UHGV virus genome: UHGV-1624474
Source: a virus
Direction: 5' to 3' (one strand)
Length of the DNA: 10,505 nt
Shown here: positions 1 through 10,505 of the stretch, in pieces
Position numbering within the stretch: the first letter of the stretch is position 1
Layout of the letters: each line of letters opens with the position of its first letter
Position numbers and translations under genes: made by a program
The notes under the pieces: model-generated
What the model saw: only the letters and a program-made list of their open reading frames with translations
Told to the model about the DNA's origin: nothing
The model's database searches: none

Positions 1-3
1 ATA

Positions 4-201
4 ATGTCGCTACCGCAGGAAACGAAAGAGGAAAAGGAATTTCGCCATTGTATATGGCTTGCAGAGAAAGAAGAACGCGAGCGAATTTACCAGACATCAA
101 TCCGACCATTCCGCAAAGCCACATATACCCACTTCCCTGAATATATCGACCCGCGCCTGCGTAATTACCGCTCACGCTATGGCGCTATCAGTAATGACTG
201 A
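4..201 (+). CDS. hypothetical prophage protein; frame is open back to nt 1, so the true start may lie upstream of the window
   Basis: 65-aa ORF ending at TGA 199-201. It is followed 7 nt later by the next start with its own Shine-Dalgarno, which fits the operon frame pattern. No recognisable motif. Confidence 0.35.
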
Positions 202-211
202 GGAATTTACC

Positions 212-376
212 ATGAGAGGACTTGCATACAATCCCGGCATTCTTCCGGCAGAAATGATTATTCGCCAACGCGTAAAGCCAATGCCATCGAGAGAGGAATT
301 GCTTAAGAGAAATAGTTTCGGTTCTGTTAATGACAACAAATATCTGAATGCGATGTGGCGGAGTGGGAAAAAATGA
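212..376 (+). CDS. small hypothetical protein (54 aa)
   Basis: ATG at 212 preceded by GAGGA (200-204) at 7-nt spacing. Stop TGA 374-376 overlaps the next start (ATGA). The ORF track lists a longer alternative frame start at 59 with no ribosome-binding site. Confidence 0.45.
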
Positions 377-972
377 AACAAATGTCACTAATTGAGATGG
401 ATGGTTTTCTGAAAGGTAAATGCATCCCAAGTGATTTAAAGGTTAACGAAACAAACGCTGAGTATCTGGTGCGTAAATTTGCTGAAGCGGAGGCCAAGAT
501 TTCGGCTCTGTCCGAAGACCACCAGAAAGCGATTGAGTCAATTAAGCAGGCTGATGCGGCTGTTAAGTTGGCACACGAGAAGTTTTCGGCGCTGGCGGCG
601 GAGAATGCGGGGCTGAAGGGTGCGTTTGATAAGCCTCAAGCATATCTATCCTGGCACGCTATTCCACCAAGCTGGGAAGACCCGCTCCCATGCGGTGAAT
701 ATCTTGATGTTCATGACGAGGCAGGACACAAAAACTCCGATGGAACTGATTGCTGGCCGGTATATGCCAAGCCAGAAATCGAGACCACAGCCACCTACGC
801 ATTCCTGGCTGAAGTACGGGCGCAGGGGGTAGAGATGTACGCAGATAACCTCGACAACGGAGCAGACGACGCAGAACGAGGTGGTTTTGATTATGCCGTT
901 AAGTTTCTACGCAGTGAAGCGTCTGGTGTACGTTTGTTCGCCGACCAGCTTCGCAAAGGAGGCAACCAGTGA
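373..972 (+). CDS. hypothetical prophage protein with predicted coiled-coil N-terminal half
   Basis: ORF track 355..972 (GTG 355). I prefer ATG 373, which overlaps the upstream stop as ATGA. Stop TGA 970-972 overlaps the next start (GTGA). Ala/Glu/Lys-rich heptad-like segment [48 protein letters not shown]. Confidence 0.65.
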
Positions 973-1829
973 GCAAGATTGATTATCAGGCACTGCGTGC
1001 TAAGGCAGAAAAAGCAACGTGTGGCGAGTGGTCTCTCGAGTATGGAGAGGGCCGATTTGATGGTGATGATGCACTAATTCATCGCGAGGCTGCTGGATAT
1101 ATTCCCATTTGCAGAATTGAAGGAGCGCATCCTGAAAGCGGTTTCGATGAAGATTTCCAAATAGAACAGCAGGCCAATGCTGAATTCATCGCCGCAGCCA
1201 ATCCGGCTACCGTCTTGGCGCTGCTGGATGAACTGGAAAGAAACCAGCAATACATCAAACGCCGCGACCAGGAGAACGAGGATATTGCGCTTACGGTTGG
1301 GAGGCTGCGCGTTGAGCTGGAAGGCAAAGACAGCAAAATAGCCAATCTTACCGCCGAACGCGATGCTCTTCGTGAAGGTGAGATGGGCGACGCTAGGCAT
1401 AGCAACACACGGGCCGCAGCTGATATCTACTTCCAACTGGTCGAGGAGTGCGAAATTCCTGCTGGCGGTTCTCTGGTCGAGTACGTTGACGATATGCGCG
1501 AGAAGCTGGAAGCCGCAGAGAAACGTCTGGCAGAACTACAATCTAAATCCATGCGACCTGTGGCGTGGATGAGAAGCGACGATATTACTACATTTGGACC
1601 AATATTCACCAAGAACGAAAACTATGCTGTTGAGCAGTGGGGAGATAATGCGGTAGCGCTTTATGCATCCCCAGTTAATTTCAAGTTGGCATGCTTCACT
1701 GACGAGAGAAATCTTAAGTACATCAATGAACGAGGAAGGGAGACATCTCTCATCTGGAGCGAAAGAAATTCAGAAAATGGTGATGTTCAACTTTTCCGCG
1801 CCGCAGGCATTCGCATCAAAGGAGAGTGA
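969..1829 (+). CDS. Ea22-like family prophage protein
   Basis: GTG start 969 with AAGGAGG at 954-960. N-terminus [21 protein letters not shown] and the motif FIAAANPATVLALLDELE match my recollection of ead/Ea22-like prophage proteins. Central coiled-coil; 286 aa. Confidence 0.7.
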   Translation: MSKIDYQALRAKAEKATCGEWSLEYGEGRFDGDDALIHREAAGYIPICRIEGAHPESGFDEDFQIEQQANAEFIAAANPATVLALLDELERNQQYIKRRDQENEDIALTVGRLRVELEGKDSKIANLTAERDALREGEMGDARHSNTRAAADIYFQLVEECEIPAGGSLVEYVDDMREKLEAAEKRLAELQSKSMRPVAWMRSDDITTFGPIFTKNENYAVEQWGDNAVALYASPVNFKLACFTDERNLKYINERGRETSLIWSERNSENGDVQLFRAAGIRIKGE

Positions 1830-1830
1830 T

Positions 1831-2118
1831 ATGGCAACTTTGCAGGAATTAATCGACCTGACGCCGGAACAGGAAAAAGCGTGGAATCGCCTTGTGAAGG
1901 CTGTAAAGGATTTCAGGGCATCCGGAGGAAAGTTTTATAGCGTCCTGGACACGCTGAGCGCATACAACGGTGAGCACGTTGCCAGCATTGATAACGATAA
2001 GGGCTACCACACTGCAAGCGTCTATATGCCTAGCATTGATGCGCCAGGGCTAACCAGTTGGGCTGATGATTGGCACGGCATCACGCTGAAAGATGGCGTT
2101 GAAGTGGATGAGGACTAA
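1831..2118 (+). CDS. hypothetical prophage protein (95 aa)
   Basis: ATG 1831 lies 1 nt after the upstream stop, with AAAGGAGAG at 1818-1826. The ORF track's 1663 start is an in-frame upstream extension overlapping the previous gene and is rejected. Confidence 0.65.
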   Translation: MATLQELIDLTPEQEKAWNRLVKAVKDFRASGGKFYSVLDTLSAYNGEHVASIDNDKGYHTASVYMPSIDAPGLTSWADDWHGITLKDGVEVDED

Positions 2119-2121
2119 CCC

Positions 2122-2814
2122 ATGACCACTATTACCAAAGAGCGACTACTGACAATCAAGCAGTGGCGCGAAACATACGGACCTGGTAGCAACGTTGTAC
2201 TGCCAGCAGAAGAAGCGGAAGAACTGGCACGAATTGCACTGGCATCGCTGGAAGCAGAACCGGTGGCGTGGATGCGTGATGACGCAGATGGTCGTGAGTA
2301 TAACGCTCGCAATGAATTTTCTGATGGAGGGAAAGGAATTCCGCTATATCGTGTGCCGCCAGCGCCGGAAGTGCCGGAAGAAATATATTGGCAGGATGCG
2401 CCAGTTGAAGGCAGCATCAAAGCGGCTGCATACGCTACAGACTGGAACGCCTGCCGCGCCGCCATGCTTCATGGTGCCAAACCTGTAAGCCAGACTTACA
2501 AGTTAAACGAGCTGTCGGGCAACTCTCCGGTAACTCCGGATGGTTGGATAAGCTGTAGTGAGCAGATGCCTGTAATCGGCGAGCTAAATTGGAGAACTAG
2601 TTTTCCTTTACTGGTTACGTGTGAGATCGGCGTTATACCTGCTTATTACGGCTTTGTGAGCGTTAATGGTGATAGGCATTATGGCTTTATGGAGAGTCTT
2701 AAATACGGAGACGATAACGGCAACCATCCTCAAACTAATGAATATGGTCTGATTAGCAATGTCACACACTGGATGCCTCTACCAGAACCGCCTCAGGAGG
2801 TTAACCGTGGCTAA
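2122..2814 (+). CDS. DUF551-like prophage protein
   Basis: ATG 2122 with GAGGA at 2110-2114. C-terminal segment WISCSEQMP...VTHWMPLPEPP resembles the DUF551 hallmark. N-terminal EAEPVAWMRDD module is shared with the Ea22-like protein. Confidence 0.7.
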   Translation: MTTITKERLLTIKQWRETYGPGSNVVLPAEEAEELARIALASLEAEPVAWMRDDADGREYNARNEFSDGGKGIPLYRVPPAPEVPEEIYWQDAPVEGSIKAAAYATDWNACRAAMLHGAKPVSQTYKLNELSGNSPVTPDGWISCSEQMPVIGELNWRTSFPLLVTCEIGVIPAYYGFVSVNGDRHYGFMESLKYGDDNGNHPQTNEYGLISNVTHWMPLPEPPQEVNRG

Positions 2815-3088
2815 TCTGCAACTTGCCGTTAAAGGTGAATACTTCGATGCCATGATTCGCGGGGAGAAAACGGAAGAGTATCGCTTGTGTAATGACTACT
2901 GGAATAAGCGAATTATGTTCCGGGAGTATGACCGCCTGATTATCACGAAGGGATATCCGAAGCGCGACGACTTCAGTCGCAGAATTGATGTCCCGTATGA
3001 CGGATATGAAATCAAGACAATCACACATCCCCACTTCGGCGATAAACCGGTAAAGGTATACGCGATAAAGGTGAATATCAATTGCTAA
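2807..3088 (+). CDS. ASCH/DUF3850-like (PUA-fold) small protein, tentative
   Basis: GTG 2807 with AGGAGG at 2795-2800, overlapping the upstream gene by 8 nt. Pattern GEYFDAMIRGEKTEEYR...YDRLIITKGY resembles ASCH-type domains. Track start 2759 lacks a ribosome-binding site. Confidence 0.5.
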   Translation: MANLQLAVKGEYFDAMIRGEKTEEYRLCNDYWNKRIMFREYDRLIITKGYPKRDDFSRRIDVPYDGYEIKTITHPHFGDKPVKVYAIKVNINC

Positions 3089-3112
3089 ATTAGTAGCATA
3101 GCATAAAGATGC

Positions 3113-3136
3113 TTGCATTAATGAAGTGTGTATAAT
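3113..3136 (+). promoter_or_regulatory. candidate sigma70-type promoter for the AT-rich small-ORF insert
   Basis: Perfect -10 TATAAT at 3131-3136 with TG-rich sequence immediately upstream. The nearest -35-like hexamer, TTGCAT 3113-3118, is at a suboptimal 12-nt spacing. Confidence 0.2.
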
Positions 3137-3199
3137 AACGCCTCATCAATAGTAAACTACTGAAATAGCAAAAAATGCATATTAAAGAGGATTCGAAAA

Positions 3200-3391
3200 T
3201 TGAAAATGTTCATGCAAATAGACAGACGCATAGATATTAATGGCAATTCATACTTAGTTAGATGCGAAGAGAGGCCTAACGGTGAGTGGCGTGTATATGA
3301 TATTGACCGTAAGATCAATATCAGCACCATGAACAAAGACACTGCCTTTGATGAATGGAAAGCTGAAGCTAAAAAACAACATAATTCGTAG
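3200..3391 (+). CDS. small hypothetical protein (63 aa) in AT-rich insert
   Basis: TTG 3200 lies 9 nt after AAAGAGG (3184-3190); ATG 3206 is an alternative. Stop TAG 3389-3391, followed by a hairpin terminator. No recognisable domain. Confidence 0.35.
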   Translation: MKMFMQIDRRIDINGNSYLVRCEERPNGEWRVYDIDRKINISTMNKDTAFDEWKAEAKKQHNS

Positions 3392-3433
3392 AATTACAAA
3401 AACCCTAACCAATTGATGGATTTCTTTTATCTG

Positions 3434-3460
3434 AACTCGCTACGGCGAGTTTTGTTTTAT
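3434..3460 (+). terminator. candidate intrinsic terminator
   Basis: 7-bp stem AACTCGC/GCGAGTT (3434-3440 / 3445-3451) with loop TACG, followed by TTGTTTTAT. Confidence 0.4.
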
Positions 3461-3471
3461 GGAGATGATAA

Positions 3472-3639
3472 ATGCACTTCCGAGTCACAGGTGAATGGAA
3501 TGGAGAGCCATTCAACAGGGTTATCGAAGCAGAGGACATCAACGACTGCTATAACCACTGGATGATATGGGCGCAGATAGCACATGCAGACGTAACCAAT
3601 ATTCGAATTGAAGAACTGAAAGAACACCAAACCGCCTGA
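3472..3639 (+). CDS. small hypothetical protein (55 aa)
   Basis: ATG 3472 with GGAG at 3461-3464 (7-nt spacing). Translation MHFRVTGEWNGEPFNRVIEAEDINDCYNHWMIWAQIAHADVTNIRIEELKEHQTA. Stop TGA 3637-3639 sits in the loop of the following terminator. Absent from the ORF track because it is under 60 aa. Confidence 0.4.
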   Translation: MHFRVTGEWNGEPFNRVIEAEDINDCYNHWMIWAQIAHADVTNIRIEELKEHQTA

Positions 3640-3654
3640 TGGCGGTTTTTTATT
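3630..3654 (+). terminator. rho-independent terminator
   Basis: Stem AACCGCC (3630-3636) / GGCGGTT (3641-3647) with loop TGAT, immediately followed by TTTTTTATT. Confidence 0.65.
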
Positions 3655-3696
3655 GCCTGATTTGCAGGTTCGATTCCCTATTCGGAGATAGCACTC

Positions 3697-3897
3697 ATGC
3701 AACACGAACTACAGCCTGATTCACTGGTTGATTTGAAATTCATCATGGCCGATACTGGCTTTGGTAAAACCTTCATCTACGACCGTATTAAGTCCGGCGA
3801 CTTGCCAAAAGCCAAAGTTATCCACGGGCGAGCAAGATGGTTATATCGTGACCATTGTGAATTCAAAAATAAGCTCTTAAGCCGCGCCAATGGGTAA
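3697..3897 (+). CDS. AlpA-family phage transcriptional regulator / excisionase (Xis-like)
   Basis: 66 aa. ATG 3697 with GGAGA at 3684-3688. Helix-turn-helix core LVDLKFIMADTGFGKTFIYDRIKSGDLPKAKVIHGRARWLYRD is typical of the AlpA/Xis (Phage_AlpA) family. Sits directly upstream of the integrase on the same strand. Confidence 0.85.
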   Translation: MQHELQPDSLVDLKFIMADTGFGKTFIYDRIKSGDLPKAKVIHGRARWLYRDHCEFKNKLLSRANG

Positions 3898-4109
3898 AAT
3901 AGCGGGTAAAATATTTCTCACATCTAAAAAACACCATTCCAATCAATCCCCTGCCGCCTCAAGTAGATGTCTGCAGGGGACACCATTTACACCTCTCCTG
4001 AAATCTACCATATCCCATAAAAAGCCTTTATAATCAGTATATACCCTTACTTATGTTACTCAAATAGTCGCCGTGATTCTCCTCAGGGGTACGTAAATCA
4101 AGTCACATT

Positions 4110-4159
4110 TGGGGGCCTATTTAGGGGCACATATTGGTCAATCTATTGCGAGGCCCCCA
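4110..4159 (+). promoter_or_regulatory. inverted repeat overlapping the integrase ribosome-binding site
   Basis: TGGGGGCCT (4110-4118) and its reverse complement AGGCCCCCA (4151-4159), separated by 32 nt. The right arm covers the int Shine-Dalgarno GAGG (4150-4153), 2 nt before ATG 4161. A perfect TATAAT is at 4029-4034 upstream. Confidence 0.3.
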
Positions 4160-4160
4160 G

Positions 4161-5351
4161 ATGCCACTGACAGCTCGACAAGTTGAAACAGCCAAACCCA
4201 AAGATAAAATTTATAAAATTGCCGATGGTGGTGGGCTCTACCTGCAGGTCAATCCTAACGGCTCAAAGTACTGGCGAATGAAGTACCACTATGCAGGGAA
4301 GGAAAAGAAACTATCATTTGGCACCTATCCAACTATTACATTGGCTGAAGCTCGCAAACGTCGGGATGAAGCCAAGAAAATACATGCCGATGGTAAAGAC
4401 CCCGGTGAAGTCAAGAAAGCTGAAAATCTTGAGAAAAACCTTTCTGAAGGAAGAACTTTTGCCACAATCGCCACCGAGTGGTACAACGCAAAAGTTTCAG
4501 GCTGGTCGGCCAGCTACGCTGATTATGTCGACAGAGCATTCAAAAATAATGTGTTTCCCTACATTGGAAACAGACCCATCAGTGATATCGAACCTCTTGA
4601 ACTTCTCGCAGTTCTTCAGCGTATTGAAAGCCGCGGAGCCTGCGAGCTAGCTAATAAAGTTCGCCAACGATGTGGTGAAGTGTTTCGGTATGCCATTGTT
4701 ACAGGTAGGGCTCGATACAATCCAGCCTCTGATCTGGTTATAGCAATGAAAAGCCATAAACGAACACATTACCCATTCCTGCTTCCTCCTGAACTACCAG
4801 AGTTTTTGTACAAACTCGAAAACTACACCGGCAGTATTGTAACCCGTGAAGCTACAAAATTGTTGATGCTCACAGGGCTGAGGACCGTAGAATTACGTAT
4901 GGGGGAATGGTGTGAGATCGATTTTTCCCAAAAAATATGGGAAGTGCCTCCGACCCGGATGAAAATGAGGAAGGAACATATTGTTCCCCTCTCAAATCAG
5001 GCAATTCGGTCTCTCCAAATCCTTAAAGAACTGACGGGAAGATACAGATACATCTTTGCCGGAAGAAATGATGTTAACAGGCCTATCAGCGATGCAAGCG
5101 TCAATATGGTTTTGAAGAAGATTGGCTATGACAAAAAAGCTACCGGGCATGGTTTTCGTCATACAATGAGTACTATTCTACATGAGAAAGGATTCAATAG
5201 TGCATGGATTGAAATGCAACTTGCACATACGGACAAAAACAGCATTCGTGGTACATACAACCATGCTCGTTACCTTGAAGGAAGACGAGAAATGATGCAA
5301 TGGTACGCTGACTACCTTGATGCTATTCGAAAAGATTCCCCAGCTATATAA
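4161..5351 (+). CDS. int: tyrosine site-specific integrase, P4-type (N-terminal DUF4102 arm-binding domain)
   Basis: N-terminus MPLTARQVETAKPKDKIYKIADGGGLYLQVNPNGSKYWRMKYHYAGKEKKLSFGTYP is the DUF4102 signature. C-terminal catalytic boxes TGLRTVELR, HGFRHT, LAH and RGTYNHARY (nucleophilic Tyr) are present. Track start 4134 (TTG) is an upstream extension; ATG 4161 gives the canonical N-terminus. Confidence 0.92.
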   Translation: MPLTARQVETAKPKDKIYKIADGGGLYLQVNPNGSKYWRMKYHYAGKEKKLSFGTYPTITLAEARKRRDEAKKIHADGKDPGEVKKAENLEKNLSEGRTFATIATEWYNAKVSGWSASYADYVDRAFKNNVFPYIGNRPISDIEPLELLAVLQRIESRGACELANKVRQRCGEVFRYAIVTGRARYNPASDLVIAMKSHKRTHYPFLLPPELPEFLYKLENYTGSIVTREATKLLMLTGLRTVELRMGEWCEIDFSQKIWEVPPTRMKMRKEHIVPLSNQAIRSLQILKELTGRYRYIFAGRNDVNRPISDASVNMVLKKIGYDKKATGHGFRHTMSTILHEKGFNSAWIEMQLAHTDKNSIRGTYNHARYLEGRREMMQWYADYLDAIRKDSPAI

Positions 5352-5368
5352 TCACTTGATTTTAAAGG

Positions 5369-5424
5369 CTGACTTAACGAAATACCTTGATAGTCATTTA
5401 TCAGTAATCTAATAGTTAAGTCAG
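5369..5424. repeat. 10-bp inverted repeat downstream of int; candidate attachment-site or recombinase-binding region
   Basis: CTGACTTAAC (5369-5378) and GTTAAGTCAG (5415-5424) are exact reverse complements separated by 36 nt. They lie in the 90-bp AT-rich gap between the int stop and the IS remnant. Confidence 0.3.
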
Positions 5425-5441
5425 TCATAATCCCCTAAGTA

Positions 5442-5913
5442 TCACTCCTCAATCAGTTTCAGCACATTGTTGACCTGTCTCCAGTATTCGATACAACCAT
5501 CAGTCAGCCTGCTGGCACGACGTTGCGACAGACCCGTTGCCTCACACATGACTTCCACGGCTTCCCACTTCTGTTCTGTCGTCAGAATTTCGGTCCAGAG
5601 CTACCTGAAGTACCTCCTTATCCAGCATGGTTTTGGCGAGCAGCGTCTTGAGGGGTCGTTCTCCTCTTCAGGTGTCTTAAGCCGCTTTACCTCAGGGACT
5701 TCTATTCCACCAAACTTCGGCGCCCGGTGTAGAAAGTAGCGTCTGAAATAGCATTCTTGCGGCAGAGTTCCCGGGCAGAAACGCCGGCTACGGCCTCGCG
5801 GAGGATACTGATAATCTGTTCGTCGGAAAACACTTCTTCATGGGGATACCCTAACGTTGCTGATGAAGACATTACTTACATCGTGGTATATTAATAAATG
5901 TGGGAGCAGGTCA
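5442..5913 (-). pseudogene. IS3-family (IS407-group-like) insertion sequence remnant: frameshifted orfA plus first codons of orfB, truncated
   Basis: Minus-strand ATG at 5872 gives MSSSATLGYPHEEVFSDEQIISILREAVAGVSARELCRKNAISDATFY, then a stop. Two shifted frames continue with KFGGIEVPEVKRLKTPEEEND, LLAKTMLDKEVLQVAL and EVMCEATGLSQRRASRL, matching the conserved IS3 OrfA pattern. Candidate terminal repeat TGACCTGCTCCCA on the minus strand at 5913-5901. No DDE domain follows. Confidence 0.7.
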
Positions 5914-5990
5914 ACTCCACAATGCAGTCCACTGAGGGAAGAGATCATTAGGTGCAAAGGATCTACATTAGTGGCTGAAAACAACTAGAA

Positions 5991-6019
5991 TTTAGAATTA
6001 AAAAGTTTTATCCTATATT
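5991..6019 (+). promoter_or_regulatory. candidate promoter of the SIR2-DUF262 operon
   Basis: -10-like TATATT (6014-6019) with -35-like TTTAGA (5991-5996) at 17-nt spacing in an AT-rich leader. Purely a hexamer match. Confidence 0.2.
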
Positions 6020-6058
6020 AGTAAGTATTTTTGTTAACACTTTTGTAAGGATACTTTT

Positions 6059-7108
6059 TTGAGCAGCGAAAAAAAAAAGAAAGTTGGGTTAATGCTTGGG
6101 AATGGATTCACTATTGACCTCCTTAGCAAAATGGACAAACTTGATATAATTGACCCATCCGATCTATTTAAATATGGCGATATGGTTAAGTGGCCCGCCA
6201 CTGGGGAACCCGGTTTTCTTTCTGCTCGATATTGCCCAAATCTATGGCGATTGGGTGCAAGACCCGGGCTAAATAGAACCGCATCATATCAAATAATAGA
6301 AGAATTAATTACAGTAATAAATTTATATGCAACTCTACCTCCAGAAACAATAAAGAAGAAAAATCAGGCAAGTCATACTCCATTGTCAAACATTTACATT
6401 TATGCTTATCAAGAATTAGTTTCATATTTAAGGGAGCTTTTCATTGATTATAACGAAAAAGTTTCCTCTGAAGATCTACGTAAGTTAGAAAGTGGCTGGC
6501 GAGACTATTTGATGAAACTGGACAAAAACGAAAACATAGAACGAGTTGATATTATAACTTATAACTATGACATTTATCTTGAGCGCCTTCTTGATTTACT
6601 TAATATCAGATTTGACATCCCAAACATATCTGACGGGAATGCAAAGTTTAAAATATACAAACCACATGGCTCTATTAGCTTCTTGTATGAAGGATATATG
6701 TCAAAAGATAACTACAATATCCAAAAAGAGTTATCTTTAAATAATGGCGACATATCAAAATTCGAATGCCGGCATGAAAACTTAAGCCTTTACATGCCAT
6801 TAATTCCAATAATACCGCCAGCAGGAGAAGCTCATCGTTATGCCCAAAACTGGGCTAATTCAATTAAAGAGTCTATTGAAGCGACGATGGAGTCGTACAA
6901 CCCAAACGATGATTTCTTCATTTGTGGTATTTCATATTGGCATGTTGATCGTGCCGAAATTGATGCAATAATACGCAAAATAAACAGTGACGTTAATGTT
7001 AGAATGATTAATCCAGGAAATGTTGATGGTTTAAGTGCTATACTTGGAATGGTATTTAATAGTTATGTTCATCATTCATCATCTGAAGTTTTAAAGGAGC
7101 TTGCCTAA
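6059..7108 (+). CDS. SIR2-like (SIR2_2 / DHS-like NAD-binding fold) protein; putative NAD+-consuming defense effector
   Basis: 349 aa. TTG 6059 with AAGGA (6047-6051) at 7-nt spacing; ATG 6092 is an alternative start. Glycine loop LMLGNGFTID (aa 11-20), motif IITYNYDIYLE (aa 165-175; codons 6551-6583) and KPHGSI (aa 201-206; His codon 6665-6667) match the bacterial SIR2 hallmarks GAGxS / TTNYD / K-x-HGS. Hand-counted sample lines are about 25-40% G+C. Confidence 0.78.
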   Translation: MSSEKKKKVGLMLGNGFTIDLLSKMDKLDIIDPSDLFKYGDMVKWPATGEPGFLSARYCPNLWRLGARPGLNRTASYQIIEELITVINLYATLPPETIKKKNQASHTPLSNIYIYAYQELVSYLRELFIDYNEKVSSEDLRKLESGWRDYLMKLDKNENIERVDIITYNYDIYLERLLDLLNIRFDIPNISDGNAKFKIYKPHGSISFLYEGYMSKDNYNIQKELSLNNGDISKFECRHENLSLYMPLIPIIPPAGEAHRYAQNWANSIKESIEATMESYNPNDDFFICGISYWHVDRAEIDAIIRKINSDVNVRMINPGNVDGLSAILGMVFNSYVHHSSSEVLKELA

Positions 7109-8136
7109 TGGAAATTTTAAAGCGGGATTCAAACAGTATTAATATTGCTTCCTTTTGGGAGGGCTTTTCATTAGGCAAATTTAATTTTGATCCTCCTTAT
7201 CAAAGAGATAGTGTTTGGGATGAAGAAAAACAATCATTCTTTATAGATAGTATACTACGTAACTATCCAATTCCCCCTATATTTCTCCATCAAAAAATTG
7301 ATGATGACACCGGAAGAATCACGTTTGAAGTTGTTGACGGAAAACAGAGGCTCACTGCCATTGTTAATTTTATCAATGGCCAAATAACATCAGCAAGTGA
7401 GGAAGAAGATGATGAATTGACTGGTGTGTTTTTTTCCGATTTATCAACTTCTAAATATGCAGAAGTTAAAAAATTATTCTGGCGATATCAGATGCCTATA
7501 GAGTACATTGATACTGAAGACGAAAGAATAATTGATAGTATTTTCGACAGGCTTAACAGAAATGGTGAACGACTTAACGGACAAGAGTTAAGGAATGCCA
7601 AATATCATGATACTGATTTTTATAAAAAAATAGTAGAATATTCACAACGTGAATATTGGCAAAAATTGCTAGAGCACGTTGATAAGAAGAGAATGGAAGA
7701 CAAAGAGTTTGTATCTGAATTGATATTCACGATCCTTGAGGATGAAGTATTTGGTGCAACTCAAGACATAATTGATAGTCTTTACGAGAAGTATTGCACC
7801 AAGAATGGTGATGAAACAAATGAGGCATTTTCTATTTTTGAAAAAACAACTGACTATTTAGTTGATATGAATATTGATTTCAAAAGTCATAAAGCAAGCG
7901 GTGTTAGTCACTTATACGGAATCTTCAGTTATGCACTTTATTGCAGTAACAATAATGTTCCTGTAGAAGAAGCGTCAAATAGACTTTCCACCTTCCTGGA
8001 TAGCTTGTGGGAAAAAGATACACAACATAATGCGGAATTAAGAAGAGAATATAGAAAAACTATGAGTTCTAGCACAAAAAGCAAAACCCAACGCTCACGT
8101 AGAATTGAAGTGCTTTTAAATCTACTTCACGATTAA
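7108..8136 (+). CDS. DUF262 (ParB/Srx-like NTPase) domain protein; no recognisable DUF1524/HNH nuclease module
   Basis: 342 aa. ATG 7108 overlaps the upstream TAA by 1 nt (TAATG), with AAAGGAG at 7093-7099. DUF262 motifs FDPPYQRDSVWDEEK (YQR codons 7198-7206), IDSILRNYPIPPIFL and VVDGKQRLTAI (about 7327-7359). The C-terminal half is helical with no obvious H-N-H catalytic pattern. Confidence 0.85.
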   Translation: MEILKRDSNSINIASFWEGFSLGKFNFDPPYQRDSVWDEEKQSFFIDSILRNYPIPPIFLHQKIDDDTGRITFEVVDGKQRLTAIVNFINGQITSASEEEDDELTGVFFSDLSTSKYAEVKKLFWRYQMPIEYIDTEDERIIDSIFDRLNRNGERLNGQELRNAKYHDTDFYKKIVEYSQREYWQKLLEHVDKKRMEDKEFVSELIFTILEDEVFGATQDIIDSLYEKYCTKNGDETNEAFSIFEKTTDYLVDMNIDFKSHKASGVSHLYGIFSYALYCSNNNVPVEEASNRLSTFLDSLWEKDTQHNAELRREYRKTMSSSTKSKTQRSRRIEVLLNLLHD

Positions 8137-8149
8137 ACTATATAATAGT

Positions 8150-8178
8150 AGGAGTGAACTTCGCTCCTGCTTTTCTCA
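8150..8178 (+). terminator. weak candidate terminator after the DUF262 gene
   Basis: 5-bp stem AGGAG (8150-8154) / CTCCT (8164-8168) with a 9-nt loop, followed by GCTTTTCTC. Confidence 0.25.
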
Positions 8179-8788
8179 CTCTATCTTTTATTATTTCTCT
8201 TTGAGATATGAAGTAATACTTTAAAAATATAAATCACATTCATCGCATATGATATTGTGATATCCCCACATGGTGCATGTTCGTAGTCTATCCCTCAGGC
8301 AAATAATAATAGAAAGTTAACCGAATCAGTTATACTCTCACCCAGATATTAGGATGGCTAAATCAACATGAGTGCAAGGATCGTCTTGGGGGAAACATTG
8401 GCACTGTGTGATGGCTCATCATTAAAAAATCAGTTTATATCAAAAGTAAATGATTACAGAAAAACTATATTTATAGATAAAGAAAAAAGCATTTAATTAC
8501 TTCTTAAATATGATAATCACACTCTGTGAAATGATACTTTGACTTACTTCCAATTATTAAACCACGAGATTCATGCATTACCATAATCATTTAAGAAAAC
8601 AAAAGTCCGGCCTTTGCTCTTATCAACCACTACAATTCATAAAGAAATCCTGTTGATGCAAAAAAAAGACATTGATCACAATATCGAGTTAATCATTTGA
8701 AAGTTTATTACTCACATTGAAAAATTTCTCAGTATCAGATATACCAACGTTGAGGGCTTCCCTCTTACATCTCAAAAGGATAACTATC

Positions 8789-8917
8789 ATGGGTCTTAAA
8801 CCAGGTCCAAAACCAATTGCTAAATCGACAGGAAAACCGGATCAACGCCGACGAGATAATAAAGATACTCCTGGCAACACTCCGGGACTAAAGCCAAGTA
8901 AGTCCACCGGGAAGTAA
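8789..8917 (+). CDS. small Lys/Pro/Gly-rich protein (42 aa) with internal repeats
   Basis: ATG 8789 with AAGGA (8776-8780) at 8-nt spacing. Translation MGLKPGPKPIAKSTGKPDQRRRDNKDTPGNTPGLKPSKSTGK has GLKP and KSTGK each twice. -35-like TTGAAA at 8717-8722. Track start 8717 is an upstream TTG extension. Confidence 0.4.
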   Translation: MGLKPGPKPIAKSTGKPDQRRRDNKDTPGNTPGLKPSKSTGK

Positions 8918-8922
8918 AAAAT

Positions 8923-8951
8923 CAGGGTATAAATAAGTTATTTATACCCTG
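8923..8951. terminator. perfect palindromic hairpin between convergent genes; terminator for the minus-strand gene, possibly bidirectional
   Basis: CAGGGTATAAATAA (8923-8936), G, TTATTTATACCCTG (8938-8951): 14-bp perfect arms. On the minus strand the hairpin is followed by ATTTTTTA (complement of 8915-8922). Confidence 0.6.
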
Positions 8952-8965
8952 ACTACATATCCAGT

Positions 8966-9861
8966 TTACTGAAGGTGTTTCTGCAGCCAGATGCACGTTC
9001 CTTCTGTATCATACGCCTGTGCCCCATACCCTGTAGCAAGCAAAGTCTCTGGTAAATACTCGTCATATTTATCCAGGTACTTGTCAGGAACAACTGCAGC
9101 AAGCTCAAACTCTGAAGGTAACCCCGACAATAACATTTTCTTAAGTGCACGCTGAACAGAGGCAACGCCTGAGCCCTCTACCTCTATCACACCTGCAAAT
9201 GAACTGGCTTTAAAGCCACAACGTATAAGCAGGGACGTAATTGTATTGACAATTTTATCCCCCATCCACGGGATCACGTAGCAGTTCTGACCACTGGCAA
9301 TAAAACAGTGATTTTGTAGATTGTAGCGTTGGAAGTTGTCACTTCCTTCCGCGAAGAGGCTTCTGGCTGCGGCATCAGCATAATCAACTCTCTTGTTGCC
9401 TACCGCGATACGGTAATCATTTTCCCTGTAGATAGCGAGCATCTCCTGGCGAACAACATCATGAACAGACATCCCGCTACCACTGAATAGTGGTGGCTGC
9501 CCGCCTTTAGTCGCCTCAACATAGATAGCTTTTTTTCAACCTCGATCTCTGTCACTTTCCAGCGCTGTCCGCCGAAGATGATGTGCTGCTCCGGCAAAAG
9601 TGGGGAGTCTACAGGCACTGTGCCAAGAGTTCGGTTTCCCGTTACAATGCGAAACTCCTCAGATGTATTGAATACGGCATAAAACGTGTAGTGATTAATC
9701 AGCTTCTCCCCCTCAGCCCCGACAACTATTTAACCGCTGGCTAGTTGAGTGAGCAGGCCACATGTCCCCATATGTTTAAGCAGACTTTTGAAGTCATTTA
9801 TATCCACATTCCGGAACGGACCTGTCTGGCAAAGTTGTGACCAGAGCTGATCGGCACGAAC
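8966..9861 (-). pseudogene. decayed C-terminal fragment of a larger gene of unknown function (5' end removed by the IS insertion, in-frame stop, homopolymer frameshift)
   Basis: Minus-strand frame is open from the IS end (9861) to an in-frame TAA at 9732-9730, then continues to a frame break at the A7 run (plus-strand T7, 9530-9536). One extra A would join it to the 168-aa ORF 8966-9472. About 50% G+C. Reconstructed sequence about 295 aa; no family recognised. Confidence 0.6.
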
Positions 9862-10505
9862 TGAACCGCCCCGGGTTTCCTGGAGAGTGTTTTATCTGTG
9901 AACTCAGGCTGCCAGATCATCGTTTCCGATGGAAGCATAATAAGCTTTTTCTGCTTCTGCCGGAGGAGTATGGCCCAGCCTTCCCAGCAATCGTCGATTG
10001 TTATACCAGTCCACCCACGTTAGTGTGGCCAGTTCCACTTCTGCACGGTTTTTCCAGCTCTTACGGTGTATTACCTCCGCTTTGTAAAGACCATTGATGC
10101 TCTCAGCCATCGCGTTGTCATACGAGTCGCCTGTACTCCCTGTTGATGCCAGTAATCCGGCTTCTTTTAGTCGCTCCGTATAGGCCAGTGACACATACTG
10201 AGAGCCTTTATCGCTGTGATGGATGGTGCCAGACGGACGACGGGCCCACAACGCCTGCTCCAGCGCATCCAGCACGAATGTCGTTTCCATAGACGATGAG
10301 ACCCGCCACCCCACGATGTATCCGGCAAACACATCAATGATAAACGCCACATAGACGAAGCCCTGCCATGTGCTGACGTAAGTAAAATCAGCCACCCACA
10401 GCTGGTCAGGTCGTTCTGCCACGAACTGACGGTTTACGCGGTCGCCTGCGGCAACGGCTTTCCGGCTGATGGTCGTACGGACCTTTTTACCCCGGAGAAC
10501 ACCGG
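9862..10505 (-). mobile_element. IS3-family insertion sequence (IS629/IS3411-like), right end; continues beyond the window
   Basis: Terminal sequence TGAACCGCCCCGGG at 9862-9875 matches the inverted-repeat start I recall for IS629/IS1203/IS3411. The OrfB stop is 42 bp inside it. Confidence 0.75.
9904..10505 (-). CDS. IS3-family transposase OrfB (DDE integrase core), N-terminus outside the window
   Basis: Translation has NRQF-x-A-x-x-PDQLWVADFTYV, HSDKGSQYVS and DSYDNAMAESINGLYKAEVIH, the canonical IS3 DDE-region motifs. The frame is open from 10422 to the window edge at 10505 (GVLRGKKVRTTISRKAVAAGDRVNRQF...). Confidence 0.85.
   Translation of the reverse strand, partial: GVLRGKKVRTTISRKAVAAGDRVNRQFVAERPDQLWVADFTYVSTWQGFVYVAFIIDVFAGYIVGWRVSSSMETTFVLDALEQALWARRPSGTIHHSDKGSQYVSLAYTERLKEAGLLASTGSTGDSYDNAMAESINGLYKAEVIHRKSWKNRAEVELATLTWVDWYNNRRLLGRLGHTPPAEAEKAYYASIGNDDLAA

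Follow-up and report, generated by a model that had tools for sequence, protein, structure and literature searches.

The window analysed here is a 10,505-nt stretch of the UHGV virus genome UHGV-1624474, and its segment 5914-8960 raises the question of what such AT-rich DNA carries among integrase, prophage and insertion-sequence genes, and whether it serves in defence. The G+C of this segment is 0.341, against 0.473 in the remainder of the window, and it is the lowest among all 3,047-nt stretches in the window. In sliding 300-nt windows, G+C lies between 0.28 and 0.38 over 5850-8850 and between 0.42 and 0.57 in the integrase, prophage and IS parts, while GC3 is 0.30 in ORF1 and 0.27 in ORF2, the two genes of the segment, and 0.40-0.54 in neighbouring genes. 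A sequence-only reading had described the segment as AT-rich relative to its surroundings, and the computed composition is strongly non-uniform, as it predicted. The AT-rich segment is a mosaic, horizontally acquired cargo of an E. coli tRNA-Arg genomic island, and is made up of an autonomous cassette (5972-8251), a 405-nt orphan spacer and the 3' flank of an IS1203-truncated Shango operon. The left part of the window holds the following features.

1-3970, plus strand: right end of a lambdoid prophage; context only, outside the island
within 1-3970, plus strand: prophage genes from the ORF list, namely ea22-like, DUF551-type and a small HTH ORF at 3697-3897
3971-3985, plus strand: att core ctgcaggggacacca, a copy of the tRNA-Arg (argW) 3' end; the prophage/island junction
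4134-5351, plus strand: argW-island tyrosine integrase of the P4/IntS type; the RefSeq start is the ATG at 4161
5471-5913, minus strand: decayed IS3-family element, comprising a frameshift element and an orfA HTH fragment; G+C 0.512
5498-5614, minus strand: IS1222-type frameshift element (Rfam IS1222_FSE, 98.5 bits, E 9.6e-20)
5702-5872, minus strand: orfA HTH fragment, an HTH_Tnp_1 ORF (Pfam HTH_Tnp_1, 6.7e-7)

Prophages of O26/O111-type strains match the prophage part in places, with the annotations ead/Ea22-like, DUF551 and DUF4752. Identity with prophage-free strains, such as E. coli ATCC 8739, begins at 3971, within the tRNA-Arg 3' end, which indicates that the prophage of 1-3970 was inserted between argW and a pre-existing island. 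In ATCC 8739, the tRNA-Arg annotation ends with the 15 nt of the att core, and the sequence beyond them is identical; ARAGORN detected no complete tRNA in the window, where just this 15-nt 3' fragment of tRNA-Arg is present. The integrase (Pfam Arm-DNA-bind_3, 4e-28; Phage_int_M, 3.7e-33; Phage_integrase, 1.7e-26; NCBIfam PRK09692, 1.3e-85, under its curated cut-off) lies directly 3' of tRNA-Arg in ATCC 8739, RM11911, CRE1540 and O111 88-19539. It had been taken for the integrase of the prophage, an assignment that is ruled out because prophage-free strains have tRNA-Arg followed directly by an identical integrase region; the enzyme is the island's own. The left boundary itself lies where it had been placed, the integrase being followed by the decayed IS3-family remnant, which is a frameshifted, partial transposase in the RefSeq annotation. 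The integrase module is full-length in 265 genomes, most of which have a 95.8%-identical variant. The variant islands inspected carry other cargo in three cases out of three, with genes for PapB and an HsdR-N-domain protein and, in two of the three, an intact Shango, and similarity to other island variants stops at 5470. The argW-int junction, the variable cargo, the deviant G+C and the defence genes that mark a tRNA-hotspot defence island are thus all found at this locus.

The DNA to the right of the two genes is composed of remnants and flanks of different origin.

8252-8656, no strand: orphan AT-rich spacer, 405 nt; G+C 0.328
8657-8965, no strand: Shango 3' flank, comprising a small Lys/Pro-rich ORF and a bidirectional terminator hairpin
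8789-8917, plus strand: small Lys/Pro-rich ORF, within the Shango 3' flank
8920-8954: bidirectional terminator hairpin, 16 bp; folds of -19.4 and -17.5 kcal/mol, z about -6.7
8966-9866, minus strand: sngC pseudogene (Shango helicase, 3' part, frameshifted), cut off by IS1203
9867-10505, minus strand: IS1203 (IS3 family, IS629-like), extending past the window end

An IS629-like element had been proposed to bound the AT-rich DNA on the right. The element is present (NCBIfam transpos_IS3, 7.2e-62; Pfam rve, 2e-28) and is annotated in RefSeq as 'IS3-like element IS1203 family transposase', but it begins near 9867 and not at the AT-rich edge, from which it is separated by the sngC pseudogene of about 900 nt; in strains without this IS1203 copy, matches stop at 9861. 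The pseudogene encodes the C-terminal part of SngC, as it matches PADLOC SngC (4.9e-30) at profile positions 564-719 of 720, and tblastn with the intact SngC of THO-010 recovers residues 544-732 (96% identity) and, in a different frame, about 410-555; RefSeq lists it as 'DEAD/DEAH box helicase, frameshifted, missing N-terminus'. The likeness to Shango (SngABC) is limited to this neighbouring remnant. In related islands, an intact TerB/ATPase/helicase operon occupies the same place, whereas here the frameshifted 3' part of sngC stands alone, truncated by IS1203 and with sngA and sngB missing, so that Shango is non-functional at this locus. The Shango 3' flank is common to 514 genomes at about 90-95% identity, and in THO-010 it lies directly downstream of intact sngC. 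The SIR2-like/DUF262 pair described below adjoins this remnant, in agreement with the defence-island setting that had been proposed for the segment. Neither the remnant nor the two genes had been recognised in the sequence-only reading.

The tract 8137-8788, previously described as one long non-coding stretch, is indeed without annotated genes, but it comprises three pieces: the operon terminator at 8147-8171, the orphan spacer, and the Shango 3' flank from 8657. The spacer is confined to pair-carrying E. coli genomes; neither the Klebsiella locus nor the 514 genomes with the next piece, 8657-8965, contain it. It contains no ORF longer than 42 aa and no Rfam match, and its two strands fold no better than shuffled sequences (z +1.97 and +0.66). 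A structured or non-coding RNA in the tract was considered and rejected, as Rfam at permissive thresholds returned the IS1222 frameshift element alone, which lies outside the tract.

The centre of the segment is occupied by a two-gene operon.

5972-8251, plus strand: autonomous SIR2-DUF262 cassette (promoter region, two genes, terminator); G+C 0.337
6059-7108, plus strand: ORF1, 349 aa, immune-type SIR2-like protein, predicted NAD+-consuming effector; TTG start, AAGGA upstream
7108-8136, plus strand: ORF2, 342 aa, DUF262 (GmrSD_N, ParB-like NTPase) with a helical C-terminal domain, NsnA-like; predicted DNA sensor
8147-8171, plus strand: intrinsic-terminator-like hairpin with an 11-bp stem, followed by CUUUUCUC; ends the two-gene operon

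The similarity to a Klebsiella oxytoca locus (L003) covers exactly 5972-8251, at 87% identity, and stops at those ends; 5972-8251 is the unit that moves between genomes. The start of ORF2 overlaps the stop of ORF1 (TAATG), and the genes are translationally coupled. The terminator hairpin, which lies within the stretch common to Klebsiella and is unlisted by a simple consensus scan, has a fold of -15.9 kcal/mol (z = -5.6), and none of 200 shuffles was equally stable. Promoter-like hexamers occur at 5962-5991 and 5991-6019; the promoter scan found 12 matches against 12.7 expected in shuffled sequence, and since such matches are no commoner than chance, the promoter assignment is weak. The pair is carried by 27 of 5,426 complete E. 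coli genomes, ATCC 8739 among them, always on the chromosome and at the argW island; with other cargo in the related islands, this is the variable presence that had been predicted, and low G+C, accessory status and mosaic structure within the argW (tRNA-Arg) island together bear out the proposal of horizontally acquired cargo. Both ORFs are intact in 26 of the 27 genomes, at an identity of at least 99.6%, and ORF2 is disrupted by IS1 in strain PI12.

ORF1 has a Rossmann-type SIR2 fold in which the NAD+-site motifs (Gly-rich loop, N-x-D, and catalytic His-Gly) are all present. Residues G14-N15-G16, Y170-D171 and H203-G204 are invariant in the family alignment and N169 is nearly so (at least 90%), and the motifs align to TTNYD and KLHGS of PsSIR2. 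The match of ORF1 to SIR2_2 (PF13289) lies below the Pfam curated cut-off (18.2 vs 24.5 bits), and PADLOC SIR2 models match it at only about 1e-3; 31 of 34 family members match SIR2_2 at E < 0.01, the best at 1.5e-6. AbiH (PF14253) matches residues 99-311 at 9.7e-5, with 23 bits against a cut-off of 30.9, and only two of the 34 members match this model. The ORF1 family is a divergent SIR2 subfamily of the immune 'SIRim' branch, with 691 relatives of ORF1 at E <= 1e-3.

ORF2 matches Pfam GmrSD_N (3.7e-27) and, over its full length, PADLOC NsnA (1.9e-39, profile positions 51-379 of 385), as well as PADLOC PD-T4-2_A (1.4e-27) and REase_II (9.6e-12), and 1,509 relatives are found at E <= 1e-3. The QR, DGKQR and FxxxN motifs are invariant in the family alignment, DGKQR being a variant of DGQQR; the roles of the QR, DGxQR and FxxxN motifs and the sensor role of DUF262 have been described (PMC12137116, PMC10952713, PMC12065111). 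The C-terminus is all-helical, and no DUF1524 His-Me nuclease domain was matched in either ORF by Pfam. The best solved structural matches of ORF2 are BrxU and SspE; a search for solved structures of close relatives gave none, with a marginal match of ORF1 to 8w9l only and nothing for ORF2.

The two genes are strictly paired across phyla. In all 21 loci where downstream DNA exists, the ORF1 homolog is followed after 10-20 nt by an ORF2 homolog; the loci belong to Bacillota, Verrucomicrobiota, Nitrospirota, Magnetococcales, and Beta- and Gammaproteobacteria, and Aeromonas and Pectobacterium show the same ORF1-ORF2 arrangement. Comparison of E. coli with K. oxytoca gives a dN/dS of 0.019 and 0.047 for the two genes, so that the pair is under strong purifying selection (0.02-0.05). 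Even across phyla, where identity is about 40%, dozens of columns in the ORF1 and ORF2 alignments are invariant. In each of the seven hosts checked, the cassette is richer in A+T than its flanks. Its contexts include mobile and defence-type ones: at 5 of the 21 loci, the pair adjoins C5-MTase R-M systems that are divergent from one another; it resides amid HigBA-like TA genes in Pectobacterium, is found inside an ICE amid transfer genes in K. oxytoca, and in Aeromonas is inserted on its own between core genes. At most of the loci surveyed, housekeeping genes are the neighbours, which makes the link with defence genes a partial one. The pair has no match in sequenced phages and, among plasmids, one megaplasmid match.

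Comparison with characterised systems shows a shared sensor architecture and a different partner. Like NsnA of Menshen (NsnABC), ORF2 has the ParB-DUF262 plus helical 'ParBDB' architecture, for which a role in sensing phage DNA has been proposed (PMC12065111). In contrast to Menshen, the pair is without the NsnB ABC-ATPase/DUF3696 transducer and the NsnC inPIN-nuclease effector, and the SIR2-like gene lies upstream, giving the reversed order of partner and then DUF262; in the window, ORF2 is followed by a terminator and non-coding DNA, and no NsnB ABC-ATPase or NsnC effector gene is conserved in the 21 loci. PD-T4-2, from E. coli ECOR65 (Vassallo et al. 2022, PMC9519451), is likewise a two-gene E. 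coli system with a DUF262 protein that lacks DUF1524, but its partner bears a HEPN domain (PMC10952713) in place of the SIR2 fold, and ORF1 has no PD-T4-2_B or HEPN match in Pfam or PADLOC. The type IV restriction proteins GmrSD, BrxU and SspE share the DUF262 domain with QR, DGxQR and FxxxN motifs, whereas their DUF1524 His-Me nuclease is absent here, either fused or adjacent, and a SIR2 protein encoded by its own gene is the presumed effector. The pair is therefore not Menshen, PD-T4-2 or GmrSD, as it lacks a defining partner or domain of each. The partner in SIR2-HerA/Nezha is a HerA hexameric ATPase/helicase and not a ParB-like DUF262 protein, and the sequence similarity of ORF1 to PsSIR2 is marginal (E 0.018). 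The Lactococcus abortive infection protein AbiH resembles ORF1 in its length of about 350 aa, its SIR2-like fold (PMC13064643; bioRxiv 10.1101/2024.09.18.613514) and its N-terminal GNGF-type loop, but AbiH is a single gene, cloned as such according to the account of Prevots et al. (1996) given in PMC13064643, whereas the ORF1 family is always paired with DUF262 (21/21 loci); the sub-threshold score and the two-gene architecture rule out ORF1 as AbiH proper. No description of the pair was found in the literature, RefSeq accessions and the DefensePredictor supplements included, in a search whose coverage of subscription journals and supplements was partial, and an earlier description is possible.

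On balance, the locus is probably best explained as island cargo in which the two-gene operon of 5972-8251 acts as a sensor-plus-effector anti-phage defence system. We infer anti-phage activity, the assignment of sensor and effector, a physical interaction between ORF1 and ORF2, and NAD+ depletion; in the likeliest scenario, phage DNA is sensed by the DUF262 protein, which then activates the SIR2 protein to deplete NAD+. As a DUF262/ParB-like NTPase whose helical DNA-binding domain is of the NsnA type, ORF2 would recognise incoming phage DNA, which may be modified, by analogy with GmrSD, BrxU or SspE, and would turn ORF1 on through NTP binding or hydrolysis. ORF1, as an immune-type SIR2 enzyme, would then hydrolyse NAD+, and this may abort infection in the way known from SIR2-HerA, DSR, ThsA and SIR2-pAgo systems. 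The pair can tentatively be regarded as a widespread, unnamed two-gene anti-phage system, in which type IV-like DUF262 sensing is joined to an abortive output of SIR2 NAD+ depletion and not to DNA cleavage.

A SIR2 fold may also belong to a deacylase or an ADP-ribosyltransferase, and a ParB-like domain to a nuclease, so that other assignments of sensor and effector are conceivable. A defence system in which ORF1 is an NAD+-dependent ADP-ribosyltransferase or deacylase acting on proteins or nucleic acids of phage or host, with ORF2 targeting ORF1 to DNA, is an unlikely reading of the same genes. In a type IV-like restriction system, the ParB-like domain of ORF2 would itself cut phage DNA, possibly modified, with ORF1 as a regulator or NAD+-sensing accessory. 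Such a system would agree with the type IV enzymes BrxU and SspE as the closest solved relatives of ORF2, with the REase_II match, with the placement of DUF262 in the ParB-like nuclease superfamily (PMC3632139), and with the R-M systems beside the pair in five loci; it is nevertheless improbable, as cleavage by GmrSD, BrxU and SspE is carried out by the DUF1524 His-Me domain that ORF2 lacks (PMC10952713, PMC12137116), and the strictly conserved catalytic motifs of ORF1 argue that it works as an enzyme and is more than a regulator.

The compact cassette with overlapping genes, its solitary insertion in Aeromonas, its HigBA-like TA neighbours in Pectobacterium and its residence in an ICE in Klebsiella would also suit a selfish addiction (toxin-antitoxin-like) module, with the SIR2 protein as toxin and the DUF262 protein as neutraliser, which would persist on mobile elements and have no dedicated anti-phage role. 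We give this reading an equally low probability: ORF2, with 342 aa and conserved NTPase motifs, is unlike typical small labile antitoxins, and both domain families have repeatedly been validated in defence systems (PMC10952713). The two roles are compatible, as many Abi systems act like TA systems. A segment that has no function at present, either as inert AT-rich junk or as silenced DNA caught between IS elements and decaying, is very improbable. The decayed IS copies and the Shango pseudogene that flank the segment, the IS1-disrupted ORF2 of PI12 and the 405-nt spacer without recognisable content fit such decay; for the two genes, it is contradicted by the intact ORFs of 26 of 27 E. coli genomes, the low dN/dS and the columns invariant across phyla, so that this description is possible just for 8252-8965.

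DUF262 proteins without a nuclease domain, as in Menshen, PD-T4-2 and Dazbog, are validated defence components with largely unknown mechanisms (PMC12065111, PMC10952713). In the minimal two-gene version presented here, the SIR2 protein is the only plausible effector and would have an easily measured output, the loss of NAD+, which would make the pair a clean system for asking what DUF262 senses and how the signal reaches a separate effector. If the proposed defence function is true, the pair would be a new combination of sensor and effector, for which the standard laboratory strain E. coli ATCC 8739 is a tractable native host, in an argW island that swaps its defence cargo. For annotation, a locus recorded as 'hypothetical protein + DUF262' becomes a candidate defence system, in a family that is large and spans many phyla.

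The sequence-only reading had described 5914–8960 as an AT-rich accessory segment, and computation bears this out: the G+C content is 0.341, versus 0.473 in the remainder of the window, and is the lowest of any 3,047-nt stretch there, while GC3 is 0.30 in ORF1 (the SIR2-like gene) and 0.27 in ORF2 (the DUF262 gene), versus 0.40–0.54 in the adjoining genes. In 300-nt sliding windows, G+C is 0.28–0.38 over approximately 5850–8850; values for the prophage genes, integrase, sngC remnant, and IS element are 0.42–0.57. The features are as follows.

1–3970: end of a lambdoid prophage with ea22-like and DUF551-type genes, abutting a 15-nt repeat of the argW 3' end
3971–3985: 3' end of tRNA-Arg (argW), ctgcaggggacacca, from the ATCC 8739 tRNA and the identity that begins here
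4134–5351: P4/IntS-type integrase
3' of 5470: IS3-family remnant, containing the next two elements
5498–5614: IS1222-type frameshift element (98.5 bits)
5702–5872: orfA HTH fragment
6059–7108, + strand: ORF1, 349 aa, immune-type SIR2-like protein
7108–8136, + strand: ORF2, 342 aa, DUF262 protein
8147–8171: strong terminator hairpin (−15.9 kcal/mol, z −5.6)
8252–8656: orphan AT-rich spacer, 405 nt, G+C 0.33
8789–8917, + strand: small Lys/Pro-rich ORF, MGLKPGPKPIAKSTGKPDQRRRDNKDTPGNTPGLKPSKSTGK, inside 8657–8965
8966–9866: frameshifted 900-nt 3' fragment of sngC (Shango helicase), between the AT-rich DNA and IS1203, from PADLOC and tblastn
From near 9867: IS1203

From 3971 onward, the window is 99.3–100% identical to a chromosomal island of a few E. 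coli strains, which in ATCC 8739 is ordered as yfdC, tRNA-Arg (argW), integrase, IS3 remnant, "hypothetical protein", "DUF262 protein", a pseudogenised DEAD/DEAH helicase, IS1203, and MarR with iol genes. As this identity begins at the argW 3' end, the lambdoid prophage entered between argW and an island already in place, and the integrase is the island's own and not the prophage's, as had been supposed. The arrangement indicates that the argW site is occupied in tandem by the prophage and the older island. O26/O111-type strains have the same phage-plus-integrase layout, at ~95.6% identity. Likeness to other island variants ends at 5470, 3' of the integrase. The integrase and IS3-family remnant expected on the left were both found, and the IS element expected on the right is present as IS1203, although the sngC fragment separates it from the AT-rich DNA. 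The PADLOC SngC match to this fragment (4.9e-30) covers profile positions 564–719 of 720, and tblastn with intact SngC confirms it.

Comparisons with other genomes show the segment to be a mosaic of separately distributed units. The ORF1–ORF2 pair (6059–8136) is present in 27 of 5,426 complete E. coli genomes, always on the chromosome and at an identity of at least 99.6%, with one copy broken by IS1. The Klebsiella oxytoca match, at 87% identity, covers exactly 5972–8251, and its limits define a cassette, with the upstream region and the terminator hairpin inside it. The adjacent spacer is limited to E. coli genomes with the pair, and contains no ORF longer than 42 aa, no Rfam match, and no folding signal. 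The interval 8657–8965, found in 514 genomes, is the 3' flank of Shango; in E. coli THO-010, its counterpart lies directly 3' of an intact sngA–sngB–sngC operon, behind the same integrase. The small ORF within it has 90–95% nucleotide identity across 514 E. coli genomes, and follows Shango sngC in THO-010 and IbrB-like/PerC genes in CFT073, where the annotation makes it the C-terminal end of a hypothetical protein of 107 aa; since the upstream part of that protein is out of frame in the window, only the 42-aa part looks conserved.

The expectation that the segment would be variably present, as acquired cargo at a defence-type integration hotspot, agrees with the occupancy of the locus. A full-length copy of the integrase module is found in 265 genomes, most of which have a variant with 95.8% identity, and three variant islands inspected (THO-010, CRE1540, and O111 88-19539) carry other cargo behind it, namely PapB and an HsdR-N-terminal-domain protein, joined in two of the islands by intact Shango, so that the SIR2–DUF262 pair is one of several alternatives at this argW hotspot. 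Apart from the ownership of the integrase and the right-hand boundary, the initial observation and its central interpretation were correct. In the commoner argW variants (L033 4407–6104, L034 18515–19714, and L035 16097–18457), the slot of the pair is filled by a [quoted passage not shown], at most 786 aa long, and by hypothetical genes; this protein beside Shango may be another defence candidate.

ORF1 and ORF2 overlap at TAATG (stop and start, respectively) and make up a dedicated module. A survey of one-genome-per-species contigs yielded 22 loci, and in 21 of 21 with downstream DNA (a Planctomycetota contig stops immediately beyond the ORF1 homolog), an ORF2 homolog with 38–54% identity lies 10–20 nt 3' of the ORF1 homolog, across Bacillota, Verrucomicrobiota, Nitrospirota, Magnetococcales, and Beta- and Gammaproteobacteria. 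Comparison of the E. coli and K. oxytoca copies gives dN/dS values of 0.019 (ORF1) and 0.047 (ORF2); the possibility that the segment is inert DNA is contradicted for the genes by this selection on both. In each of the seven hosts examined, the cassette is more AT-rich than its flanks, as in Aeromonas (0.35 vs 0.61) and Pelomonas (0.48 vs 0.71).

The neighbourhoods of the pair are diverse: in Aeromonas, it is inserted on its own between an MFS transporter gene and parC, and in Pectobacterium, it lies amid HigBA-like and HTH genes. In K. oxytoca NBRC 105695 (L003, 1214–13040), which has the closest copy outside E. coli (87% nucleotide identity), the cassette lies among the conjugation genes of an ICE (TraG_N, TraU, DUF1525, and TraC), inserted in opposite orientation between TraU/DUF1525 and TraC; this site is an ICE cargo hotspot, and the ICE could plausibly spread the cassette. 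The pair was not found among sequenced phages, and only one megaplasmid carries it. Among 143 flanking ORFs at 21 loci, C5-cytosine methyltransferases adjoin the pair, on either side, at five loci from five lineages (L004, L011, L013, L014, and L018), and are mutually divergent (25–29% identity); some of these loci also have NgoMIV-type endonucleases or Vsr genes, of which there are two each, and the remaining neighbours are mostly housekeeping genes. Genomes encode only a few such methyltransferases, and the five loci therefore look like a probable enrichment, which could reflect mere defence-island clustering or hint that 5mC modification is functionally connected with the DUF262 sensor.

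ORF1 is a predicted immune-type SIR2-like enzyme of a divergent subfamily with an intact NAD+ site. Its own profile matches are all sub-threshold (AbiH, 9.7e-5; SIR2_2, 2.8e-3), and its family comprises 691 relatives at E ≤ 1e-3, with ~40% identity across phyla. G14-N15-G16, Y170-D171, and K201-P202-H203-G204-S205 are invariant in a 34-member alignment, N169 is nearly so, and 31 of the 34 members match Pfam SIR2_2; the family motifs TYNYDiwlE and KPHGS align with TTNYDLLME and KLHGS of the SIR2 protein PsSIR2. The AlphaFold model is confident (pLDDT 88.9, pTM 0.90). AbiH is now viewed as SIR2-like (PMC13064643; bioRxiv 10.1101/2024.09.18.613514), and AbiH in the strict sense was rejected for ORF1, given the sub-threshold match. 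RefSeq labels vary between "hypothetical protein" and "SIR2 family protein" (window 6059; L002 14292), as does the length, given as 338 aa or, with a TTG start, as 349 aa; a start at or near 6059 is favoured by alignments of the family. ORF2 matches Pfam GmrSD_N (DUF262; 3.7e-27), PADLOC NsnA of Menshen across its full length (1.9e-39), and PADLOC PD-T4-2_A (1.4e-27).

In GmrSD, BrxU, and SspE, DUF262 senses (modified) phage DNA in an NTP-dependent manner and activates a nuclease, and in Menshen it is the proposed sensor (PMC10952713, PMC12065111, PMC12137116). Immune SIR2 domains deplete NAD+ in DSR, ThsA, SIR2-HerA, and SIR2-pAgo (bioRxiv 10.1101/2021.12.14.472415; PMC11472057). Both folds are present with intact catalytic/nucleotide-binding motifs, the pairing is obligate, selection is purifying, and the contexts are mobile or of defence type; ORF2 would sense phage DNA and switch on the ORF1 NADase, whose activity would lead to abortive infection. 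Rival explanations are that the SIR2 protein is an ADP-ribosyltransferase, that ORF2 is itself the nuclease, or that the pair is a TA-like addiction module. The DUF1524 domain is absent from the pair. Of the 27 E. coli genomes with the pair, that of strain PI12 (NZ_CP074005.1) has its DUF262 gene split by IS1 and its SIR2-like gene still annotated as intact, which would be unexpected if ORF1 were constitutively toxic and restrained by ORF2.

Menshen and PD-T4-2 share the DUF262 component with the pair, and SIR2-HerA/Nezha shares the SIR2 component, but the pair lacks NsnB and NsnC, the HEPN protein, and HerA, respectively, and each assignment is ruled out by its missing defining partner. Literature of incomplete coverage, searches by accession, and the DefensePredictor supplements yielded no description of a SIR2–DUF262 pairing, and no solved structure of a close relative of ORF1 or ORF2 was found. 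The shared components, the missing partners, and the lack of a description argue for a candidate defence system, of the known sensor-plus-SIR2-effector kind, in which DUF262 would be the sensor. The module is conserved and apparently undescribed, and is not categorically new; as a widespread and easily testable candidate, the SIR2–DUF262 pair could clarify signalling by nuclease-less DUF262 proteins.

Follow-up and report, generated by a model that had tools for sequence, protein, structure and literature searches.

Two adjoining genes in the window, which here means the whole 10,505-nucleotide stretch analyzed (UHGV virus genome UHGV-1624474), encode a SIR2-fold protein and a DUF262 protein that together constitute a fixed, co-inherited unit. 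We favor, at a probability of roughly 0.55, the reading that this pair is a two-protein abortive-infection module directed against phage, in which the DUF262 protein would sense DNA or its modification and activate a SIR2 NADase.

Layout of the gene pair and its island

Gene 1 (positions 6059-7108) begins with a TTG start codon and encodes a SIR2-fold protein of 349 amino acids, the presumed NADase effector. Gene 2 (7108-8136) begins with ATG and encodes a protein of 342 amino acids in which a DUF262 domain is followed by a helical C-terminal domain, and which is the presumed sensor of DNA or its modification. Both genes, like all other features described below, lie on the plus strand. The TAA stop of gene 1 (7106-7108) and the ATG start of gene 2 (7108-7110) have one base in common within the sequence TAATG (7106-7110), an overlap that points to translational coupling. 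By direct reading, a Shine-Dalgarno-like AAGGA (6047-6051) lies 7 nt 5' of the TTG codon, and a Shine-Dalgarno AAGGAG (7094-7099) lies within the end of gene 1, 8 nt 5' of the gene 2 start. The GC content is 32-35% over the gene pair, compared to 44-54% in the flanks. The initial annotation of this DNA had described an AT-rich pair of reading frames joined at TAATG and each supplied with a Shine-Dalgarno sequence, and all of these elements were confirmed.

The RefSeq reading frames are identical to both ORFs, including the TTG start of gene 1. Two further lines of evidence back this start: homologs extend just as far on the N-terminal side of the GNG loop, and a first beta-strand is predicted at residues 7-13. 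Full-length homologs of both proteins were recovered in hundreds (691 matches for gene 1 and 1509 for gene 2), which places the ORF pair far beyond chance. A promoter consensus scan 5' of gene 1 returned matches at chance level, and the relevant sites in the promoter and terminator scans fell within the shuffled background. By eye, a tentative, weak terminator-like element was identified at 8150-8174, consisting of an AGGAG...CTCCT inverted repeat followed by GCTTTT; it went unreported by the consensus scan because its loop is 9 nt long. An Rfam scan of the window yielded a single match, an IS frameshift element.

The pair is carried on an island of E. coli. A tyrosine integrase with Pfam Phage_integrase and Arm-DNA-bind_3 domains is encoded at 4134-5351, and the same integrase lies directly 3' of a tRNA-Arg gene in other E. 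coli (RefSeq context, locus L001). Coordinate mapping showed that identity to other island-bearing E. coli begins at 3971-3985, the last 15 nt of tRNA-Arg and thus an att remnant; no intact tRNA was found in the window. Among 5426 complete E. coli genomes, 27 (0.5%) carry the pair on this integrase-bearing island at tRNA-Arg, and both ORFs are intact in these 27 genomes. An accessory, patchy distribution of this kind is typical of defense cargo. The island itself is decayed and contains IS fragments and a helicase pseudogene, the latter separated from the 3' end of gene 2 by 830 bp without a substantial ORF, so activity of the E. coli copy is not guaranteed. The laboratory strain E. coli ATCC 8739 carries the pair at 99.9% identity, and genetics is therefore feasible at once.

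A SIR2-fold protein and a DUF262 protein without a nuclease domain

The AF2 model of the gene 1 product (pLDDT 90, pTM 0.90) has a SIR2 fold. Its best PDB match by Foldseek was 8sub_B, the SIR2 protein of SIR2-HerA (E 5e-10, TM 0.55), and all 44 of the 44 PDB matches at E <= 1e-3 were SIR2 proteins. The top matches comprised SIR2-HerA/Nezha, PsSIR2, KomBC/HAM-SIR2, ThsA and DSR2, all of them defense effectors that consume NAD, and the structures 8w9l, 9v0g, 8btp and 8k9a were among the best. The TM scores to solved SIR2 structures were about 0.5-0.57, at 11-15% identity, and the gene 1 family is therefore divergent. Sequence profiles were weak. The Pfam SIR2_2 profile (PF13289) scored 18.2 bits against a cut-off of 24.5 and covered residues 165-220 only, which is below threshold, and a match to it is precomputed for some gene 1 homologs. 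The PADLOC SIR2 models matched weakly (E about 1e-3), an NCBIfam search returned nothing meaningful, and a PDB sequence search with both proteins gave no real match, so that the fold search alone was informative. RefSeq names the product either 'SIR2 family protein' or 'hypothetical protein'. The SIR2 identity that had been proposed for gene 1 was thus upheld by the fold, whose top matches were all defense SIR2s, but not by the SIR2_2 profile, which remained sub-threshold.

The three motifs on which that proposal had been based were all present: LGNGFT at residues 13-18, ITYNYD at residues 166-171 and KPHGS at residues 201-205. Their conservation was assessed in 48 homologs of about 40% identity. 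G14-N15-G16 (6098-6106), a presumed dinucleotide-binding glycine loop that follows the first beta-strand, was invariant. Within N169-Y170-D171 (6563-6571), Y170 and D171 were invariant, and N169, the candidate catalytic asparagine, was present in at least 90% of the homologs. All five residues of K201-P202-H203-G204-S205 (6659-6673), which include the candidate catalytic histidine H203, were invariant. The glycine loop, the Asn/Asp motif and the putative catalytic His thus appear in the order of the SIR2 NAD pocket, and from this order we infer that N169 and H203 are the likely counterparts of the SIR2 catalytic residues. The protein is a bare 349-aa SIR2 domain belonging to a separate, compact family of 96 representative clusters at E <= 1e-30. 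Neither a SIR2-DUF262 fusion nor a fusion of this family to any other domain was seen among the best 150 of 573 representatives.

The gene 1 product is a probable NAD-destroying enzyme. It is unlikely that the SIR2 fold instead catalyzes a different reaction, for example ADP-ribosylation or deacylation with the DUF262 protein, DNA or some other molecule as target, or that the two genes form an addiction (toxin-antitoxin-like) module that stabilizes the island or a restriction-modification neighbor. The divergence of the family from characterized SIR2 NADases, seen in the sub-threshold Pfam score, the low TM scores and the low identity, would be compatible with a different activity, and sirtuin deacylases do occur among the fold matches. 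The protein also matched Pfam AbiH (PF14253) over residues 99-311, with 23 bits against a cut-off of 30.9 (E 9.7e-5); this match is below threshold, and the resemblance appears to be distant only. To our knowledge, the mechanism of AbiH is not known. However, the best structural matches were all defense NADases and protein deacetylases ranked far below them (E 1e-3 versus 5e-10), and the GNG, NYD and KPHGS set is invariant except for N169.

The assignment of gene 2 to DUF262 was confirmed. The Pfam profile GmrSD_N/DUF262 (PF03235) scored 96.2 bits against a cut-off of 33.2 (E 3.7e-27), and the two motifs originally reported, PPYQRDSVW at residues 29-37 and DGKQRL at residues 77-82, were found. 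These contain the QRxxxW and DGxQR motifs of DUF262 as defined in PMC12065111. In 43 homologs, Q32, R33 and W37 of motif I (7201-7218) were invariant, as were D77, G78, K79, Q80 and R81 of motif II (7336-7350), the predicted NTP-binding center, and the FxxxN motif III (F146 D R L N150; 7543-7557). The AF2 model (pLDDT 87) was used in a fold search that confirmed a ParB-like fold; BrxU (7p9k) ranked first, ParB-CDP and Noc were further top matches, and SspE (6jiv) was among them. Residues 170-342 are all helical in the model, and no DUF1524 or HNH nuclease domain was matched in gene 2 by Pfam. In PADLOC, the NsnA profile matched with E 1.9e-39, residues 11-340 of the protein aligning with profile positions 51-379 of 385, and the PD-T4-2_A profile matched with E 1.4e-27. 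All 43 of the 43 gene 2 family members matched both profiles, and gene 2 aligns with each along its entire length.

Conservation of the pair and its methylase neighbors

Synteny was assessed in a sample of 80 loci, each from a different species, of which 79 were assessable. The DUF262 gene lies directly 3' of the SIR2 gene in 78 of the 79, across many phyla. A full DUF262 ORF is present downstream in 73 loci and a DUF262 ORF that runs off the contig end in 5; the remaining two are a contig that ends right after gene 1 and a locus without DUF262, in which gene 1 is truncated. In 69/73 related loci, the two ORFs overlap or are separated by at most 4 nt. Pairwise distances in one protein track those in the other (r = 0.82), a correlation reached by none of 999 permutations. 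Conservation and co-localization of the pair in other genomes, raised initially as a point to check, were therefore borne out. The pair was found in at least 80 species of Proteobacteria, Bacteroidota, Bacillota, Verrucomicrobiota, Planctomycetota, Nitrospirota and Calditrichota. The pair is almost absent from plasmids (one record) and from phage genomes (none), and of 2.9 million viral contigs only 5 carry it.

When all ORFs of the 80 loci were clustered, no conserved third gene emerged apart from C5 cytosine methylases in 28 loci. Some small clusters (about 105-120 aa) also recurred, but these were ORFs on the antisense strand of genes 1 and 2. The commonest neighbors of the pair outside E. 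coli are type II restriction-modification genes, and this tight linkage to restriction-modification cassettes would fit the stabilizing role of an addiction module. However, no conserved small antitoxin-like partner or DNA-binding repressor was seen with the pair.

A C5 cytosine methylase lies within 3 kb of the pair in 28/80 loci, or 20/48 among loci with full flanks. Photobacterium kishitanii and Paenibacillus phyllosphaerae are among the species with such a methylase-linked pair. The methylase ORFs are mostly less than 1.5 kb away (26/29), and none lies at 3-6 kb. A PADLOC scan of the neighbors was uninformative, since all 25 families listed were cytosine-methylase models. Most of the neighboring methylases belong to CCGG-core type II restriction-modification modules (NgoMIV, Cfr10I/Bse634I, NaeI and BsaWI), and such modules account for roughly 19-24 of the 28 methylase-linked loci. 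Fourteen of the methylases form one cluster (>=55% identity) although their nucleases differ (NgoMIV, NaeI, HNH), so that it is the methylase that stays constant beside the pair. These observations would also suit a scheme of self-marking, analogous to SspE/SspABCD, BREX and DISARM, in which CCGG-core sites methylated by the neighboring enzyme would count as self, and sites left unmethylated would prompt the DUF262 protein to fire the SIR2 protein; dependence of a DUF262 protein on modification of host DNA has a precedent in SspE (PMC10952713, PMC12065111). Self-marking is nevertheless quite improbable. At least 52 of the 80 loci, the E. coli window included, have no methylase beside the pair, and in nearly all of the linked loci the methylase is already partnered by a complete conventional restriction enzyme. 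Moreover, a sensor of unmethylated DNA would be autotoxic where the methylase is missing, yet both ORFs are intact in the 27 E. coli genomes. A housekeeping or DNA-repair accessory role tied to 5-methylcytosine, such as dealing with m5C deamination alongside Vsr, would agree with the nearby methylases and with the presence of Vsr in at least 5 of the 28 linked loci, but is very improbable given that the pair occurs sporadically and on an island (in E. coli, in 0.5% of complete genomes, beside an integrase and IS debris), that methylase and Vsr are lacking at most loci, and that most of what is known of the DUF262 and SIR2 families comes from conflict systems.

Relation to named defense systems and proposed mechanism

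The initial annotation had not recognized the pairing of a SIR2 protein with a stand-alone DUF262 protein as a named system, and none came to light here. Both proteins and both family alignments were compared with PADLOC-DB v2.0.0 (releases to 2023), which yielded no complete named system; the matches overall were to generic SIR2 models, NsnA and PD-T4-2_A only. Literature searches on SIR2 with DUF262, DUF262 with NADase, Dazbog with SIR2 and both RefSeq accessions found no description of the pair, and the two accessions are absent from the parts of the DefensePredictor paper and its supplements that were covered. WonAB and GrwAB, both from Vibrio cholerae, proved unrelated on checking. Within PADLOC-DB v2.0.0 and the searched literature, the composition of SIR2 plus NsnA-like DUF262 matches no named system.

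A close counterpart of gene 2 is found in Menshen (NsnABC; Millman et al. 2022; PMC12065111). Gene 2 matches NsnA end to end, and both proteins combine a ParB-DUF262 domain with a helical DNA-binding domain of the ParBDB type and have the same three motifs; NsnA is the proposed sensor of Menshen (PMC12065111). In contrast to Menshen, in which NsnB is an ATPase and NsnC an inPIN-nuclease effector, the pair has neither beside gene 2. Its partner is a SIR2 protein encoded 5' of the DUF262 gene, and the nuclease output of Menshen is replaced by an implied NAD+ depletion. PD-T4-2 (Vassallo et al. 2022) likewise consists of two genes and includes a stand-alone DUF262 protein without DUF1524. Its domains are DUF262 and HEPN (PF18735; reviewed in PMC10952713), whereas gene 1 has a SIR2 fold and matched neither HEPN in Pfam nor PD-T4-2_B in PADLOC; its matches were confined to SIR2 and AbiH in the former and to SIR2 models in the latter. 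The NsnA likeness of gene 2 and the link to m5C restriction-modification were two points that the initial annotation did not contain.

Dazbog (DzbAB; Millman et al. 2022) is also a two-gene system with a DUF262 protein that lacks DUF1524. Its phenotype is one of abortive infection, and its trigger is a C5 cytosine methylase of phage origin that targets CCGG (Stokar-Avihail et al., bioRxiv 10.1101/2022.08.27.505566). This trigger parallels the CCGG-core m5C restriction-modification neighbors of the pair, although the linkage of the pair to them is circumstantial. The DUF262 gene is first in Dazbog but second in the pair. Neither of the two E. coli proteins was matched by the DzbA or DzbB profile at E values up to 1, and neither profile was among the 19 families matched by the gene 1 family or among the 25 listed of the 26 families matched by the gene 2 family.

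For gene 1, the best structural matches are the effectors of SIR2-HerA/Nezha, Thoeris ThsA, DSR1/DSR2, SIR2-APAZ/pAgo and Kongming KomC, with which it has the same order of glycine loop, Asn and His motifs. The pair differs from these systems in that it is accompanied by no conserved HerA, ThsB/TIR, SLOG, Argonaute (short pAgo-APAZ), HAM1 or long DSR C-terminal domain. GmrSD, BrxU and SspE have the same N-terminal DUF262 NTPase fold as gene 2. In these proteins, unlike in gene 2, the same chain ends in a DUF1524 His-Me nuclease domain, and the BrxU and SspE chains are 557-580 aa long compared to 342 aa. The lack of DUF1524 in gene 2 suggests that the output is delegated to a separate protein, the SIR2 protein.

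DUF262 has an established role as a sensor of DNA modification (PMC10952713, PMC12065111). In the abortive-infection mechanism that we favor, the DUF262-ParBDB protein encoded by gene 2 would bind DNA, and its ParB-like NTP switch would recognize a feature of the invading DNA, most plausibly its cytosine modification state. The protein would then contact and activate its SIR2 partner, which would hydrolyze NAD+, and the infected cell would no longer support phage growth. Several observations weigh against this mechanism: the sub-threshold or weak SIR2 profile matches and low TM scores of gene 1, the lack of a SIR2-DUF262 fusion among the best 150 representatives, the near absence of the pair from plasmids and phage genomes, the chance-level promoter scan and the decay of the E. 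coli island. A more specific form of this mechanism is possible but doubtful. The pair may act as an epigenetic reader-effector in which the DUF262-ParBDB protein reads C5 methylation of CCGG-core sites and gates the SIR2 NADase, as a second, abortive-infection arm that has been coupled repeatedly to GCCGGC, RCCGGY and WCCGGW type II restriction-modification. In one version, such an arm would catch phages that evade those enzymes by their own CCGG methylation; phage SPR methylates CCGG and triggers Dazbog (bioRxiv 10.1101/2022.08.27.505566).

If the pair protects against phage, a widespread module would be added to the defense repertoire. An NsnA-type DUF262 sensor would then be connected to three outputs, namely the nuclease arm of Menshen, the HEPN domain of PD-T4-2 and a SIR2 NADase, and these would constitute a natural experiment in the exchange of sensors and effectors. 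The repeated coupling to CCGG-core m5C provides a concrete and cheap hypothesis on the targets sensed by stand-alone DUF262 proteins (Dazbog, Menshen and PD-T4-2). Should the reader-effector form hold, the pair would be a sequence-context-specific, methylation-dependent NAD+-depletion system, a class so far undescribed.

Gene layout and predicted folds

Gene 1 (ORF1, SIR2-type, 349 aa, TTG start) occupies 6059-7108 and gene 2 (ORF2, DUF262, 342 aa, ATG start) occupies 7108-8136, both on the plus strand. The TAA stop of the former and the ATG of the latter share one base within TAATG (7106-7110), and well-placed ribosome-binding sites lie upstream of gene 1 (AAGGA, 6047-6051) and gene 2 (AAGGAG, 7094-7099) on the same strand. 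The initial annotation had described these frames, their overlap and both Shine-Dalgarno sites, and all were recovered, as were its sequence motifs with their residue numbers, including N169 and H203 of gene 1. Its description of the frames as AT-rich was borne out by a GC content of 32-35%, compared to 44-54% in the flanks. RefSeq annotates the identical two frames, including the TTG start, which was favoured over an internal ATG at 6092 because the N-terminal stretch before the GNG loop is just as long in gene 1 homologues and because residues 7-13 form the first beta-strand of the gene 1 model.

The SIR2 assignment of gene 1 was assessed by profile and structure. In Pfam, AbiH (23 bits, cut-off 30.9) and SIR2_2 (18.2 bits, cut-off 24.5) both fell below threshold; PADLOC gave only weak generic SIR2 matches, and NCBIfam and PDB sequence searches gave no meaningful match. 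The protein has 691 database homologues of equal length. When 1.84 billion representative proteins were searched by profile, a compact family emerged (96 clusters at E <= 1e-30, with lengths of 330-350 aa in nearly all), and no fusion to another domain was present among the best 150 of 573 representative matches. In an alignment of 48 homologues (~40% identity), G14-N15-G16, Y170-D171 and K201-P202-H203-G204-S205 were invariant and N169 was kept in at least 90%. The AlphaFold2 model built from this alignment was confident (pLDDT 90, pTM 0.90), and Foldseek returned 44 significant matches in the PDB, all of them SIR2 proteins. The SIR2 protein of SIR2-HerA/Nezha ranked first (8sub_B, E 5e-10, TM 0.55), followed by PsSIR2, KomBC/HAM-SIR2, ThsA and DSR2, with eukaryotic sirtuins far lower. 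Motif conservation, the model and the SIR2-only matches together indicated that gene 1 encodes a divergent SIR2-fold protein, with a predicted structure nearest to NAD-consuming defence effectors. The assignment was thus upheld by fold and motifs and not by the Pfam SIR2_2 threshold.

The identification of gene 2 as a DUF262 protein was confirmed by a clear pass of the Pfam GmrSD_N (DUF262) profile (96 bits, cut-off 33). DUF262 has three motifs, QRxxxW, DGxQR and FxxxN (PMC12065111); the corresponding residues of gene 2 (Q32-R33...W37, D77-G78-K79-Q80-R81 and F146...N150) were all invariant among 43 homologues. In the model (pLDDT 87) the N-terminal half is ParB-like and the C-terminal half entirely helical; the best fold matches were BrxU, CDP- or CTP-bound ParB, Noc and SspE. 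No DUF1524/His-Me nuclease domain was found in gene 2.

Conservation and genomic setting of the pair

The pair proved to be conserved and co-localised in other genomes. Scanning one genome per species yielded 80 loci, from Gamma-, Beta-, Alpha- and Epsilonproteobacteria, Desulfobacterota, Bacteroidota, Bacillota, Verrucomicrobiota, Planctomycetota, Nitrospirota and Calditrichota. A full-length DUF262 ORF lay directly 3' of the SIR2 gene on the same strand in 73 of the 80; it was cut by a contig end in 5 further loci, and in 1 the contig stops immediately after gene 1. The DUF262 gene was missing from a single locus, where gene 1 is truncated. The two ORFs overlapped or were at most 4 nt apart in 69/73 loci, and pairwise distances of gene 1 and gene 2 were correlated (r = 0.82, reached by 0/999 permutations), so that coupling is strict and the genes are co-inherited. 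All-against-all clustering of the ORFs flanking the 80 loci revealed no conserved third gene.

In E. coli the pair was present in 27/5426 complete genomes, ATCC 8739 among them, always on the chromosome and at least 99.6% identical. A single plasmid record out of 72,556, no phage genome out of 50,697 and just 5 viral contigs out of 2.9 million carried it. In the 27 E. coli genomes the pair lies on a small island that reads tRNA-Arg, tyrosine integrase, IS fragment, SIR2, DUF262, helicase pseudogene and IS fragments. Identity of the window to these genomes starts at 3971, and 3971-3985 correspond to the last 15 nt of tRNA-Arg; no intact tRNA was found in the window. To the left lie lambdoid prophage early-left genes missing from the 27 genomes, namely an Ead/Ea22-like gene (969-1829), a DUF551 gene (2122-2814) and a small excisionase/AlpA-like ORF (3697-3897). 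The prophage genes and the identity boundary at the tRNA-Arg end suggest a tandem integration at a common att site.

Several remnants surround the pair. Between integrase and gene 1 is an IS3-family transposase fragment (5467-5872; frameshifted and incomplete in RefSeq) containing an Rfam IS1222 ribosomal frameshift element (5498-5614, minus strand, 98.5 bits). The ~830 bp 3' of gene 2 (8137-8965, 32% GC) hold no substantial ORF, only one of 66 aa (8717-8917), and a gene that once adjoined the pair may have decayed there. Next comes a DEAD/DEAH-box helicase pseudogene of which the C-terminal part is present (8966-9870, minus strand; internal stop and missing N-terminus in RefSeq). It may be what is left of a further defence gene on the same island, and next to it is an IS3-family (IS1203-like) transposase fragment (9904-10422, minus strand).

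Relationship to known defence systems

The pair resembles several systems in its working and is a member of none. In PADLOC, gene 2 aligned end to end with two profiles: NsnA (1.9e-39), the sensor proposed for Menshen, and PD-T4-2_A (1.4e-27), the DUF262 protein of PD-T4-2. The same was true of 43/43 members of its family. However, NsnB and NsnC of Menshen are missing from the pair. For PD-T4-2 a HEPN domain is recorded (PMC10952713), whereas gene 1 has a SIR2 fold and gave no HEPN match. Dazbog is likewise a nuclease-less DUF262 system, but the pair lacks Dazbog profile matches and has the opposite gene order. The nuclease domain of GmrSD, BrxU and SspE is absent from gene 2, and the partners found in SIR2-HerA, Thoeris, DSR and SPARSA are absent from the pair. 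The initial annotation did not recognise the combination as a named system. PADLOC-DB v2.0.0 (2023) contains no named system of SIR2 + DUF262 composition, and no description was found in the literature searched, although naming in DefenseFinder or PADLOC releases after 2023 is possible. Set against these sources, the pair joins known modules in a new way and is not a new principle.

Methylase neighbourhood and candidate trigger

A C5 cytosine DNA methylase (PF00145) was located within 3 kb of the pair in 28/80 loci, and in 20/48 of those flanked by 3 kb or more on each side (linked loci: L003, L010, L022, L023, L025, L026, L031, L035, L039, L044, L045, L047, L048, L052, L053, L056, L057, L060, L062-L065, L067, L076-L078 and L080). 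Of 29 methylase ORFs, 26 were <1.5 kb and 3 were 1.5-3 kb from the pair; none was at 3-6 kb, yet this outer zone offered more sequence than the inner. The methylases are parts of type II restriction-modification modules, some with Vsr. The adjoining nuclease belonged to the NgoMIV family (7 loci, plus 1 at a contig end), the Cfr10I/Bse634I family (7), NaeI (3), BsaWI (2), HNH (4), NgoFVII (1) or EcoO109I (1), or had no family assignment (3). By their established specificities, NgoMIV and NaeI recognise GCCGGC, Cfr10I/Bse634I RCCGGY and BsaWI WCCGGW, which have a CCGG core in common; most of the modules are of this CCGG-core type by nuclease family. Because 14 methylases formed one cluster at >=55% identity while their nucleases differed (NgoMIV, NaeI or HNH), the methylase, not the nuclease, is the constant partner. 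Linked loci fell in at least 8 separate places of the gene 1 tree, and their module lies on either the upstream or the downstream side of the pair. No methylase adjoins the pair in E. coli and in at least 51 further loci. In Endozoicomonas sp. ISHI1 (L010, 5995-10132), a compact insert of SIR2, DUF262, C5 methylase and an unannotated 230-aa ORF separates two housekeeping genes, purK and dprA, which suggests that the pair and a restriction-modification module are able to travel together as a single four-gene cassette.

The initial interpretation, a DUF262 sensor with a SIR2 effector, was supported as far as computation reaches, and we put the probability that the pair is a sensor-NADase abortive-infection defence system slightly above even, at roughly 55%. 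In such a system, the best-supported reading of the pair, the DUF262-ParBDB protein would bind DNA, some property of invading DNA would set off its NTP switch, and the protein would then activate its SIR2 partner, presumably by direct contact, to hydrolyse NAD+. Through DUF262, GmrSD senses glc-hmC and SspE senses phosphorothioate (PMC10952713, PMC12065111), and Dazbog, which acts by abortive infection, becomes toxic once the phage SPR cytosine methylase methylates CCGG (bioRxiv 10.1101/2022.08.27.505566). Together with the methylase neighbourhood, these precedents suggest that the DUF262 protein of the pair may read the cytosine methylation state at CCGG-core sites. Methylated CCGG-core DNA could itself activate the pair, which suits the many stand-alone loci but would require linked hosts to tolerate their own pattern. 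Alternatively, the methylase could mark and protect self DNA; this suits the linked loci, but it does not suit the stand-alone ones and would be redundant with the conventional nucleases at the former. The pair is widespread and sharply defined, with a testable hint at its trigger.

What the first reader, a model, noticed from the sequence alone, without database searches (positions are those of the whole stretch)
7108..8136. DUF262 protein lacks a recognisable DUF1524/HNH nuclease module: the effector role may have been swapped to SIR2
In GmrSD, BrxU and SspE the DUF262 NTPase is fused to a His-Me finger (DUF1524) nuclease. Here the 342-aa protein has the DUF262 motifs in its first ~90 residues and a helical, motif-poor C-terminal region with no H-N-H-type pattern that I can see. 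The upstream partner supplies a different effector chemistry (NAD+ hydrolysis). That would turn a restriction-type module into an abortive-infection module, which suggests modular effector exchange.
Basis: inference. Interest (0 to 1): 0.6.

Follow-up and report, generated by a model that had tools for sequence, protein, structure and literature searches.

The report
SIR2 plus nuclease-less DUF262 defence pair
A bacterial DNA-sensor protein of the GmrSD/DUF262 type that lacks its usual DNA-cutting domain is always encoded just after a SIR2 (NAD-destroying type) enzyme, which looks like an undescribed but widespread two-gene anti-phage module built from known parts.

Summary

The effector-exchange reading is therefore supported by architecture. 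NAD+ depletion, abortive infection and the trigger remain untested. The principle is already published: PD-T4-2, Menshen and Dazbog all use DUF262 without DUF1524. I found no paper describing the SIR2 pairing. I rate it a new variant of a known kind, of moderate interest. About a third of related loci also carry a complete m5C type II R-M system directly beside the pair.

The parts
6059..7108 (+). Gene 1: 349-aa single-domain SIR2-family protein, the predicted NADase effector. It starts at TTG, with AAGGA at 6048-6052 as a likely ribosome-binding site.
6098..6106 (+). G14-N15-G16, the glycine-rich loop after the first Rossmann strand of the SIR2 protein.
   Evidence: Invariant in alignment A2. 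Present in 62 of 62 ungapped loci.
6563..6571 (+). N169-Y170-D171, the SIR2 catalytic 'NYD' motif.
   Evidence: Conserved in 64 of 64 loci. It aligns to TTNYD of PsSIR2 8w9l.
6659..6673 (+). K201-P202-H203-G204-S205, the SIR2 catalytic histidine motif.
   Evidence: Conserved in 64 of 64 loci. It aligns to KLHGS of PsSIR2 8w9l.
7094..7110 (+). Gene junction. AAGGAG at 7094-7099 lies upstream of the gene 2 ATG. The stop TAA of gene 1 (7106-7108) overlaps the ATG of gene 2 (7108-7110) by one base (TAATG), an arrangement consistent with translational coupling.
   Evidence: Read from the sequence. In related loci the gap between the two genes is mostly -1 to -17 nt.
7108..8136 (+). Gene 2: 342-aa DUF262 (ParB-like NTPase) protein with a helical C-terminal domain and no nuclease domain. 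It is the predicted sensor and regulator.
   Evidence: ORF. Pfam GmrSD_N E=3.7e-27. PADLOC NsnA E=1.9e-39 over residues 11-340, and PD-T4-2_A E=1.4e-27. PHROG 2598 E=2.8e-48. Structural model.
7186..7605 (+). DUF262/ParB-like NTPase domain, residues 27-166. Motif I is QRDSVW (7201-7218), motif II is DGKQR (7336-7350) and motif III is FDRLNRNGE (7543-7569).
7615..8127 (+). C-terminal all-helical domain, residues 170-340, of the ParBDB / NsnA-C type. Family-specific motifs are RMEDKEFVSE (7690-7719) and GVSHLYG (7900-7920).
   Evidence: DSSP of the model shows ten helices and no strands. Pfam finds no family. Adding the C-terminal half raises the NsnA score from 104 to 134 bits. A profile of this domain finds 345 cluster representatives, nearly all about 340-370 aa with the domain at the C-terminal end. 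The ParBDB concept comes from PMC12065111.
4134..5351 (+). Context: tyrosine integrase of the island that carries the pair. In other E. coli strains it sits next to tRNA-Arg, downstream of yfdC.
   Evidence: Pfam hits to Phage_int_M, Arm-DNA-bind_3 and Phage_integrase. Annotation of strain M21816.
5498..5614 (-). Context: IS3-family (IS1222-type) frameshift element inside a transposase remnant that lies between the integrase and gene 1.
   Evidence: Rfam RF00383, 98.5 bits. PGAP annotates a transposase pseudogene here.
8966..9472 (-). Context: C-terminal remnant of a Shango SngC-type helicase (pseudogene). It shows that the locus is a defence island.
   Evidence: PADLOC SngC E=4.9e-30, matching model positions 564-719 of 720. 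PGAP annotates a DEAD/DEAH helicase pseudogene here.

Best explanation
Genes 6059-7108 and 7108-8136 form one two-gene anti-phage module carried on an integrase-associated defence island.

Gene 2 is a GmrSD-type sensor core. It combines a ParB-like DUF262 NTPase with a helical ParBDB-type DNA-binding domain, and it has no nuclease of its own. Gene 1 is a stand-alone SIR2 enzyme of the defence type.

The most likely mechanism has three steps. The DUF262 protein binds invading DNA, probably modified DNA as in GmrSD, BrxU, SspE and Dazbog. It uses NTP binding and hydrolysis as a switch. It then activates the SIR2 partner, probably within a complex, and SIR2 destroys NAD+ so that the infected cell stops supporting phage replication (abortive infection).

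Shown here: both folds, the conserved catalytic motifs, the strict gene pairing, and the complementary distribution in which HNH-less proteins always have a SIR2 partner while HNH-fused relatives stand alone.

Inferred only: a physical complex, NADase activity, the nature of the trigger and the abortive outcome.
For: - Folds: gene 2 is a DUF262 protein with an all-helical C-terminal half. Gene 1 has a SIR2 fold whose best matches are NADase effectors of defence systems: PsSIR2, SIR2-HerA, ThsA and Avs5.
- Catalytic residues are conserved in 64 of 64 species-level loci at about 58% mean divergence: SIR2 N169, D171 and H203, and DUF262 QR..W, DGKQR and F...N.
- Operon structure: a 1-nt TAATG overlap with an AAGGAG site upstream.
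- Pairing: 76 of 76 testable genome loci from Pseudomonadota, Bacillota, Bacteroidota, Verrucomicrobiota, Planctomycetota, Cyanobacteria, Nitrospirota and others, and 5 of 5 viral contigs.
- Co-evolution: mean pairwise distances of 0.576 and 0.580, Pearson r=0.83.
- Effector position is variable. P0348 (38% identical over residues 3-227, E=9e-41) and P0345 carry a C-terminal HNH domain. They sit without any SIR2-like ORF, P0345 between hisH and ligA. The 543-aa variant P0246 keeps the SIR2 partner.
- Defence context: integrase, IS remnants and a Shango remnant flank the pair in the window. R-M systems and recombinases flank it elsewhere.
- Precedents: DUF262 is described as a sensor that activates an associated effector through its NTPase activity in SspE and GmrSD, and the ParBDB domain as DNA-binding (PMC12065111). 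Dazbog (DUF262) is abortive. SIR2 effectors deplete NAD+ (Garb et al. 2022, as cited in PMC13064643).
Against: - No experiment bears on this pair, and I found no paper on it.
- Sequence hits of gene 1 to SIR2 models are weak and below curated cut-offs, so the SIR2 assignment rests on the predicted fold and the motifs.
- No complex prediction could be run.
- The inter-domain arrangement of the gene 2 model is uncertain (pTM 0.63).
- The C-terminal domain has an invariant Ser-His (GVSHLYG) and several invariant acidic residues whose role is unknown.
- Some SIR2-family enzymes are ADP-ribosyltransferases or deacylases rather than NADases (SirTM 5a3a and the sirtuins also appear).
- The frequent m5C R-M neighbours hint at a link to DNA methylation that this model does not explain.
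Confidence: 0.6

Rival explanations
1. The pair reads DNA methylation state and is functionally coupled to neighbouring m5C type II R-M systems. It could fire on DNA that lacks the host m5C mark, making it an R-M-like abortive arm that shares the methyltransferase. Or it could fire on foreign m5C or hypermodified cytosine, as Dazbog does.
For: - 27 of 76 related loci have a C5-cytosine methyltransferase next to the pair.
- All C5-methyltransferase ORFs detected in the +/-6 kb flanks lie within 1.9 kb of the pair, with none at 2-6 kb.
- Only 3 flank ORFs carry an amino-methyltransferase-type motif.
- C5 DNA_methylase is the commonest immediate neighbour, 13 of 138.
- The association recurs in several phyla with different restriction enzymes: Cfr10I/Bse634I, NgoMIV, NaeI, EcoO109I and small HNH proteins.
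- Dazbog, another DUF262 system, becomes toxic in the presence of a phage m5C methylase.
Against: - Where I checked, the methyltransferases have their own restriction enzyme, with or without Vsr, so they form complete independent R-M systems.
- 49 of 76 loci, including this window, have no adjacent methyltransferase.
- Clustering with R-M systems is expected in defence islands.
- I had no background frequency for comparison other than the distance distribution within the flanks.
Confidence: 0.12
2. The roles are reversed. The DUF262 protein is the toxic effector, acting by NTP depletion or a ParB-like nuclease activity, and SIR2 is a sensor or regulator such as a deacylase or ADP-ribosyltransferase.
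For: - A ParB-CTPase fold has been reported as an ATPase toxin (bioRxiv 10.64898/2026.05.05.722872).
- Deacylases and the ADP-ribosylating SirTM are also among the SIR2 fold matches.
Against: - The best SIR2 fold matches are defence NADase effectors with the same NYD and HGS motifs.
- In characterised DUF262 systems this domain is described as a sensor that acts through its NTPase activity.
- Where the SIR2 partner is missing, relatives carry an HNH domain, which places SIR2 in the effector slot.
Confidence: 0.1
3. The pair is not mainly an anti-phage system. It is an addiction or toxin-antitoxin-like module, or a DNA-maintenance module, of mobile elements, with the DUF262 protein holding a toxic SIR2 in check.
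For: - The pair is always found on islands or (pro)phage contigs, next to integrases, recombinases and IS elements.
- The gene overlap and obligate pairing are also typical of toxin-antitoxin pairs.
Against: - Both proteins are large enzymes with conserved active sites, unlike a simple antitoxin.
- The closest families, by sequence for gene 2 and by fold for gene 1, are all anti-phage components: NsnA, PD-T4-2_A, BrxU, SspE, SIR2-HerA and ThsA.
- Neighbours are often other defence systems.
Confidence: 0.08
4. The C-terminal half of gene 2 hides a cryptic nuclease, so the protein is still a restriction enzyme and SIR2 is accessory. One candidate would be a HEPN-like all-helical RNase that uses the invariant His268.
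For: - Ser267-His268 is invariant, with a basic residue often six positions upstream (K/R-x5-H), at the start of a helix.
- E204 is invariant and E200 and D223 are nearly so.
- DUF262-HEPN fusions are known (PMC3632139).
Against: - No nuclease or HEPN family is found by Pfam at E<=10 or by PADLOC.
- The upstream basic residue is not conserved; it is S or A in some homologues.
- The homologous domain in the HNH-fused relatives has Phe in place of His268.
- The equivalent domain of SspE is described as a DNA-binding domain.
Confidence: 0.04

Closest known systems
GmrSD / BrxU / SspE (DUF262-DUF1524 type IV restriction and phosphorothioate-sensing enzymes)
   Different: There is no DUF1524/His-Me finger domain. 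The protein is about 220-240 residues shorter than the solved BrxU and SspE chains. Sequence similarity is too low to detect against PDB sequences. The protein is obligately paired with a SIR2 gene.
Short DUF262-helical-HNH proteins (P0345, 419 aa; P0348, 427 aa), uncharacterised single-gene GmrSD-like proteins
   Same: They are the closest nuclease-bearing relatives I found. P0348 is 38% identical over residues 3-227 (E=9e-41). The C-terminal-domain profile matches them at about E=1e-10. They share the RM(E/G/R)D.E(F/Y).S(E/Q)L motif.
   Different: They carry a C-terminal HNH domain (PF01844) and have no SIR2 neighbour. They have Phe where the SIR2-linked family has the invariant His268.
Menshen NsnA (of NsnABC)
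   Same: It is the best profile match: PADLOC NsnA E=1.9e-39 over the whole length. It has the same two-domain ParB-DUF262 + ParBDB architecture without a nuclease. NsnA is proposed to be the sensor that hands over to separate effector proteins.
   Different: There is no NsnB ABC ATPase or NsnC effector downstream. Nothing of 60 aa or more lies on the + strand until 8717. The partner lies upstream and is a SIR2 protein.
PD-T4-2 (DUF262 protein + HEPN protein)
   Same: It is a two-gene system with a DUF262 protein lacking DUF1524. PADLOC PD-T4-2_A matches at E=1.4e-27 (PMC10952713).
   Different: The partner is SIR2, not HEPN. Gene 1 has no PD-T4-2_B hit.
Dazbog (DzbAB)
   Same: It is a two-gene system whose DUF262 gene lacks DUF1524. 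It is abortive and is triggered by a phage m5C methylase. It therefore sets the precedent for coupling a DUF262 sensor to an abortive outcome.
   Different: Neither gene hits a Dazbog model in PADLOC at E<=0.1. The gene order is reversed, with the DUF262 gene first in Dazbog. The sources I read do not report SIR2 in Dazbog.
SIR2-HerA (Nezha) and related stand-alone defence SIR2 effectors
   Different: The partner is a ParB-like DUF262 NTPase rather than a HerA hexameric ATPase. Sequence similarity is marginal (E=0.018).

Membership tests
GmrSD/BrxU/SspE type IV restriction family | N-terminal DUF262 (ParB-like NTPase) with the QR..W, DGxQR and F...N motifs | tested here: met
GmrSD/BrxU/SspE type IV restriction family | DUF1524 / His-Me finger (HNH-type) nuclease domain, either fused or as a separate GmrD gene | tested here: not met
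   Pfam finds nothing of this kind. The model has no beta-strand after residue 134. There are no nuclease fold hits. No adjacent ORF has an HNH or DUF1524 domain: gene 1 is SIR2, and no ORF of 60 aa or more follows on the + strand before 8717.
Menshen (NsnABC) | NsnA-like ParB-DUF262 + ParBDB protein | tested here: met
   PADLOC NsnA E=1.9e-39, residues 11-340 against model positions 51-379 of 385.
Menshen (NsnABC) | NsnB ABC ATPase and NsnC effector genes immediately downstream | tested here: not met
   No such ORFs lie downstream. Clustering of flanking ORFs found no conserved third gene other than the R-M genes present in about a third of the 76 related loci.
PD-T4-2 | PD-T4-2_A (DUF262) together with PD-T4-2_B (HEPN) | tested here: not met
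   The A-like hit is E=1.4e-27. There is no B hit, and the partner is SIR2.
Dazbog | DzbA and DzbB proteins | tested here: not met
   Neither gene hits a Dzb model in PADLOC at E<=0.1.
Defence-associated SIR2 NADase effectors | SIR2 Rossmann fold | tested here: met
Defence-associated SIR2 NADase effectors | Catalytic Asn/Asp (NYD) and His (HG) residues | tested here: met
   N169, Y170, D171, H203 and G204 are conserved in 64 of 64 loci. They align to the TTNYD and KLHGS motifs of 8w9l.
Defence-associated SIR2 NADase effectors | NAD+ hydrolysis on activation | not testable with these tools
   This needs a biochemical assay or NAD+ measurement in vivo.
SIR2-HerA (Nezha) / Thoeris ThsA | HerA ATPase partner (Nezha), or a SLOG domain with a TIR-protein partner (Thoeris) | tested here: not met
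   Gene 1 is a single 349-aa domain. The only partner is the DUF262 protein.
AbiH (Pfam PF14253) | Score above the Pfam gathering threshold | tested here: not met
   23 bits against a cut-off of 30.9. AbiH is itself described as sirtuin-like (PMC13064643), so the weak hit probably reflects the shared fold.

The most novel reading that the evidence does not exclude
The SIR2-DUF262 pair is a reader of cytosine-methylation state that works together with the m5C type II R-M systems so often found beside it, many of which have restriction enzymes of families known for CCGG-core sites. It would convert recognition of DNA with the wrong methylation pattern into NAD+ depletion. That would be restriction-modification logic with an abortive-infection output instead of DNA cleavage.
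Probability: 0.12. Interest if true: 0.8.

Novelty: new variant of a known kind. Interest (0 to 1): 0.5.

Why it matters
If confirmed, this would add a widespread two-gene system to the defence catalogue. Relatives were found in more than 550 of about 186,000 species genomes scanned, across some ten phyla and on phage contigs, and PADLOC 2.0 does not recognise the pair as a system.

It would also link two well-studied modules that have not been seen working together: the GmrSD-type DNA sensor and NTPase switch, and the SIR2 NADase.

The complementary pattern offers a clean natural experiment on how one sensor core is wired either to direct restriction or to abortive infection. HNH-fused relatives stand alone, and HNH-less proteins always have SIR2.

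It gives a tractable E. coli model, since the pair is present in ATCC 8739, for asking how a ParB-like NTPase activates a separate enzyme.

The unexpected adjacency to m5C R-M systems raises a testable question about methylation sensing.

Tried and rejected
- Sequence searches of both proteins and their profiles against PDB sequences gave nothing for gene 2 and only a marginal PsSIR2 hit for gene 1. Fold comparison was needed instead.
- Pfam and PADLOC scans of the C-terminal half alone found no family. NCBIfam gave only noise for both genes.
- I considered a HEPN-like reading of the K/R-x5-H at GVSH and rejected it. There is no HEPN hit by sequence or fold, the basic residue is not conserved, and the histidine is absent from the HNH-fused relatives.
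- I looked for a conserved third gene by clustering flank ORFs. The only recurrent cluster was C5 methyltransferases. I considered these as cognate partners but found they carry their own restriction enzymes and Vsr, so I kept this only as a rival and novel reading.
- The promoter and terminator scan of 5700-8500 found no more than shuffled sequence gives for promoters. It did not report the weak hairpin I see by eye at 8150-8168 followed by GCTTTTCT, so I do not claim a terminator.
- The repeat search of the island found no att-like or inverted repeats.
- Literature searches for SIR2 with DUF262, GmrSD, ParB or PF03235, and for the protein accessions, found no description of the pair. The WASA Vibrio paper and the GmrSD-diversity paper were checked and proved irrelevant to SIR2.
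Full report
**Where the window comes from**

The window is from E. coli or a very close relative. Bases 3971-10505 are about 100% identical to a chromosomal island found in 27 of 5426 complete E. coli genomes, including ATCC 8739. In strain M21816 the island sits next to tRNA-Arg, downstream of yfdC.

The island has this order:
- a tyrosine integrase (4134-5351);
- an IS3-family remnant with an IS1222-type frameshift element (5498-5614, minus strand);
- a low-GC (32-35%) two-gene cassette;
- about 830 bp without a convincing gene;
- the C-terminal remnant of a Shango SngC helicase (8966-9472, minus strand; PADLOC E=5e-30);
- another IS3 fragment (9904-10422, minus strand).

Bases 1-3970 are the end of a KplE1/CPS-53-like prophage with ead/Ea22, DUF551 and ASCH genes and the TorI excisionase. 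The setting is therefore an integrase-associated defence island.

**The observation**

ORF 7108-8136 encodes 342 aa. Pfam finds only GmrSD_N/DUF262, over residues 27-166 with E=3.7e-27. The three DUF262 motifs are all present and invariant in homologues:
- motif I, Q32-R33-x3-W37;
- motif II, D77-G-K-Q-R81;
- motif III, F146-D-R-L-N150-R-N-G-E154.

No DUF1524 or HNH module is detectable. A Pfam scan of residues 163-342 at E<=10 gives only noise. An AlphaFold2 model built on 52 homologues (mean pLDDT 87) has its last beta-strand at residues 128-134, and residues 170-340 form ten helices. A His-Me finger needs a beta-beta-alpha unit, and none is present.

The central observation is therefore confirmed.

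**The C-terminal half is a conserved domain, not a motif-poor tail**

R195, E204, H268, Y315 and R332 are conserved in 64 of 64 species-level loci. The motifs RMEDxEFxSE, GVSHLYG and Y.KSMSS.TKS..QR..R are conserved.

The PADLOC NsnA model aligns over the whole protein, residues 11-340, at 134 bits. The N-terminal half alone scores 104 bits. Li et al. (PMC12065111) describe the C-terminal domain of NsnA, and the middle domains of GmrSD, SspE and DndB, as an eight-helix 'ParBDB' DNA-binding domain. That is the best reading of residues 170-340.

A profile of this domain alone, searched against 1.84 billion cluster representatives, finds 345 proteins at E<=1e-3. Nearly all full-length hits are 340-370 aa with the domain at the C-terminal end.

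**The partner**

Gene 1 (6059-7108, TTG start, 349 aa) has only weak sequence hits: AbiH E=1e-4 and SIR2_2 E=3e-3, both below the curated cut-offs. Its AlphaFold2 model is confident (pLDDT 89, pTM 0.90).

The profile aligns ITYNYD and KPHGS to the TTNYD and KLHGS motifs of 8w9l. G14-N-G16, N169-Y-D171 and K201-P-H-G-S205 are invariant. AbiH is itself described as sirtuin-like (PMC13064643), which explains the weak AbiH hit.

**Are the two genes one unit?**

In the window, the stop codon of gene 1 and the start codon of gene 2 share one base (TAATG), with AAGGAG eight bases upstream.

I scanned one genome per species (GTDB) with the gene 2 profile. More than 559 loci were found, and I examined the best 80. 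In 76 of them a homologue of gene 1 lies directly upstream on the same strand, usually overlapping by 1-17 nt. In the other four the DUF262 gene sits at the very end of its contig, so the upstream region is missing.

The loci come from Pseudomonadota, Bacillota, Bacteroidota, Verrucomicrobiota, Planctomycetota, Cyanobacteria, Nitrospirota, Calditrichota, Deferribacterales and Campylobacterota. The reverse test also held. Starting from the SIR2 profile in IMG/VR viral contigs gave five loci, and all five have the DUF262 gene directly downstream.

Across 64 loci with both genes full length, the two proteins have the same mean pairwise distance (0.576 and 0.580), and the distances correlate (Pearson 0.83). 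Flank clustering found no conserved third gene.

This is a conserved two-gene operon.

**Evidence for effector exchange**

The C-terminal-domain search also picked up P0345 (419 aa) and P0348 (427 aa) at about E=1e-10. Pfam shows that they have a DUF262 domain, then the helical domain, then a C-terminal HNH domain (PF01844).

P0348 is 38% identical to gene 2 over residues 3-227 (E=9e-41). That is far closer than BrxU or SspE, which sequence searches do not detect at all.

Their genomic places have no SIR2-like ORF. P0345 sits alone between hisH and ligA. P0348 has 723 bp of upstream sequence with no called gene. A six-frame search of these loci with the SIR2 profile finds nothing. By contrast a 543-aa variant, P0246, which has an extra unannotated C-terminal extension, keeps the 349-aa SIR2 gene upstream (E=2e-120).

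So within this clade, proteins without HNH always have a SIR2 partner, and proteins with HNH stand alone. It does not say which form came first.

**Most likely mechanism**

What is shown is the folds, the conserved active-site residues, the obligate pairing and the complementary distribution. What is inferred comes from the named families.
- In SspE and GmrSD/BrxU, the DUF262 domain is described as sensing modified DNA and activating the attached nuclease through its NTPase activity, and the SspE middle domain as needed for DNA binding (PMC12065111; PMC10952713).
- Dazbog, a DUF262 system without DUF1524, acts by abortive infection and becomes toxic when a phage m5C methylase is expressed.
- Defence SIR2 proteins such as ThsA, DSR2, SIR2-HerA and SIR2-pAgo deplete NAD+ (as summarised).

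I therefore propose that the gene 2 protein is an NTP-gated DNA sensor, probably for modified DNA. It activates the gene 1 NADase, probably in a complex, which causes NAD+ depletion and abortive infection. I put this at about 0.6.

Functionally the pair resembles SIR2-HerA (a stand-alone SIR2 with a separately encoded NTPase) and PD-T4-2 or Menshen (a DUF262+ParBDB sensor with a separate effector). It fails the membership tests for all of these, because the defining partner proteins (HerA, HEPN, NsnB/NsnC, DzbAB) are absent.

**Rival readings**

- A methylation-state reader coupled to neighbouring m5C R-M systems (see the next section).
- Reversed roles, with the ParB-like NTPase as the toxin. 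A ParB-fold ATPase toxin has been reported.
- An addiction or toxin-antitoxin-like module of mobile elements.
- A cryptic nuclease using the invariant Ser267-His268. Against this, there is no nuclease or HEPN signal by sequence or fold, the upstream basic residue is variable, and the HNH-fused relatives have Phe at that position.

**An unexpected neighbour**

In 27 of the 76 related loci a C5-cytosine DNA methyltransferase lies beside the pair. All such ORFs found in the +/-6 kb flanks are within 1.9 kb of the pair, and none lies at 2-6 kb. Only three flank ORFs have an amino-methyltransferase-type motif. C5 DNA_methylase is the most frequent immediate neighbour, 13 of 138.

Where I checked, the methyltransferases come with their own restriction enzymes and often with Vsr. 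The enzymes are Cfr10I/Bse634I, NgoMIV, NaeI, EcoO109I and small HNH proteins. From my own knowledge, the first three families cut CCGG-core sites. These are complete type II R-M systems abutting the pair, in several phyla and on either side of it.

This may be ordinary defence-island clustering or co-mobilisation. The bias towards m5C and the tight spacing are nevertheless notable, given that Dazbog responds to m5C methylation. The E. coli window has no such neighbour.

**Novelty**

DUF262 proteins without DUF1524 that act with other effectors are already described: PD-T4-2, Menshen and Dazbog. DUF262 fusions to HNH, PD-(D/E)xK and HEPN were noted in 2013.

The specific SIR2 pairing was not found in any paper I could search. 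PADLOC 2.0 has no model that recognises gene 1 beyond generic SIR2 hits at E>1e-3. RefSeq annotates the genes only as 'SIR2 family protein' or 'hypothetical protein', and 'DUF262 domain-containing protein'.

I rate it a new variant of a known kind. It is of moderate interest and readily testable in E. coli.

Noticed in passing
Related loci L004-L079 (for example L019:3143-7038, L010:4968-9399, L069:2633-7065, L035:3258-7029): 27 of 76 loci have a complete m5C type II R-M system directly abutting the SIR2-DUF262 pair. Each has a C5 methyltransferase plus a restriction enzyme (Cfr10I/Bse634I, NgoMIV, NaeI, EcoO109I or a small HNH protein), often with Vsr. All detected C5 methyltransferases lie within 1.9 kb of the pair, none lies at 2-6 kb, and amino-methyltransferases are almost absent. 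This does not occur in the E. coli window.
   Followed up: partly
P0345, P0348 (loci L087-L094): Short single-gene proteins of about 420 aa with a DUF262 domain, the helical domain and a C-terminal HNH domain are the closest nuclease-bearing relatives of gene 2 (38% identity). P0345 sits between the housekeeping genes hisH and ligA, with no SIR2 neighbour.
   Followed up: yes
P0246/P0248 (locus L095:2948-5632): A variant of the DUF262 protein of about 540 aa has an extra C-terminal extension of about 190 aa with no Pfam match. It is still preceded by the 349-aa SIR2 gene and sits next to a serine recombinase.
   Followed up: partly
window 7900-7920 (residues 265-271, GVSHLYG): Ser267-His268 in the helical domain is invariant in the SIR2-linked family (His in 64 of 64 loci) but is Phe in the HNH-fused relatives. 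Its role is unknown.
   Followed up: partly
window 8966-9472 (-), extending to about 9868: This is the C-terminal remnant of a Shango SngC-type DEAD/DEAH helicase, matching PADLOC SngC positions 564-719 of 720. PGAP annotates it as a pseudogene with an internal stop. It is a decayed second defence system in the same island.
   Followed up: partly
window 5467-5900 (-) and 9904-10422 (-): IS3-family remnants bracket the cassette. The left one is an N-terminal transposase piece with an IS1222-type frameshift element at 5498-5614 (Rfam, 98.5 bits). The right one is a C-terminal rve-domain piece. Their relative order does not fit a single IS split by an insertion.
   Followed up: partly
window 1-3970: This is the end of a KplE1/CPS-53-like prophage, with ead/Ea22-like, DUF551 and ASCH genes and the TorI excisionase at 3697-3897. 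No complete E. coli genome in the collection has it joined to the island, where similarity starts at 3971. The window also holds no tRNA gene, although tRNA-Arg precedes the integrase in strain M21816. This suggests a tandem integration at the same site.
   Followed up: partly
window 8137-8965: About 830 bp of AT-rich sequence (about 32% GC) downstream of gene 2 has no convincing gene. It holds only a 66-aa ORF (8717-8917) rich in Lys, Pro and Gly. A weak hairpin at 8150-8168 followed by GCTTTTCT is visible by eye but was not reported by the terminator scan.
   Followed up: no
L018, L079, L033, L060: Some related loci carry decayed copies. The SIR2 ORF is truncated or split in L018 and L079, and the DUF262 ORF is truncated to about 140-150 aa in L033 and L060.
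   Followed up: no

Follow-up and report, generated by a model that had tools for sequence, protein, structure and literature searches.

Shango is a three-gene anti-phage system that encodes a TerB-like protein, an ATPase and a helicase (Millman et al. 2022, bioRxiv 10.1101/2022.05.11.491447; Johnson et al. 2023, PMC10250203). Its discovery came in parallel from islands of E. coli and from Pseudomonas aeruginosa, and for other alleles than the one decayed here protection against phages has been shown (bioRxiv 10.1101/2022.05.11.491447; PMC10250203), lambda-like phages and Mu being reported as sensitive; a role in membrane surveillance via TerB has been suggested (bioRxiv 10.1101/2022.05.11.491447). 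The Shango helicase, SngC, clusters with BrxHI, DruE and DpdJ in a defence-specific clade of SF2 helicases (PMC12278908). In BrxHI, three elements have been described after the helicase core: a winged helix, a small beta-barrel and, at the C-terminus, an Lhr-like alpha+beta domain, for the last of which DNA binding has been put forward as a role (PMC12839542).

Intact versions of the helicase gene are found in several hundred E. coli genomes. We used positions 8700-9900 of the window (the whole stretch of 10,505 nt analysed here) as a megablast query against 5,426 complete E. coli genomes. The matches lie under features annotated 'DEAD/DEAH box helicase', and genomes free of an insertion sequence (IS) carry a gene of 2,199 nt at this place. 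This gene, sngC, is intact (732 aa) in strains CFSAN061762, M217 and Eco_23-2667, and it stands last in an operon with the order sngA (769-aa TerB-domain protein), sngB (438-aa BrxD-like AAA+ ATPase) and sngC (Lhr-like DEAD-box helicase). Pfam assigns TerB_N, TerB and TerB_C to the intact SngA, BrxC_BrxD to SngB, and DEAD (residues 25-200) and Helicase_C (residues 261-363) to SngC, and the two neighbours of sngC match the PADLOC models of SngB (E = 2e-187) and SngA (E = 2.2e-102). About 454 genomes hold at least 80% of sngC together with the end of sngB. A preliminary description of this DNA, made from its letters alone, had asked for intact orthologues to be sought and their neighbours inspected; longer intact orthologues do exist, and in the three strains named their neighbours are sngA and sngB.

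Intact sngABC was observed in no fewer than three distinct islands of E. coli: at argW together with a gene for an HsdR-N-domain protein, at tRNA-Phe near IbrB/PAPS-reductase genes, and in a third one that has kinase and FRG-domain genes. An allele that is 84% identical lies on a 95-kb record. These findings indicate that the cassette moves horizontally.

Comparison of the window with these operons leaves us highly confident that positions 8966-9861 are a non-functional 3' remnant of sngC, the gene of the Lhr-like SF2 helicase of Shango, and that it arose by stepwise, IS-linked decay. The features of the locus, with the evidence for each, are the following:

9862-10505, minus strand: 3' end of a copy of IS1203 (IS3 family), with the C-terminal part of the transposase, running off the end of the window (the terminal repeat ...CCCGGGGCGGTTCA ends at 9862)

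8966-9861, minus strand: pseudogene, 3' remnant of sngC, codons 435-732 and the stop, with one nonsense codon and one -1 frameshift (PADLOC SngC model, protein and DNA alignments, PGAP)

9733-9861, minus strand: leading piece of the frame, with sngC codons 435-477, at the end of the winged-helix region (43 codons, translation VRADQLW...LTQLASG; alignment; sub-threshold WH_Lhr match)

9730-9732, minus strand: nonsense mutation in codon 478, GAA (Glu) to TAA, by G to T at sngC nt 1432 (alignment to intact alleles)

9529-9536, minus strand: run of seven A with one G after it, against GG in intact alleles, which shifts the frame by -1 at codon 545/546 (alignment context)

8969-9529, minus strand: last frame piece, sngC codons 546-732, homologous to the C-terminal region of BrxHI, reading AIYVEATKGG...CIWLQKHLQ up to the stop (translation, PADLOC, alignment)

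8966-8968, minus strand: native sngC stop codon, TAA here and TAG in three intact alleles (nt 2199, A versus G; alignment)

8920-8954, minus strand: intrinsic terminator hairpin with a 16-bp stem and a T run, 11 nt past the sngC stop (sequence)

The identification rests on the reading obtained when the nonsense codon is read through and the frameshift is repaired. This 298-aa reading matches the PADLOC model of SngC with E = 2.9e-82 over model positions 434-719 of 720, and 289 of its 298 residues (97%) are identical to residues 435-732 of the intact 732-aa E. coli SngC; a chance pattern is excluded because of this identity. SngC is thus the best profile match, it extends end to end over the surviving part, and the remnant shares the native stop position and the terminator of the intact gene. 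It differs from SngC in that just the last 298 of 732 codons are present, broken by a stop and a frameshift, and in that the DEAD/Helicase_C core, sngB and sngA are absent.

The preliminary description had called this a gene of unknown function, had guessed that it was the remnant of a defence locus, and had proposed a search with the repaired frame. The guess was correct, and a profile search with the repaired frame yields the match to SngC. 'Unknown function' has to be withdrawn, since the family was already on record by 2022 under the name SngC, the Shango helicase. The decayed state of the gene is likewise on record: PGAP lists it as a pseudogene in E. coli ATCC 8739 (100% identical), with the label 'DEAD/DEAH box helicase; frameshifted; internal stop; incomplete; missing N-terminus'. 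What the present analysis provides is the exact name, sngC of Shango, for a pseudogene that annotation labels just 'DEAD/DEAH box helicase'.

The relative to be weighed against SngC is BrxHI, and with it the reading that a type 2 BREX (Pgl) helicase, standing beside BrxD, left this fragment behind. SngC and BrxHI belong to the same helicase clade (PMC12278908), and the fragment is homologous to BrxHI along its whole length, including the C-terminal region (model positions 403-690 of 698, E = 2.7e-17). The ATPase-helicase gene pair also has the same layout as BrxD-BrxHI, SngB matches BrxD with E = 1.2e-43, and PGAP names the neighbouring sngB stump of related genomes a 'BREX system ATP-binding domain-containing protein'. 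However, the Shango models score far higher throughout: 2.9e-82 versus 2.7e-17 for the fragment, 8e-278 versus 1.6e-115 for the intact orthologue, and 2e-187 versus 1.2e-43 for the ATPase. Moreover, the third gene in all three intact orthologous loci inspected (L003, L004 and L007) is a TerB_N/TerB/TerB_C protein, SngA, in place of the PglX, PglZ, PglW and BrxC of type 2 BREX, none of which is adjacent in those three loci. With its weaker profile score, and with a TerB partner in the intact operons, membership in BrxHI was rejected, and we consider a type 2 BREX origin exceedingly improbable.

At the level of the sequence, three-frame translation divides 8966-9861 (minus strand) into three frame pieces, split by the TAA at 9732-9730 and by the -1 frameshift beside the A7 run at 9536-9530. 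The middle piece, after the TAA, reads IVVGAEGEKL...KVTEIEVEKK as far as the A7 run, and the 168-aa ATG open reading frame (ORF) given by the ORF list at 8966-9472 sits within the last piece. Translation hereby reproduces all that had been reported of the layout in the preliminary description (its coordinates, the 43 open codons, the TAA, the A7 run and the 168-aa ORF ending at 8966), and the frame chosen there is the true frame of the gene, because 9861 is position 1 of codon 435 in intact sngC. Together with alignment to the intact alleles, translation also shows that the three lesions named there, the IS, the nonsense codon and the frameshift, are all real. The frameshift had been read as an altered length of the A run, and this part does not stand: intact alleles read GAAAAAAAGG where the window reads GAAAAAAAG, which means that one G of the GG beside the run was lost (A7GG to A7G) and that the A7 itself is unchanged. 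The repair by insertion of one A yields the same protein as restoring the G.

The hairpin at 8920-8954 is potentially bidirectional, as it also lies 3' of a small convergent ORF on the plus strand. This ORF (8786-8914, 42 aa, basic, MGLKPGPKPIAKSTGKPDQRRRDNKDTPGNTPGLKPSKSTGK) converges on sngC and stops shortly before the shared hairpin; it has no Pfam match.

How much of the gene is gone follows from the position of the break. Codon 435 begins at 9861, and therefore the whole ATPase/helicase core (residues about 25-365) was in the missing part; codons 435-732 are all that is kept, and the core by which an SF2 helicase is recognized is not among them. Neither sngA nor sngB is next to the helicase remnant in the window, where the gene abuts IS1203. 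Because the IS runs past the end of the window, its far side and the lack of sngA and sngB there are deduced for this genome from 18 genomes with the same junction (see below). In these junction genomes the missing 5' part of sngC and sngB were not found elsewhere, as the query matched at one place only, covering 36% of its length. With the core, sngB and sngA gone, neither the helicase nor the Shango system can therefore be made. The fragment descends from a member of the SngC family and is not itself a functional member, and protection against phages by the remnant is not expected. This is of use for the curation of defence-system counts, in which tools should not score the locus as Shango.

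By homology to BrxHI only, the surviving 298 codons would encode the end of the winged helix followed by C-terminal domains of the DNA-binding type. Pfam gave sub-threshold hits only on the repaired fragment (zf-C17orf113 and WH_Lhr) and assigned no family; WH_Lhr scored 11.8 bits on the fragment and 18.9 bits on the intact protein (residues 406-465), for a Pfam cut-off of 27. A comparison of the fragment with PDB chains by sequence matched no solved structure, and an AlphaFold model computed for the last 187 residues from the single sequence (mean pLDDT 34.8) was too poor for fold comparison and was discarded. The intact SngC resembles Lhr/Lhr-core and ligase-associated DEXH helicases (PDB 5v9x and 7lhl; TIGR04121), which it matches over residues about 4-468, but the part present in the window lies almost wholly past the matched region.

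The boundary with the IS could be placed exactly: the IS1203 repeat ends at 9862, and homology to the IS-free genomes ends at 9861. Assignment to IS1203 was judged by a terminal inverted repeat and a two-ORF transposase with a programmed frameshift, and the element has these hallmarks. Its terminal inverted repeat reads TGAACCGCCCCGG..., and in ATCC 8739 it is a 1310-bp element with both repeats, labelled 'IS3-like element IS1203 family transposase' by PGAP. That copy has no target-site duplication, its flanks being GTTC... and ...AGGC. Compared with the arrangement seen in strain NS-NP030, it replaces 2.16 kb, made up of sngC codons 1-434, a stump of sngB and about 0.4 kb of an older IS. Disruption of the gene by an IS, as the preliminary description had it, is thus upheld, but a simple insertion is not, given that there is no target-site duplication, that 2.16 kb were replaced and that the front end of the operon had been lost earlier. 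We infer that IS1203 inserted and that an IS-mediated adjacent deletion followed. The complete IS1203 end at the gene, the lack of a target duplication and the 2.16-kb loss resemble the IS-mediated decay of defence islands through adjacent deletions by IS3-family elements (IS1203/IS629), as does the clustering of other IS fragments around the sngC remnant, and nothing here departs from that pattern.

The same IS1203 junction is present in exactly 18 of the 5,426 genomes, and the TAA occurs in the same 18 and nowhere else. Twelve further junction candidates were excluded as other IS copies with chance extensions of 89-91%. This distribution bears on whether the frameshift, or even all of the lesions, could be errors of sequencing or assembly, with the gene itself intact. 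The 1-bp loss is directly beside the A7 homopolymer, a classic site of sequencing errors, and the distribution of the G loss is incongruent with the other markers. Against this, the IS junction and the TAA are identical across 18 independent assemblies, the G deletion is found in 8 assemblies from different laboratories, including that of ATCC 8739, and without the frameshift the gene would still be short by 434 codons and interrupted by a stop. We therefore regard errors as a very unlikely source of what we describe as decay of sngC.

Sister genomes allow the lesions to be ordered. Apart from the TAA, the haplotype of the window is that of nine genomes similar to strain R1 (R1, RM11911, NS-NP030 and others), from which it is 0-1 SNP apart and which share its island, with genes for an integrase, a SIR2-like protein and a DUF262 protein. 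In these R1-like genomes sngA is gone, and the last 137 codons of sngB are kept beside an IS3-family pseudogene; sngC is full-length with an additional A at nt 844 (codon 282), and secondary indels vary among R1, RM11911 and NS-NP030. R1 shares the G loss (nt 1635), and RM11911 instead deletes an A at nt 1451. The secondary indels of sister genomes thus differ, and independent lesions had therefore been building up since the front end of the operon was lost. In R1 itself (locus L002, 12267-14465), the additional A and the G loss restore the length of 2,199 nt, with the 264 codons between them out of frame; a check of length alone misses this pseudogene.

The haplotype comprises 31 genomes, of which 18 are truncated by IS1203, 9 are R1-like and 4 are others. 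The G loss occurs in 8 of the 31: 6 of the 18 truncated ones, and 2 of the 9 R1-like genomes, which lack both the IS and the TAA. The remaining 12 of the 18 junction genomes do not have it. Its presence in both sub-lineages requires either recurrence at a slippage-prone site, or recombination, or a homopolymer-linked assembly error.

The events themselves are shown by the sister genomes, and their best ordering begins in the argW (tRNA-Arg) island, where an IS3-family element took out sngA together with the first two-thirds of sngB; sngC gained the A in codon 282. Subsequently, in one sub-lineage now seen in 18 of the 5,426 genomes, IS1203 replaced the 2.16 kb and codon 478 changed from GAA to TAA, with no order between these two. 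The loss of one G after the A7, at codon 545, came last, in 6 of the 18 and in the window. We infer that the first event removed selection on sngC and that the later lesions represent neutral decay. The locus is a clean stepwise case of IS elements dismantling a defence operon in the E. coli tRNA-Arg island, in which every intermediate survives in sequenced strains; it is a small case study of defence-gene turnover and matters little by itself.

Two other readings would give the late lesions or their products a function. A7GG might be a recurrent mutational hotspot that switches the Shango helicase off in a manner similar to phase variation, as the identical loss of G turns up in two sub-lineages set apart by the IS and TAA markers; alternatively, the C-terminal ORF, expressed by read-through from IS1203, might hamper an incoming Shango system. 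We give this pair of ideas very little credence. A related proposal is that the leftover C-terminal ORF (168 aa from the ATG at 9472, or a frame of 189 codons from 9535) is expressed, for instance through IS1203 read-through, and serves, in a retained or newly gained function, as a putative stand-alone DNA-binding domain or decoy. The ORF is open to the native stop, with a strong terminator after it; it is co-oriented with the IS1203 transposase gene, and its C-terminal region is homologous to that of BrxHI, for which a DNA-binding role was proposed (PMC12839542). Yet its boundary is not conserved, since 12 of the 18 junction genomes lack the frameshift and read differently, and a scan of the minus strand of 8600-9900 for promoter-like sites found none. 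The surviving part shows 8 nonsynonymous to 4 synonymous changes, and PGAP classes the stretch as a pseudogene. An expressed and functional leftover is, in our judgement, extremely unlikely, and a decaying remnant of sngC is the reading that we retain.

Relaxed selection, which the preliminary description had deduced from the three lesions, is apparent over the whole gene. The degraded branch has 14 nonsynonymous versus 7 synonymous changes, compared with about 14:37, 8:17 and 10:41 in pairwise comparisons of the intact alleles (Fisher p = 0.003, 0.04 and 0.0002 versus the degraded branch), and the sister genomes carry extra frameshifts. Over the surviving 298 codons alone the claim does not reach significance (8:4, p = 0.4-0.7, at low power). 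Among the intact alleles, pairwise dN/dS lies at 0.04-0.11 for the helicase core and at 0.19-0.37 for the C-terminal part. The pattern of the degraded branch fits relaxed selection, with little weight for the fragment alone.

In reference genomes the island is located at the tRNA-Arg gene argW, downstream of yfdC. The 'defence operon' beside which the preliminary description had placed the decaying gene is a pair of overlapping plus-strand genes (6059-7108 and 7108-8136) which is intact and conserved in the same island. The first is annotated by PGAP as 'SIR2 family protein' or 'hypothetical', has a sub-threshold Pfam match to AbiH and matches no PADLOC model. The second is a DUF262/GmrSD_N gene that matches the PADLOC models NsnA (1.9e-39) and PD-T4-2_A (1.4e-27). 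With its first gene unmatched, the pair is not among the systems that PADLOC names. A transposase pseudogene fragment (5467-5873; 'transposase; frameshifted; incomplete' at the corresponding place in the PGAP annotation of ATCC 8739) separates the integrase from the SIR2-like gene and is another sign of heavy IS traffic in the island.

The left part of the window (1-3988) contains early genes of a lambdoid prophage, among them Ead/Ea22-like (969-1829) and DUF551 (2122-2814) genes, and no whole tRNA. This prophage part ends at an incomplete copy of the tRNA-Arg (argW) 3' end at 3971-3988, which divides it from the island. The two are not joined in any of the 5,426 complete E. coli genomes, a finding which suggests that prophage and island sit in tandem at argW in the source genome.
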